This document shows, in pieces, positions 1 through 64,000 of a stretch of 64,000 bases of DNA (position 1 is the stretch's first letter; each line of letters opens with the position of its first letter). The position numbers and the translations under genes were made by a program. Origin of the DNA: an uncultured bacterium (GTDB taxonomy: Bacteria; Acidobacteriota; HRBIN11; JAKEFK01); contig CAVZQN010000004.1 in the NCBI GenBank assembly GCA_963777505.1, positions 1,728,001 to 1,792,000 on the forward strand, written 5' to 3'. The notes under the pieces were generated by a model. It saw only the letters and a program-made list of their open reading frames with translations, searched no databases and was not told where the DNA came from.

Positions 1-1229
1 CGCGCTTTACACGTCCCGTTCGAGTGTTAATTGAGGGAACTACTGAAATGGCACGCGGGAACCTTCAGCACAGAATCAGTGAAGTTTACAGGGACGAATT
101 TTCACAGCTTGTGCATGCGTTTAACGCTATGGCGGCTTCACTCGACGCCCAGCAGCAGGCTCTTGAACAAAGACGACGGTACATCGAAAACATCTTGAAC
201 AACATTACTACAGCCGTAATATCTATTAATAATACTATGAATGTAACAACGATTAATCCGGCTGCCAATCAAATGTTTGGCGTCGATTCCGATTTCAAAG
301 GGCCTATTCAGGAATTGACAGCAACCAAGGAGGATTGGCAGGAAATTCAAAAAGTGCTTGAAGCGTTTGCAAAAAGTCCGGATCGTTATCAGGTTAAAGA
401 AGTCTCATTATTCCTCACAAATAAGGAGATTAACTACCGGCTTATTTATGTTCCACTATTTGATGAGGAACAATGGACAGGCGCTCTCATTTTAGTTGAA
501 GACACATCGGACATTATCCGTTCCAACCGGCTTTCTGCATGGGCAGAAATGGCAAGACGTGTTGCGCATGAAGTTAAGAATCCGCTGACTCCGATTCAGC
601 TTGCAGTAGAACATTTAATGCGAGTTTGGGAAGATCGGAATCCGAATTTCGAAGCCGTGTTGAAAAGCTGCAGCGATGCAATTTTGCGACAGGTAAAAGC
701 GCTGCGCAGACTTGTCTCTGACTTTTCGCAGTACGGAAAACCATCCATTATTGAACGAGCGGAAATTAGGCTCGATGATTTTCTGCGAGATCTGGCAATG
801 AGCTATGGAATCCACCTGCCGGAGGGAGTTCGAATAGAAACTCAAATCGAAAGCGATTTGCCAGCGGTGCGCGTTGATACTGAAAAATTGCGCGGAGCAT
901 TGATGAATATTATTGAAAATGGTTTACAGGCAATGAATGCGAAAGGGGAAATTTTGTTGCAAGCGGAGCGGGGTGACAATGGATTTGTGCGAATTCGCGT
1001 CCATGATTCCGGGCAAGGTGTACCGGCTGAACTTTTGCCACGGCTGTTTGAACCATACTTTTCAACAAAAACCGGAGGGACAGGTCTTGGTCTCCCCATT
1101 GCTCGCAAAAATATTGAGGAACAGGGCGGCAAGATCGAAGTTCACAGTAAACAGGGTGAAGGAACTACAGTAACAATCATGCTTCCCGAAGCTCGTGTCA
1201 CAGAAATCTCACCGGCAATCAAAGCGTAA
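1..1229 (+). CDS. NtrY-like sensor histidine kinase (HAMP-PAS-HisKA-HATPase), 5' end outside window
   Basis: AHEVKNPLTPI H-box, NIIENG N-box, DSGQG, FEPYFSTK and GTGLGL motifs; reading frame open to window edge. Confidence 0.9.
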   Translation, partial: RFTRPVRVLIEGTTEMARGNLQHRISEVYRDEFSQLVHAFNAMAASLDAQQQALEQRRRYIENILNNITTAVISINNTMNVTTINPAANQMFGVDSDFKGPIQELTATKEDWQEIQKVLEAFAKSPDRYQVKEVSLFLTNKEINYRLIYVPLFDEEQWTGALILVEDTSDIIRSNRLSAWAEMARRVAHEVKNPLTPIQLAVEHLMRVWEDRNPNFEAVLKSCSDAILRQVKALRRLVSDFSQYGKPSIIERAEIRLDDFLRDLAMSYGIHLPEGVRIETQIESDLPAVRVDTEKLRGALMNIIENGLQAMNAKGEILLQAERGDNGFVRIRVHDSGQGVPAELLPRLFEPYFSTKTGGTGLGLPIARKNIEEQGGKIEVHSKQGEGTTVTIMLPEARVTEISPAIKA

Positions 1230-1231
1230 AT

Positions 1232-1921
1232 CTATTTGAAAACAAGATGCGCTACATAGGATTCCAAATTCCAATAGATGATCGCAAGTGCTGTCAGATC
1301 GAACGCAGCATGAGCAAACATTAACATCCAGATTTCACGAGTGATCGCAAAGATGCTTCCAAATAGAAGACCCACGATTGTAGCTTGTTGTGTTCCGGGG
1401 AGACCCTGGACATGGTAGTGAGCGAGACCGAACAATACGGATGTGATCAGGACGATCAATATTTTTGCAACCAATCCGGTTCCGAATAGTTTGCCAAGTC
1501 GCTCGAATAAATAGCCGCGGAAGATGGTTTCTTCGCCGAAACCGGCGCCAATAATCATCGAGTACAGCATGCCGGGAATCGCAGCCCGGTTTCCAACAAG
1601 ATAGTGATACGCTTGATTTATTGGATCCGCACCCAGCAAAGGCATCACGATTATTTTCATCAAAAATTTTAATGCGACACCAAAAACGATTCCTACAGCA
1701 ATCGTCACTATCCAGTTTTTTGGCCGAGTGTAACCGATTTCTCGCCATGGAGTGTCAGAACGCCAGACCCAGAGTAGTGCCAGCATCGCGCTAAGAGGCG
1801 CGATGAGAGCATTGCCAGCCAGGATCAAAATCATTGCTAGAATTCCGATCGGGCCGAATCCGCGTAAAGCCTCCGCGAAACGATCAACGGATTTTGTTAT
1901 GCCTGGACTACTCAAGACCAC
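1232..1921 (-). CDS. CPBP (CAAX/Abi) family intramembrane glutamic endopeptidase
   Basis: EETIFRGY, FGLAH and HAAFD motifs; multiple hydrophobic helices. Confidence 0.88.
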   Translation of the reverse strand: MVLSSPGITKSVDRFAEALRGFGPIGILAMILILAGNALIAPLSAMLALLWVWRSDTPWREIGYTRPKNWIVTIAVGIVFGVALKFLMKIIVMPLLGADPINQAYHYLVGNRAAIPGMLYSMIIGAGFGEETIFRGYLFERLGKLFGTGLVAKILIVLITSVLFGLAHYHVQGLPGTQQATIVGLLFGSIFAITREIWMLMFAHAAFDLTALAIIYWNLESYVAHLVFK

Positions 1922-2096
1922 TCCTTCTACTAAATACGATTTTTCCTGAGGATTCGTTTTCGACGATCTACTTGTAAACGTTGTTCGTTGCGATCGCGTA
2001 CGACAAACGGATGACGGTGAGTGTCAGATGGAACGGTTGCGCGATATTAGGATCTAACGCAAAACGGAGTGAAAGTTGCGCTAGGAGATGAAGATT

Positions 2097-2912
2097 CTAA
2101 CCTTCTGCAAATTTTCGCAAGCGCTGATTGAAGCCTGGTGCATCATCCCAAAAAGGTGCATGTCCAGCGTTAGGCATCATATGAATCTGAGCATGCGCAA
2201 TCGCAGCTTTTTGTTGGTCGACAACGATTGATTTGAGAATCCGATCGTTTTCTCCAAATGTGATCAGCACCGGTTTGCGAATGTTCTTCAGAAGATCATC
2301 ATTGTCCACGGATCGTGAGAACAATGCTTGACGGACATACGAGGGCACAGAAACATTGAAGCCTAGCATCAGGTAAAGATCTTCGGCGGAAGGTTCTTGA
2401 ACAAAGCAAAGTCGCAATAATGACTGCAAGCTTTGTACGTTTTCTGAAACATCTGTCGAAAAGAAGCCTGGCACAAGATTGATAAACTCAGGGGTAATCA
2501 CTGACATTGCTTCAGCACTGCCGAGTTTCGTTATGCCGGAAACAAAGTGAATTCCGTTAATGGCATCCTCTCCGTAATGCCGGATGTAGTCCAGAATTAC
2601 AAAAGGCCCGTAGGACCAGCCACTGAGAATTGGATGATCCAGACCTAGAGATTTAATAACAGCATTGACATCGTCAGCCCACAGTTTAGAGTCCGCGTAG
2701 GCTTCGGAGGGTTTATCTGAGAGTCCATGACCGCGCATATCGATCGCAACAAGCCGATGATCACTGGCCAGATCTGAGTTCAATTGCCGATTCCATGTGA
2801 GCCAACATTGCGAAAAGCCATGAATGAAAAGAATTGGTTGACCTTTCGAGTTGCCAGTCTCAACCACATGGAGATTTACACCGCCCCCGCCTAATACTTT
2901 ATGGTGCTCCAT
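2097..2912 (-). CDS. Alpha/beta hydrolase (non-heme haloperoxidase/esterase-like)
   Basis: HGF oxyanion motif, GWSYG nucleophile elbow, C-terminal AGH; ATG at 2912 follows an AAGGAG RBS. Confidence 0.9.
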   Translation of the reverse strand: MEHHKVLGGGGVNLHVVETGNSKGQPILFIHGFSQCWLTWNRQLNSDLASDHRLVAIDMRGHGLSDKPSEAYADSKLWADDVNAVIKSLGLDHPILSGWSYGPFVILDYIRHYGEDAINGIHFVSGITKLGSAEAMSVITPEFINLVPGFFSTDVSENVQSLQSLLRLCFVQEPSAEDLYLMLGFNVSVPSYVRQALFSRSVDNDDLLKNIRKPVLITFGENDRILKSIVVDQQKAAIAHAQIHMMPNAGHAPFWDDAPGFNQRLRKFAEG

Positions 2913-2991
2913 TATGTTCTCCTTAATCAACGCATCATTGAATACACTTATTAACAATGACGTTTACAAAAGGAAGTCAACCGAGGTCAGC

Positions 2992-3474
2992 CTATTTTTT
3001 TAGTTGTTTCGCTAGCTGAACGAGTTGATCGAGGCATTGTGACCAACCTTCGTGAAAGCCCATCTTCTCGTGCGTTTTGCGATCTGCTTCATCTTTGTGA
3101 AGAGCACGCGCAGTGTACTTAGTTCCGCCTTCATGATCTTCAAGAGTTAAGACTGCTGTAAAAAATGGCTTAAGGGAAGGACGGTATCCTGGCGCCAGTG
3201 CATCAGTCCAAACCATCTTTTCATTCTTGATGACCTCGAGAAAACAACCGGCATTTGGAAAGTCCTGACCTTCGGGTGAGCGCATCACTGTGCGGAAGAT
3301 TCCACCCGGACGAAGATCGATTTCGCAATCCACAGTTGTCCATGGCGCAGGTGCAAACCACTTCATGAGATGTTCAGGCTCCGTCCAAACTTTCCAGACA
3401 AGTTCGCGTGGTACATCAATTGTGCGCGTTAAAATGAGATCCAGATTTTCGTCGTAATTTTTATCATTTGGCAT
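2992..3474 (-). CDS. SRPBCC/Aha1-like (START fold) ligand-binding protein
   Basis: [29 protein letters not shown] and C-terminal GW..CLDQL pattern; coupled to upstream ArsR. Confidence 0.9.
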
Positions 3475-3814
3475 ATTTTTTCTCCTTTCCGTGTAGTTTT
3501 CTCAGGTAGTCATCCATTTGATCGAACTGCTTTTCCCAAACTGCGCGTTGATCTGCAATCCAGTGTTCCGCGTTAACAAGCGATTTTGGAGTGAGTTCAC
3601 AAGTTCGTACTCTTCCTTTTTTTGTTGATCGAACTAAGCCAGTACCTTCGAGCACTTTTAAGTGCTGTACAAATGAGGGAAGCGCCATATTAAACGGCTT
3701 GGCTAATGTACTGACTGATTTTGGCCCGCGACTTAGCTGTTGCAGCACCTTCCTGCGGGTCTGATCAGCCAACGCACGAAAAACATGATCAAGGGTTCCA
3801 CTTTGGTTAGGCAT
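3464..3814 (-). CDS. ArsR/SmtB family transcriptional regulator
   Basis: [13 protein letters not shown]...[12 protein letters not shown]...KKGRVR winged-HTH pattern; typical ArsR-SRPBCC pair. Confidence 0.92.
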
Positions 3815-3861
3815 ATTCCTAAGTATAAGTTTTTAAATACTTAGGTCAATGCCTAAGTATT
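3807..3861 (-). promoter_or_regulatory. Sigma70-like promoter and two operator palindromes of the arsR-SRPBCC operon
   Basis: Perfect IR AATACTTAGG-N6-CCTAAGTATT (3836-3861); second partial copy TTAGG-N6-CCTAAGTAT (3807-3826) over the start codon; minus-strand TTGACC (3849-3844) and TATACT (3827-3822). Confidence 0.75.
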
Positions 3862-3903
3862 GAAGTTGGGGGATCTGGAATTTTGATTTAGCCTGTAGCA
3901 TAG

Positions 3904-4072
3904 AACAGGAGACAGTCAGTATGCATGGTAGTGTAGTTTGCAGTGTGCTGAATAACTTGTTGAATGTGCTGGGCTCAATTGTGCTGTGAAGGAATCGAAC
4001 CTTCCGGACTGCCCACCGTCCGACCGCGGAATTAACCCAAACCGCGGGGGCACACTCGCTCTGCCTCCTGTT
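3904..4072 (-). ncRNA. Candidate structured RNA directly 3' of the DIP1984-family gene
   Basis: Minus strand: 12-bp terminal stem AACAGGAGGCAG/CTGTCTCCTGTT; hairpins CCGCGG/CCGCGG and CGGAC/GTCCG; T-arm GAAGG-TTCGATT-CCTTC; three CAGCACA repeats. Confidence 0.65.
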
Positions 4073-4076
4073 ACAC

Positions 4077-4538
4077 TTAAAAATGATCGATATCAATATC
4101 CCAATTTGCAGATTGAATTTCTGCATTGACGTCGCGGATTTTTTTCGCTAAGTCATCAGCCTCCTTCTGGAGAGCTGAAACATCAACTGTTTTAATCCAA
4201 CGGATTTCTTTTACTCCATAACGTTCTGGAGGCTTTGTGGCAGAATTGGCGGCCGATTGCACTAAACTGTGACGGTAAGTTAAGCTATCCCGTTCAGCTA
4301 AGGCAGCTGTCAGGGATCGATTTTTGTTCGTGTGACCGCGCAGATTTGCTTCATTAATCGAAAGAATCAGAATTCGAAGCTGTTCAATTATAGCAATCGA
4401 TTGTTTTAATAAATCAATCGGATTTTCTGAAGGCTTTTCGCCTTCTTGTACTACCGTATTCTTGCTAATTCGATCTTTTAACGATTCTAACTTCTTCTGA
4501 ATATCGGCTCTCAGCAAAAGCGCTTCAGCAAGTTTCAT
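4077..4538 (-). CDS. DIP1984 family protein (function unknown, helical/coiled-coil)
   Basis: Family-typical N-terminus MKLAEALLLRADIQKKL, VQEGEKPSENP and C-terminal IQSANW; AGGAG RBS. Confidence 0.85.
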   Translation of the reverse strand: MKLAEALLLRADIQKKLESLKDRISKNTVVQEGEKPSENPIDLLKQSIAIIEQLRILILSINEANLRGHTNKNRSLTAALAERDSLTYRHSLVQSAANSATKPPERYGVKEIRWIKTVDVSALQKEADDLAKKIRDVNAEIQSANWDIDIDHF

Positions 4539-4583
4539 TGAACCTTCTCCTAATATAACTTTGAGCCTTTGCGGTTAAATCTC

Positions 4584-5552
4584 TCACGGTAGCAGCAGAA
4601 TTTTTCCGCTGGAGGCACGGCTTTCAAGGCGGCGATGGGCATCGGCAGCTTGAGCTAAGGGAAATGTGGAATCAAGATGGAGTTTTACTACGCCGGATTG
4701 AATCCAATCAAATAATTCATTTGTGCGTTGCATCAATTCTTCACGTGTTAGCATGTAGTGAGCGAGTGAAGGTCGTGTTAAAAACAAGGAGCCTTTTTGC
4801 GCAAGAGTAGAAGGATTCAACGGTGGAACAGGACCGCTGGACTGTCCAAATAAAACCAGAATTCCACGGGGTCTCAAACAATCCAAACTTTTTTCATATG
4901 TCGTTTTCCCAACAGAGTCATATACTGCAGCCACGCCGCTTCCTCGTGTAATTTCCTTCGTTTGTTCGAGAAAATCTGATTTTGTATAAAGGATTACTTC
5001 GTTCGCGCCGGCCTCTTTTGCTTTCTTAGCTTTTTCTTCCGTAGAAACAGTTCCGATTACAAAAGCTCCAAGATGTTTTGCGATCTGGCACATCAACAAT
5101 CCCACACCGCCGGCAGCCGCATGAATTAAGATGGGATCTCCTTTTTTTACTTCATATGTACTTCGAAGCAAATAATGTGCTGTTAATCCTTGAAGCATTG
5201 CAGTTGCTGCTTCTTGATCTGAAAGCCACTCTGGCAGGCGAACTAATTTCCAGGCTGGCATCACTGAAGATTCGGCATAGCTTGCTGCTCCCATTGCATA
5301 CGCAACACGATCGCCAGTTTTTACTTCCGTAACTTCCGTTCCTACGGACTCAACAACGCCCGCACCTTCCGTTCCAGGAATAAATGGCAAGGGTAATGGA
5401 TAGAGTCCTGTGCGATGGTAGACATCGATAAAGTTGACCCCTGATGCTTCCAATCGCACAAGGGCTTGTCCTTTTGATGGTTGAGGAGTGGGTGCTTCGC
5501 GCAGCTGCAAAACTTCTGGCCCGCCATGTTGTTCAACTCGAATCGCTTTCAT
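4584..5552 (-). CDS. qor: NADPH:quinone oxidoreductase (zeta-crystallin/MDR family)
   Basis: GGPEVL, GVNFIDVYHRTGLY, AAAGGVG, LFGQSSG and KGSLFLTRPSL motifs. Confidence 0.92.
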   Translation of the reverse strand: MKAIRVEQHGGPEVLQLREAPTPQPSKGQALVRLEASGVNFIDVYHRTGLYPLPLPFIPGTEGAGVVESVGTEVTEVKTGDRVAYAMGAASYAESSVMPAWKLVRLPEWLSDQEAATAMLQGLTAHYLLRSTYEVKKGDPILIHAAAGGVGLLMCQIAKHLGAFVIGTVSTEEKAKKAKEAGANEVILYTKSDFLEQTKEITRGSGVAAVYDSVGKTTYEKSLDCLRPRGILVLFGQSSGPVPPLNPSTLAQKGSLFLTRPSLAHYMLTREELMQRTNELFDWIQSGVVKLHLDSTFPLAQAADAHRRLESRASSGKILLLP

Positions 5553-8500
5553 ACATTTTCCTCATAATCTTTAGAAGGTTCGGCAGGTGAAGCCTGATCT
5601 CCCATCTGGTTAATGCCATTTTTCACATAGGATGAACCACGAATCATTTTCGCCTGTCTTTTGTATTCGGCGGCCAGCGTTGCAATTTGAATGTGATCCG
5701 TAAGATCCTTTTCTTCATTCGTCAAACATGCGATCGAAATTGACATCAATGGAAACTTTCGCCATTCGCCATAGCGATCTTCATTTTCGATATAACCACG
5801 TTCACGATCTTCTCTGCGATAGTAAAACGGAATGATGGCATCGAATTGTGCAATGATCTGTCCGCAAAGTTCATCCGATTTTTCTGGAGATGTTATGAAA
5901 ATAAAATCATCTCCTGCGACATGCCCTGCAAAGTCGCCCGGATTCCCACTGCGAAGGATGGTATCGCGAATAATATCTCCTGTCTGGCGGACAACACCGT
6001 CAGCTTTTGCATACCCATACGTATCGTTGTATGACTTCAGGTGATCGATGTCCAGATAACAACAGGCAAATTTTTTCTGCATGGATAACAACCGGCTGAT
6101 TTCTTTTTCAATCGCAGCGCTTCCTGGCAATTTCGTTGTTGGGCTCGCATGCAATTCTTCTTCCGTTCTTCGAAGGATGCTTTCAATGCGAGCGCCGAGT
6201 TCTGTTGTATCGAAAGGTTTAACGAGATAGTCTGCGCCGCCTGCGCGAAGCGCTCTGACTTTATCTTCTGTTTGTCCGCGCGCGGTGAGAAAAACAATTG
6301 GGATTCGAGAAAGGATAATATCTGCTTTTAAAGTTTCCGCGACTTCAAATCCACTGCGATCAGGCAGCATCAGATCAAGCAAAATAAGATCGGGAGTGAA
6401 TCGTCTTAAGTGTTCAAACGCTTCGCGTCCGCTTCCGGCTTCTAAAACGCGATACCGTTCGAATTCTAAGACTTCCCGGCAAATCATTCTTAAATTTGCG
6501 TCATCATCAACGACCAGCACACATTTTTTCTGATCACCGCCATACATCTTCATGAGTGCTTCAGGTAGAAGTTGTACAAACTGATGAGCATCAATCGGTT
6601 TGGTTCCCATCATGACGTTGCCTCTTGGTCTGATCCTTGCAGGGTTCTGTGAGAAGACAACGATTGGCACTCTTTCCGTTTCGGCATCATGTTCAAGAAA
6701 ATCAATAAAGCCTTCATCGATGTTTTGGTCTGCATCCAGGTCTGCAACGATTAGATGAGGAATGCGTTCACGCAATGATGTTTGCGCTTCTTCGATTGTT
6801 CGTGCAATGGTGACGCGGAAGCGGCGTTCCATTAGAATTCCTTTTAATGCATAGGCTGCGGATTCATCGCCACTGACAACAAGACCATCCAGTTCTTCGC
6901 GGCGGCCGAGGGTCGTAAGTTCGGCGTAAATTTCAGGTGATTGTCCGCTCCTTTTTTCAACAGGGAGAATGAAAATAAATTTTGCACCTTTGCCAGGTGT
7001 GCTTTCAACCCAAATCTTTCCGCGATGCGCTTCAATGATGCTGCGGCTGATCGCAAGTCCCAGTCCGGTGCCTCCTGGACCCGCTGATGGATAAGGCTGT
7101 GTATATTTATCAAAAATGCGATCCAATTCTTCCGGCCGTATTCCTGGACCATTATCTTTTACACTGACTCCAACTTGCGGCGGCATAATCGCGGGAACAA
7201 ATAATTCCACTTCAATCTTGGCGCCAGGCGGCGTGTACTTCACAGCATTGCTGATCAAATTGTTCAAAACCTGAATCAAACGATTTCCATCTCCGTAAAC
7301 TTGAGCCTCTGATTCCGGATGCGAAAATCGAATGTTGGCTCCTTTTTCCATCGCATACGGTTGGAAACGTTCTACTACTTCATCAACAATCCTGTTTAAC
7401 ATCACTTGACCCAGCTTGATCTCCATCCGGCCTTTTTCGAATTTCGATAGATCAAGCAAATCGCCGATTACTGTATTCAGCTTTTCGCAACTCGTTCGCG
7501 CAAGCTCCAGGTATCTTCGCTGTTTTTCACCTAATGGACCCAGCACTTCTTTGAAGACAAGATCCAATGAGCCGCGAATACTCGCAAGTGGTGTACGCAG
7601 TTCATGTGAAATAACAGACAGGAATTCGTTCCTGCGATCTTCTTGTGTTTTTTCATCAGTAACATCGCGCATCAAAACAAATGTTCCAATCTGAATTCCA
7701 TCTGTATCAAACACAGGGGAGACATGCAGTGCGAGCATTCTTTCAAACACTCGAATCTCTTCTTGTAATGCGATTTGAGAAACAAAACTTCTGCTTAAGC
7801 CTCGTGTAATGTCGTATGATGAACCCGTCAAGCTTTCTTCCAACGCTTTCACAGTCAGGTGATCTTCTCTTCGTGAAAGGTGGAGTAATTTTCTCGCGGC
7901 TTGATTAATGAGCACAACTTCGCCCTGAAGATTTACAAGCACGACCCCATCGATCATGCTGTCAATGATTGCCTTCGTACGGTTTTTTTCATCTTCAAGT
8001 CGATTGTTCTCTGCGGATACATCACGCAATGAAGCTACACAGCCCGCAAATGAGCCCTGAGTTGTAATTGCATTCAATGCAATTCGAAGCGTTCGCTCTT
8101 CAACATCAAAATCGGATTGAACCGATGAGACGGTTCCAATTGAGATATGCATCAGCATGTCGCCAATCGAAGTTTGAATTGAAGGTTCAAACAATTCGCG
8201 AAAATTTCTACCTGCAACAGCAGCTTCCGGCTGCTCCAACATTCGTGACGCGGCAGAATTCATATAAATGACACGATGTTCGTTATCCAATTCAAGGACA
8301 CCTTCAGGCATTGAGTTCAGCAAATTCAAAAAGCGCGCACGTTCCTGCAAAAGTTCTTTTGTGATTTCGCTTGCAGATGCGGCGGCAGAAGCTTCATTGT
8401 TGTGAACAGGCGTAAATTGTTCAAGGAGGGTCATTAATTTCGGAAGCAAATCCTGAATCGATTCTTTTGCGACTGCTGCGGTCGCTCCGGAGTCGATCGC

Positions 8501-8776
8501 TCTTTTTAATTCGGCAGGGGAGACAGCGCTGACCGCAATCAGTGGAAGGCGCGCAAATTCAGCATCTTCGCGAACGTATTGGCAAAAACGGAAGCCATCG
8601 ATTTTTGGAAGAACCAGATCAAGAAGAACTGCATCTGGCTTTTTTTCCCGCATTCTCTGCAGACCTTCCATTCCATCTGCAGCTTTATATACATCATGAC
8701 CAGCCTCGCGAAGGCCATCTTCCAGCTGTTGAAGAATTAGCCGGTCATTATCAATGATCAGCAGGCGCAGTCCCAT
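5549..8776 (-). CDS. Hybrid signalling protein REC-PAS-PAS-HisKA-HATPase-REC(degenerate)-REC-GGDEF-like
   Basis: LLDLVLPKIDG; SHELRTPL; NLISNAVKY; GTGLGL; LLDLMLPDRSG; C-terminal DIDHLKSYNDTYG...AGDDF. Confidence 0.88.
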   Translation of the reverse strand: MGLRLLIIDNDRLILQQLEDGLREAGHDVYKAADGMEGLQRMREKKPDAVLLDLVLPKIDGFRFCQYVREDAEFARLPLIAVSAVSPAELKRAIDSGATAAVAKESIQDLLPKLMTLLEQFTPVHNNEASAAASASEITKELLQERARFLNLLNSMPEGVLELDNEHRVIYMNSAASRMLEQPEAAVAGRNFRELFEPSIQTSIGDMLMHISIGTVSSVQSDFDVEERTLRIALNAITTQGSFAGCVASLRDVSAENNRLEDEKNRTKAIIDSMIDGVVLVNLQGEVVLINQAARKLLHLSRREDHLTVKALEESLTGSSYDITRGLSRSFVSQIALQEEIRVFERMLALHVSPVFDTDGIQIGTFVLMRDVTDEKTQEDRRNEFLSVISHELRTPLASIRGSLDLVFKEVLGPLGEKQRRYLELARTSCEKLNTVIGDLLDLSKFEKGRMEIKLGQVMLNRIVDEVVERFQPYAMEKGANIRFSHPESEAQVYGDGNRLIQVLNNLISNAVKYTPPGAKIEVELFVPAIMPPQVGVSVKDNGPGIRPEELDRIFDKYTQPYPSAGPGGTGLGLAISRSIIEAHRGKIWVESTPGKGAKFIFILPVEKRSGQSPEIYAELTTLGRREELDGLVVSGDESAAYALKGILMERRFRVTIARTIEEAQTSLRERIPHLIVADLDADQNIDEGFIDFLEHDAETERVPIVVFSQNPARIRPRGNVMMGTKPIDAHQFVQLLPEALMKMYGGDQKKCVLVVDDDANLRMICREVLEFERYRVLEAGSGREAFEHLRRFTPDLILLDLMLPDRSGFEVAETLKADIILSRIPIVFLTARGQTEDKVRALRAGGADYLVKPFDTTELGARIESILRRTEEELHASPTTKLPGSAAIEKEISRLLSMQKKFACCYLDIDHLKSYNDTYGYAKADGVVRQTGDIIRDTILRSGNPGDFAGHVAGDDFIFITSPEKSDELCGQIIAQFDAIIPFYYRREDRERGYIENEDRYGEWRKFPLMSISIACLTNEEKDLTDHIQIATLAAEYKRQAKMIRGSSYVKNGINQMGDQASPAEPSKDYEENV

Positions 8777-8822
8777 GTCTGCTATTTTCGCCGTAAATTG
8801 GAATCAACGCAATTTATTAATT

Positions 8823-8846
8823 GGGAGCGCGGACGTCTCGCCTGCA
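8823..8846 (-). repeat. Degenerate REP-like hairpin unit (family A)
   Basis: GGGAGCGCGGACGTCTCGCCTGCA, reverse-complement orientation relative to the 10564-10645 array. Confidence 0.6.
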
Positions 8847-8890
8847 AAAATTCTAATTCTTTTGGTGCTGTCGTCTTAGACTTGCATCAA

Positions 8891-9692
8891 CTATTCTTTG
8901 ATTTTCGTACCGCCTAAAGGCACTGACGGGATTCCCGGGTCTTGGTCGACTTTCTTCTGGAAATCCGCGCCGCCCAAGGGTATGGATGGGAATTTCGTTT
9001 CAGTAGGAAGCTTCTTCTGAAAATCTTCACCACCCAGCGGTACGGAATTAGGAAATCCGGATTCTTTTGAAATTTTGTCTTGGAAATCTTTACCTCCAAG
9101 TGGCACAGAAGGGATACCTGAATCCTGAGAGATCTTTTGCTGAAAATCTTTGCCGCCAAGAGGCACAGAAGGAATTCCCGAATCTTTCGAGATCTTGTTT
9201 TGAAAATCTCTCCCGCCCAGGGGAACAGAGGGAATGGATTTTTGTAATTCCAACTGACGGGCCGTACCTGAAGTATTCAACTCAGATGTTTTCGACGACT
9301 TCGCTTCCTGTGAAATTTTCTCTTTCACTTTTTGTGAAGTTGTATGGTCCGGATTGAGTGTTTTTAGAAGTTTCTCCCTGCTGAATGCAGAGAGTTTGTA
9401 TTCCAATTTCTCCGCAAGGCCTGCGTTTGATGTAAGCAGGTTGTACATATATTGTTTGTCTTCGGTCGAGAGGTTCTTGAACGTGTTTTCAAGATGATCG
9501 ACTCTTGCTTTGGCTGCTTTGATGTCGCCTTTCTGAACGGGTTGATTCAAAGTGTTTAGAGTCTCGGTAAGGATTTCAGTTTGTCTTTCGGCTATTTTGT
9601 TTTCATCTGCCGTGAGTTCCTGATTATTCGTTTATTTTCTGATCCATCCAGGCAGGATCGGTGGTGGGATTATTCGAGCCGATTCTAGTCAT
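8891..9692 (-). CDS. Hypothetical protein with C-terminal ~20-aa tandem repeats; 5' part apparently frameshifted
   Basis: ORF 8891-9550 has six PS(V/I)PLGG-type units; a GGAGG RBS and ATG at 9692 (MTRIGSNNPTT...) join this frame after removal of one base near 9630-9640. Confidence 0.65.
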
Positions 9693-9816
9693 TTTGTTGC
9701 CTCCTACGTCATCTGCTATCAATTCAAAAGCAGTTCAATAACAAAGACGTAGGCTGAATCGACTGAACGGCCGTATTTGGTAGGCCTTTTCCAATTGTGG
9801 GATTTCGACCTCAATG

Positions 9817-10458
9817 TCACTGCACTACAACTTTGAATGGGTAACCGCTGATTACCTCAGGCACATCGTCGGTGAATCCGGAAAGTTCAAAGATATAATT
9901 TTCCTCTTCGACGAATTTGGCTGGCATCCCAAATTGAACTGTTTTTCCAACAGGCCTAAGTTTGCTGCTTTGCCAGAGAGATTTGTCCGCATCAAGATCC
10001 TTTAGCGCGACTTGATATTCGGAAAAGCCGGTATTTTCTAGTTGCAATGTAACTGCGACATAATCGACCTCTGGAGGAAGCGGGAGGAGTTGTACTTTTC
10101 CGGACGCTCTAGTTTGAGGCGATAGACTTAACTCGACGATTTTCACATCGCCTGGGTCTTCTTGAGGTCGCTGTTGAGATGCAAGTTGTCTTTGAGCTCG
10201 CGTCAGTTTTTGGCGAACGTCAGAAAGTTCTTTTTTTGTTTCGGCTTCCGCGGACTCTTGGTTAGAAACCTGTTGCTGCAACTGTTGTTCGCGTCGTTCA
10301 AGTAAATCCCGTTCTTTTTGTAATTGTGCAATTCGATCATGCATTACCATCTGTTCACGCAGTAGATAGCCAGCTGCCACCAGCATGACCAACAGAGCGG
10401 CCGCAAGTGCCCATTGCAATGCCGATCCACGAGATTGCTTGTTAGTTGTTTCGTTCAC
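9817..10458 (-). CDS. Hypothetical membrane-anchored protein (TM helix, coiled coil, beta-rich C-terminal domain)
   Basis: WALAAALLVMLVAAGYLL TM segment; Q/E-rich coil; C-terminal beta-strand pattern. Confidence 0.7.
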   Translation of the reverse strand: MNETTNKQSRGSALQWALAAALLVMLVAAGYLLREQMVMHDRIAQLQKERDLLERREQQLQQQVSNQESAEAETKKELSDVRQKLTRAQRQLASQQRPQEDPGDVKIVELSLSPQTRASGKVQLLPLPPEVDYVAVTLQLENTGFSEYQVALKDLDADKSLWQSSKLRPVGKTVQFGMPAKFVEEENYIFELSGFTDDVPEVISGYPFKVVVQ

Positions 10459-10563
10459 TATAGATCCAAGTGTGAAATCGTTGCTTTCGAGGCAATCAAC
10501 TCCAGATCATTTTCTCACAATTCGATAATATGATTAGGAATTTGTAACGCTTGCGCGCGGCCA

Positions 10564-10645
10564 TGCGGGCAAGGATGCCCGCGCTCCGTAATGCAGGCAA
10601 AGATGCCTGCGTCCCGTAATGCGGGCAGGATGCCCGCGCTCCGTA
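10564..10645 (+). repeat. Tandem array of 3 REP-like hairpins (family A)
   Basis: ~28-nt units TGC(G/A)GGC-loop-GCC(C/T)GC-G..CCGTAA with compensatory stem changes. Confidence 0.85.
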
Positions 10646-10657
10646 TAAAATACATCT

Positions 10658-12019
10658 ATGCTGCGATCGTTGTTGATTCAAGAAGACGAAATCGGGCTGT
10701 TAACGGACCTGTACGAGATCACAATGTCGGCAGCGTATTGGTCTCAAAGCTTGAACCAACAAGCGACCTTCGAGTTGTATTTTCGAAGGCTGCCTCTCAA
10801 TCGTTCGTATATTCTTGCCGCAGGACTTGAGCAGGCATTGCATTATCTCACCTCATTTCGATTCACAGCAGAATCGATCAATTATTTGCGATCTCTGGAA
10901 GTGTTTAAACACGTAGAGAAGGGTTTTTGGGATTTTCTATCAGAATTGAAATTTACCGGTGACGTTCGCGCAGTTCCTGAAGGTACACCGATTTTTCCGC
11001 TGGAACCTGTACTGCAAATTACAGCTCCGCTGATTGAAGCTCAAATCGCGGAAACGTATTTGCTTTCCGTGATGAACATGCAATCGATGATCGCAACAAA
11101 AGCAGCCAGAGTCACCACGGCTGCATCGGGCGTTCCCTGCGTTGAATTTGGCGGCAGGCGTGCACATGGACCACAGGCGGCATTATATGCTGCGCGCGCT
11201 TCTTACATTGGAGGCTGCATTGGCACATCCAATACACTTGCGGGACAAATGTGCGGCATTCCAGTGTTTGGCACCGCAGCACACTCATTCATCATGGCCT
11301 TTCCAACCGAACTTGATTCATTTAAAGCTTTCCAAAATGTGTTTCCCAATGACTCAATTTTGTTAATCGATACATATGACACTCTTGCTGCTGCAGAAAA
11401 AATAAAAGAACTCGTAGATGTTAAAGCTGTCAGAATCGATAGCGGAAATCTTGCGGAACTTGCGCGAAAGGTTCGAACCATTCTTGATCGCAACAAAATG
11501 CAAGACGTCAAAATTTTCCTTTCAGGTGATTTAAATGAATATAAAATTCATGATCTTCTTAAGAATCGCGTTCCTGTAGATTATTTTGGCGTTGGAACTG
11601 AACTAGCTACTTCATATGATGACCCTGCAATGAGCGGAGTTTATAAAATGGTAGAACTCCAAAGCGATACAGGCATGGTTCCAAAAATTAAGACAAGCCC
11701 AGACAAGCCATCGTATCCAGGTAAGAAACAAGTATTTCGATTTGAAGCAGGTGGTTTTTATAAGAAGGATGTAATTGCACTTGAAAATGAGCCGGTACCA
11801 CAACCTGGAATTCCACTGCTTAAAGACGTTATGAAAAACGGAGTGCTGGTGGAGGAACTCCCAACAATTGAAGACTCAAGGAAATTTGCTCTAGGTAATC
11901 TGGCTCATCTTCCGAATGAATTTCACGATCTTGAAAAGCCAGCGCAGTATGAGATCAATCTCTCCGAGACGTTGATTGATTTGCACAAGAGCATTGCCGC
12001 CAGGGTTGGGTCACATTAA
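10658..12019 (+). CDS. pncB: Nicotinate phosphoribosyltransferase
   Basis: LLTDLYEITM, EFGGRRAHG, GTAAHSF, LIDTYDT, VRIDSG, GVYKMVE; upstream of nadE. Confidence 0.95.
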   Translation: MLRSLLIQEDEIGLLTDLYEITMSAAYWSQSLNQQATFELYFRRLPLNRSYILAAGLEQALHYLTSFRFTAESINYLRSLEVFKHVEKGFWDFLSELKFTGDVRAVPEGTPIFPLEPVLQITAPLIEAQIAETYLLSVMNMQSMIATKAARVTTAASGVPCVEFGGRRAHGPQAALYAARASYIGGCIGTSNTLAGQMCGIPVFGTAAHSFIMAFPTELDSFKAFQNVFPNDSILLIDTYDTLAAAEKIKELVDVKAVRIDSGNLAELARKVRTILDRNKMQDVKIFLSGDLNEYKIHDLLKNRVPVDYFGVGTELATSYDDPAMSGVYKMVELQSDTGMVPKIKTSPDKPSYPGKKQVFRFEAGGFYKKDVIALENEPVPQPGIPLLKDVMKNGVLVEELPTIEDSRKFALGNLAHLPNEFHDLEKPAQYEINLSETLIDLHKSIAARVGSH

Positions 12020-12028
12020 TCTATTCAT

Positions 12029-13666
12029 ATGAAAGTTGCCCTTGGACAGATCAATACGACCGTAGGTGCGTTGAAAGAGAACGTACGAAAGATTCTCGAT
12101 TACACAACGCAGGCAAAAGGGAAGGCCGACATTATCCTGTTTCCGGAGCTGGCGATCGCCGGTTATCCTCCGAAAGATCTTTTGGAAAAACAGGATTTTA
12201 TTGAAGCGAATCTCACAGCACTAAATCAGCTCGCTGAGCAAATTGAAGGGATCGATGTTGTAGTCGGTTTCGCAGAACCGAACCGCGCACCTCAAGGCAA
12301 ACCGTGTTTTAATTCCGCGGCTGTCATTCGCGACCGCAAAGTTGTTTCGATTCATCGAAAGACTTTGCTGCCTACCTACGATGTCTTTGATGAAGGTCGT
12401 TATTTTGAACCTGCAAGAACTCATGATCTTGTGATGATTGAAGGTCATCAGGTTGGCGTTACAGTTTGTGAAGATGTTTGGAATGACAAGGATTCATTTT
12501 CACGGCCGTTATATCACACCGATCCGTTACAGATTCAAGTCAAAATGGGCGCCGAATACATCTTGAATATTTCAGCGTCTCCGTATCATAAAGAAAAGTG
12601 GGAAGAGCGTCACAATTTATTACAGAATGAAGCGCGTAAATATAAGAAGTATGTGGTTTATGTGAATCTGGTTGGTGGAAATGATGAACTAATTTTTGAT
12701 GGACGAAGCATCATCATTTCTCCGGAAGGGGAAGTCGTCGCGCGCGCGAAAGATTTTGAAGAAGACCTTTTGATTTTCGATCTGGATTCTAAAGAACCGA
12801 TTATCCGTTCTGGCAGCAATAGCATGATCGAAAATGCCGAAAAGGCTCTTGTGCTTGGGACACGTGACTATGTATCTAAATGCGGCTTTTCAAAAGTGCA
12901 TATGGGTTTGAGCGGGGGTGTGGACTCCGCTGTCACATGCGTGCTCGCGGTGAAAGCGCTAGGTGCAGAAAATGTACTGGGTGTGATGATGCCATCACAA
13001 TATTCTTCGGACCATTCAATTTCTGACGCTGTCGCGCTCGCAAAAAACTTAGGGATCAAATATGAAATTATCCCAATTGAAAATACGTTCAATGTATACC
13101 GCAAGGAATTAAAACCGATTTTCAAAGACGCTCCTGAAGACGTAACGGAAGAGAATTTGCAAGCACGGATCCGCGGAAATTTGTTGATGGCTCTTTCGAA
13201 TAAATACAATTTTCTTTTGTTAAGCACAGGAAATAAATCCGAACTTGCTGTAGGCTACACCACTTTATATGGCGATAGCTGCGGCGGTCTTGCTGTGATT
13301 TCCGATCTGCCGAAAACAATGGTGTATGAACTTGCAAATCACATGAATCGTGAACGCGAAATTATTCCGAAAAATACAATTACAAAGGCGCCAAGCGCTG
13401 AACTTCGTCCAGGACAGAAGGATTCTGATTCATTGCCGCAGTATGAAACTCTGGATCCCATTCTTGAGGGTTACGTAGAAGATAATCTTGGAGTGGAAGA
13501 AATTGTAGCGCGTACTGGTGCGGATGCAGCGCTTGTACAAAAGATCTTGCGGATGGTTGATCGTGCGGAATATAAACGCAAACAACTTCCAATCGGTTTA
13601 AAAATTACGACGAAAGCTTTTGGTTTTGGCCGGCGCATGCCAATCGCGCAGAAGTTCGAGCATTAA
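12029..13666 (+). CDS. nadE: Glutamine-dependent NAD+ synthetase
   Basis: Nitrilase domain (FPEL, K, CEDVW) plus GLSGGVDS, ENLQARIR, TGNKSE and APSAELRPGQKD. Confidence 0.96.
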   Translation: MKVALGQINTTVGALKENVRKILDYTTQAKGKADIILFPELAIAGYPPKDLLEKQDFIEANLTALNQLAEQIEGIDVVVGFAEPNRAPQGKPCFNSAAVIRDRKVVSIHRKTLLPTYDVFDEGRYFEPARTHDLVMIEGHQVGVTVCEDVWNDKDSFSRPLYHTDPLQIQVKMGAEYILNISASPYHKEKWEERHNLLQNEARKYKKYVVYVNLVGGNDELIFDGRSIIISPEGEVVARAKDFEEDLLIFDLDSKEPIIRSGSNSMIENAEKALVLGTRDYVSKCGFSKVHMGLSGGVDSAVTCVLAVKALGAENVLGVMMPSQYSSDHSISDAVALAKNLGIKYEIIPIENTFNVYRKELKPIFKDAPEDVTEENLQARIRGNLLMALSNKYNFLLLSTGNKSELAVGYTTLYGDSCGGLAVISDLPKTMVYELANHMNREREIIPKNTITKAPSAELRPGQKDSDSLPQYETLDPILEGYVEDNLGVEEIVARTGADAALVQKILRMVDRAEYKRKQLPIGLKITTKAFGFGRRMPIAQKFEH

Positions 13667-13682
13667 CCGCAGAGACGCAAAG

Positions 13683-15128
13683 CTATCCTTTCACGACGCC
13701 GATGGGGCGGAGGCGTACAACTTTACGGCTGATTCCGGAGTTGTGCATTACATCTACAACTGCGTGAACATTCTTATACGCTTCAGGCATTTCTTCCGCA
13801 ACGGTACGCATTCCTTTTGCCATTACGCTGATGCCTTTCTTTTTCATTTCATTAATGATGTTACGTCCGCGTGCAGTTTCCGTTGCTTTTTTACGGCTCA
13901 TCACACGTCCTGCGCCATGGCATGAACTGCCGAACGTTTCATCCATCGCTTTGTTTGTTCCAACAAGAACATACGATGCATTTCCCATGTCACCTGGAAT
14001 TAGAACAGGCTGGCCGAGATCACGATACACTTCAGGAAGTTGAGCGTGACCCGGCGGAAAAGCGCGAGTTGCTCCTTTGCGATGGATACACAATTCTTTT
14101 TCTTTGCCATTGATTCGATGCTTTTCAAATTTTGCGATGTTGTGACAAACATCATAAACAAGACGCCAACCCAGTTCCTCTTCAGACATCTTCATTGATT
14201 CAACGATCGCCTTTTTTGCAAGATGCATCATCGCTTGCCTGTTTGCCCATGCAAAATTGGCAGCAGCAGCCATCGCACCGAGATAACTTCTGCCTTCCTC
14301 GGAACGAACCGGTACGCAAGCAAGCTGAAGATCGGGCAATTGAATTCCATGATGTTTCATTGCAGACTGCATCGTTCGTAAATAATCCTGACAAACCTGA
14401 TGTCCGAGTCCGCGTGAACCGCTATGAATAAAAATGCAAAGATTTCCTTGTTCTAAACCCAGAGCCTCGGCGACTTTTGAATCAAAGATTTCATCAACAA
14501 TGTCGAGTTCAAGAAAATGGTTTCCGGATCCTAATGAGCCAAGTTGACCGCTTCCGCGATCGAAGGCTTCTTTTGAAACAGAATCAGGATCGGCGCTCTT
14601 CAAACAACCATATTCTTCCGTTCGCGCGAGATCATCTTCCGTTCCCATTTCTCTCTCAACAACCCAGCGTGATCCTTTACCAAGAATTTCATGTAACTCA
14701 GGCTTGCTTAACTTTTTAACTCCGCTTGCAGATCCAACGCCGGATGGTACGTGATAAAAGAGATTGCGGACAACATCATGCAGTTTGTCGCGCACATCTT
14801 CTTCTTTCAGATTAGTGCGAGCTAATCTCACACCGCAATTAATGTCGTAACCAACTCCACCTGGCGAAATAACTCCATCTGCATCTGGATCCGTTGCGCA
14901 AACTCCGCCAATCGGAAATCCGTAACCAAGATGAATATCAGGCATGGCAATCGAATACTTAACGATTCCCGGCAGATGCGCCACGTTTGCAACCTGCTTG
15001 AGCGAATCATCTTGTTTGATCGCATCTAGAAATTCTTCGCTTGCGTAAATTCTGCCAGGCACACGCATCCCGCCTGTTTTTGGAATTTCCCATAAATAGT
15101 CGTTAATCTTCTTAAGTTCCATAGACAC
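13683..15128 (-). CDS. rtcB: RNA 3'-phosphate/5'-OH ligase RtcB (long type)
   Basis: MPDIHLGYGFPIGG, GYDINCG, GSGNHFLE, HSGSRG, HRKGAT, HGAGR and EAYK motifs. Confidence 0.96.
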   Translation of the reverse strand: MSMELKKINDYLWEIPKTGGMRVPGRIYASEEFLDAIKQDDSLKQVANVAHLPGIVKYSIAMPDIHLGYGFPIGGVCATDPDADGVISPGGVGYDINCGVRLARTNLKEEDVRDKLHDVVRNLFYHVPSGVGSASGVKKLSKPELHEILGKGSRWVVEREMGTEDDLARTEEYGCLKSADPDSVSKEAFDRGSGQLGSLGSGNHFLELDIVDEIFDSKVAEALGLEQGNLCIFIHSGSRGLGHQVCQDYLRTMQSAMKHHGIQLPDLQLACVPVRSEEGRSYLGAMAAAANFAWANRQAMMHLAKKAIVESMKMSEEELGWRLVYDVCHNIAKFEKHRINGKEKELCIHRKGATRAFPPGHAQLPEVYRDLGQPVLIPGDMGNASYVLVGTNKAMDETFGSSCHGAGRVMSRKKATETARGRNIINEMKKKGISVMAKGMRTVAEEMPEAYKNVHAVVDVMHNSGISRKVVRLRPIGVVKG

Positions 15129-15151
15129 TAACTATTATAAACTTGGAGGTT

Positions 15152-15244
15152 GATTTCAGCACGAAGACACAACGGCACTAAAATGACGAAAAAAGAAATA
15201 TTATTATTTGTGATCCTTGGTGCTTAGTGTCTTCGTGTTAAATC
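15152..15244. repeat. Imperfect inverted repeat pair with no cargo
   Basis: CACGAAGACAC (15160-15170) pairs with GTGTCTTCGTG (15227-15237), with flanking extensions. Confidence 0.65.
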
Positions 15245-15252
15245 CTGGACTT

Positions 15253-16554
15253 ATGTTCACCGAAATCAAGCATTCGCAACAGAATTCGAACCCGCATGTA
15301 GTTGTGATTGGATCAGGTTTTGGTGGTCTCTACGCGGTGAAAAATCTTGCCAGAGCGCCTTTGCGAATCACGATTATTGACCGCAGCAATCATCATTTAT
15401 TTCAACCGCTCTTGTATCAGGTAGCAACCGCAGCCATTTCGCCGGGTGATATTGCTCAGCCAATTCGCAAAATCTTTCGCCGTTACAAAAATGTTCAGGT
15501 ATTGATGACTGAGGCCGAATCGATTGATGTTGAACGGAAGCGAGTTGACTGTACAGACGGATTCATCTCCTACGACTTTTTGATTGTTGCAACAGGCGCA
15601 ACACATGCCTATTTCGGACATGAGGAGTGGAGTCAAATTGCTCCCGGCTTGAAATCACTGGAAGATGCGATCGAAATGAGGCGCATGTTTTTGACAGCGT
15701 TTGAAGAAGCGGAAAAAGAGCCAGATCAAAAACGGCGCGAAGCATTGATGAAGTTTGTAATTGTAGGTGCTGGGCCCACAGGGGTTGAATTGGCAGGCAC
15801 AATCTCAGAAGTTGCACGGCGAGCACTTGCTGAAGAATTTCGGCATATAGATTCACGCCAGTCGCGAGTGATTTTGCTTGAAGGCGGTCCTCGAGTTTTA
15901 CCGGCGTATCCGGAAAGTTTATCTGAAAGTGCGCGAAGGCAACTGGAAAAACTTGGAGTTGAAGTGCGCACGAATTCGCTTGTAACAAACATTGAAGAGG
16001 GAGCAGTTTATGTAGGCAATGAAAAGATTGCGACTGAATGTATTTTCTGGGCCGCCGGAGTCGCAGCTTCACCGTTAGTCAAATCTCTTGGTGCTTCAAT
16101 CGATCGTGCTGGAAGAGTCAAAGTAAACACAAACTTATCAATCGATGGTCATCCGGAAGTTTTAGTCATCGGAGATACAGCGGCTGTTATCGATGCAGAA
16201 GGAAAACAGGTGCCTGGAGTCGCACCGGCAGCGATTCAAATGGGACAATACGCCGCAAAATCGATTCGAGCCAAATTAAAAGGAAAATCGATCAAACCAT
16301 TTTCATATTGGGATAAAGGGAGTCTTGCCACAATCGGTCGTGCTGCGGCTGTAGGGTACATCGGAAAGCTGAAAATTTCCGGATTTATTGCATGGATTGG
16401 ATGGCTGTTGGTTCACATCATGTTTTTAATCGGCTTTCGTAATCGTCTTTTTGTAATTTTGCAATGGGGCTGGGCCTATTTCATGTTCAGCATGAGCGCA
16501 CAATTGATCACATACTACGATTTGCAAAAACGTGAAACCAAAAAGCCAGTCTAG
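15253..16554 (+). CDS. ndh: Type II NADH dehydrogenase-family FAD oxidoreductase
   Basis: IGSGFGG, HLFQPLLYQVATA, GAGPTGVELAG, WAAGV and APAAIQMG. Confidence 0.92.
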   Translation: MFTEIKHSQQNSNPHVVVIGSGFGGLYAVKNLARAPLRITIIDRSNHHLFQPLLYQVATAAISPGDIAQPIRKIFRRYKNVQVLMTEAESIDVERKRVDCTDGFISYDFLIVATGATHAYFGHEEWSQIAPGLKSLEDAIEMRRMFLTAFEEAEKEPDQKRREALMKFVIVGAGPTGVELAGTISEVARRALAEEFRHIDSRQSRVILLEGGPRVLPAYPESLSESARRQLEKLGVEVRTNSLVTNIEEGAVYVGNEKIATECIFWAAGVAASPLVKSLGASIDRAGRVKVNTNLSIDGHPEVLVIGDTAAVIDAEGKQVPGVAPAAIQMGQYAAKSIRAKLKGKSIKPFSYWDKGSLATIGRAAAVGYIGKLKISGFIAWIGWLLVHIMFLIGFRNRLFVILQWGWAYFMFSMSAQLITYYDLQKRETKKPV

Positions 16555-16559
16555 AAATT

Positions 16560-16611
16560 CGGAGCGCGGACATCCTGTCCGCATTAAGGGCCGCAGGCAT
16601 CTTGCCTGCAA
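16560..16611 (-). repeat. REP-like doublet (family A), left bracket of the FGE gene
   Basis: Near-exact reverse complement of 17312-17364. Confidence 0.85.
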
Positions 16612-16620
16612 GAGTTTTTT

Positions 16621-17283
16621 GTGACTATTGTCGAACTTATTTCTATCCCCAGCGGCACTTTTCTCATGGGATCCGAAAATGGTTCCGATGACGAACGACC
16701 GGTACACAAAGTTTTTGTTAGTCCATATCAAATCGGACGTTTTCCCGTTACAAATCGAGAGTTCAAGGAATTTGCAGTAAACCATTCGCTGCAACCAGGC
16801 TTTGATCATCCGGACCAACCTGTAACAAGTGTTAGTTGGTTTGATGCAGTAGCGTATTGCGACTGGCTATCAAAAGAAACCGGAAAGCTTTATCGATTGC
16901 CAACCGAAGCAGAATGGGAATTTGCCGCTACTTCAGGCAACCCACGAAATATTTATCCTTGGGGAATCCGAACATGGGATGAATGGCCGGAATTGCATCA
17001 GCGTTTTTTAAACGGACCAGAGACTGTTGGGTCATTTAATCCGAATGAATTTGGGATTCATGATATGGGAATGAATGTGCATGAATGGTGCTGTGATTGG
17101 TACGATCGCGAATATTATTCAAGTTCGCTTTTTGAAAATCCAAAAGGTCCACCAAAGGGAACCCGCAGATCTTCTCGTGGTGGTTCATGGCGTCATCAAA
17201 TCAAAATCACACGATGCGCGGCGCGCAGTTCAATCCCACCTGGAATGCGGTATGCGGATTATGGGTTTCGAATTGTAATTTAA
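16621..17283 (+). CDS. Formylglycine-generating enzyme (SUMF1/EgtB/PvdO) domain protein
   Basis: FLMGS, RLPTEAEWEFAA, NVHEWC, RGGSW and GFR motifs. Confidence 0.9.
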   Translation: MTIVELISIPSGTFLMGSENGSDDERPVHKVFVSPYQIGRFPVTNREFKEFAVNHSLQPGFDHPDQPVTSVSWFDAVAYCDWLSKETGKLYRLPTEAEWEFAATSGNPRNIYPWGIRTWDEWPELHQRFLNGPETVGSFNPNEFGIHDMGMNVHEWCCDWYDREYYSSSLFENPKGPPKGTRRSSRGGSWRHQIKITRCAARSSIPPGMRYADYGFRIVI

Positions 17284-17311
17284 CAACAAAAAAAGAACGA
17301 GAAAAAGAACT

Positions 17312-17364
17312 TTGCAGGCAAGATGCCTGCGGCCCGAAATGCGGACAAGGATGTCCGCGCTCCG
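17312..17364 (+). repeat. REP-like doublet (family A), right bracket of the FGE gene
   Basis: TTGCAGGCAAGATGCCTGCGGCCCGAAATGCGGACAAGGATGTCCGCGCTCCG. Confidence 0.85.
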
Positions 17365-17370
17365 ATCTTC

Positions 17371-18618
17371 CTAGTCTACCTTTTTCAAAACGAGGGCGCT
17401 ATTTTTTGAACCAAAGGCAATGCAATTGCACAATGCGATATTCACGCTGGCGCTGCGAGATTGATTTGGCACATAGTCCAGATCGCAAAGTGGATCAGGA
17501 TTTTCGATGTTTATTGTTGGGTGGATGACGGATTCATTTAAAGCCAGACATGCTGCAGCAACTCCAGCCGCTCCACAAGCCCCTTGCGGATGGCCAATCA
17601 TCGATTTTGTGGAACTGCTTGGAATGCGATGCGCACGGCTATTAAAGACTTTTTTCATAGCCAGAGTTTCAATTTCATCATTAAGTTTCGTGGCCGTTCC
17701 ATGCAGATTGATGTACTCAACTTCATCCGTCACAAGACCGGCAGATTCGAGTGCCTTTTGAACAGCACGCGCTGATTCATCGCCTCCGGGCATAATTTGA
17801 AATTTATGGTATGCATCGCATGTCGAACCATATCCTGCAATTTCTCCGTAAATTTTTGCATTTCTTGCAACCGCACTTTCGTAACTTTCCAAAACAAACA
17901 TCCACGAACCTTCGGAAAGAATGAAACCATCTCGATCCGCATTAAATGGACGCGACGCGCGCTGCGGCGCATGATTCCATTTTGTCGAAGTTGTTCCCAT
18001 CAACACAAAACCAGTAAGAATTCCGGGAGTGATGCAGGCTTCAGCCCCACCCGCAAGCGCATATTTCACCATGCCGCTCCGGATCATGCTTGCCGCATAC
18101 GCAATCGCATCTGTTGAACTTGTGCAGCCTGTTGATAGTACGTGGCTCGGACCACGAAATCCAAAATGAATACTCACTTCGCTGGAAACCATTCCAACAA
18201 ACGAAGAAACGATTGCAAATGGACTTACGCGCGTTTCAACCGGTGAGAAAAATTTTTCATATTCACGTTCTGCAAAATCAAGACCCCCACCACCGGTTCC
18301 AATAAAAACACCAACATCCTGTCTTTGATTCTCAGTGAGTGTAGCGTAAGGAATTTCCGCGTCTTTTAATGCTTCTTCAGATGCGAGAACTGCAAGAGGA
18401 ACGATTCGTGGAACACGGCGTCTATCTTTCGGAGGAAGACATTCATACGTGAGGTTTTTTACTTCACCAACGACCGTGCAAGCCAGGCCATCTACTGGAA
18501 AAAGAGTTACAGTATCAAGACCACTTTTACCTGCGGATAACGCATCCCAGTATTCAGATCGGCTATTTCCATTTGGACTTTGAACACCGATCCCAGTTAT
18601 AACGACGCGCGTTGTCAT
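17371..18618 (-). CDS. Beta-ketoacyl synthase (FabF/type II PKS KS-alpha-like)
   Basis: Catalytic Cys in STGCTSS, HGTAT and KSMIGH; AFGSKN C-terminus. Confidence 0.9.
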   Translation of the reverse strand: MTTRVVITGIGVQSPNGNSRSEYWDALSAGKSGLDTVTLFPVDGLACTVVGEVKNLTYECLPPKDRRRVPRIVPLAVLASEEALKDAEIPYATLTENQRQDVGVFIGTGGGGLDFAEREYEKFFSPVETRVSPFAIVSSFVGMVSSEVSIHFGFRGPSHVLSTGCTSSTDAIAYAASMIRSGMVKYALAGGAEACITPGILTGFVLMGTTSTKWNHAPQRASRPFNADRDGFILSEGSWMFVLESYESAVARNAKIYGEIAGYGSTCDAYHKFQIMPGGDESARAVQKALESAGLVTDEVEYINLHGTATKLNDEIETLAMKKVFNSRAHRIPSSSTKSMIGHPQGACGAAGVAAACLALNESVIHPTINIENPDPLCDLDYVPNQSRSASVNIALCNCIAFGSKNSALVLKKVD

Positions 18619-18673
18619 ATTTTTAGAGTATAAAGATCATGACACACTAAGCGCCATGATATAAATTCTAATT

Positions 18674-19870
18674 ATGCCACCTGATATTGTCGTCCTGGGA
18701 GCCGGTCCTGCCGGAATTGCGATTTCAATTTTAATGGCACAAAAAGGCTATGCTGTTGAGATCCTGGATCCAGCAACATTCCCTAGAAAGAAAATATGTG
18801 GCGAATTTCTCAATCCGCAAGCAGTTCGATGGCTTCAGAAGCATGGGTTACATGAACCATTGTTGAATCTTCAACCGTTTCCAATTTATGGAATGAAGAT
18901 TTTTGACTCGAATGGTCATTCCTTTACAGGTCATTACAGATCATTTCGGGGAGTGAGTGGGTATGCTGTCATGCGTGAAGCGTTTGATACTTTGCTCGTT
19001 GGTCATGCTCGACAGGCGGGCATTCGCATCCATGAAGCTCACCGCGCACAGCACCTGATTTTCAATCATAACCACGTCAAAGGAATCCGCGGAATAGACG
19101 GCAATGGTGAGCCATTTGAGATTTATGGAAAGGTTGTGATTGGTGCAGATGGCCGGAACAATTTGATAGGGAGAACTTTTGGCTGGGTTCGAGGGATGCC
19201 AAATTTGCGCAAGTACGCCTTTCAAACTTATTTCGAAGGGATACCGGAGTTATCTACTTTTGGTGAAGTACATCTGGTACGCGGAGGTTATGTTGGTATT
19301 GCTCCATTGAATGAGAAACTTGCGAACGTCGCACTTGTGGTTGATGAAAAAGATTATCCCGGCGGTGATGCTGATCCATTAGTGTTTCTGCAAGAACGCA
19401 TTGAAGAGAGCCATCTTTCTGCCCGTTTTCGTAGCGCAAAACGTCCTTCGACGATCTTGAGCGCCGGCCCTCTGGCTTACGATACCGTACATACAAGCGG
19501 TTCGCATACGATGCTTGTCGGTGATACATGCGGATTTATCGATCCATTCACAGGCGAAGGGATTAATTATGCTTTCGTTAGCGCTGAATTAGCTTCCGAA
19601 GTGCTGGATCAGGCATTCAAAACCCAACAATTTGACGATGATTTTCTTCGCAAATATGATTCGAAAAGGCGTAAAATGTTTTCAAGCAAGCATGCGCTGA
19701 ACCGGCTTTTTCAACTTGCGATTCCTCATCCGAAAATTTCGAAAATGTTGATCAGCCGATTTTCCAGAGATATGGAACTCGCTGATGCAATGGTAAGCGC
19801 GGTCGGCAGCGCGGTTCCGGTAGAGGAAGTTTGGAATCTTAGATTCTTACTTCGAGTAATTTTTTCTTGA
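18674..19870 (+). CDS. FAD-dependent oxidoreductase (geranylgeranyl-reductase/monooxygenase-like)
   Basis: GAGPAG, FPRKKICGE, IGADG and GD...DPFTGEGI. Confidence 0.88.
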   Translation: MPPDIVVLGAGPAGIAISILMAQKGYAVEILDPATFPRKKICGEFLNPQAVRWLQKHGLHEPLLNLQPFPIYGMKIFDSNGHSFTGHYRSFRGVSGYAVMREAFDTLLVGHARQAGIRIHEAHRAQHLIFNHNHVKGIRGIDGNGEPFEIYGKVVIGADGRNNLIGRTFGWVRGMPNLRKYAFQTYFEGIPELSTFGEVHLVRGGYVGIAPLNEKLANVALVVDEKDYPGGDADPLVFLQERIEESHLSARFRSAKRPSTILSAGPLAYDTVHTSGSHTMLVGDTCGFIDPFTGEGINYAFVSAELASEVLDQAFKTQQFDDDFLRKYDSKRRKMFSSKHALNRLFQLAIPHPKISKMLISRFSRDMELADAMVSAVGSAVPVEEVWNLRFLLRVIFS

Positions 19871-19874
19871 TAGC

Positions 19875-19961
19875 GCAGGGGTGCCGGGGGGCAGGGGTGC
19901 AGGGGAGAAGTGGTTTCCAAAGTAATTTCTCCCCTGCTCCTCCGCTCCTCTGCTCCCCTGC
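19875..19961. repeat. Inverted pair of 8-mer tandem repeats with no cargo
   Basis: (GCAGGGGT)n-like left arm and (CTCCCCTG)n-like right arm separated by about 17 nt. Confidence 0.75.
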
Positions 19962-20004
19962 CGGTGCTATGAAATGCTATGGTGCTATTACACAGTGAGG
20001 TTGT

Positions 20005-21432
20005 ATGAAAGTACTACTAGTGGCCATGCCGGACAACGCAAGTTGTTTCGATCAAGTAATGAAAATGCCCAATCTTGGGCTTTGTTCTCTTGCTGGAAGT
20101 CTCCCATCAAATATTGAAGTTAAGATCATCGATCTGAATTTAAAAAATCGTCACATTAGCCGCACCATTACAAAGCTCGTCACCGAATTTGAGCCGGATC
20201 TTGTTGGATTGAGTGCGATGAGTTTTCAATATCGTACAGCATCACATCTCGCACGTCTTATCAAAGCGATCAGGCCTCAGTGCAAAATCGCTGTGGGTGG
20301 ATATCATGCGACTTTACTTCATCGCGAGATTGGAGAATCTGATGATGCTTCGTTTGTCGATTTTTTAATTCGTGCAGAAGGTGAACCTATTTTCCGCAGT
20401 CTGTTAGAACGGTTACAAAGCGGCGATGACGATTACAACGGGATACCTGGATTATCGTATCGCAAAAGTGATGGTTCTTATTCCCACGCCGATCCAGCGC
20501 CACTCCTGGAACTGGACAATTTGCCTTTGCCTCGCAGAGAAGTTCGGGTTCTGGATCATTTTCATTATTTAAAACGCAAATTCGATTGTGCAGAGACTAC
20601 GCGAGGGTGTACGTTTCCATGCACTTTTTGCAGCATTACAAGGATGTATGGAAAAAGTTTTCGTGAATTTCCGATCGAACGTGTGATTGAAGATCTGAAA
20701 ATACTAAAGCAACGCGGAACATATGGCGTGTTTTTTGTGGATGATAACATCACGCTTAATGTTGTCCGGATGAAAGCTTTATGCGAAGAAATTATTCGGA
20801 ATAATCTGAACACAATGGATTACATGACGCAGGCCACTGTAATCGGAATTGCTTCAGACCGCGAGCTTTCAAAATTAATGGCACGCGCAGGTTTTAAGTT
20901 TGCCTTTTTAGGAATTGAAAGCGGAAATAAACGGAACCTGGAACTCTTTAAGAAAAGTACAATTAATGCTCGCACTCGCGAAGCGGTTCAATATCTTCAA
21001 GAAAATGGCATTGTAGTTCTCGGCGGTTTCATCATTGGCAATCCGGCGGATGATGCTGAAGATGTTCGTGCAGTATTTAATTATTGCCTCGAGATCGGTG
21101 TTGATCATCCCATTGTTCAGACACTAACACCGTATCCAAAAACGCAAATGAGGCAAGATCTGATTGATATGGGACTCGTTACGAATGCTGATGATCTCAC
21201 ACGGTATAACGGTTTCATTGCGAACGTCCGGACCGAACATCTTTCCCAAAAACAATTGAGCCGTCTGATGCTGAAAGAAGGAGCAAAATTGTACTGGAAT
21301 CCAAAATTACTTCGAAATAGCCGGCTCTGGAGATATAACTGGCGCGCAGGTCTCGCTTTGATTTACAACAATTACCTCTTTCTGAAAAGCGGTATGAAGG
21401 GGGAACTGTTCCTTTCAACCCATACGTTCTGA
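20005..21432 (+). CDS. B12-binding radical SAM protein
   Basis: N-terminal cobalamin-binding domain (PNLGL, GGYHAT, EGE); CTFPCTFC; DDN; GIES. Confidence 0.92.
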   Translation: MKVLLVAMPDNASCFDQVMKMPNLGLCSLAGSLPSNIEVKIIDLNLKNRHISRTITKLVTEFEPDLVGLSAMSFQYRTASHLARLIKAIRPQCKIAVGGYHATLLHREIGESDDASFVDFLIRAEGEPIFRSLLERLQSGDDDYNGIPGLSYRKSDGSYSHADPAPLLELDNLPLPRREVRVLDHFHYLKRKFDCAETTRGCTFPCTFCSITRMYGKSFREFPIERVIEDLKILKQRGTYGVFFVDDNITLNVVRMKALCEEIIRNNLNTMDYMTQATVIGIASDRELSKLMARAGFKFAFLGIESGNKRNLELFKKSTINARTREAVQYLQENGIVVLGGFIIGNPADDAEDVRAVFNYCLEIGVDHPIVQTLTPYPKTQMRQDLIDMGLVTNADDLTRYNGFIANVRTEHLSQKQLSRLMLKEGAKLYWNPKLLRNSRLWRYNWRAGLALIYNNYLFLKSGMKGELFLSTHTF

Positions 21433-21459
21433 CTTCGCGTCTTTGGGGTAAAAGAATTC

Positions 21460-22002
21460 GTGTATCCGATTTTTGTAATTGTTATTTGTTGAAACACTCT
21501 TTGAGCTCGCAATTTCAAGACGAAATTCAAAAGCACTCTTCAAAAAGGCGCAATCGATATTGCACCTCACTTACTGCCATGGATGGCTCTTGTATATGCC
21601 GTGAAATTTTTTGGATCACTCACCGAATATTTTATTACCCAACCCGTATTATCGACCGCATGGCTCATTACTTTTGGCGGTTTAGTCGTTGCAGCAAAAG
21701 CACTAAAATTTTGGGCCATCTCTAGTTTGGGACCGTTTTGGAGCATGAAGGTTTTGGTTGTGCCGGGCAGTCAAATGGTCAACAAAGGGCCCTATCGGTG
21801 GATTAAGCACCCAAATTATGTTGCAGTGCTCACTGAAATCATCGCTTTACCATTGATGGGGAAAGCGCTGATTACGGGCGGGATTGTAATCTTCGTCTTT
21901 GGTATTCTTTTATATTTACGGATCAAGGCTGAGGAACATGCCTTAATTCAATATACTGATTACATTCAAACGATGGGTGACAAAAGGAGATTCATTCCAT
22001 GA
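21460..22002 (+). CDS. Isoprenylcysteine carboxyl methyltransferase (ICMT) family protein; 5' end frameshifted
   Basis: LGPFWS, GPYRWIKHPNY and RIKAEE; upstream frame encodes ELAISRRN typical of the family N-terminus; indels near 21485 and 21545. Confidence 0.82.
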
Positions 22003-22574
22003 AAAAACTGATCTGGATCTTTCTGGCTCTCCTGCTTCCTTGTTCAGGATTTTCAGAAACGCAGACATATGTTGTAGTGCCACGTTTATCTTCTGTGAAT
22101 TTTGATGTCAGCGCTCAAATGCATGAGGTTCATGGAACAGGCAACCGGTTTTCTGGAACGATTACGGGAGATCCTGCAGATATTACAACTGCAAAAATTG
22201 ATTTAAAGCTCGATCCTAAATCATTTGATACACAAAATGAAAAAAGGGATAAAGATCTTCGCGATAAATGTATGGAAGTATCTCGCTATCCATTTATTGA
22301 ATTCACTTCCCAATCAATCCAGGCAGACCAAAAAGAACTAAAGCCAGGACAGATGCAGAAAGCTACGATTCAAGGCACTTTAAAAATGCATGGATTGGAA
22401 AAACAGGTAAGTGTCCCTGTGAATCTACAACTCTCAGAAGATACTCTTACTGCCGATGGGGAAATGGCTGTTGTTTTGGATGAATGGAAAATTCTGCGGC
22501 CCAAAGTTTTGTTCGTGCAATTACAAAACGATGTAAAAATCAAATTCAAAGTCGGCGCGAAACTTCAACAATGA
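21999..22574 (+). CDS. YceI family exported lipid/polyisoprenoid-binding protein
   Basis: Signal peptide; T.NEKRDKDLR; YPFIEF; GTLKMHG. Confidence 0.88.
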   Translation: MKKLIWIFLALLLPCSGFSETQTYVVVPRLSSVNFDVSAQMHEVHGTGNRFSGTITGDPADITTAKIDLKLDPKSFDTQNEKRDKDLRDKCMEVSRYPFIEFTSQSIQADQKELKPGQMQKATIQGTLKMHGLEKQVSVPVNLQLSEDTLTADGEMAVVLDEWKILRPKVLFVQLQNDVKIKFKVGAKLQQ

Positions 22575-23879
22575 TTATTTTGAGACCTTAGCGCCTTGGC
22601 GGTTTAACATACCTCGGATCCAGCCGGTCAATAACAAAGAATACAACGGTGCATAAACAAGAAGTCTAAGCCAATCTTCATGGCTCCATTTGCCGACAGG
22701 GTAAACATAAATGATGAGATATACGATTGCGATCCAGCCGCTAAAGAAGAGCCACGCAAAATTTGGATGAAACAGCAGAAAAGGGATGATCCAGCAAACG
22801 TACCACGGATGCACAACAGGTGAGAACGCGATAATTGTTCCGAAAATAATCAGCAAAGATCGATAGACTGAATATTTGCGGAACCAGCAAACAGCAAAAC
22901 TGAACAAGACGGCACAACCGCCTGCCAGTCGCGCCGGTTCAGCTCCGCCAAGCCAGTGATACAAAAGGCTGAATAAAGAATCGTTAAACCACCACTTTCG
23001 ATAAAAAGTAAAAAGTCCTGCAAACATTTTGTTCGATGTGTAGTATTGCCAGATCAAGAGTGCAGATACGACGAACAATGCCGTAACAAACTTCCAACTA
23101 CCGCGACGAATCAGCCAGGGAAGGGAAATCAAAGGTAAATATTTTGTGAGCGTTGCGAATGCGAGAGCTGCGCCCGAAATCGCGGGGAACCCACGATAAA
23201 CTGTGTATAGCGTAACAAACATCAGCGCAATCGAAACGATATCGATATGTCCGGCTGCTCCAAATTCAACAATCGGAAGCGGATGCCATGCATAAAGAAG
23301 AAGAAATGCAGGTGGACGTTTTTCAAAGTCCAGTAATTTCTTTAAGAAAATGATCAGAATGAAATCAAAGATCGCGATTCCGAATTTAAAAACGCGTTCG
23401 TTGTCAGAAATATAAGTGAGAAAGCGAAAAAGGTTTTGTGCTGCAGGAGGGTAAGCGGTCCAGAAATCTTTATGATTGATCTTTTCGTAGTTGTTGTCTC
23501 TTAGAAATTCGAGTTCTTTCGCTCGCGGTGTTTGATCATAAGGACCAAATCCCGCATTTTGGACTTTCCCATCCCATATATAACGGTAAATATCTGTTGA
23601 CAGTGATGGTTCACTCCAGAAGATTGTTAATCGGAAAATAAAAGCAGCCGCAATAATGAGTGTTGATGATGGAATCTCATTGAGTTTCCCATGCAGCAAT
23701 TGAATGGCAATATACAAATAAATTGCAAACGCACTGAAGAAAAGGAAGAGGAACTCAGGGATGCGGTCACGCCAATTGCCCAGTAAAAGTAAAGTAACAA
23801 AAACAACTTCAAGGATTACGGCCGAAGCGACTAGTAGAATTCTAGTCCGAGTTCCGGCAGAGCCGGAGGTCGCTTCCAT
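22575..23879 (-). CDS. GT-C fold (GT87-like) membrane glycosyltransferase
   Basis: STDIYRYIWDG, YPP, YAWHPL..E..GH and HPWY motifs; many TM helices. Confidence 0.8.
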   Translation of the reverse strand: MEATSGSAGTRTRILLVASAVILEVVFVTLLLLGNWRDRIPEFLFLFFSAFAIYLYIAIQLLHGKLNEIPSSTLIIAAAFIFRLTIFWSEPSLSTDIYRYIWDGKVQNAGFGPYDQTPRAKELEFLRDNNYEKINHKDFWTAYPPAAQNLFRFLTYISDNERVFKFGIAIFDFILIIFLKKLLDFEKRPPAFLLLYAWHPLPIVEFGAAGHIDIVSIALMFVTLYTVYRGFPAISGAALAFATLTKYLPLISLPWLIRRGSWKFVTALFVVSALLIWQYYTSNKMFAGLFTFYRKWWFNDSLFSLLYHWLGGAEPARLAGGCAVLFSFAVCWFRKYSVYRSLLIIFGTIIAFSPVVHPWYVCWIIPFLLFHPNFAWLFFSGWIAIVYLIIYVYPVGKWSHEDWLRLLVYAPLYSLLLTGWIRGMLNRQGAKVSK

Positions 23880-23885
23880 GCAAAG

Positions 23886-24242
23886 TTACCGGACCTGAAT
23901 TGTACCTGACTGGCTTGAGCCATGAATCCGGCAGAAATACGGGTAATTGCCTGTTTCATTAAAGATGAAAGTAAATCCGCCGCCGCCATTTAATGTACCA
24001 CTGTCAAAGCGGGCGCCTGGTGATGAAGTCGGCGATCCACTTGTAACAGAATGAGGATTTTGGCCATCATTGCGCCAGACTACTGTTCGTCCTATCGCTA
24101 CAGTGAGCGTTGTCGGGTCAAATGAATTATCGCGGATTTGAACCAAATTGGGATCAGAATCATCATCATCCAGGAAATCACAGGAGGAAGCAGTAATTGC
24201 TACAAGTATAGTAAGCACAATATAATACGTTCTGTAAAGCAT
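23886..24242 (-). CDS. Cupredoxin (plastocyanin/azurin-like) lipoprotein
   Basis: Lipobox-like TASSC; F.P..LTV..G..V.W.N; HSV; YFCRIH. Confidence 0.85.
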   Translation of the reverse strand: MLYRTYYIVLTILVAITASSCDFLDDDDSDPNLVQIRDNSFDPTTLTVAIGRTVVWRNDGQNPHSVTSGSPTSSPGARFDSGTLNGGGGFTFIFNETGNYPYFCRIHGSSQSGTIQVR

Positions 24243-24299
24243 TCAGTCCACCTCAAGAAATCACGTTAACTTCGATTCCGAAATGAATTGTAGCAAAGA

Positions 24300-26018
24300 T
24301 TATTTCAGGAGACGAGGTCTGGCATACCATTCCGCAATAATTTTTTCTGCAGGCCGTCCATGTGGTGAATGATCATCGGCTTTCTGTCCTCGATCATCCG
24401 GATTGCTAAACCACTTCCACCAGTACATTCCTGCAAACCACGGCTCATTCCAATATGTTTCCAACGCTGCGCGATAACAATGGGTCTGCGCCATTTCATC
24501 ATATTTTGAAAATTGAATCTCTTGCGATCCCATACCCGCTCCTTCATTAGCCATATAACCAATCTCGGTAAACAAAATTGGTTTCCGCCAGCGAGAAGCA
24601 ATCGATTTAAGCTTTTCTTTTTGTAATGCAAAGCCCTCTTGAATTACCCTCACATCATCTTTAACTGACTTGCGTACGGGATAATAATTATCGAGCCCGA
24701 TGTAATCGACAGCATCCCAGAATGTAATTTCTTCAAATTCTTTTCCCCAGTTTGCAGCATAAACAATCGGCCCTGAATAAACCTGGCGGATTTTGGAAAT
24801 AATCTTTCTCCACCGTTGTGGATGTTGAACAGTTGTTTGAACCATTTCCGTGCCGATACAAAAAAGATCCGCATGCATCAATTCTGCAACGATTGCATAG
24901 TGAATGATCCAATATTCATAGCTTTCAAACCATTGCTTCCAATCCGCCTCATCATTCATCTTAATTTTACCGGGCCATGCTTCATGAGAAATCCAAATTT
25001 GAGGCTTTAACATAACTTTGATTCCAAGCTCTTGTGCGTCTAAAGCAAGTTGAAACATGCTTTCATCGTTTTCTGTATGAATACTATGTCCTGCCATCCG
25101 AACATCAGTCTCATCGTGATCTCGCATAAAGCCATATGGAATCGCTGCGATCCATTCGACGCCTAAATTTTTCAAAAGCCGTAAAGATTGTTTTGATTTG
25201 CCCGCTGCATAACCAGAATCGACACTATTCCAATAGGCATATGTCATGCCTTTTTGAAAAACAGGCTCAAATGGTTTCCGGTAAGTTCCGGCTTGAACGA
25301 CTTTTGGGTCACGATTTTTATATTGATACTCTGCCGGAAGGGTTCCTGTTTGATACAAATTTGTGAGGGCATCAATTCCGTCTGTGTTCAAAATTTCTTT
25401 TGCGACGATTGCAGAGTAAGGAATCGAGATAAATTCGCTCAGCTGTGATTCGTTCAATGTTGTTGGAATGAGATTCCGTTTTAACAAAAATCGTTCCCAC
25501 TCTTCCAATGTTTTATGATTCCAACGGTCAGCTAGCGCGGCTGTGATTGCGCGACTCCATCGTTCGTCCGAACCTCTACCATACTTCTCATGTAGTAGAA
25601 CCGAAAATTCCATTCGTTCCGCAAGCCCGTTGAATTGTCTGTTCCAAATGCAGTAGATTGTTTTCTTTTCAGGATCTGCATTCGCCAGGCGAATCTCTCT
25701 AACATGTGCACCTTTTTCTTCAAAGGTGTTATAGATATAAGCTTTCAACGGTGATCGAAGTTGCAAGCCTAACAGTTGTTCCGCTTGTTTGAGATTGTTC
25801 TCAAGCTCATCTGATAATTGTTGGATATTGTGAGCGACCGGCGTGTTCTGAATATATGCAATATCAACGCGTTCTGTTTTATGATGAACGAATGTACTTT
25901 CTGGTGTAGTCTTCCAGTTGCGATGGGCATATAAAATGTATCCCTTATTCCACCATAAGGTGATGCCAAGTAGAGATAGAATGATGAGAACAGACCATTT
26001 CTTCATCTGAAATTTCAT
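24300..26018 (-). CDS. Exported glycoside hydrolase family 113-like TIM-barrel protein with N-terminal extension
   Basis: VMLKPQI, IGTEM, YAANW, IGLDNYYP, FTEIGY and G.YWWKW. Confidence 0.78.
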   Translation of the reverse strand: MKFQMKKWSVLIILSLLGITLWWNKGYILYAHRNWKTTPESTFVHHKTERVDIAYIQNTPVAHNIQQLSDELENNLKQAEQLLGLQLRSPLKAYIYNTFEEKGAHVREIRLANADPEKKTIYCIWNRQFNGLAERMEFSVLLHEKYGRGSDERWSRAITAALADRWNHKTLEEWERFLLKRNLIPTTLNESQLSEFISIPYSAIVAKEILNTDGIDALTNLYQTGTLPAEYQYKNRDPKVVQAGTYRKPFEPVFQKGMTYAYWNSVDSGYAAGKSKQSLRLLKNLGVEWIAAIPYGFMRDHDETDVRMAGHSIHTENDESMFQLALDAQELGIKVMLKPQIWISHEAWPGKIKMNDEADWKQWFESYEYWIIHYAIVAELMHADLFCIGTEMVQTTVQHPQRWRKIISKIRQVYSGPIVYAANWGKEFEEITFWDAVDYIGLDNYYPVRKSVKDDVRVIQEGFALQKEKLKSIASRWRKPILFTEIGYMANEGAGMGSQEIQFSKYDEMAQTHCYRAALETYWNEPWFAGMYWWKWFSNPDDRGQKADDHSPHGRPAEKIIAEWYARPRLLK

Positions 26019-26029
26019 GCTACCACGTT

Positions 26030-26075
26030 GTTTGTAGTTAGGCACGCAGCCGAGCGAATGCGAGGCAGTGCCGTT
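26030..26075. repeat. 46-bp GTAG-type palindromic repeat, copy 1
   Basis: Matches 42747-42792 except for one base; GGCAC...GTGCC hairpin. Confidence 0.85.
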
Positions 26076-26086
26076 GGAGAAAGGAA

Positions 26087-26135
26087 GAGGATAGAGGATA
26101 GAAGATAGAGGATAGAGGATGGAGAATAGAAGATT
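26087..26135 (+). repeat. Heptamer tandem repeat (GAGGATA) x7
   Basis: Seven degenerate 7-mers read directly. Confidence 0.85.
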
Positions 26136-26943
26136 GAGAAAAATACTTCCGTTGCTTTTGATTCTGATCGGCAGTCCGATTCATGCAATCGCATTCGATC
26201 ATGAGTATTCAAACTTCGATGCTGTTCTTAAGAAATATGTTCAGAATGGTCTTGTCAACTACTCCGAGTTGAAAAAGGACCGAACGGCGATCGATGCTTT
26301 TGTAAACGAACTGAAAGCAGTGAGTCAGCAAGAGTATGAGACCTGGAACAACGATCAGGAACTTGCGTTTTGGATCAATGCCTATAACGGCTGGTTTCTT
26401 CAAATTGTGATTGATCATTATCCGATTAAGAAGCAGCTTTTGAAGGGGATGGTTTATCCAGATAACAGCGTTCAACAAATCCGTGGAATTTGGACAGACA
26501 TAAAATCGAAATTTGCTGGAAGGGAAGTATCGCTCGATATAATCGAACACAGAATTATTCGTCCCGAATTTCGTGAACCCAGAATTCACTTTGCAATTGT
26601 TTGTGCTTCGATTGGCTGTCCACCTTTAAGAAATGAAGCGTTTCGCGCAAGCCAGCTTCAAAAGCAGCTTGATCAGGCGGCACGGGATTTTGTGAACAAT
26701 CCAGAAAAAGTGAAAGTTACACCGGCTGATAAAACCATCCGCATGTCACAAATCTTCGATTGGTTTTCTGATGATTTCTCAAAGTTTAAATCTGAAGAAT
26801 TAAGAAAAAAATATTCAGGCAAAGAATCGGGAGCGATCGGTTTTATTTTGCAATATGTCAGCCCGTCCGATGCAAATGTAATTACTGCCGGTGCAGAAGT
26901 GGAATACTTTGAGTATGACTGGGCCTTGAATGAGCAAAAGTAA
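26119..26943 (+). CDS. DUF547 domain exported protein
   Basis: AFWINAYN, L..IEH..IR, RIHFAIVCASIGCP and YDWALN; start uncertain. Confidence 0.9.
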   Translation: MENRRLRKILPLLLILIGSPIHAIAFDHEYSNFDAVLKKYVQNGLVNYSELKKDRTAIDAFVNELKAVSQQEYETWNNDQELAFWINAYNGWFLQIVIDHYPIKKQLLKGMVYPDNSVQQIRGIWTDIKSKFAGREVSLDIIEHRIIRPEFREPRIHFAIVCASIGCPPLRNEAFRASQLQKQLDQAARDFVNNPEKVKVTPADKTIRMSQIFDWFSDDFSKFKSEELRKKYSGKESGAIGFILQYVSPSDANVITAGAEVEYFEYDWALNEQK

Positions 26944-26947
26944 TTAT

Positions 26948-27021
26948 GTAGGGGCGGCCCATGTGGCCGCCCTGGCAAGATTGCTCACGACCATACGGGC
27001 GACCACAAGGGTCGCCCCTAC
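26948..27021. repeat. GTAG-type REP doublet (REPIN-like) between convergent genes
   Basis: GTAGGGGCGGCC..GGCCGCCC and inverted GGGCGACC..GGTCGCCCCTAC. Confidence 0.8.
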
Positions 27022-27026
27022 TCCGG

Positions 27027-27935
27027 TCAGGTCATGGATTTTTTTCTTTCGGAATCCTTTTCCCGAAGTAACTGCATCCATTCAATCGTTTCGCGGCGGG
27101 CAGGTTTTCGTTGATGCCTGACACGTGGCCATCCAAAGATGGCAGAGAAAACTCCATGGACCCACGCGGTCAGTGGTTTACGCTGGCGCAGGTTTTGAAT
27201 AAAACTGCGCTGAAGAAAATGAAAAGACTCGCCGATTGTCATACTACGCGGATAGTAAATCCAGACATACCACAAATAATTTCTGGTTGAATGCATCGTC
27301 TGGTTGTAGATGCTTCGTGACGTTGGTGATTCTCTATGGCTAACTGCAATGTCAGGAAAGTATCGAATTTCGTAATCTGAATCCCAGATCCGGGTCGCGA
27401 GATCTACTTCGCTGTGGTACACAAAAAATTCCGGCAAATAAACACCGGTTTGTTTAAGGATATCCGTTCGAAATGCTACCCCGCCGCCATCAAATGTACT
27501 GCAAGGATATCCTTCAAGATCGTTCCCTTTTTCCACCCAGTACTTCGGATTGTTTGGAGACAACGTTCCGTCTGGCTTGCGAACCTGCAACGCAACGGCG
27601 CCAAGTTTAGCGTTTGCATGAAGTGCGCTCACGATTCGTTCGAGCGTATTTTTTTGCAGTAAATCCATATCATTATCAATCAGAACAAGAACGCTTCCAG
27701 CCGCTGAAGATATTCCTTCGTTATAACCTTGCACGCCTATGTTTTCCTTTAGAGCGACTATCTTAATTTCAGGAAACGTTTTACTGATCATTTCGATCGA
27801 ACCATCAGTGGAACCATTGTCTACCATCAAGATTTCTTTGTATTCGTAAGTTTGTTCTTGAATAAGCGAAAGAGTTTTAGCTACATCTTCTTTGCGGTTC
27901 CAATTCAAAGTGATGACAGAAACGAGCGGATTCAT
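27027..27935 (-). CDS. Glycosyltransferase family 2
   Basis: VSVITLNWN, VDNGSTDGS, DND and EVDL..R. Confidence 0.92.
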   Translation of the reverse strand: MNPLVSVITLNWNRKEDVAKTLSLIQEQTYEYKEILMVDNGSTDGSIEMISKTFPEIKIVALKENIGVQGYNEGISSAAGSVLVLIDNDMDLLQKNTLERIVSALHANAKLGAVALQVRKPDGTLSPNNPKYWVEKGNDLEGYPCSTFDGGGVAFRTDILKQTGVYLPEFFVYHSEVDLATRIWDSDYEIRYFPDIAVSHRESPTSRSIYNQTMHSTRNYLWYVWIYYPRSMTIGESFHFLQRSFIQNLRQRKPLTAWVHGVFSAIFGWPRVRHQRKPARRETIEWMQLLREKDSERKKSMT

Positions 27936-28462
27936 TCGTGGATTGAAGCGAATACTTGATGTACCAGTGACTCAGGTTCAGTGGAGTAGAGAACTACAGC
28001 GCGGTTTCCTGGTTTTGCGAGTGAAGGGAGCCATTCTTTAAAATGATTGCAAAATCCTCCGCTTCCTTCCAGAATTCCGATAATTTTTTCTTCATCGTAG
28101 GCCAAAGTTAATTCGTTCAATGTGCCCATGCTTCCTCCGATGAAAATGGCAGCATCACTTGCACGTACATTCAGAAGATTTCTTCCGTGTGAGCCTAAGC
28201 CCGTATAAACAATCCAGCTGTGACCCGTAACAGGCAGTCCGCGCTGAACGTGATCTTGTTTGTTGAAAGCAGGTGAGAAGCCGATCACTTCGCCGCCAGC
28301 CGCTGTGGCGCCGCGAGCAGCAGCGAACGAATATCCGGTTGTGGCTCCAGTGATCAATGTTGCACCCTGTTCTGCGATGAGCTTTCCGGTTTTGATGGCA
28401 TTCTCTTCCATCCTTGGATCCCAAATGACTGAGGAACCAAGAACTCCAACGGTTCTTTTCAT
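27932..28462 (-). CDS. LOG/SLOG-superfamily nucleotide-binding protein
   Basis: LITGATTG, RNLLNV..SD and GGSMGTLNE. Confidence 0.82.
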   Translation of the reverse strand: MKRTVGVLGSSVIWDPRMEENAIKTGKLIAEQGATLITGATTGYSFAAARGATAAGGEVIGFSPAFNKQDHVQRGLPVTGHSWIVYTGLGSHGRNLLNVRASDAAIFIGGSMGTLNELTLAYDEEKIIGILEGSGGFCNHFKEWLPSLAKPGNRAVVLYSTEPESLVHQVFASIHE

Positions 28463-28479
28463 AACTTCATCATACCATT

Positions 28480-28590
28480 CGGAGCGCGGACATCCTTGTC
28501 CGCATTAAGGGTCGCAGGCATCTTGCCTGCATGAAAATTGCGGACTGGAAGTCCGCGACCCGTAATGCAGGCTGGAAGCCTGCGCTCCGT
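28480..28590. repeat. Back-to-back REP-like cluster (family A): two minus units and two plus units
   Basis: 28480-28531 in minus orientation, 7-nt spacer, 28539-28590 in plus orientation. Confidence 0.85.
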
Positions 28591-28650
28591 TGTGTCTCTG
28601 CGGTAAAAAATGTCTCTGGTTTATAATGAGTCATAGGTATCGGAGGACTC

Positions 28651-29721
28651 ATGAAAAAACTGTGCAGCCTGTTTCTACTCATCTCTTTTACGGTGGCTTC
28701 ACTTGCTTACGCCGCATATCCCGAAGAGTATCCCATTTATCTTCGTATGCTTGGATTCTCAAAAGATGAAGTGCACTACATGCAAAAGGGAAGAATGGTT
28801 ACGCATTCGATTGAAAATAAAGCTCCCGGTGAATTTGGAATTGTTGCTGCGCAGGTTTATAACGTTCCCGTTTATTTTTTCAGAGACTTCTATCGATATG
28901 CCGAAAATTATGGAAGCATTTTGAATTTTCAACAAATCGGTAAATTCAAATCAAAACCAGACCTTCAGGATCTAAGAGCTCTCAGGTTTACGGAATCGGA
29001 TATGCGCGAATTCCTAAACTGCCGCACAGAAACCTGTGATCTCATGTTAACGCCTGATGAAAGAAAGCTTGTTCCTGAAAGTCCAGATATCAGTACATCA
29101 AAAGGAGTGGAAGCATTTACCGATGTTTACAGGCAAATTCTTCTTGACCGTTTGATGAAGTATAAGAGCAAAGGAATTCAGAGTTTTAATGATGCGGCTG
29201 AAAGCAATTACGATGTCTCATCCGATTTAGTTGAGGAACATCTTCACAGGTTTCCTCATATTCAGGCGTACTTTCCTCTTCTCCATAACCAGATTCTGGA
29301 ATATCCAAATACGAAAAACTTATCGGACGAATTCTTCTTTTGGACTAAAGAGCAAATGGGAGGGAAGACTATTATCAACCTGAGACACGTCTTCTCACAA
29401 AGAGTTGGCGAGGATTATGTCCAGGCTTCGATTTTGGTTTATAGCAGCCATTCATTTTTATCTTCTATCAACATCACACATTTGATCAATTACAGCGACA
29501 GGCAGGAGCCTCGAACTCTCGTAGTTTCAATGCAAAGGACAATTACAGATTTGCATGGAAATTTTATCAAGTCGATCGGACGGAATGTTTTACGTAGCAA
29601 TCTTGAAAGGCGTGCATCCGCATGGATAAAAGAAGTTGGTGAGACAATGGAAGAACGATATCTAAATAATGAGCTCTATCGAAATTTTCCGTATGGTTTA
29701 TTGGCTAGAGATCAAAGATGA
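28651..29721 (+). CDS. Hypothetical exported protein
   Basis: GGAGG RBS, signal peptide (..SLAYA), 356 aa; no family recognised. Confidence 0.75.
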   Translation: MKKLCSLFLLISFTVASLAYAAYPEEYPIYLRMLGFSKDEVHYMQKGRMVTHSIENKAPGEFGIVAAQVYNVPVYFFRDFYRYAENYGSILNFQQIGKFKSKPDLQDLRALRFTESDMREFLNCRTETCDLMLTPDERKLVPESPDISTSKGVEAFTDVYRQILLDRLMKYKSKGIQSFNDAAESNYDVSSDLVEEHLHRFPHIQAYFPLLHNQILEYPNTKNLSDEFFFWTKEQMGGKTIINLRHVFSQRVGEDYVQASILVYSSHSFLSSINITHLINYSDRQEPRTLVVSMQRTITDLHGNFIKSIGRNVLRSNLERRASAWIKEVGETMEERYLNNELYRNFPYGLLARDQR

Positions 29722-30104
29722 ATCGTCCTCCTTTAAAAGGAATCAGACATCTCGCCCTCAAAGTTCAAAATATGAATGCAATGCGACACTTTTATGTCGA
29801 TATTATGGGATTTGAAATTGAGTGGGAGCCTGATCCGGAGAATATTTATTTAACTTCAGGCTCTGACAATCTTGCCTTACATCAAGTTTCAGAAGTTGTT
29901 TCAAAAGGAGTGTTGGATCATCTTGGAATTCTCGTTGAGCATCCTGATCAGGTTGATTTATGGGCGGAATATTTGATTTCGAATGGAGTAAAGCTTAAAG
30001 CGCCGCCTCGAACACATAGAGATGGTGCGCGTTCTACATATTTCCCCGATCCGGAAGGAAATATGATTCAATTGATTTATCATCCTCCAATCAGCGGGAA
30101 ATAA
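29718..30104 (+). CDS. VOC/glyoxalase family protein
   Basis: IRHLAL, FY..IMGF, DHLG and YFPDPEGN. Confidence 0.9.
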   Translation: MNRPPLKGIRHLALKVQNMNAMRHFYVDIMGFEIEWEPDPENIYLTSGSDNLALHQVSEVVSKGVLDHLGILVEHPDQVDLWAEYLISNGVKLKAPPRTHRDGARSTYFPDPEGNMIQLIYHPPISGK

Positions 30105-30133
30105 GATTCACCGCAAAGACACAGAGTAGGTTT

Positions 30134-30907
30134 ATGGAAGCGAACATTCAAGAACAGTTGTTGTATGGCGATCTGACGGCACGCATCCGAAGACTATTAG
30201 AGCCGGTTGCGCATGATTCATTTTTATTTTTTGAAGACACAGTGCGATTGTTGGAGGCTGAAATTCCACCAGGCGCAAAAGTATTTGATGCAGGATGTGG
30301 ACGCGGCACGATTACAGCCTGGCTTGCGGCACGCGGCTGTAATGTTGTTGCAGTAGACTCAAGCAGTCAAAGAATTGCTCAAACACGAAATTTGTTGCAT
30401 GAGAAAGGACTCGATCAAAACATAAAACTGGAAGAATCACATCTTCCAGATGCATTTCCTGAAGATAGCTTTGATGTAATCCTGGATTGCTTTTCGTTAT
30501 GGCACATTTCCGATTGGGGAAGGCTCTTTAATCTAGCCAAGTTGAATCTGAAGCCTCAAGGCAAGTTCATCATTCTTGATACTTTCTTCGGATGGAAAAC
30601 AACCTTGGAATTTCGTCAGCAAATGCGAGAACTGTGGATGACGGCTCCATTGACTTACAATGAATGCCGCAACATGTTGATCAAGCGCGATTTCAGACTT
30701 GCAAAAGCTGAATCGATTCAAGATTTGTATTCAAAATATTTAGGCGCGCTCATTGCAAAAATTCATGAACTCGAAAAGGAAGATCTTGGTACGCTCGATC
30801 CTGCAGAACTACAGAAAGTGAAAGCGATGTGGGAATGGTTTCATAAAGCTGCGAAGGATGAAGAACTTGTTGCCACAATGATTGTCGCTCAGCTTACGGA
30901 GGCGTAG
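30134..30907 (+). CDS. Class I SAM-dependent methyltransferase
   Basis: VFDAGCGRG; SFDVI; LKPQG. Confidence 0.88.
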
Positions 30908-30912
30908 TCCGC

Positions 30913-32898
<1,986 letters not shown>

Positions 32899-32903
32899 GT
32901 TTA

Positions 32904-32980
32904 TACGGAGCGCGGACATCCTGTCGGCATTGCGGACGCGGACATCCTCCGCATTACGGGCCGCAGGCATCCTTGCCTGC
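32904..32980 (-). repeat. REP-like array x3 (family A), left bracket of the APH(6)-like gene
   Basis: Three minus-orientation hairpin units, partly degenerate. Confidence 0.8.
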
Positions 32981-33008
32981 GAGAGAATTTCACGAGTTTG
33001 TGGTTCGT

Positions 33009-33845
33009 TTATTCATCCAGCATCGGCCAAAGTCTCCGGGCCAGGGCAATCCTGCTGTAATCACGATCAATTTGAAAGCCATCTTCGATTGTCCAAATTG
33101 CGGAGAGAACTGCTTGGGTAAACGCCCAGGAAAGCACACGCATTGCATCGAGATTCAACTCAGATGCAAAGCGTTTGACTCGTTTCTGAATTGTTGAAGC
33201 ATTAGCAAACAACTCCGGCTTTTCAATCGGATTTCTCAGCGCGGCACCAATCTCGTATTCAAGTTCTCCGACAACGCCTTTTGGATCGATAGCGAGCCAT
33301 CCGCGCTCATCATCAAACAGTACGTTGCCGTGATGTAAATCGCCGTGTAAAAGCCGTACCCGCTTTTGTGAACGACATAAATTCAGGTACAACTCGTGCG
33401 CCTCCGAAAGCAGATCCTTTGGAATTTGTTTGTCACTACTCGCTGTATAGTGCTCGAATCCTTTACCCCAAACTTTCACAGTTGGTACAAAGTGCATTGG
33501 TTCTTGCGGTGACATTTTCTTAATCGTCGCAGCTAATGCGGTTGTCGCTTCATCATCATCTGTCATGCTCACGAGCGATTGGGCCGGACTTAAGCGTTCC
33601 AGTAACATCGCACCTTCGATGTATTTGTAGACTCTTACCATTCCGCGTCCATCAAATGCATCAAGTATTTCGCCTGCTCGCCATTCATCTCCGTAATTCT
33701 TGATAACCTTTAGCACAACCGGCTGTTTATCACGTTTGCCAAAAGCAATAATCGAAGTATCGGTTTCAGTAACGTGATCAACATCAACTCTCCATGTACG
33801 GACCCGCTCCTCAAATCGTTTCCGTAATTCAATCGATAAGTTCAT
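33009..33845 (-). CDS. APH(6)/StrB-like aminoglycoside/hydroxyurea phosphotransferase
   Basis: VLK, LLERL, LLHGDLHHGNVL and WLAIDPKG. Confidence 0.88.
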   Translation of the reverse strand: MNLSIELRKRFEERVRTWRVDVDHVTETDTSIIAFGKRDKQPVVLKVIKNYGDEWRAGEILDAFDGRGMVRVYKYIEGAMLLERLSPAQSLVSMTDDDEATTALAATIKKMSPQEPMHFVPTVKVWGKGFEHYTASSDKQIPKDLLSEAHELYLNLCRSQKRVRLLHGDLHHGNVLFDDERGWLAIDPKGVVGELEYEIGAALRNPIEKPELFANASTIQKRVKRFASELNLDAMRVLSWAFTQAVLSAIWTIEDGFQIDRDYSRIALARRLWPMLDE

Positions 33846-33878
33846 TGTGTGTACTCATGGCGTCTTTGCGGTTGAGCT

Positions 33879-33987
33879 TGCGGACTGGAAGTCCGCGGCC
33901 CGTAATGCGGACAAGGATGTCCGCGCTCCGTAATGCGGACGAGACGTCCGCGGTCCCTAATGCAGGCGGGACGCCTGCGGTCCCTTA
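33879..33987 (+). repeat. REP-like array x4 (family A), right bracket of the APH(6)-like gene
   Basis: Four 27-28 nt units with GCGGAC/GTCCGC or GCAGGC/GCCTGC stems. Confidence 0.87.
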
Positions 33988-35238
33988 CTATTCGTAGTGG
34001 AGTGCAAGGATCGGATCTTGTTTCGCAGCACGGCGGGCGGGGTAGAGGCCAAAGAACAATCCGACAGAAGATGAAACTGTAATTGCCGCAATCACCGCTC
34101 CTGGGCTGACTTTTGCAGGCAACGGTGTTACGGAATTTACCAATAAAGCGACAAGGGCTCCGGCACCGATTCCCAATGCGCCTCCAATCAAGCACAGTGT
34201 CACTGCTTCAATTAAGAATTGCCATAAAATATCACGGCTGCGTGCGCCTAAAGCTTTACGTAATCCGATTTCACGAGTTCGTTCTTTAACAGAAACAAGC
34301 ATGATGTTCATGACTCCAACGCCACCCACCATTAACCCGATTGAAGAAATGACAATCATCACCAGATAAATCGCGCCTGTAATTTGCTTATATGTATCGA
34401 TTAAATTATCCGGTGTTAGTACGCCAAAATTATTCGGTTGATCCGATCTGAGTCTTCGCTGTTTTCTTAATGCTGCAGTGCCTTGATCGATCGCTGCATT
34501 CATTAACTCTGGAGATTGAGGAATGCTCGCGATGTTGATTCCATTCTCACGATAAACATCTGGAAAGATTTTGATGAAAGTCGAAAAGGGGATGACGACA
34601 TACGTATCCCCGGACCCACCCATAAAACTTCCACCCTTTTTTTCAAAAACTCCAATGACTCTAAATTTGTAACTGTTTGCTGTGATGGTTTTGCCTACCG
34701 GATCCACGCCTCCTGGGAAAAGAGCCTCAACGATTGCTTGTCCGATAACAATTACAGAAGTTGCATGTTGTATGTCCGAATCGGTGAGGAATCTTCCCGA
34801 TGCAACGAACGTGTTGTTGCATTCATCGAATGTAGGTTCAACGCCGGCAAAGTTAACTCCTGTTGTTTTTTCATTTCCATATTTTAGAGTCATGTCCCAG
34901 TAATACGCTTCAGGTGAAACTGATTTTATGGCTGGAGAAAATGCGCGGATTGCTTGCGCATCTTCATGCCGCAATGGCGGACGTGCACGTTGTTCGCGTG
35001 TTGGGCGATGGAACGTGACTGGATCTCGTTTCTGAAACTGAATGAGATGTGGACCCATCGATTGCATCGTTTCCATCATGCTGGAATTCAATCCTTCAAT
35101 GACTGCAACCATACCGATGACAGCCATGACACCAATGACAATTCCAAGAATTGTAAGGAATGCGCGAAGCTTATTACTTCGTATTGATGTGAAAGCCTGC
35201 ACGAAGGCTTCGTTGACTGCGTATAAGTGTTTTTTCAT
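33988..35238 (-). CDS. MacB/FtsX-type ABC transporter permease
   Basis: [39 protein letters not shown]; ATGA overlap with upstream gene. Confidence 0.93.
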   Translation of the reverse strand: MKKHLYAVNEAFVQAFTSIRSNKLRAFLTILGIVIGVMAVIGMVAVIEGLNSSMMETMQSMGPHLIQFQKRDPVTFHRPTREQRARPPLRHEDAQAIRAFSPAIKSVSPEAYYWDMTLKYGNEKTTGVNFAGVEPTFDECNNTFVASGRFLTDSDIQHATSVIVIGQAIVEALFPGGVDPVGKTITANSYKFRVIGVFEKKGGSFMGGSGDTYVVIPFSTFIKIFPDVYRENGINIASIPQSPELMNAAIDQGTAALRKQRRLRSDQPNNFGVLTPDNLIDTYKQITGAIYLVMIVISSIGLMVGGVGVMNIMLVSVKERTREIGLRKALGARSRDILWQFLIEAVTLCLIGGALGIGAGALVALLVNSVTPLPAKVSPGAVIAAITVSSSVGLFFGLYPARRAAKQDPILALHYE

Positions 35239-36473
35239 TCCGATCTCAATGCAACAATCGGATCCAGTTTCGATGCTTTCATTGCAGGCCATAATCCTGA
35301 AACAAGGCCCACAGATGACGCGAGAAGCAGTCCTGCGATGACTGGTGCTGGTTCGAGCCGTGAAGGCAGAGAGCTGATAAGTGACACAAGTTTTGCAGCG
35401 CCCGCACCCAATGCCACACCGATCAAGCCACCGCTTGCGGCGAGTAAAATCGATTCAAGCAAAAACTGTCTGCGGATGTCGCGGCTGCGTGCTCCCATTG
35501 CTTTCCGAAGTCCAATCTCAGATGTGCGTTCTACAACTGAAACAAGCATGATGTTCATGATTACAATGCCACCTACAATAAGCGCGATAGAAGAAATACC
35601 CATCATTGCGGCAAATGCACCAGCAGTAAAAGTACGCCATAAATCGACAAGAGTATCTGTTGTTAAGATTTCAAAACCATCATCGTCATGGTATCTGCGA
35701 TGATGCCGTGCTCTTAATGCAACGCGCGCCTGATCTTGAGCTTGAGCCATTTGAGCGACATCTTCTGTGCGGACCATGATGAACAAGTAATTCTGTTTGC
35801 CGAAAATTTTGTGAAACGTGCTGATTGGAATTTCTACAACTTTGTCACGGCTTTCATGCAGAAATGTCCCGTATTTTTTAAGTACTCCAATCACTTGAAA
35901 ACGACGGTTGTTGATGTGTACTACTTTCCCGATCGGATCAAGATTCGGGAAAAGTCCATTCGCGATTTCGTGTCCCAACACAGTTGTATATGCGCTGTGT
36001 TCCTGCTCCCAATCCGTAAAATATCTTCCTTGAACGATTGTTCGTTTGGCGACATCTGACATATTCGCCGTTGCGCCATAGACTTCAGGATCTTCAATTG
36101 TTTCGCGTCCGGCAGCAACATCGACAGTGATGTTATTAAAAAAAGAAGGGACTACAGACAATGCGCCAACTTCCTCGCACAGCGAGCAATTCTCTTCTAC
36201 GATTTTCATATCTTCGAGTGTCATGTCCTTCCGTCGTTGTGCCTCTTCCCACTCTTCGTTATTTGTAATTAAGCCGAAACGATCGATGCGAAACGTATTG
36301 CTGCCGGCTTCTGTAATTGTGCTGATCACATAACGATTCATTCCTTGAATAATGGAAACAACCGTAATGACAGTTGTAACTCCAATGATGACTCCAAGAA
36401 GAGTCAGGAAGGTTCGAAGTTTATTTGCGCGAAAGGTACCTAAGACAAGCCGGAGAATTTCAAAGAAGCTCAT
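35235..36473 (-). CDS. MacB/FtsX-type ABC transporter permease
   Basis: [32 protein letters not shown] and [10 protein letters not shown]. Confidence 0.93.
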
Positions 36474-37188
36474 GAGTTGCGGCGGGCAGGGACGCCCGCC
36501 CTCCAACGTTTTCTGACGGATGATCTGATTCAACAACACCATCGCGCAACCGTATCACGCGATTTGCGTGGACTGCTACTTCAGGATCATGGGTGACCAG
36601 AATGATTGTATTTCCGCCTGAGTGAAGGCGGTCAAATAGATTCAAAATGTCGCGTCCTGTATTGGAATCGAGATTTCCGGTTGGTTCATCAGCAAGCAAG
36701 ATGGAAGGACGATTGATTAAGGCACGCGCGATGGCAACACGCTGACGCTGTCCACCTGAAAGTTCGTTTGGACGATGATGCATACGATCAGCTAAATCAA
36801 CTTCTTCCAGAGTTTTTTTCGCGCGCTCCAATCTTTCTTCTCTTGGGACATTGCTATACACAAGCGGCAATTGAATATTTTCAAGCGCGCTGTAGCGTGG
36901 CAGTAAATGGAACGATTGAAAAACGAATCCCACTTCTTTATTGCGGACTTTTGCAAGCTCATCATCGGTTAACGCGCTGACTGCTTGTCCGTTTAACCAG
37001 TATTCGCCTTCAGATGGTGTATCCAAACATCCAAGCAAATTCATGAGTGTCGATTTGCCGGAACCTGATGGTCCCATGATTGCAACGTATTCCCCTTTGT
37101 TCAATTCAATATCTACACCATTGAGAGCTTTCACTAGCTCTTCGCCCATCTGGTAGATTTTTTTTAGACCTTCAGTCTTAATGATCAT
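36460..37188 (-). CDS. ABC transporter ATP-binding protein (MacB/LolD-type)
   Basis: [26 protein letters not shown] and VTHD. Confidence 0.95.
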
Positions 37189-38441
37189 TCTTTTGAATCT
37201 TTTTTATCTTTTTTGTCTTCTTCTTTCTTGACTTCGATTAAATCGCCTTCGTTGAGTTCTCGCAACGTCTGATATGTGCCGGTAACGATTTGTTCGCCGC
37301 CATTCAGGCCTTCCTTTATTTCGATATCCATATCGCCCATCACTCCAGTTTTTACCTGGCGGAATTGAGCTTTTCCCTGACTCATCAGAAAGACACCTTC
37401 TTTTTCACGTTCTTCTTTCGGTTTATTTTTTAAAGCTGAATCTTTTTCCCCAAGATCGCGGACGACGAGTGCCTGAATTGGGACTGTGACACACTTCTCG
37501 CGAACTGCAGTAATGATTTCACCATCGGCAGTTAATCCGGGACGCAAGTTCACATCCGGTTTTTGAAGAGTAATCGTTACTTTAAAATCCGTGGCTTCTT
37601 GACTGCCTGTGCCTTTTACAATTGGACTATTTCCGATTTCCGTGACTTCACCATAAAATTTTTTTCCAAGGAAAGCATCAACTGTGACAGTTGCTTTCTG
37701 GCCAAGCTCAAGCAAACCAATATCTGTTTCATCAACTTCGAGTTCAGCTTCCATAACTGAAAGATCCGCAACAGTAAGCAGAACAGTTCCAGGATTGTTC
37801 ATCGTTCCGATGACTGCGACTTCACCTTCTTCTACTGCTTTGCGAACAACAACTCCACTCATCGGTGAAACAACACGTGTTTTATTCAAGTCATCTTGAG
37901 AACGCTCCAGCCTTGCTTCGGCTTGCTCAACAGCATGACGAGCCGAACTTACGCGCGCTTGTTGGACTTCGAAATCGGTCTTACTTCTTTCATATTCATC
38001 TTCGGAGATCACACCCGATTTTTGATCCCACATTCTAGCTTTTCGTTTGTACGATTGTTCGGCTTGTTTGAAACTGGCAATTGAGGAATCGAGTTCGGAT
38101 CGTGCTCCGCTCAGCGAGGCTCTTGCGTTTGATACTTCTGCTTGAAATGGAATAGGATCAATCTGAAGTAAGAAAGCATCTTTACGAACGACGTCACCTT
38201 CTTCCAGATCGAGCTGAATTATTTTTCCAGGAATGCTGGCGCTAATATCGACTTTACGCTTTGGTTCTATTTTTCCAGATGCAGAAACCTGGGAAACAAG
38301 TCTTTGAGTCTTAACAAAGTCGGTTTGGACTTCAATGGTTTTGGTTCGATTTTTAGAGACATAAAAGGCTGCAGAAGCGCCGCCTAGCAGGAGGATCGCA
38401 AGTACAATCCAGAGTTTTCGTCGTTTTTTCAATGCAGCCAT
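37185..38441 (-). CDS. Periplasmic adaptor / membrane fusion protein (MacA-like)
   Basis: N-terminal TM, lipoyl half-motifs, SPMSG, VDETDI and LRPGLT. Confidence 0.92.
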
Positions 38442-38479
38442 TTCAAGATCAAAAATGAAAAATCAAAATAAAAATGAAT

Positions 38480-38722
38480 TTATTTTTTATCTTTTATTTT
38501 TAAATCTTTGTGAAATTCTACTTTGATTTCGCCAACGCCATTTACTTTTGCCCATTCTGAATAGCGCTGTTGAATCAATGTTTCTACAGCATGAGGTTCT
38601 GTTGTGTGAAGTTTCCCGAGAAAAAAACTCAGCTCTTTTACAACTTCATCGCCTTTTAAGATTTGTCCGGTGCAGCGGCCGGTTGACTCATGAAAAATCA
38701 CAACACACGTTCGTTCAGTCAT
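38480..38722 (-). CDS. Small hypothetical protein
   Basis: 80 aa, 4-bp overlap with upstream gene, same operon. Confidence 0.6.
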   Translation of the reverse strand: MTERTCVVIFHESTGRCTGQILKGDEVVKELSFFLGKLHTTEPHAVETLIQQRYSEWAKVNGVGEIKVEFHKDLKIKDKK

Positions 38723-39402
38723 AAGTTTGAATTGAATCTATCTTTCACCGATTTAGCAGCCAGTGAAAGGATTTTTTCGCCTGCAGGAACCGCGACAGTA
38801 ATTCGGTTTTCGTCGGGCGTTACAGGACAAGGAAACGTCCCACCATACGCACATGCAGGATTGTACGCCATGTTGAAATCAATCACATAAAGACCATTAT
38901 CTTTCTCGATCAAATCGATATAACGTCCGGCCGGATAGGTTTCTTTTCCGACATTTGCATCAATGAACGGAACAAATAACATATTTTGTTCCGCCAGATC
39001 CAGCAATCGATACACTTCAAGTCTGAATTCTTTTCCAGTTAGGAAAAATCTGATATATCCGTATTTTACTGCATCCCGTTGCACACCGGAGGTGGTGATC
39101 ATGCTGAATTTTTTCGGATCGGGATAACGATGAACTGGACCTTCAAATCGGAATTTCCAATCGATTGGATAATATTCAAGTCCTGAAAAAACGACTTTGA
39201 TCTCAGCAGGCAATGGAGAGTCAGCAGACTTTTTGAATTCGTCATCTTTTTTCTTGCGGAAATCGATAATCTCCGTTTCCATCCGCTTTGCCATGAAGCT
39301 ATCAGTGTGTACCGGATGAGCGATCGCATTGATGTCAGAAGAAGACTGTTGCCTGCATGCAAAGATGCTGATAACCGCTAAGACGCAAAGAATTTGTTTC
39401 AT
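38719..39402 (-). CDS. DUF1684 domain lipoprotein
   Basis: Lipobox IFAC; LFVPF.D; TYPAGRY; DFNMAYNPACAY..CP. Confidence 0.9.
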   Translation of the reverse strand: MKQILCVLAVISIFACRQQSSSDINAIAHPVHTDSFMAKRMETEIIDFRKKKDDEFKKSADSPLPAEIKVVFSGLEYYPIDWKFRFEGPVHRYPDPKKFSMITTSGVQRDAVKYGYIRFFLTGKEFRLEVYRLLDLAEQNMLFVPFIDANVGKETYPAGRYIDLIEKDNGLYVIDFNMAYNPACAYGGTFPCPVTPDENRITVAVPAGEKILSLAAKSVKDRFNSNL

Positions 39403-40703
39403 GGTTGCCAGCCCGAGCCCACGAGTTCTTCTAAATGCGAAATTTCTTTCGGACATTGTGTTGATAAAACTTTCGGCTCATTTGATGTAATGAGAACATC
39501 ATCTTCGATTCGGATTCCTATATTTCGGAACCGGCCGTCCTCATTATCATCTCCTACATAAATTCCAGGCTCAACAGTGATTATCATGCCTGGCTGCAAA
39601 ATTCGCCACTCGCCATTTTTTCGATACTTTCCAGCATCATGAACATCCATCCCCAACCAGTGGCTGGTTTTGTGCATGAAATATTTTTTGTATGTTTCCG
39701 TTTCAATGTTTTCCTGAACGCTTCCTTTCAACAAACCTGTTGAAATGAGCCCTTCGGTTAAAACCTGAACAGCCGCTTCATGGACTGTGAGTAGAGAATT
39801 TCCAGGCAATGCTTTTGAAATTGCATTTTTTTGTGCTTCTAAAACAATTTCATAAATCGCTTTTTGTTCAGGCGAAAATTTTCCACTTACTGGATACGTG
39901 CGTGTAATGTCCCCTGTGTAATATCCAAATTCTGCGCCTGCATCGACTAACAAAAGATCTCCATCGTTCATTTTTCTGTTATTACTGTGGTAATGCAGAA
40001 TGCATGTAAGCGGTCCTGAACCGACAATCGAAGTATAACCATTTCTCGGCGAACCGCTTGTGCGGAATATGTATTCCAGAACTGCCTGGATTTCATATTC
40101 AAATTTGCCAGCAGCTGCCGCTTTCATTGCACCAATGTGGCCCTTAACGGATATATCGATCGCTTTTTGAATGGACTCTAAATCCTCCGGCGTTTTGATC
40201 AGCCTCATTTCAGAAAGAATTTCAGAGGGATCCACAATTTCAGCCGGCGCTTCAACCCCGGAACGCTGCATCGATTTCATTTTCTCAAGAACAGCAAAAA
40301 TAATCCGGTCTGTTTCAGAATCATTGTTAAATGCGTAATAAAGTTTTTTGGCATTTTGAAGCAATTGTGGAAGAACATCTTGAAGTTCGTTCGTGGTATA
40401 AGCCCGGTTTGCATTGTAATTTCCAACAGCACCCTCTACGCCATTCCTTATGCCAGTCCAGGTTTCCTTTTCTTTATCGCGCGGTAAAACAAACAACGTG
40501 TATTGCTGAACTGGATTTGTAGGCGAAAGCACACAAACGGATTCAGGCTCTTCAAAGCCGGTTAGATAATAAAAATCGGAATCTTGTCTGTATTCATAAT
40601 CAACATCATGATTCCTTCTGCGCACCGGCGCTGCAAAAAAAACAGCCACACCGCCATCCATTTCAGCCATGAAGCGTTTTCGGCGTTCTTCGAAAATATT
40701 CAT
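39399..40703 (-). CDS. pepP: Xaa-Pro aminopeptidase
   Basis: YRQDSDFYYLTG, DAGAE..Y.GDITRT, HWLGMDVHD, TVEPGIY and GIRIEDD. Confidence 0.95.
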   Translation of the reverse strand: MNIFEERRKRFMAEMDGGVAVFFAAPVRRRNHDVDYEYRQDSDFYYLTGFEEPESVCVLSPTNPVQQYTLFVLPRDKEKETWTGIRNGVEGAVGNYNANRAYTTNELQDVLPQLLQNAKKLYYAFNNDSETDRIIFAVLEKMKSMQRSGVEAPAEIVDPSEILSEMRLIKTPEDLESIQKAIDISVKGHIGAMKAAAAGKFEYEIQAVLEYIFRTSGSPRNGYTSIVGSGPLTCILHYHSNNRKMNDGDLLLVDAGAEFGYYTGDITRTYPVSGKFSPEQKAIYEIVLEAQKNAISKALPGNSLLTVHEAAVQVLTEGLISTGLLKGSVQENIETETYKKYFMHKTSHWLGMDVHDAGKYRKNGEWRILQPGMIITVEPGIYVGDDNEDGRFRNIGIRIEDDVLITSNEPKVLSTQCPKEISHLEELVGSGWQP

Positions 40704-40730
40704 AATTTGGAGTGCGGAATGCGGGCCGCA

Positions 40731-40765
40731 ATTTCAGATTTCAGATTTTTGATTTCAGATTGAAA
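40731..40765. repeat. Heptamer repeat (ATTTCAG)n, left bracket
   Basis: Inverse of the (AATCTGA)n run at 41179-41229. Confidence 0.75.
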
Positions 40766-40788
40766 TTGAATGATTGTTGGATTGAAAT

Positions 40789-41127
40789 TCATGTGATTGG
40801 CTTGGAGGCTACTTCGTAACTTTTGTTGATTGCCCAATCAACCGACTCCTTAAGTGATTTAAATTTTGAGGCGTAACTGTCAATAATCTCGAATAAGGTC
40901 TTCATCAGTCATATTGACCTTCGCCGAGTCTCACACCCCAGATTTTGGCGATGACACGGATGCAAGATTTCATTAACTTCGCGAAGTTGATCTACTTTTT
41001 CAGCATTGGTCAATCGCTCGTCTGACCAAATTTCACGAACGACCACCGTGAGGTTATGCGCCAGGACTTCATAAAAATGAATTCGATTTGAATGAGCTAG
41101 AGCTTCTACTTGTTTGCTTGTAATCAT
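40789..41127 (-). pseudogene. Small hypothetical gene with cassette-like boundaries, frameshifted
   Basis: ORF 41127-40909 appears to continue in other frames to a TGA at 40789; GTTAGGT upstream and ATCCAAC downstream. Confidence 0.55.
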
Positions 41128-41176
41128 GACCGCTGTCTTACCTAACAGATGTTGTGCTTGTAGCTCGTTATTTCTA

Positions 41177-42730
41177 TCAATCTAAAATCAAAAATTTCAA
41201 TCTGAAATCTGAAATCTCGAATCTAAAATTCTTTGCATAACCGCAGAGGCTCAGAGCCCAGAGGTTGATATCGACCCAGACGCTTTTAACCTGGGTGTAG
41301 TTTTCAAGCGCATGCATTCCAAGCTCACGGCCGAATCCACTTTGTTTGTATCCACCGAAAGGCGAGGCGGGGTCGTAAATATTGTAAGTGTTAATCCACA
41401 CAGTACCGGCTTTCAGTTTGCGGGCAATGTAATGTGCTTTCTTGATATCGCGAGTCCAGATTCCTGCGGCAAGACCATAAATGGAATCATTTGCTTGAGT
41501 GATCAGATCGTCGATTGTGCTGAACTGAATTGTAGAAAGTACAGGTCCAAAAATTTCCTCGCGTGCGATGCGCATCTGATTTGTGACATTGTCAAAAATT
41601 GTTGGCTGAACGAAGTAGCCTTTACCATCTCCAACTTTTGCTTTCTCGCCTCCGAGGACTAACTTTGCGCCTTCTTCTTTGCCGGAGGCAATGTAAGTCA
41701 GGATTTTGTCCAATTGATCTTTTGAACAAAGCGGACCGAACCGTGTTTTAGGATCCAGCGGGTCGCCTACCTGCATTTTCTTTCCGCGTTCCAATAATTT
41801 TTCGATAAATGCATCGTGGGCCGATTCCTGAACGAAGAGCCGCGAACCCGCAGCACAGACTTCACCCTTGTTGTAAAAAATTCCGGTTAACGCACCACGT
41901 GCGGCTGCATCAAGGTCTGCATCATCCAGAACAATATTCGGAGATTTCCCTCCGAGTTCCAGAGTTACCTTCTTTATGGTTTTTGCAGCTTCTTGCATGA
42001 TCGTAACACCGGTTGATGTGCCACCTGTAAATGCGATCTTGTCAATTCCGGGATGCCGAACCAATGACATACCTGTTGTGCGCCCTGAACCTGTCACAAC
42101 GTTGTATGCGCCTTCAGGCAATCCGACTTCTTTGCAGATCTCAGCAAATTTCAGTGCAGACAATGGACTTTGCTCCGATGGTTTATGAACAACTGTATTT
42201 CCCATTGCTAGTGCAGGAGCAATTTTCCATGACGCCAGCAGGAAAGGAAAATTCCATGGCGTGATTGCACCAACAACACCAAGCGGTTCTCGCAATGTGT
42301 AATTCAAGAAATTGCCACGCACAGGAATCGTCTCACCGTGATATTTGTTCGCCCATCCTGCGTAATACATAAAAAGATCAGCTACAAAAGGAACATCTAT
42401 ATTCCTGCTTTCGGAAATCGGTTTTCCGATGTCGATTGTTTCGCAATATGCAAGTTCATCTGCGCGTGCAAGAATTGCTTCACCTAATTTGTAAAGCACC
42501 TTGCCACGATCCGTTGCACTCAACTTGCTCCATGCGCCTTTTTCATAAGCATCACGCGCCGCAGAAACTGCAGCGTTTACATCCTCATCATCTGCAAGTG
42601 CGATTTCCATGATCGATTCCTCAGATGCAGGATTCGTAGTTACGAAATTTTTTCCGGAATGAGGGTCCACCCATTCATTGTTGATGAAAAGTTTTTTTGA
42701 GGGTGGCAGAGGATGTTTATGTTCAGCCAT
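41177..42730 (-). CDS. Aldehyde dehydrogenase
   Basis: [31 protein letters not shown] and PFGGYKQSG; AGGAG RBS before ATG 42730. Confidence 0.95.
41179..41229. repeat. Heptamer repeat (AATCTGA)n, right bracket
   Basis: About 7 degenerate 7-mers, inverse of 40731-40765. Confidence 0.75.
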
Positions 42731-42746
42731 GATTATTTCTCCTGAC

Positions 42747-42792
42747 GTTTGTAGATAGGCACGCAGCCGAGCGAATGCGAGGCAGTGCCGTT
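42747..42792. repeat. 46-bp GTAG-type palindromic repeat, copy 2
   Basis: Matches 26030-26075 with one mismatch. Confidence 0.85.
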
Positions 42793-42794
42793 CT

Positions 42795-43583
42795 TCATTT
42801 TCCTTTAAATTGCGGTGGACGTTTTTCCAGATATGCTTTGAGCCCTTCTGCGGCATCATCACTTTCAAAAAGCTGCTGTTGTAACTCACGTTCAAGCGCT
42901 AGCGCATCTTGAAATGGAAGCTCAAGCCCTGTTTGAACTGCCCGTTTTATTCTGCCTGCAGCTTTACTTGCTTTTGATGGGGGTAAAAACTGGCGGGCAT
43001 ACTTCAGCATTTCTTCAGTAAAGTTTTCGGATTCAAAAATCTGATTAATAAGACCGATCTTGAATGCTTCATCGAAGTCGAAAGTTTTTCCAAGTGTCAT
43101 CATTTCAATCGCTTTCGATTTTCCAATCAGGCGTGGAAGACGTTGCGTACCGCCGGTTCCCGGCAGAACTCCAAGATTGATTTCGGGAAGCCCGATTTTG
43201 CCTGCGCCGCGCCGGGCGATTCGAATATCTGCAGCAAGTGCCACTTCCAGGCCTCCGCCAACGCAATGTCCATTTAATGCAGCAATGACTAATTTTGGAG
43301 TCTGTTCCAATCGGTTCAAAGTTTCATTCGCATGAAGACAAAAATAATACTTAAATTCGGGAGTAACGCTTGTGAGCATCGCAATATTTGCTCCCGCGCA
43401 AAAGAATTTTTCACCTTTGCCTGTAAGAACTAAGACATGAACTTGTTCGTTCATTCTTGTTTGAAGGATTAAGTCATCGAGTTGTCGCATCATTTCATAC
43501 GAGTATGTATTGGCGGGAGGATCATTGAGTGTTAAGACTGCAATTCCATCAACGAAAGAATATTCGACAAGTTGGTTATTCAT
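42795..43583 (-). CDS. Enoyl-CoA hydratase/isomerase family protein
   Basis: FCAGAN, GGGLE, PEINLG and GGTQRLPRLIG. Confidence 0.93.
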   Translation of the reverse strand: MNNQLVEYSFVDGIAVLTLNDPPANTYSYEMMRQLDDLILQTRMNEQVHVLVLTGKGEKFFCAGANIAMLTSVTPEFKYYFCLHANETLNRLEQTPKLVIAALNGHCVGGGLEVALAADIRIARRGAGKIGLPEINLGVLPGTGGTQRLPRLIGKSKAIEMMTLGKTFDFDEAFKIGLINQIFESENFTEEMLKYARQFLPPSKASKAAGRIKRAVQTGLELPFQDALALERELQQQLFESDDAAEGLKAYLEKRPPQFKGK

Positions 43584-43754
43584 ATACGACCTAAGTGTAA
43601 AGTTTTCAGGCTGTAGCGGAAAGGAACGCTATCAAAAGAACGTACATTCTAGCATAGAGGCTGGAGTCAATTACTGCCCAAAATCTTTGCTAATCAAAAT
43701 TGCCTTATAGTATAATACGACGTCTGTAAAACGTATTGAAAACATTGGACTAAC

Positions 43755-45815
43755 ATGCCTTCACAGAACCCTGAAAATCTGATTGCTGAGCTTCTTTCCA
43801 AGTGCGAGCAAGCCGTCGAAACTGGAAATTTTGAAGAAGCAATTACCGGGTGTAGAGCCATTTTGCAAGTTACCCCGGATCATATTCGAGCAAAACAATT
43901 GCTCGATGATGCTCAGAGCAAAATGGAAGCTGACTTATTTGTTCGGGATAACCTTCGAAAAGCTCAAGAATATTTCAACGCTCGCGACTATCAAAAATGC
44001 CTGAACGAATGCCAGAAGATCCTCCTTCTGGATAGTAACAATCCTTCCGTTGCTGTTTTAATGAAACAGGCTAACGACAAATTGGAAGCTGAGCCGTTCG
44101 TTCAAAATTTTATTACGTCCGGACAATCACTTTTTGATAGCGGACTTTATAACGAAGCAATTTCGCAATGGGAAAAAGTGAGGTCAATCGATCCCTCATA
44201 TCCCGGATTGGATGGTTTGATTCAAGGAGCCCGCGCACAGTTAGGAAATAACGAAAGTTTGATCGATACGGTCGTTGGTGATGCGTTGCCTGGAATTGAC
44301 CTTAACCTTGATATCAGCAGCGAGCAGGGTCCTGATGGTTTTTCCTTCGATGCATTTGGAATTCAAGAACCTGATCCACAAACGGAAAAGATTGAATTTC
44401 AATCAGATGAAGATCGGATTAATTATTTATTGCGTGAAGGGGATGAGCTCTCCGGTAGTGGTCATTATCAACGAGCAATCGAAGTCTGGTCAGAAATTTT
44501 TATGCTGGATGTAAACCATCCGGAAGCACTTCAAAAAATAGAAGTAGCGCGTCAGGCTGCAGCACAACAAAGAACGGCGAGTCAAGAAGTTGTAAAAAAG
44601 GCGATTGCAGCGTATGAAGGCGGAGAAATTGAACAAGCACGAGATCTTTTTGAAGAAGTTCGGTCGGCCGATCCTGATAATTCGGAAGCCGCACGATATC
44701 TTGAAATGCTTCCTTCTTCCGGAGCCGCTCCGGCAAGTCTTGACGATTTGATTTCTCAAGCGAAAGGCGCCGAAGACCGCGGCCAATATCGAGATGCGGC
44801 AATGCTGTATTCCCAGGCACTTGCAATTGATGCCGATAATGCGGATCTGGCCGATCGCGTTAAGAATTTGAACTTAATGGCGAAGCGCCAGGAGCAAGGC
44901 CGAACTGTATTAGGGAATGCGCGAGCATTTTTAGCTGAAGGAAAATTAGAGAGTGCAAGGCATGCAGTTACCAAAATATTAGAAGCCGATCCTTCAAATC
45001 CAGAAGCGCTTGAAATCATGAAAGAGATCAAAGCGCAAGCTGGAGCGGGTGGAATCACAGATGCCAGACCATCTGTTTCAGCGCCCTCAACAGCGCGTTC
45101 AGGGAAAAAATCTCTTCCAATGATGCCGCTTATGTTTGTGGGTGGAGCTCTTCTTTTATTAGGGTCGGGATTCCTTTTGTGGAATTCTTTAGGTGGAAAG
45201 TCTGAGAAAGATACGGCACAGGCAAGACCCATTAAGAGGCCGATTAATAAAGCGCCGGTTAATTCACAAAAGCCTCTTACCACTCCAACAGTGATTGTGA
45301 GTCCTCAAGACAAGCAAAAAGCTGGCGAAATTGTCCAGGAAGCGCAATTCTATTTCATGGAAAAACGTTACGATGAAGCGTTGCAAAAAGCTGGCGATGC
45401 ATTAAAAATCGATCCCACTAATAAAGAAGCAGCAGGAATTAAAACAGAATCAGAAAAATTAATTAAAGAAGCGGTTGCGGCTGAGCAAAAAATACTGGAT
45501 GATGCAAATGCTTACTTTGGGTATTCGGAATTTGCCGGCGCTGTTAGACTGTATGAAAAATATTTAACAAGACATCCTGAGAGTGTACAAGCGATTCAGC
45601 CACAAATTATCAAGTGCTATTACAATCTTGGGGTTATTGCGATACGGCAATGGAGATGTGACACCGCGGCTGATTATTTCCGCCAGGTTCTTTTTATTGA
45701 TGAAACAGATAGATTGAGTAAGGACGCTCTCGCACTTAGCAGAAAGTGCCAACAAATGGGAACTTCCGATTTAGAAGTTCGAAAAGCGGTAGCGTTCATG
45801 GAAATGCGGAAATAA
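43755..45815 (+). CDS. Multi-TPR bitopic membrane protein
   Basis: Many TPR-like helical pairs, one TM helix in the C-terminal third, then further TPRs. Confidence 0.85.
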   Translation: MPSQNPENLIAELLSKCEQAVETGNFEEAITGCRAILQVTPDHIRAKQLLDDAQSKMEADLFVRDNLRKAQEYFNARDYQKCLNECQKILLLDSNNPSVAVLMKQANDKLEAEPFVQNFITSGQSLFDSGLYNEAISQWEKVRSIDPSYPGLDGLIQGARAQLGNNESLIDTVVGDALPGIDLNLDISSEQGPDGFSFDAFGIQEPDPQTEKIEFQSDEDRINYLLREGDELSGSGHYQRAIEVWSEIFMLDVNHPEALQKIEVARQAAAQQRTASQEVVKKAIAAYEGGEIEQARDLFEEVRSADPDNSEAARYLEMLPSSGAAPASLDDLISQAKGAEDRGQYRDAAMLYSQALAIDADNADLADRVKNLNLMAKRQEQGRTVLGNARAFLAEGKLESARHAVTKILEADPSNPEALEIMKEIKAQAGAGGITDARPSVSAPSTARSGKKSLPMMPLMFVGGALLLLGSGFLLWNSLGGKSEKDTAQARPIKRPINKAPVNSQKPLTTPTVIVSPQDKQKAGEIVQEAQFYFMEKRYDEALQKAGDALKIDPTNKEAAGIKTESEKLIKEAVAAEQKILDDANAYFGYSEFAGAVRLYEKYLTRHPESVQAIQPQIIKCYYNLGVIAIRQWRCDTAADYFRQVLFIDETDRLSKDALALSRKCQQMGTSDLEVRKAVAFMEMRK

Positions 45816-45866
45816 GAAAGCTGTCTTCCTGTTTATTATTCGTCTGACAAAAAAGACGAGCGAAGC

Positions 45867-46751
45867 TTGATCATGCCTAAAATGAAGTGTCCTAACTGTG
45901 GATCAACGAACGAACGTACTGATACCCATTGCTTGAGGTGCGGCGCCGAATTGGTTGAGCATGTAACAGCAGCCGATCAGGAAACTGTTTCTGTTGGTAA
46001 GCAAGCTGTTCCGGACTGGCGTAAAGAGGTAACACGGAAAGCTCGTGAATTCGGTGAACGTAAGAAATTTCTTACGACCCCGCCACGGCCATTGAAAGAG
46101 CATGCTTCCGATTCTCAATCTGAAGAATCTACCGTAGCGCCTGTTCAGTTTCGTGAGATTGAAAAGCACGCGCCAGCTTTTATTGAGCCTCCGCATGAAA
46201 TTCAGCACCCGAAAGAAGAATTGTCGGTGCATACTCCACCTCAAATTCAAGATCCAGTGATTCCTGTAATGATTCAGCCCCAACCGGCTCACCAGCGCTT
46301 CGAATTAGATCAGCAGGGGATGTTACAAATACAAAGCGAGAGTGAACCGGACGCGCCACTTCATCTTGGTAGGAGAGCGGCTTCACTCATTGTTGATCAC
46401 GCAATTCTTGGAATCGCAATCTATGTTGTGGTTTTTATTTTTCGCGAATTTTTCAGCTATGATATTCAATCGCTGATTCAATCCTCTCCTTTTGCTTTGT
46501 TTTCAGCGTTACTTTTGTTTCACTTCACTTACTATTTTTATTTTCTGAAAACAGCCCGCCAGACTCCCGGTCAGGTTTTCTTTTCGCTTGAGGTACGCAA
46601 GCCATTAAGCGCAGGAAAAATATTCTCGCGATGGCTTTCGCTTGTATTTTTGAATGTTCTGAATGTCTTGCCCTTATTTTTCGGAAAAAAATTTCTGCTA
46701 ATGGATCGCCTTTCCGATACTGAAGTCCGCTCCATGAAACCCGAGGATTAA
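45867..46751 (+). CDS. Zinc-ribbon / RDD family membrane protein
   Basis: CPNC...CLRC N-terminus; RRAASLIVD, QTPG and DRLSDT RDD motifs. Confidence 0.85.
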   Translation: MIMPKMKCPNCGSTNERTDTHCLRCGAELVEHVTAADQETVSVGKQAVPDWRKEVTRKAREFGERKKFLTTPPRPLKEHASDSQSEESTVAPVQFREIEKHAPAFIEPPHEIQHPKEELSVHTPPQIQDPVIPVMIQPQPAHQRFELDQQGMLQIQSESEPDAPLHLGRRAASLIVDHAILGIAIYVVVFIFREFFSYDIQSLIQSSPFALFSALLLFHFTYYFYFLKTARQTPGQVFFSLEVRKPLSAGKIFSRWLSLVFLNVLNVLPLFFGKKFLLMDRLSDTEVRSMKPED

Positions 46752-46773
46752 TTCGGCAGCAACTTGCCTTCGT

Positions 46774-47512
46774 TCAGTCGTCAATTGGCTCAACACCAAG
46801 TCGCTCAAGTCGCTCAAGGCCGTCCTTCATGGCTTTGAGCGCTTCAGGGGAGTGCCCCTGCCAATCCGTGACCTCGCCCGTGACCCGTAGCGGCTCCCGG
46901 GAGCGGTATGACTTCGTCGGATTACCCCGAAACTTCTTGTCCGTCAGATTGGGGTCATCTTCAATCGGGCCAGTCGGTTCCACGATGTAGATTCTGCCGG
47001 GACCTTCGCCGACGGCCAGCTCCGCTCCCCACGTGGCTGCATCCAAAGTGCGGGTCAGATAGACGTAGGTTGTTGTCCTATCCTCTTACCGTAAGTTAGA
47101 GTTATGGCCGGGCTCGATCAGGTCTCCTGGCTTCAGGTCCGCCCGAGTGCCATGGTAGAGAGGCCACTCCGTGACCTCGCCTGTGACCCGCAACGGCTCG
47201 CGGGAGCGCCATGACATCGTCGGATGACCCGGAGACTTCTGGTTCGTTAGTTCGGAGGCATCTTCAATCTGGCCGATCGGCTCCACTATGTAGACTTTGC
47301 CGGGACCTTCGCCGACCGCGAGCTCTGCCTCCCAGATGGCCGCATCCAGATTAGGGGTCAGGTAGACATAGGTTGTCATCCTGTCCCGCTCACCGACGTC
47401 CGGGGGATTGCCGGGCTCGATCAGGTCTCCTGGCTTCAGGTCAGCCCGTGTGCCATGGTAGAACCGCTGCGATCTGCAGGTCGTCGGTGGTGCCGCGAAT
47501 GCCATTGTTCAT
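46774..47512 (-). CDS. arr: Rifampin ADP-ribosyltransferase with two tandem Arr domains (interrupted by apparent indels)
   Basis: YHGTRADLKPGDLI twice; LDAA.W.AELA twice; EDDPNLTDKKFRGNPTKSYRSREPL; in-frame TAA at 47086-47088. Confidence 0.85.
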
Positions 47513-47679
47513 GATTGTCTCCTTCTAATCTGCGATGTGCGTCTCGTTTTGACAACCACAGACCAACAATCAGGAGTGCCCTCTATATATCCGTTACCAG
47601 GAGTCAGCAACGCCCTGATAAGAAATCCTCTCTTTGTTTTGAACATGAGCGCTCTACGAAGCACATTTATCAAGTATCG

Positions 47680-48170
47680 TTATTTCCACAATATCAGGCC
47701 GTCCGTGGATAAGCCGGCAAATATCTTGGCAGGAATCAAGTTAACAATTAGCATTAGGAAATTCAGGAATGTAAACACTAACAGAAAGCAATTCATGAGG
47801 ACTCGACTCGATTCGTAACCGAAGACCGCAATGTAAATCATCGCTATAAGGAATAGGATAACCTGCGCAAAGATACCCGCCGATGTTACCAAAAGTGCCT
47901 TTAATATTGTGGGCGGCTGCTCATAGCGGCAGTGCCCACCTGTAACATTTATTTGTACTTCAAAAACCTTCAGCCCGAATAGCTTTGCTGCGAGTGCGTG
48001 ACCAAACTCGATGAACGCCGACCAAGAGAATGAATGCAACAATAAAAAAGGGGATATCAGTTATGTTGAATTCAACATATGCGCAAGGCAGAAATCCACC
48101 AAGAAGTACAGACCAATGCAAATGAACTGGCACGCCAAAAGGACCGCGAATTCGTTAATGTCATCATGAT
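47680..48170 (-). pseudogene. Site-2 protease (M50)-like membrane peptidase, frameshifted
   Basis: HE(F)GH restored by removing one base near 48010; NLIP...DG motif; upstream frame GVPVHLHWS. Confidence 0.7.
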
Positions 48171-48182
48171 GACTTTATAGAT

Positions 48183-48220
48183 GCCACCGAAGGTGTCGGC
48201 TCCAACGATTTGTTGGGCGG
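48183..48220 (-). mobile_element. Truncated integron attC site (left half)
   Basis: GCCCAAC inverse core followed by AAATCGTTGGAGCCGACACC; right half missing. Confidence 0.7.
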
Positions 48221-48235
48221 TACCGATGAGAGACC

Positions 48236-49355
48236 TTAGTGTTTCCCTTCAAAATAGTCCACAATCAGCCGCCCGATCCGGCCGATCTTATCTTCCTCTT
48301 CCTTGTAGCTTCCTCCCAGATCGTTGGTGAATACCGCAACAATGATTGGGCCCGAAGGCGCATAGATAATACCTACGTCGTTAGCGTCCCAAGGGGAGCT
48401 ATCTCCCGTTTTGTGTCCTACGGGATAATCGATGAAGTGTGGCAGGCGCCGCGCTCCCGCTTGTTGTCGCGCAGCATCTGTTTCATTTCCGCACTGGCTT
48501 CTTTTGACGCGAACGTGGCCCGTTCTATTCCTTGTAGCAGCCGGCCAGCTTCGCGTGGTGTCATCCTACCAAAGTAAAACGGCAGACCACGTTGTTCTAG
48601 CGAGCGTACGAACTTCAGCGAGTGGTCGGGCCTCAAGCGCCGAAACCTCATGACGAATGGAATCTAACCATTCCTGAGTCAGACCGGCCCACGACGGATT
48701 GTTAGTTCGAAGAGCATAAACCTGCGCAACGGTCAGCGACTGGTGGGCTGGATTTGCAATCTCGTATGTAAAGCGAAAGCTCTCGAAAACATTTGTCGCC
48801 ATACGTGCTTCGGTGTAACCCGAGGACAAGAGCCATGAATTGAGTGCAGCGGTCCCCCCGATTCTGGCGAGCATAATGTCCGTGGCAGTGTTATCGCTCG
48901 TGATGATCATCTCCGTAAGCAAATCCCTCAGCGTCGGGTTCGATCCCTCTTGGTGGAATTGCAGGACACCGGAACCAATGTTGAAATCGGACTTTGTAAG
49001 GCGGACGCGTTCGTCGAAGTCCAATTTCTTTTCATCGGCAAGCTGGTAAGCGCGAACCAGTATGGGGATCTTGATCACGCTCTGGGTCTCGAAGACAACA
49101 TCAGGCTGAACCATGGCTTCCTCGCCTGTGGCCAGGTGCTTCACGTAGATGCCAACGCCAAGAGGCTTTCGGTCTCTAAATGATTCCAACTCAATGACAC
49201 CGGTCGGCGCGTTTTCATCGGGCGATCGCAACGTGAACTTCGCCGCTTCGGCTTCGAGAAGATTGGTCAGCCCGCTCTTGCGAGAGGTCTGGGCCCAAAG
49301 GGTCTCCGTCGTGACCAGAAAACAACAACAAAATGATCGGTGTGACTTTCTTCAT
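48236..49355 (-). pseudogene. Class A beta-lactamase-like serine hydrolase gene cassette, several frameshifts
   Basis: Signal peptide, SVIK (SxxK), SDN and HKTG motifs spread across frames; GGAGG RBS. Confidence 0.8.
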
Positions 49356-49372
49356 GCCAGATCCTCCAGTCC

Positions 49373-49399
49373 GCCCAACGCTCAAGCGAGTTGTTAGGC
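49373..49399 (-). mobile_element. Internally deleted 27-bp attC site
   Basis: GCCTAAC-AACTCGCTTGAGC-GTTGGGC; the upstream gene's TAA lies inside the inverse core. Confidence 0.75.
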
Positions 49400-49787
49400 G
49401 GCGCGGGACCGACCAAGTAGGGCGCCTGCGATTGCTAAAGTTAATGAGCATAACACGGCGATTGCAGTGGCAGAGCTAATAACCAACCAAGCAGTGCCAC
49501 GTACACCGGAGAAGTTTAACTCGAGGTTGCCTGCCAGTGCAATGGAGATAGGAAGCCAGAGCATTGAGACCAGCAAGACTGCTTGAGAGATGTGACGCCG
49601 AACTGAGCCCACCGGACTTAGTGTAAAGGCTGAGCCGGCCAAGGAACAAAAGCAAATAGCCGCCAAGGCGTTGCCCAAAGGCAAACCCCCAGGCAAAAGC
49701 CATTCTAAGTAGCTGGTGCCTGAAACAAGAACGCCAATGGAGAGTACAGATCAGCACAATGAGAATCGGGACAGTCAGTTTTTGCAT
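49394..49787 (-). CDS. Hypothetical membrane protein gene cassette (one apparent frameshift)
   Basis: Two overlapping hydrophobic ORFs between complementary core GTTAGGCGGCGC and inverse core GCGCCGCCTAAC. Confidence 0.7.
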
Positions 49788-49806
49788 ATGATTACCTGTG
49801 TGCGCC

Positions 49807-49981
49807 GCCTAACGCACGGAGCTCAGCCGCACGACCTGCGCCGAAACGAAGGCAGCCGGTTGTGCTGGCTTCAGCACAACATCATAGCTGTAAACTTTTC
49901 GTTGTACAAATGGATTATAGCGGCATGCAACCGGCATGACTGAGAGAGGCAAGAGGTGTCGGCTGCAGCGATTTGTTCGAC
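49807..49981 (-). mobile_element. Integron attC site (175 bp)
   Basis: GTCGAAC ... GCTGCAGCCG ... CGGCTGAGC ... GTTAGGC with an extra base in L''; long imperfect internal stem. Confidence 0.82.
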
Positions 49982-50419
49982 GGGTCTTAAATCATTGAAT
50001 ATGTTAGAGTGGCTGAAATTAATAATGACGCCTGAGTTGAAAAACTGGACATGACTCGTACTGCGCTAGAAGGGTCGATTACGATTCTTGTATTGACTAA
50101 GATCTAGGACATTGGATCTTATTCCGAATGACATATTCTTGCGAAGCCAGCCGAACTACGTATTATACGGCAACATGGCGTATAACACGCTTTTGGAGCG
50201 TATTAGATGCCAAATTAGCGTCTAATTCCATTATGGCGGGCAATGAAAAAAGTCTGATAGCTGCTATCTATTTTTCTGCCTCCAACGGTGAACGATCCGG
50301 GGCCTCTTCAGAAAATCCAAAGATACGTATGACGCTCTAGGTAGAGTTTCAAATTTCGAGTACAATTTCGAGCGCACCTGACTTAAAAAATTGATCTTAT
50401 AAGCAATGGGAAATAACTG

Positions 50420-51226
50420 ATGCGGTGGTATGGCTATCTGGCAGCGATCTCAATGATCATCTGTCAGTATCTGATGTTCAAGAAGGTTGAGCCTGTTTTT
50501 ACTTTTTTTACGCCAATTCAATGGTGGAACTACATTTTTCTTGCGGATGCAATTGTCTCTGCAAGACAGAAACGAAGTTTAATCACGGATCGTCCCGCCG
50601 AATTTTTAATCATGCTCGTCCTTTCAAATGTTTGCTGGTTAATGTTTGAGGGCTATAACTTTCTTTTAAAGAATTGGTATTACATCAATTTGACTCCGGT
50701 GTTCTGGCATAGAATGCTTGGGTATAGCTTGAGCTTCGCAACTATTTTCCCTGGAATTTTTATTACCGCGGACTTGCTCGAGAGTTTCGGTTTGTTCAAA
50801 GACCGTAATCCAAAACCACGCAAACTCAGCGATGGTTTTCTGATAGGGTCACTGGCTGCAGGTCTTGCGTGTGTTGGGTTTCCACTAATTTTTCCGTCCC
50901 CGTATGTTTTTGGCCTTGTTTGGATCGGATTCTTTTTCTTGTTGGAGCCGATCAATTACTGGTTAAAGGGAAGTTCTATCTACGAGGATTTTGAGAAAGG
51001 GAAAAAGCAACGATTCTGGCTGCTTCTTGCTGCAGGAGCTGTCTGCGGTGGATTGTGGGAATTCTGGAACTTTTGGGCCAACTCAAAATGGATTTATACG
51101 GTTCCGTTTACGAAAAACATTAAGTATTTCGAAATGCCGCTTCTCGGGTTTTTAGGATTTCCGCCGTTTGCCCTGGAATGCTTCAGCCTTTATCACTTCA
51201 CGCGGCGTTTGTTGCAGCGAGACTAA
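50420..51226 (+). CDS. Hypothetical multi-pass membrane protein
   Basis: Aromatic-rich TM helices; WEFWNFWA.SKW.Y and FEMPLLGFLGFPPFALE. Confidence 0.75.
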   Translation: MRWYGYLAAISMIICQYLMFKKVEPVFTFFTPIQWWNYIFLADAIVSARQKRSLITDRPAEFLIMLVLSNVCWLMFEGYNFLLKNWYYINLTPVFWHRMLGYSLSFATIFPGIFITADLLESFGLFKDRNPKPRKLSDGFLIGSLAAGLACVGFPLIFPSPYVFGLVWIGFFFLLEPINYWLKGSSIYEDFEKGKKQRFWLLLAAGAVCGGLWEFWNFWANSKWIYTVPFTKNIKYFEMPLLGFLGFPPFALECFSLYHFTRRLLQRD

Positions 51227-52017
51227 GGTTTTTGCAGAAGGTAACTAACATACACAGCTCTTCCGTGTTTGAGTCCTTCGTAGATCTCTGAACCCTTTGC
51301 GCCCATAAATTCACGAAGTGGTGTCTTTAAATCTTCAGGTACGGTTGTAAGATAACTTTCTTTTTCTTCTTCTTGCGATCTCATCGCTTCAATTACATTT
51401 GCAGTGATAGGTTGATCTTCCAATACAGTTAACCCGGAATTTGCAATGGCGCGTTGAAGTGTATCGAGAGTATGCACACTTCTAAAATCGACTAAAACAA
51501 AATGTCCTCCCGGTGCAAGAATCCGGCGAATATGATCCATAAAGATTCCCAGCGAGATATAGCCATGACAGGATTCAACATTGATCACAACATCAAAACG
51601 TTCATTGCGAAACGGAAGGTCTTCTGCATCTCCTGCAACAAACGTGAGATTTTCACAAAGTTGATTTCGGCGGCACGAACGAACAGCTTCTACTGAAAAA
51701 TCGAGCGCTGTATACAATTTTGGCTTGAATCGGCGGACAATGTAGCCCGCGCCAGCGCCACCGCCACAACCAACTTCCAACACTTTTTTCCCTTCAACAT
51801 TGATCCGCGTTGCAACATAATGGTAGAGCTGAAACTGAAAGCGAGTTGCTTCTTCGGAGGAATTTAGAATGAGTGGTGTCGATGGCTCAGAAGAGTAGTT
51901 GTATCCATAGTTCATGAAATACGCACTTGCCTTACCATATTCTTGTGCTGCAAATTGATACCACTTTTGGCGAAGTTGTTTTAATTCCGGACTTGAAGGA
52001 AAGGTATCTTTTACCAT
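51223..52017 (-). CDS. Class I SAM-dependent methyltransferase (lipid O-methyltransferase-like)
   Basis: FMNYGY, QLYH, VLEVGCGGG, GDAEDLPF and NVESCHGY. Confidence 0.88.
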   Translation of the reverse strand: MVKDTFPSSPELKQLRQKWYQFAAQEYGKASAYFMNYGYNYSSEPSTPLILNSSEEATRFQFQLYHYVATRINVEGKKVLEVGCGGGAGAGYIVRRFKPKLYTALDFSVEAVRSCRRNQLCENLTFVAGDAEDLPFRNERFDVVINVESCHGYISLGIFMDHIRRILAPGGHFVLVDFRSVHTLDTLQRAIANSGLTVLEDQPITANVIEAMRSQEEEKESYLTTVPEDLKTPLREFMGAKGSEIYEGLKHGRAVYVSYLLQKP

Positions 52018-52065
52018 CTGCTGATCCCTTCATTAGTATAATGGTTTTACAAAAGAGGACGGATC

Positions 52066-52785
52066 ATGATCAATAACATTTCAGGAAAAGTCGCTCTCGT
52101 CACTGGCGCAAGCAGGGGAATTGGCCGATCAATCGCAGTGATGCTCGCGCAAGAAGGATGTAATGTTGCGCTTGTCGCACGGAATGAAAAGTCCTTGGAA
52201 GAAACCGCAACGGAGTGTAAGAAGCATGGGGTAAACACTTTCTGCTTTCGGCAGGACCTGACAGATACAGCAGAACTTCCAGGCATGGTTGATCAGGTCG
52301 CTTCCAAAATGGGAGGAATCGACATTCTGATTAACAACGCTGGTATTGCCAGCATGGTTTCTGTTCAGGACTCAGATCCCGGTGATTGGAAACGTCTGTT
52401 AGACATAAATCTGTATGCGACGATGGAGATGACGCGCGTTACATTGCCTTATATCATGCGTAGAAAAGGCGGGTGCATCATTTTTATTTCATCAATCTCG
52501 GCCAAGATTACTTACGCAGGAGGCGCTGCATATTGCGCATCGAAGCACGCAATCAACGGATTTGCTGGATCCGTTTTCGAAGATGTGCGCCATCATAACA
52601 TCAAGGTGTGCTCAATCTGTCCTGGCTACGTCAACACTGACATGGTATCGGAGCTTGGAATCGACCGGTCAACAATGACGCAGCCGGAAGATGTTGCGGA
52701 GGCGGTGCGCTTTGTAGTTCGCTTTCCAAGCACTGCTTGTCCAACCGAAATCATCATCAAGTCTCAGAAATCCCTCTACGTTTAA
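52066..52785 (+). CDS. Short-chain dehydrogenase/reductase
   Basis: TGASRGIG, NNAG and YCASK. Confidence 0.93.
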   Translation: MINNISGKVALVTGASRGIGRSIAVMLAQEGCNVALVARNEKSLEETATECKKHGVNTFCFRQDLTDTAELPGMVDQVASKMGGIDILINNAGIASMVSVQDSDPGDWKRLLDINLYATMEMTRVTLPYIMRRKGGCIIFISSISAKITYAGGAAYCASKHAINGFAGSVFEDVRHHNIKVCSICPGYVNTDMVSELGIDRSTMTQPEDVAEAVRFVVRFPSTACPTEIIIKSQKSLYV

Positions 52786-52796
52786 TCCACTTGAGT

Positions 52797-53546
52797 ATGA
52801 AAAGATTTGAAGGAAAAGTGGTTCTGGTTACCGGTGGTAGTTCCGGTATCGGCCGGTCAACTGCACTTCTGTTTGGCGAAGAAGGAGCAAGCGTAGTCAT
52901 CGGAGATATTGATGAACAATTGGGGCAAGCGGCTGTTGAAGAAATAAAAAAGCTTGGTGCATCGGCTCATTTTGTTCGAACGGATGTTTCCAGGTCTGAT
53001 GATGTGGCGAGTCTTGTTGCGGAAACCGTTCGAAGGTTTGGAAGATTGGATTGTGCGGTTAACAACGCCGGAACTTTGGGTAAGCTTGCAGGTATCGCTG
53101 AACAGACTGAAAGTGATTTCGATCACACAATCGCTGTGAATTTAAAAGGTGTTTGGCTCTGCATGAAGTACGAAATTCCCGTCTTACTTAAACAAGAGCA
53201 AAGTGCGATTGTGAATGTTTCTTCTATCAACGGAATTAGTGGTGCTGCAGGTGCTCCAGTTTATTCCGCAGCAAAACACGGAATTTTGGGACTGACGAAG
53301 TCGGCTGCTCTTGAATATGGAGCAAAAGGAATTCGGATCAATGCAATCTGTCCCGGTTCCGTCACAACTCAAATGCTTCATCAATCGTATGGAAAATCAA
53401 TACCTGACCTCGCAATGCAAGTTCCATTAAAAAGGATTGCTGATTCGCATGAAATTGCTCAGGCAATCCTGTGGCTTTGTTCTGATTCGTCTTCCTATGT
53501 AAATGGCCATGCGTTGATTTGTGATGGCGGAGTCCTTGCGCAATGA
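52797..53546 (+). CDS. Short-chain dehydrogenase/reductase
   Basis: TGGSSGIG, NNAG, YSAAK and DGG. Confidence 0.93.
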   Translation: MKRFEGKVVLVTGGSSGIGRSTALLFGEEGASVVIGDIDEQLGQAAVEEIKKLGASAHFVRTDVSRSDDVASLVAETVRRFGRLDCAVNNAGTLGKLAGIAEQTESDFDHTIAVNLKGVWLCMKYEIPVLLKQEQSAIVNVSSINGISGAAGAPVYSAAKHGILGLTKSAALEYGAKGIRINAICPGSVTTQMLHQSYGKSIPDLAMQVPLKRIADSHEIAQAILWLCSDSSSYVNGHALICDGGVLAQ

Positions 53547-54373
53547 TTGTGTCGCCTGAATTTCAAAACAGAGTCGTACTGGTTGCGGGATTAAGCAGCA
53601 ATCTTGGCCGCGCAACAGCTCAGACGTTCGGCCGTGAAGGCGCCAAGTTGATACTGGCTGACAATAACGAAACAAATGTGATTCCAGTTATCGAATCAAT
53701 TCAAAAAAACGGCGGGGAAGCGACCTTCGAACAAACGGATCTAAAGTCAGAGAAAGACGTTGCAGCACTTTTGGATAAAATCATAAAGAATTACGGAAGA
53801 TTGGATGCAGCTTATAACGATGCTTCTGCCATTGAAGAAACGGATCCAGTGAAAATGCTTGCCGATGTTGAAGAAAACGATTGGGATCGGTTGATCGAAA
53901 CACACTTGAAGACAATTTGGATTTGTATGAAGTATGAATTGATGAACATGCGGCCCCGACCAGGATGTACGATTGTGAATTCATCTTCTGTGCTGGGCCG
54001 TTCCGGGCATGCAGGACATTCGGTATACAGTGCAGCTCAACATGGTGTAATTGGTTTGACCCAGGCGGCCGCGCGTCAATATGGGCCGTTAGGAATTCGG
54101 ATCAATGCAGTGTGTCCTGCATTACAAGCACCGGTGGAGTCAGTTGTAGATGCAATCGTCTGGCTAAGTTCGAGCAGGTCTTCATTCGTAAGCGGCCAGG
54201 CGATTGTGATTACAGGCGGAGTCTTGATTTACCGCAAAGTCTTACAAGAATTGGCCGCGGCGAACTCTCGCAACTTCTTTTCTGGCTTCACTGATTTCTT
54301 TAATACTATGCAACAGTTTTTCGTAAAGTCGCGCATTATTAATTGCCAGCGCCGCATGCTGCCCAACTCGTGA
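53543..54373 (+). CDS. Atypical SDR (degenerate motifs); 3' end uncertain
   Basis: AGLSSNLG, NDAS and YSAAQ; homology ends near 54225 and the ORF runs into the opposite gene. Confidence 0.75.
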   Translation: MIVSPEFQNRVVLVAGLSSNLGRATAQTFGREGAKLILADNNETNVIPVIESIQKNGGEATFEQTDLKSEKDVAALLDKIIKNYGRLDAAYNDASAIEETDPVKMLADVEENDWDRLIETHLKTIWICMKYELMNMRPRPGCTIVNSSSVLGRSGHAGHSVYSAAQHGVIGLTQAAARQYGPLGIRINAVCPALQAPVESVVDAIVWLSSSRSSFVSGQAIVITGGVLIYRKVLQELAAANSRNFFSGFTDFFNTMQQFFVKSRIINCQRRMLPNS

Positions 54374-55718
54374 CAACGACTGCTTATCAGCCTCCCGGAA
54401 TCGTTTTGGATCAGAAGCTGCAAGTTCAAGCGAGCCTACCATTTTGTCCTGGATGACAAGCGGTACCGAAATCCAGCAGCGTATTTCTTGACCTGTGATT
54501 CCTGTTAATAGCTGAAACTCGGGCTGTGATGGCTCTCCGGTCATCAACACGGGTTCATGACGGCGTGATGTCCATTGACGGAGTAACGCATGGGAGAGTG
54601 TTGATTCCGTAAAAATGTTTCCCGAATAACAAAAGCCGTTCAATGTAGATGCTTTTTCATCTAACAAAAACAAAAACGCAGAGTCAGCTTCGAACGTCGA
54701 ACAACATTCATCCAGAGTTGTATGAAACATCGTTTTCGGTTCGAGCGTAGCGGTAATTTTACGGTGCATCTGACTCAACCTGGTCTCGCGCATGTAAACC
54801 CGCTCGCGATCAAAATGAAGCTGTGCATTCATGATTGTGAGCAGCAAAATGTGAGCAAAAATTGTAACGAGATAAAGCTCATGTTCTTCGAAGGGCTCAC
54901 CGTTCCATTTGTTGTTTGCGTTCAATACTCCGATCACTCGACTCCCTGCTTTTACTGGAACACAAACGAGAGACTTGCTGGAGTACTGTTCGAAGTAAGG
55001 TGATTCTGCAAAGTTTTCATCTTTTTGTACATTCTTGACATAGAGGGGTTTACCTTCTCTGGCAACCCAACCTGATATTCCTTCGCCAAGACGCTTCACA
55101 GTGTTGCGAATTATTGATTCACTTAACCCTTTGGCTGCTTTAATTCTCAACTCACCTGTCCGCGAATCGAGCAGCATCAGGGATACGGTTTCCACTTGAA
55201 GGACATCTGCAAGCAAGTCCACAATACTTTGAAGTAAATCATCCTGATCAAACGTAAACTGAGCCGGAAGATTTTCTTGAAGCGGAACAGAGATCCGGGC
55301 AATGCCATCTTCAAGATGTTCGAAGTCGCGGCGAGTATCCACAACTCTCTGCCTGTACTCCTGCATCTGAATCGCAATATCCATAATGTGCTCTAGATCA
55401 GTTGTATTCAGTGGAGTTGTCAGATTCCAGAATGCGCCACGCTTCACCATATCTCTGCCAATCTTTACCATGTTCGCTGGCGTATAAACGACGACGGGCA
55501 CATCTGGAGCGCCTTCACGAATGGCTAAGAAATGTAGCCTCACCTGCGGTGCGTCGCAATGTACCATTCAAAAGGATCAAGGCAGGCGGATCTTTTGCGC
55601 ATTGATCTAAAATTCGTTCAATGGTGGTTTCATTAATGATTCGCCAATCCTTACGGAATAAATCTTCAAGAAGCTTCAAACTAAATGGATCATCATCAAC
55701 TAACAATAGTTTCTTCAT
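54242..55718 (-). CDS. Receiver-like plus tandem GAF domain protein (frameshift near 55530)
   Basis: MKKLLLVDDD N-terminus in one frame; GEGISGWVA, NNK..GEPF and second GAF (ALAINNARLY) in the other. Confidence 0.8.
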
Positions 55719-56503
55719 AGAAACGTATCCTTTGTTAGACCATTCTCAAGGTAAAGGCCGGAAATTGACTCAGGGGGAGTTAAGTCAAAATAGAAGTTAT
55801 TAATGCTGATACCTTCCTTACCAGCGTAGATTTGATCCCCCAATCCCTGGCGAAGCAATAAAATATCTTCCCAATTCTCAGCAAATTTTTCGGAAGTGGC
55901 GATAAAATCCGTCTTCTTGCCGATAGTTCTAGCGGCAAACGCCAAAGCCGATGTTCCTATCTTGTTCACAATTCCTTTTTTTGTCAATGCATCACATCCA
56001 AAGGCTAACGCATCTACGTGTCTTATCAGTGAGAATGCTCCCATGTCAGTTGTCAGAGTTACCCGATGGCCTGCTCGAGAAATCTGTTCAGCAAGCAGAA
56101 CCCCTTCAAAAGAAGGGCGGCTTTCAGTGCAAATCACCTCAATATGTTTATTCATTTGTTGAAAAGACTTAAGCAGAAGCCCACTATTTGAATGAACCAG
56201 TACCCGGTTATATCCTTGCAGATGAGCCGCAAACATTCGGCAAGCTGAGCTTTCATGTTCCCTGTAGCTATCGAACCAGGAATCAAGGGTGTTTTCAGAG
56301 ATTCCTTTAGATTCAAGATGCTTTTTTAGATTGAGAAGGGCTGCCATGGACGAATGCGTGTGGCAGAGTAAATTGAATTCAGCCATGATTTCATCCGGTT
56401 TGTGTCCTGCTTTTAGGGATTGGCGTAAAACTTCTGCTGTTTGAAGAAGAATTTCTGAGGAGCCCGAAGTTACGTCGGCAATCAAATTCTGGATAGAAAT
56501 CAT
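55715..56503 (-). CDS. eIF-2B alpha/beta/delta-family (IF-2B) sugar-phosphate isomerase-like protein
   Basis: SGSSE, TESRP.FEG, GCDA, NKIGT and FDLTP. Confidence 0.85.
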   Translation of the reverse strand: MISIQNLIADVTSGSSEILLQTAEVLRQSLKAGHKPDEIMAEFNLLCHTHSSMAALLNLKKHLESKGISENTLDSWFDSYREHESSACRMFAAHLQGYNRVLVHSNSGLLLKSFQQMNKHIEVICTESRPSFEGVLLAEQISRAGHRVTLTTDMGAFSLIRHVDALAFGCDALTKKGIVNKIGTSALAFAARTIGKKTDFIATSEKFAENWEDILLLRQGLGDQIYAGKEGISINNFYFDLTPPESISGLYLENGLTKDTFL

Positions 56504-56621
56504 AGGAAAGGCTAAAGTATAACAAACCTCAGCTTGTATAAATGGGCCTAACTGGACTACAATGACGCACTTTACTACAATAAGAAGACACTAACTGGGT
56601 GATTTTGAGGAATACAAAAGA

Positions 56622-58144
56622 ATGAAAGTAATCTTATTCGTCCCGCCGGGAGGCTATTTCGCTGAGCGCTGGAGTCAGGGCTCAACGATGCCGAACCTGG
56701 GTATTTTATATATTGCCGCTGTTCTTGAACAGGATGGTGTTGAAGTTCAGGTCATACCTGCAGACGTGTTAGGGATGACTTTTGAGCAGATAACAAAAAT
56801 TATCCTGGATGAGAGACCGGATGTCGTTGGTATCACCGTTACGACAGAAAACAGGTTTGACGCATTCGAACTAGCAAAAGTTTCGAAACAAGTTCTCCCT
56901 TCAGCGATGACAGTCATTGGTGGTCCGCATTGCACGCATACCGCCGATGACACTTTAAAACATTTACCCTACGTCGATGTTGTTGTTCGAAATGAGGGCG
57001 AAGAAACGATGTCTGAATTGGTAAAAGCAATTCAGGCGGGTGGCGATCTCAGCAAAGTTACTGGAATTTCTTATCATGATTCGGAAGGAAATACGGTTCA
57101 TAATCCTACACGCATTTACATTAAGGATCTGAATGATCTTCCGTATCCCGCGCGTCATCTTGTACCTTTGGATAAATACAATTTCCAGATGGATGTTCCA
57201 GGCCATGGATTCCTTCCAGCTGCGTCCGTAATAACAAGCCGCGGCTGTCCCTTCTCATGCACATTCTGCGCTACTCCTGGAAATTGGGGAAGAAAAGTAC
57301 GCGCACATACACCTGAATATGTGCTTGGATGAAATTCAGTATTGCATGGATACATATGATGCAAAGGCAATCTGGTTTTACGATGACATCTTTAATTTCA
57401 ATCCAAAAAGGGTGAATGAGATTTGCGATATGATCCTGAAACGCAAGATGAACTTCAAGTGGTTCTGCGAAATTCGCGTGGATGTTATGACGAAACCGTT
57501 GCTTGCAAAAATGGCAGAGGCTGGTCTTGTTCCATCTTGGATTTGGTGTTGAAGCGGGTTCGGAACGCGTTCGAAAGCAGATCATCGATAAGAAGCTTGA
57601 TTTGGATCAAGCACGTAATGTTGTGGATTGGAGCAATGAACTTGGTGTTGTACCAAATCCATTCTTTATTTTCAGTCATCCAACTGAAACGTGGGAAGAA
57701 GCGCAGGAAACAATCCAGATCATGGAAGAGTTCAGGGATAAGACGGAACAGAGTATTGCGATTATGCACGTTTATCCAGGAACGCCGCTTGAAAAAACAG
57801 CCCGCGAAATGGGACTTCTACCACCAGATTTTACGTGGACGCGCAAATATGATCGTCGCATTATTACATTGCCGGCGGCGCAGGGAGATGTCCCGCTGTT
57901 TATCGACAAACTGACTTGGTGGCAAATCAGTGAATTGTTGTTCCGGTGGTCCGATTTCCGAAGAAAGAAATACCGTATCTGGAACAAAATTCCTAAAGCG
58001 CTGCAGAGCATTCATAGCTATGGAGATTTCAAGCGATACTTCATCATGTTCCTTGTATATATGAAGGTGAAGGTGCTTGGTCAATTCGCTACAAGTCCCA
58101 AGGTGAGCTCAATTCCAAACGGTCCTACCGCTTTTAACGCATAA
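56622..58144 (+). CDS. B12-binding radical SAM protein split over three frames
   Basis: PNLG, GGPH, EGE, SRGCPFSCTFC, DD.F and GVEAG; indels near 57325 and 57530. Confidence 0.85.
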
Positions 58145-58156
58145 ATCTGTGCCTTT

Positions 58157-58564
58157 GTGGTAAAGAAAATACGCGAGTCAACAAATATTTGTTTTGCTTG
58201 CGGTCCTGCAAATTCACAAGGGTTGCGTTTGAAATTCTCTTACAGTCCGGAACGCCATTCCGTTATCTGCCATCTCAGTCTCGAACCACAATTTACGGGA
58301 GCCACTGGTTTTGCACATGGCGGAATCATCGCTACTTTGCTTGATGAGGCGATGGCAAAATCGAATGGTTTAGGCGGCACACGCGCCGTCACTTTGCGGC
58401 TTGAAGCAAATTATCGCAAAATGGTTCCCATTCAAAAGCAACTTGTGTTAACCGGGTGGCGGACTGCGAAAAAAGGCCGCAAACTTTTCCTGCGCTCCCA
58501 ATTGAAGGATGCAAAAGGAACCATTCTCGCGGAAGGGAAAGGACTATTCCTGAAGATGGAATGA
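58157..58564 (+). CDS. PaaI family thioesterase
   Basis: CFACGPAN..GL and HGGIIATLLDE. Confidence 0.9.
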   Translation: MVKKIRESTNICFACGPANSQGLRLKFSYSPERHSVICHLSLEPQFTGATGFAHGGIIATLLDEAMAKSNGLGGTRAVTLRLEANYRKMVPIQKQLVLTGWRTAKKGRKLFLRSQLKDAKGTILAEGKGLFLKME

Positions 58565-58633
58565 AGTACGAATGTTCCGAATAGCGATTTACGAATCGTA
58601 CGAATTATGAGCTCCTGACAAAATAGCAATGCA

Positions 58634-60175
58634 ATGGAATCGAACATGAAAAATAGAATCGTTTTGCTTGCTCTGATCTTAATTTGTTTTACGCAGTTGA
58701 TTGCTGCGCAAGAATCACAAACTCAAGAAACCAGGAAAGAGAATTCAGGTCCGAAAGAGTTTGTTACACATCATAAAGTTCAGATCGAGAATCAATCTGT
58801 TAGCTATTCAGCAGTTTCAGGCGAAATTATTCTCAAAGATGAAGATGGCGCACCGAAAGCAAGCGTCTTTACGATTTCTTATCTAAAGGATGGAACCCGG
58901 GATCTATCAACTCGTCCAATTACATTCTTTTTTAATGGTGGACCCGGCTCCAGCGCTGTATGGCTGCATTTAGGAGCTTTTGGGCCCAAACGTCTTAATC
59001 TATCCAGTGATCCTGTAAATCCAGGAGCTCCTCCATATCAACTGATCGATAATACTCACACTCTGCTTCCGTATTCTGATCTTGTTTTTGTTGATCCGAT
59101 TGGAACTGGATTTAGCAAAGCGCTTGGCAAAAGCAAAGATAAGGATTATTGGGGAGTTGATGAAGATTCTAAATCGTTGGCGGAGTTTATTCGCGCTTAT
59201 ATATCCAAAAACAAACGTTGGAACTCTCCAAAATTTTTGGCAGGGGAAAGTTACGGAACAATTCGGGTCAGTGCACTTGTCAGAGATCTTCAACTCAAAT
59301 TGCTGGATAGCGTCACCTTGAATGGTGTCATCCTGATTTCCACCGCAGTTGATGTAAGGACTTTCCTGGATGCAGGCCCCGGAAATGAGCTTCCATATAT
59401 TACAAATCTCCCAACATATGCCGCAACAGCTTACTTTCACAATGTGCTGCCGCAGCGTCCAGACAATCTGGAAAAATTTCTTGATGATGCACGCGCATTT
59501 GCAAGCACGGAATATCTTGAAGCATTGTTTATGGGCGATTCATTGCCGGAAGATCGAGCGCGCGAAATCATAAACAAGCTGCATTTCTTTACAGGCTTAA
59601 AAAAAGATTTTTTACAACGTTCACATTTTCGCGTTGAAACCAGTAGATTTTTGAAAGAGCTCCTTCGCGATCGCGGACAAACTCTCGCCGTTCATGACAC
59701 ACGATTTCTAGGCAAAGATGAAGACGACGCCGGAGAGACTGTTGCTCTGGATCCATTTTTGTTTGGAATTGCAGGGCCTTTTGTGTCTGCTATGAACAAC
59801 TATCTTTCCACCGATCTTGGTGTGAAGATCGAAGAACCATACAAGACATTTTCAATAGAAGCAGCTCAAAGTTGGAAAAGAGCAGGGGACAGCAATGGAG
59901 TGTTTGATGGATTTCTCCATAATGGATCGAACCTTTCCGCTGCTGCATCGACAAATAAAGACTTTCGATTGTTCGTTGCAAGCGGACTTCATGATCTCAC
60001 CACCACATTTTATGGCAGTGAATACATTTTTAATCACACAGGAATCGATAAAAGCCGCATCACATTAAAGAATTATTACGGCGGACATATGATGTATCTT
60101 TATGGTCCATCGCTTGAACAGCTTGTGAATGATATTGGTAAATTTATCAGCGATGGAGCGAAAGCAGAGAAGTAG
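58634..60175 (+). CDS. Peptidase S10 (serine carboxypeptidase), exported
   Basis: Signal peptide; NGGPGSS, DPIGTGFS, GESYG and GGHMMY. Confidence 0.93.
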   Translation: MESNMKNRIVLLALILICFTQLIAAQESQTQETRKENSGPKEFVTHHKVQIENQSVSYSAVSGEIILKDEDGAPKASVFTISYLKDGTRDLSTRPITFFFNGGPGSSAVWLHLGAFGPKRLNLSSDPVNPGAPPYQLIDNTHTLLPYSDLVFVDPIGTGFSKALGKSKDKDYWGVDEDSKSLAEFIRAYISKNKRWNSPKFLAGESYGTIRVSALVRDLQLKLLDSVTLNGVILISTAVDVRTFLDAGPGNELPYITNLPTYAATAYFHNVLPQRPDNLEKFLDDARAFASTEYLEALFMGDSLPEDRAREIINKLHFFTGLKKDFLQRSHFRVETSRFLKELLRDRGQTLAVHDTRFLGKDEDDAGETVALDPFLFGIAGPFVSAMNNYLSTDLGVKIEEPYKTFSIEAAQSWKRAGDSNGVFDGFLHNGSNLSAAASTNKDFRLFVASGLHDLTTTFYGSEYIFNHTGIDKSRITLKNYYGGHMMYLYGPSLEQLVNDIGKFISDGAKAEK

Positions 60176-60315
60176 TGCTGAGAAATGAGTGCTGAGCTTC
60201 GTAATTCGGAGTTCGCTATTCGTTAATCGTACTTCTCTTCTTTAGGAGCCGGCGAGATGCGAGCGTTACAAATCTTGCAGCGCCGGTGGGACAAATCTGT
60301 TGCAAGATGCCGGCG

Positions 60316-61551
60316 TTACAAATCCTTTTTTTCTTTTTCAAGTTTAATCTGATCTTCTTCCAGGCTTTTGGCTCCCATTAATAGAATCAGTCCACCGGCA
60401 AAAATTGCTACAGGTCCGATAAGCACGCCGAAAGTTAGGGAGCCTGTCATATCTGAGACTTTTCCAATCACCCATGTTGAGATTGCATCACCAAGCACAT
60501 GAATAAACAAAATGTTCAACGCCATTGCAGTTGCCCGCATTTTTGAATGAACTACGCTGATGATTGCAGCATTCAGCGGGCTCATATTAAAAAACAAAAA
60601 GAATTCTGCGAGAAATACGATAGGAAAAACCCATGCACGATCTTGAATTACAATCGCCGCGATAGCGAGAGGTGCAGCAATCAACATTCCCAAAGACGCA
60701 ACATAAAAGTAGGATCTTCGACTTTTGTGTTGCCATAAATCAGCAATAAACCCGCCGAAAAGAGTTCCAGTCACGCCTGCAATTACAGTAATCGCTCCAA
60801 AAAATTGCGTCGCTGAAGTGATCTCCCATCCACGCATGCGAGATAAAAAGGTTGGAAACCAATACGCTAACCCTCCTGTTGCGAAGGTCAGTGCTGCGGT
60901 TCCAAACAGATTGTAACGATACGACGGTGTGCGCTTCAGAAATCTTAGAGTTTCGGCCGCAGAAGGGTTTTCAATATGTTGAGCCGGACGCGAAGGCTCT
61001 TTCATGAATAGAGCAAGTACTGAAAGAATCAGCCCTGGAATTGCTGCAACAAGAAATGCAGTGCGCCATCCATAGTGATGTCCTAATACACCTCCGGCCA
61101 TTAATCCGATTGCGCTGCCAAGCGGTGTGCCAATAAAGTAAACGGAGAGCATTCGCGATCGTACATTTTCTGAGTAGTAATCATTGATGATTGTCGGCGC
61201 AACAGGCCCATATCCCGCTTCTCCAATTCCAACCATTCCCCGAATTCCCAGAAGCTGGCCATAACTTCGCGCAACGCCTGATAAAGCTGTTGCGATGCTC
61301 CAGACAAAAACTGCAGCGCTTGCAAGCCACTTCCGAACCGTACGATCACCAAGAAATCCGAGAAATGGCGCAGCCAGTACGTAGCTGAATGTAAAAGCAG
61401 TATGAAGCAATCCAAGTTGCTCGTCACTGAGGTTAAGATCGGCCTGAATCAGAGGCAGCAAAGCTGAGATGATGAAACGGTCAAGATAATTGACAAGGTT
61501 CATGGACGTTAGAATCACAAGACCATAAACCTTCATCTTGTTTGAGATCAT
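60316..61551 (-). CDS. MFS transporter, spinster-like
   Basis: NLVNYLDR, G.LGDR, RGMVGIGEA and H.LGD. Confidence 0.9.
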   Translation of the reverse strand: MISNKMKVYGLVILTSMNLVNYLDRFIISALLPLIQADLNLSDEQLGLLHTAFTFSYVLAAPFLGFLGDRTVRKWLASAAVFVWSIATALSGVARSYGQLLGIRGMVGIGEAGYGPVAPTIINDYYSENVRSRMLSVYFIGTPLGSAIGLMAGGVLGHHYGWRTAFLVAAIPGLILSVLALFMKEPSRPAQHIENPSAAETLRFLKRTPSYRYNLFGTAALTFATGGLAYWFPTFLSRMRGWEITSATQFFGAITVIAGVTGTLFGGFIADLWQHKSRRSYFYVASLGMLIAAPLAIAAIVIQDRAWVFPIVFLAEFFLFFNMSPLNAAIISVVHSKMRATAMALNILFIHVLGDAISTWVIGKVSDMTGSLTFGVLIGPVAIFAGGLILLMGAKSLEEDQIKLEKEKKDL

Positions 61552-61641
61552 CGAAAGAATCTAACATAAAAATTATGAGGAATAGAACAATCTTTACTCG
61601 CCATTGAATCCGTATAAACTAAGGAATGAGGAGGAATCCCA

Positions 61642-62088
61642 GTGAAAAAACAGCATGTGGTTACGGTAACAGCCTGTTTTATCATGATTGTATTGAGCGC
61701 AGGGTTTGTACTGGCGCAAGCAGCAGACAGTCTTTACAAACGTCTTGGTGGTTATGATGCGATTGCAGCGGTAACGGATGACTTTATCGGCCGTCTTGCA
61801 ACCGATCCCCAACAGAGCCGGTTTTTTGTTGGACACAGTGATGACTCAAAGCAACGGATCCGCCAACACATTATTGATCAGCTCTGCCAGGTTACAGGTG
61901 GTCCTTGTATATATAAAGGCAGGGATATGAAGACCACACACAAAGGACTCGGTATTACGCAGGCAGATTGGGATAGTTCAGTCAAACATCTGGTTGCAAC
62001 GCTGGATAAATTCAAAGTTCCAGAGAAAGAAAAGAACGAAGTTCTGGCGGCGGTCTCAAGTCTAAAAGCCGATATCGTGGAAAAATAA
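61642..62088 (+). CDS. Group I truncated hemoglobin with signal peptide
   Basis: SLYKRLGG, GGP..Y.GRDM...H; GAGGAGG RBS. Confidence 0.92.
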   Translation: MKKQHVVTVTACFIMIVLSAGFVLAQAADSLYKRLGGYDAIAAVTDDFIGRLATDPQQSRFFVGHSDDSKQRIRQHIIDQLCQVTGGPCIYKGRDMKTTHKGLGITQADWDSSVKHLVATLDKFKVPEKEKNEVLAAVSSLKADIVEK

Positions 62089-62105
62089 GCTTCAACCGTA
62101 TCATG

Positions 62106-62139
62106 GGGCGCTCGTTTAAAGGGGCGCCTCTTTGTGTTT
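62106..62139 (+). terminator. Probable intrinsic terminator after the hemoglobin gene
   Basis: GGGGCGCTC-loop-GGGCGCCTC stem followed by TTTGTGTTT. Confidence 0.6.
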
Positions 62140-62141
62140 AG

Positions 62142-62219
62142 CTCAACCGCCAAGACGCCAAAGCGCCAAGAAAATTCTTATTTATCTTAACTTAGCGTCA
62201 TGGCGGCTTGGCGGCTGAG
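62142..62219. repeat. Inverted pair of ACCGC(C/A)AAGACGC-type repeats; single copies near 4565, 13665, 21435, 22590, 28595, 30110, 33860 and 41240
   Basis: CTCAACCGCCAAGACGCCAAAGCGCCAAG versus inverse CTTAGCGTCATGGCGGCTTGGCGGCTGAG. Confidence 0.7.
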
Positions 62220-63307
62220 TTCGGATTTCAGATCCCGGAAAGTAATGTGAAAGAATTTCCGTAAATGAAAAACCCTTCGCAGCTAAAATGTCTGCTCCAG
62301 TTTGACAAAAACCAACTCCATGGCCTTGTCCTCTTCCATGAAAAACATAACCATCTGAGGTTTGTGTCATCTCATAACTGTTGCCTGGTAGTTTGTTCCA
62401 TCCATAAGCTTGGCCAAGTCTTGTGCGAAAAACTTCCATTGGGAATTGCTTTTCTGTACTTTGAGTTGAAACGACAATCTTGTTAGCAACGCGATGCAGT
62501 TTTGCATTTGGAAATCCGCTGATCGCAGTCAACTCTTCAAAACTTAGAAATGTCTGCCACGGCGGCAATGCCTTAATACAAGGACAAGATACGGCTGTAA
62601 ATTCGTATGGCTGCGATTGTTCACCCCATGCATCTTTGAATGTAGCCGTTTGTCCACCGCAAGATCGCGAATAATAAGGCTTGAACAATTGATCGTGGTA
62701 CGTTAAAACGAGCGATGCGCTTTTTTGAACCGCACGTTGTATTTCAGGTGAGGGCTGGAGATTCTGAAATACCTGACAATGTGTTGTATCGCAAAAATCT
62801 GCATGTTTTTCGGGATGACGTCCACCTTCACTTAAGAATGACCTGCTTACAATTGCAAATGCCTCGATCGCTTCCGGCTCTTGAACCCCTCTTAACTCTG
62901 AAGAAATAACAGAACCTACAAAATCTTCGCTCGACAGTCGTAGTACTATACTTATAGTACTATTATAGAAGTGAAATTCAAACTGGCCGGAATAAGCGCG
63001 ATCCATTTTGTCGTCGATTTGAATCTGAACTTTGCAGACCTCGGGACAATCTAGCGAAAGGCGTTCTCCTGAAATCATGGAGGACTGCAGCGTTCGATTA
63101 GCTGCGCGAAGCTCGAATGTTTTGCCTGAAAGGATCGGCATCTCTGCGATCAGAATTGCGCAGCATTCCCGTGGCAGGCGACAGCAACGTCAAGCGAATT
63201 TGACGCGGTTGCAGGAGCGATAAGATTGAAACACGAACGTTCCGTTGATCAGAGTAAGCGATCACAGGGAAAAAAATGACGAACAAAAGAAAGCTTATTC
63301 TAAGCAT
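62182..63307 (-). CDS. SpoIID/LytB domain protein (frameshift near 63150)
   Basis: EA.AI..RS, DFCDTTHCQVF, CGGQT, GQGHGVGFCQ.GA and EILSHYFPG; signal peptide in upstream frame. Confidence 0.85.
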
Positions 63308-63315
63308 AAAAAGAA

Positions 63316-64000
63316 TTATCGGAGCGCGACTGTTTTCGCTTTGAATAACTCCAACCATGCAGCCAGGGCTCGTCCGCCATTTGGCGCCGCATCACTCGCG
63401 CCGCGTCCGTTTTGGACAAAAGTCATAATTGCAATATCCGGATCATCTGCAGGATAGAGCCCGATCCACCAACCCTGAGTGCGCGAGTAATCGGTTTTGC
63501 CATTCACGATCATCAATGATGTTCCCGTTTTACCAAGCATTTCGACACCTGAGGCACTTCTGGCAAGGCTTGACGTTCCATACATGGATCCTTCCAACAA
63601 TCCTTTCTGGATTAAAGTGCGAATCTCAACAGGAGGTACATATGATTTTCTGGATTGTGTTGCATCAGCTAACTTCCAGAGTGTTCCGCCATTAAAGATT
63701 GAGGAATACGCCCGCAGTAGTCGGAGCGGAGAGACTTTCCATTCCATCGTTGTTCCGGTCATGGCTTTGCGAATGAGTTGTGGGTTGTTCAAGCCTTCAC
63801 TTTGTTCGGATATTCCGAACTCTCGCAATACATCGATAAAAGTTTCTGTTGAGGTTTGTGCAGCCAGTTGCCGAAAATAAACATTGCACGAAAATGCCAC
63901 GGCTTTTTGGGCATCGACTGTCCCATGACCATTTCGATCCCAGCATCCCATTGAATCTCTTGCAGCAGAAGGCGGGCAATGGAATTCCGGAAATTTGCCT
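63316..64000 (-). CDS. Penicillin-binding transpeptidase domain protein, 5' end outside window
   Basis: CW...GHG, SCNVYF (SxN) and GKTGT; frame open to window edge. Confidence 0.85.
   Translation of the reverse strand, partial: GKFPEFHCPPSAARDSMGCWDRNGHGTVDAQKAVAFSCNVYFRQLAAQTSTETFIDVLREFGISEQSEGLNNPQLIRKAMTGTTMEWKVSPLRLLRAYSSIFNGGTLWKLADATQSRKSYVPPVEIRTLIQKGLLEGSMYGTSSLARSASGVEMLGKTGTSLMIVNGKTDYSRTQGWWIGLYPADDPDIAIMTFVQNGRGASDAAPNGGRALAAWLELFKAKTVALR

Follow-up and report, generated by a model that had tools for sequence, protein, structure and literature searches.

Evenly spaced adenines in a conserved RNA downstream of DIP1984/DUF6847 genes: a candidate track for an oligomeric protein

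Genes of the DIP1984/DUF6847 family almost always have one conserved, previously undescribed RNA after them, and this RNA carries a ruler of evenly spaced adenines whose total length is fixed. We observed both the RNA and the ruler in a 64-kb stretch of DNA (the window) and in homologous loci. We give even chances to the reading that an oligomer uses the row of adenines as a multivalent track; the oligomer is probably the four-helix-bundle protein encoded beside the RNA, and the row would then work like the XAG-N4 repeats in HutP RNA. The binding is what we infer.

The family gene in the window (153 aa) occupies positions 4077..4538 of the minus strand, and the RNA follows it directly on that strand. 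It matches Pfam PF20935 (E 1.5e-45), NCBIfam NF038048 (E 1.3e-49) and PDB 3kdq (E 2e-19). The candidate structured RNA (3904..4072; this and all features described below are on the minus strand) starts 5 nt after the stop codon and is about 169 nt long, counted between the outer ends of the two P1 strands. Covariance model R1 matched it at 3912-4065 with 90.7 bits (E 2.9e-19), a score to be read with the fact that the window is one of the 50 sequences used to build R1; this was the sole match in the genome, which thus has one copy.

The linkage of the RNA to the DIP1984 gene was found to be tight. An R1 match was present downstream of the gene and on the same strand in 149 of the 160 protein-anchored loci, and 7 of the 11 loci with no R1 match have at most 32 nt of DNA after the gene. 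A search with the RNA only, in 151 genomes of the phylum, gave two matches, both just downstream of a DIP1984 gene. The gene itself is sporadically distributed, with 1 of 61 related genomes having a match above the family cut-off, and gene and RNA occur together across many phyla and in viral contigs. An exact 14-base block was also searched in viral contigs; its 47 matches all lacked the RNA context, none having more than 4 of 7 adenine positions, and were therefore counted as chance.

As read from the sequence, the closing stem P1 joins 4061..4072 (5' strand) to 3904..3915 (3' strand) in 12 pairs, one of them G-U. The inner four pairs covary in the 50 RNAs, and in contig X3, which is about 94% identical, the change of G4064 to A turns the G-U pair into A-U. 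Inside P1, the P2 5' strand AGUGUGC (4050..4056) pairs with the P2 3' strand GCAUACU (3918..3924), after which GA (3917-3916) faces AGCG (4060-4057) in an internal loop. At each pair of the P2 alignment columns 10-14 with 239-243, both sides were changed in 18-19 of the 50 sequences. The P3 hairpin (4024..4047), with a 6-bp stem and a 12-nt loop, is read from the sequence alone; its loop, of the GGGUUAA type, is conserved among close relatives.

The P4 hairpin (4005..4022) has a loop GGGC (4014-4011) that pairs with GCCC (3971..3974) to make a pseudoknot. In the alignment, the pseudoknot joins columns 107-110 to 161-164, where 84.4% of cells were paired and two-sided changes were seen at all four pairs, one of which is GC in 30 sequences and AU in 9. 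This column-wise count was used in place of a 4-mer complement test, which had matched 85% of unrelated sequences too. Between P4 and the pseudoknot strand stands a tRNA-like T-arm (3988..4004) with a 5-bp stem and a 7-nt UUCGAUU loop; 86.5% of its cells were paired across the 50 RNAs, and contig X3 shows a compensatory change, A4002>G with U3990>C.

For the RNA core as a whole, 85.5% of cells were paired compared to 65.7% in shuffles, and the covariation score was 0.615 compared to 0.263, with none of 500 shuffles as high. The closing helices P1 and P2 of the family and its covarying pseudoknot between the P4 loop and GCCC are all present in the window. A 5' GGUAG motif and a 3' GAGGGYGGG...GGGG tail are typical of most Firmicutes-type members; both were absent from the window RNA and from its close relatives L001 and L082-L090, which together make a tail-less subtype.

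The preliminary description had started from three copies of TGTGCTG on the plus strand (3944-3950, 3965-3971 and 3980-3986), and the sequence confirms them as CAGCACA on the minus strand (3986-3980, 3971-3965 and 3950-3944) with spacings of 21 and 15 nt. The degenerate CTACAC/CTACCA units reported beside them are present too, being the last unit of the row and the conserved ACC. At least one 7-mer with three copies arose in 102 of 20000 dinucleotide-preserving shuffles of the 168-nt RNA, and three copies of any 7-mer arose in 358 of 20000 such shuffles of the 89-nt 3' segment. For one sequence taken by itself, the triple heptamer is thus improbable, though not extremely so. In the whole window, CAGCACA was observed 18 times compared to 7.4 expected (sd 2.84; 0 of 100 shuffles reached 18).

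The strong signal comes from the homologs rather than from the chance odds of a triple copy in one sequence. Comparison with them shows that the conserved entity is not the heptamer, on which the preliminary description had rested, but a shorter unit, (G/U)-Y-A-(not G), which occurs seven times in total, six of them exactly 7 nt apart. In terms of the row, copy 1 is unit 0, copy 2 is unit 1 and copy 3 is unit 4. Copy 1 (3980..3986) sits outside the linker, between the T-arm and the pseudoknot strand and upstream of the latter, within a block GCACAAYUGAGCCC that is kept in the close relatives that have this part of the RNA. Copy 1 is 15 nt instead of 14 nt from copy 2, which puts it out of register with the series in the linker. 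Copy 2 (3965..3971), whose first letter is the final C of the pseudoknot strand, has its adenine 3967 at linker position 4, and its G2, Y3, A4 and C5 do not vary among the eight window-type linkers.

Copy 3 (3944..3950) has its adenine 3946 at linker position 25; A25 is invariant and its flanks are variable. Copy 3 differs in every close relative, and in contig X3 its first C is replaced by G. The expectation that the repeats would be conserved thus held for the adenine-centered unit, kept at fixed positions family-wide, and failed for the sequence of copy 3, not kept even in close relatives. The exact heptamer is particular to the lineage of the window, and its seven letters, shared by three units, are a local sharpening of the pattern and not a conserved feature.

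The row proper lies within the RNA's 3' half, in an unpaired linker of 44 nt (3927..3970), which spans from the pseudoknot strand GCCC to the P2 3' strand and terminates in the conserved ACC (3929-3927). Its six units have their adenines at 3967, 3960, 3953, 3946, 3939 and 3932, exactly 7 nt apart. Cut between landmarks, the eight window-type linkers aligned gap-free, with adenine invariant at positions 4, 11, 18, 25, 32, 39 and 42 in 8 of 8 and most other positions variable. When seven columns of 44 were drawn at random, a six-term progression of step 3-8 appeared in 87 of 1,000,000 draws. Three near-identical metagenome contigs differed at linker positions 20, 21, 35 and 37, none of which is a conserved position of a unit.

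For the wider family, we extracted 63 distinct linkers from 74 model matches. Among 62 complete distinct linkers, 55 are 41-45 nt long; of the longer ones, at 52-68 nt, two have 63 nt, which equals 42 + 21. The 44-nt class comprises 14 distinct linkers, in which A reached 85% or more at columns 4, 11, 18, 25, 32, 39 and 42 and at no others; 10 of the 14 had all seven adenines. The 28 linkers of 42 nt had at least 85% A at positions 4, 10, 12, 18, 24, 31, 37 and 40, with A at all of 4, 10, 18, 24, 31, 37 and 40 in 20 of them. In linker classes other than 44 nt the spacing was 6-8 nt and not strictly 7. The pooled consensus of the units is the adenine after a pyrimidine and almost never before G (G at about 1% at +1 and 6% at -1). 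The linker of the window shows the family features, i.e. a length of 41-45 nt, six Y-A units about 7 nt apart and a (U/C)ACC end.

The period was also seen far from the window. A perfect 7-nt series was found in the distant Verrucomicrobial RNA L002, which scores just 23 bits to the model, while a viral contig (L216) with a protein 27% identical has seven YAU units spaced 7, 7, 8, 7, 7 and 7. The A-A autocorrelation over 46 linkers peaked at lags 7 and 14 (z 3.2 and 6.0, respectively), z values that are overstated because the linker sequences are related. The row was retained where the T-arm was missing or replaced and with or without the 5' GGUAG and the 3' G-rich tail; for example, Campylobacter RNAs have no T-loop motif, yet they have a 42-nt linker with all the adenines. 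The identity of a unit was 0.420 to units of the same index in other RNAs and 0.355 to units within the same RNA, compared to 0.311 to units of other RNAs at a different index and 0.282 for composition-shuffled units. The idea that each lineage repeats its own word (concerted evolution) was mostly rejected on these values, within-RNA identity being lower than same-index identity.

The repeats had been placed in a G-poor, probably single-stranded stretch between the T-arm and the closing stems, and this placement is borne out: there are 11 G among the 89 nt that reach from the T-arm to where the closing stem ends, and the repeats are unpaired in the consensus. The RNAalifold consensus pairs P1 and P2 only. 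Folded alone, the linkers had a mean energy of -4.78 kcal/mol (z -0.45 with respect to shuffles), and the window linker had -2.1 kcal/mol. The linker, as judged from these sequences, forms no conserved base pairs. Duplexes of the linker with its own upstream gene or leader had a mean of -21.6 kcal/mol compared to -20.0 for those of others, with 0 of 5000 permutations as low, a difference confounded with G+C; for the window linker, pairing with its own gene or leader showed no excess (-16.8 vs -19.1 kcal/mol).

Such a row could be produced in several ways. Periodic conserved adenines could equally be intramolecular contacts, and tertiary contacts in structured RNAs usually reveal themselves by adenines that are conserved and unpaired. 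On this account the adenines would be bases in A-minor, stacking or T-loop intercalation contacts that lace the linker onto the helices of the pseudoknotted fold, with no protein reader. The well-supported core with its pseudoknot would suit such an architecture, as would a DIP1984 protein that is not basic, and the fixed linker length fits a geometric constraint of either kind. On the other hand, a strict 7-nt period would mismatch the geometry of an A-form helix, and because the row is kept without the T-arm, GGUAG or the tail, few constant helices remain that could receive six or seven adenines. A unit in direct repeats, as opposed to a motif that occurs once, is typical of symmetric protein partners (PMC2425495). 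We regard an RNA-only architecture as unlikely, though a serious contender. The evidence for a periodic unpaired track is also silent on the identity of its reader, so the row might be read by another factor, e.g., an RNA-binding oligomer of the host, with DIP1984 acting elsewhere on the RNA or in the same pathway. The acidic conserved loop and the neutral charge of DIP1984 would be more in keeping with an enzyme or adaptor than with a protein that reads bases. However, gene and RNA co-occur through many phyla and viral contigs, and since the gene is sporadic and shared with the RNA across phyla, a host factor would need to be universal. Nor is a second gene constantly adjacent here; the further neighbors at the locus are a quinone oxidoreductase-like gene and an ArsR/AHSA1 pair. 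A separate reader of this kind is quite unlikely.

The repeat copies could instead be alternative partners of the P2 5' strand, between which the RNA would toggle its registers; in the window this strand is complementary to copies 2 and 3. Its duplex with copy 2 (-12.6 kcal/mol) is stronger than that with the covarying partner (-9.6), and the single-sequence MFE fold of the window adopts the copy-2 pairing. Over 50 RNAs, pairing with the own linker had a mean of -5.91 compared to -4.93 for other linkers (0 of 5000 permutations as low) and -4.96 for the own linker shuffled, but the family-wide excess is about 1 kcal/mol, for which relatedness and composition may account. L085 and L090, close relatives with an altered P2 5' strand, retain P2 by compensatory changes (-7.9 and -9.0) and have lost the alternative pairing (-3.8 and -5.6, with shuffled linkers at -6.1 and -5.6). 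On these duplex energies, alternative pairing as a family-wide rule was rejected. Moreover, it is the fixed adenines that are invariant, and these do not covary with the P2 5' strand; a switch of this kind is very unlikely. As for chance or neutral slippage, the three heptamers would be a by-product of low-complexity A/C-rich sequence and the repeats would have no function. Three copies do arise in 0.5-1.8% of shuffles, and the exact heptamer is not conserved. Units are closer to their positional counterparts than to each other, and hence there is no strong concerted evolution. Still, chance accounts for the identity of seven letters and not for the row; adenines at fixed spacing across phyla refute it for the whole array, and we find it hardly credible as an explanation.

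An oligomer prediction, proposed in the preliminary description as a check, was run for the DIP1984 protein. The AF2 model of the chain is a four-helix bundle (pLDDT 94.5), and the protein is predicted to self-associate: four copies gave an ipSAE of 0.67 (median of three runs) compared to 0.17 for the best control, although this outcome may reflect memory of PDB 3kdq, which has four chains. Of the proteins solved as same-chain pairs, 20 of 30 attained the mark of 0.67, as did 1 of 23 of those solved as single chains. Agreement between the runs was at least 21% of contacts, with a partner pLDDT of at least 82. The oligomer was modelled as four copies, and six or seven units have no obvious fit to a tetramer.

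With respect to RNA binding, the DIP1984 protein is not basic; the median pI of 44 homologs is 6.43 and the median net charge is 0. There are 12 alignment columns with at least 80% K/R. The most conserved feature is an acidic loop in which Q31, E32, G33, E34, P36 and E38 are invariant, and such a loop seems unlike a classical RNA-binding surface. In a Foldseek search of the PDB, 3kdq alone was below E 0.1, and no fold match with known function was found. The best named cluster in Protein Atlas (0.77) gave no lead, and PADLOC had no match for the protein. Literature searches under dip1984/duf6847 returned an Acinetobacter surveillance study only, and no paper was found on a four-helix bundle accompanied by a tRNA-like motif. 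DIP1984/DUF6847 proteins are sometimes still labelled 'septicolysin' in plasmid annotations; among the matches listed under that name, no title concerns an RNA.

Under the docking-track reading, the RNA would be made with, or right after, the DIP1984 gene, and its folded core (P1, P2, P4 and the pseudoknot, here also the T-arm) would keep the linker at a fixed length. Each unit would present one Y-A step, to be taken up by a single subunit or half-site of an oligomer, the reader of the row being most probably the co-encoded DIP1984 four-helix-bundle protein. The mode of engagement may resemble that of XAG triplets with 4-nt spacers on hexameric HutP, which is not itself a helical bundle. A bolder version, which we hold tentatively and with more doubt than belief, is that DIP1984 polymerises, with one subunit or half-site per unit, on six or seven adenine-centered heptads held out by a tRNA-like pseudoknotted scaffold; the product would be a ribonucleoprotein particle of a new type, a sporadic two-part module in bacteria and phages. 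If so, the T-arm would hint at a link with tRNA or the translation machinery.

DIP1984/DUF6847 is a widespread family with a crystal structure since 2009 (3kdq) and no assigned function. The gene-RNA linkage together with the adenine ruler leads to a testable hypothesis, that DIP1984 is an RNA-binding oligomer, and the six adenines and their spacing are exact targets for mutagenesis. If true, this would open an orphan family to experiment, and a new RNA-protein pair would join TRAP, HutP and CsrA among the small number of systems in which short motifs at regular intervals dictate how many subunits a complex holds.

The T-arm invites comparison with tRNA, tmRNA and YrlA RNAs, where a canonical T-arm goes with a closing stem between the two ends of the RNA; both features are present here, and tmRNA also joins a T-arm with pseudoknots. 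The partner gene here is, however, DIP1984 and not Ro/Rsr or SmpB, and the T-arm is dispensable in many family members. ARAGORN found 0 tRNA or tmRNA genes in positions 1-10000 of the window and 0 in 33 of 34 homologous loci, the lone tRNA of the remaining locus (L080) being an unrelated upstream tRNA-Arg. No Rfam family was above threshold for the window RNA (the best, tRNA-Sec, had 20.3 bits compared to a gathering threshold of 47, E 0.68), and eight homologous loci gave only one match, sub-threshold and unrelated. The RNAs of type III toxin-antitoxin systems (ToxI-like) carry, ahead of the toxin gene, direct repeats of about 36 nt in tandem, whereas the units here are of 7 nt, inside a folded RNA and downstream of the gene, with no PADLOC match.

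The parallels with CsrB/RsmZ RNAs and TRAP leaders drawn in the preliminary description are loose analogies. TRAP reads (G/U)AG with 2-3-nt spacers in about 11 copies, and CsrB/RsmZ RNAs carry GGA in hairpin loops; the likeness lies in many copies of a short motif, which in those systems engage a multi-subunit or multi-site protein. The G-poor linker has neither GGA nor (G/U)AG motifs. Its six or seven units are 7 nt apart with an adenine almost never followed by G, which differs from TRAP leaders; and units (G/U)-Y-A-H in an unpaired linker, with no Rfam match, differ from CsrB/RsmZ.

In the Bacillus subtilis hut leader, each of the two faces of the HutP hexamer takes three XAG triplets set apart by 4-nt spacers (PMC2425495). 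As described there, the HutP sites are two groups of three with a 12-17-nt linker between them, in a terminator, while here six contiguous units lie in a pseudoknotted RNA at the 3' end of a gene; no terminator-like site was found at the window RNA and no antitermination context was visible. With G after the adenine in about 1% of units, the row does not share the XAG identity of the triplets; it does share their 7-nt spacing. The reader of the HutP triplets is a symmetric oligomer around which the RNA is wrapped. The likeness to the HutP RNA (PMC2425495) comprises A-centered triplets, 4-nt spacers that give a 7-nt period, a total of six units and single-stranded RNA.

The preliminary description had taken three copies of CAGCACA as multivalent sites for a DIP1984 oligomer or another factor. 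A sequence search confirmed the copies on the minus strand, at 3986-3980 (copy 1, in a block upstream of the pseudoknot strand), 3971-3965 (copy 2) and 3950-3944 (copy 3), with spacings of 15 and 21 nt. They sit between the DIP1984/DUF6847 gene upstream (4538-4077, 153 aa; Pfam PF20935, E 1.5e-45; NCBIfam NF038048; PDB 3kdq, E 2e-19) and an ArsR-type regulator gene downstream, 3' of the RNA (3464-3814, start at 3814), both on the minus strand. The description of the stretch as G-poor also held, with 11 G in the 89 nt that run from the T-arm (a tRNA-like arm) up to where the closing stem ends. As a single-sequence event the triple heptamer is uncommon, though not extreme: some 7-mer occurred three times in 102 of 20,000 dinucleotide-preserving shuffles of the RNA (168 nt) and in 358 of 20,000 such shuffles of the 89-nt segment. 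CAGCACA is over-represented across the 64-kb window (18 copies compared to 7.4 expected); one pair lies on opposite strands, 11 nt apart, at 49861-49878.

The 12-bp closing stem P1 of the RNA (4072-4061 with 3915-3904, minus strand) starts 5 nt past the DIP1984 stop codon and encloses about 169 nt. ARAGORN found no tRNA or tmRNA at the RNA, and the sole Rfam 15 match there was tRNA-Sec, with 20.3 bits compared to a gathering score of 47. No relevant Rfam match was found in eight homologous loci, and Rfam 15 has no family for a DIP1984-linked RNA. Literature searches under the names DIP1984 and DUF6847 returned nothing on an RNA, no title among the matches listed for 'septicolysin' concerns one, and a search by the combination of motifs found no paper. 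On the minus strand, 5' of the ArsR-family gene, positions 3819-3860 hold an inverted repeat, ATACTTAGG-N6-CCTAAGTAT, with an extra CTTAGG copy; the repeat overlaps a promoter-like site at 3849-3822 (TTGACC, 16 nt, TATACT). It looks like an operator of the ArsR/AHSA1 gene pair, and this candidate probably marks where the DIP1984-RNA unit ends on its 3' side.

Protein-anchored scans yielded 80 loci in species genomes and 80 in metagenomes. A covariance model built from 50 non-redundant RNA cores (R1) matched directly 3' of the DIP1984 gene in 78 of the former and 71 of the latter (149 of 160), always on the gene's strand. Among the 11 misses, seven had at most 32 nt of DNA past the gene, one had a truncated gene, and three (loci L157-L159, protein identity 35%) had flanking DNA but no match. 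The window's own genome has a single R1 match, the one in the window. The gene itself is sporadic: in 61 related genomes only the window's own carried it above the family cut-off. A search for the RNA alone in 151 genomes of the phylum gave two matches, the window and genome G106, where a DIP1984 open reading frame lies about 75 nt upstream. Among seven protein-found viral loci, RNA features were seen by eye 3' of the gene in four (L210, L212, L213 and L216), while at E ≤0.01 R1 matched L210 and L213 alone. Very large viral contigs (L216, 230 kb; L214, 405 kb; L215, 69 kb) carry distant DIP1984-like genes with 27-28% identity. Downstream of the L216 gene comes an RNA that has GGUAG, a G-rich tail and seven YAU heptads; in L214 and L215 the apparent start of another gene takes the RNA's place.

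With respect to the fold, RNAalifold on the 50-sequence alignment (A1) returned nine pairs, each with changes on both sides: the four innermost of P1 and five of the second closing helix, P2. Counted column-wise, the named structure (P1, a 7-bp P2, the T-stem, and the pseudoknot of the P4 loop, GGGC 4014-4011 with GCCC 3974-3971, minus strand) had 85.5% of cells paired compared to 65.7% in shuffles, and a covariation score of 0.615 compared to 0.263 (0 of 500 shuffles as high in either case). The score dropped to 0.10-0.13 when partners were shifted by 1-3 columns. Hairpin P3 and the stem of hairpin P4 were assigned from single sequences. The T-arm (4004-3988, minus strand) is real: in one near-identical metagenome contig an A-U pair of the arm has become G-C by compensatory change. 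It is missing in many members, e.g. the Campylobacter RNAs.

One alternative would have the repeats occupied by the RNA itself, through pairing with the P2 5' strand. In the window this strand pairs with copy 2 at -12.6 kcal/mol compared to -9.6 kcal/mol with its covarying partner, and the single-sequence MFE structure adopts the former pairing. However, in two close relatives with a changed P2 5' strand (L085 and L090) P2 is kept by compensation, and the alternative pairing is lost. Because covariation backs the named structure, the P2 5' strand (4056-4050), as read from the alignment, pairs with 3924-3918 and does not, across the family as a rule, pair with the repeats; we regard the alternative as quite unlikely.

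The window subtype (the window with its close relatives L001 and L082-L090, protein identity 61-73%) has neither the GGUAG motif at the 5' end nor the G-rich tail at the 3' end that most other members share. Most members outside it (L003-L080, many metagenome loci) have 5' GGUAG(C), complementary to conserved CUACC, and three G-tracts in a 3' tail, GAGGGYGGG-N3-5-GGGG(A). Between P1 and P2, the internal loop (4057-4060 and 3916-3917; A1 columns 6-9 and 244-245) is kept family-wide, with G-N-G-A in its 5' strand and (C/U)UGA around its 3' strand; it may form tandem G-A pairs, a kink-turn or a loop-E-like element. The window subtype has a second ACUGA immediately 5' of the pseudoknot strand.

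The linker, an unpaired stretch of 44 nt in the window (3970-3927), was cut at the pseudoknot strand on one side and, on the other, at the conserved (U/C)ACC preceding the P2 3' strand. From 74 R1 matches we obtained 63 distinct linkers, 62 of them complete, and their length is near-constant: 55 of the 62 have 41-45 nt (28 have 42 nt, 14 have 44 nt). Two Paenibacillus linkers (L050, L052) have 63 nt, exactly 42 + 21, as though three units had been added; other long linkers have 52, 59 and 68 nt. A gap-free stack of eight window-type linkers has invariant A at 4, 11, 18, 25, 32, 39 and 42, along with G2, C5, C31, C38, C40, C43 and C44. Six of these adenines (3967, 3960, 3953, 3946, 3939 and 3932) follow a 7-nt pitch. 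A six-term progression arises among seven random columns of 44 in 87 per million draws. Throughout the comparison, kinship among sequences inflates the significance of z-scores and permutation counts, since related sequences are not independent.

The 14 distinct linkers of 44 nt, which include distant G-tailed RNAs and a barely scoring Verrucomicrobial RNA, have at least 85% A at exactly columns 4, 11, 18, 25, 32, 39 and 42. In the 42-nt class (28 linkers) that level is reached at columns 4, 10, 12, 18, 24, 31, 37 and 40. Pooled over 50 RNAs, the unit has G/U in 88% at -2, a pyrimidine in 80% at -1, A in 92% at 0 and G in 1% at +1. In the viral contig L216 (protein 27% identical) seven YAU units are spaced by 7, 7, 8, 7, 7 and 7.

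Copies 2 and 3 are units 1 (A4) and 4 (A25) of this row, and the 21-nt gap is three units. Copy 1 lies inside the block GCACAAYUGAGCCC, 5' of the pseudoknot strand, which is kept in close relatives and lines up with a YACA motif in the remaining family members; copy 1 is a seventh unit, out of phase by one base. While copies 1 and 2 fall within conserved blocks, the letters aligned with copy 3 vary in every close relative, the Y-A step excepted. Contigs 94-99% identical to the window, from three public runs, differ in the linker solely at positions 20, 21 (the first C of copy 3), 35 and 37, with no difference at conserved unit positions. Since copy 3 varies and these differences spare the unit positions, the comparison indicates that the conserved object is the row of Y-A steps with its spacing, and that the seven-letter identity of the triple is local. 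Thus, of the repeats as proposed, the Y-A row at fixed spacing is kept in homologs; the exact CAGCACA is not.

Other explanations of the adenine row were also considered. Contacts within the tertiary structure of the RNA alone are an unlikely explanation, and the remaining rivals rank lower. Self-structure of the linker is weak (mean -4.78 kcal/mol, z -0.45; -2.1 kcal/mol for the window linker). Pairing with upstream mRNA showed no excess in the window, and its family-wide figure is confounded by composition. The signal of concerted evolution of the units is also weak, with identity of 0.420 to the same-numbered unit elsewhere compared to 0.355 to other units of the same RNA.

For the DIP1984 protein, AlphaFold2 with 44 homologues predicted a confident four-helix bundle (pLDDT 94.5), whose sole structural neighbour is 3kdq. 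The family lacks a basic character: its median pI is 6.43 and its median net charge 0, and K/R make up at least 80% of 12 columns. The loop VQEGEKPSE(D/N)P (residues 31-40, window 4448-4419) is near-invariant in the 44 homologues across many phyla, with Q31, E32, G33, E34, P36 and E38 invariant; further invariant residues include R10, R23, N62, N65, E111, R135, Q142, N145 and W146. This acidic loop resembles a catalytic or metal site more than a patch for binding RNA. The four-copy co-fold scored 0.67 compared to 0.17 for the best control, a mark reached by 20 of 30 same-chain-pair proteins and 1 of 23 single-chain proteins in the benchmark; at least 21% of contacts agreed between runs, with partner pLDDT of at least 82. 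The predicted assembly lends support to the self-association proposed earlier, though the pass may be recall of 3kdq, since that entry contains four chains.

In the mechanism that we propose, a G-poor unpaired strand of fixed length, anchored at both ends by folded RNA, would present three- to four-letter direct repeats at a constant 7-nt pitch, and a symmetric oligomer would read such a strand. We infer both that a protein reads the periodic track and that this reader is DIP1984. The adenine row is about as likely as not a multivalent docking track, whose likeliest reader would be DIP1984; we propose this because the repeat pattern suits a symmetric oligomer, of which HutP is the nearest worked example. 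On each of its two faces, the HutP hexamer binds three XAG repeats separated by 4-nt spacers, with the RNA wound round the protein (PMC2425495).
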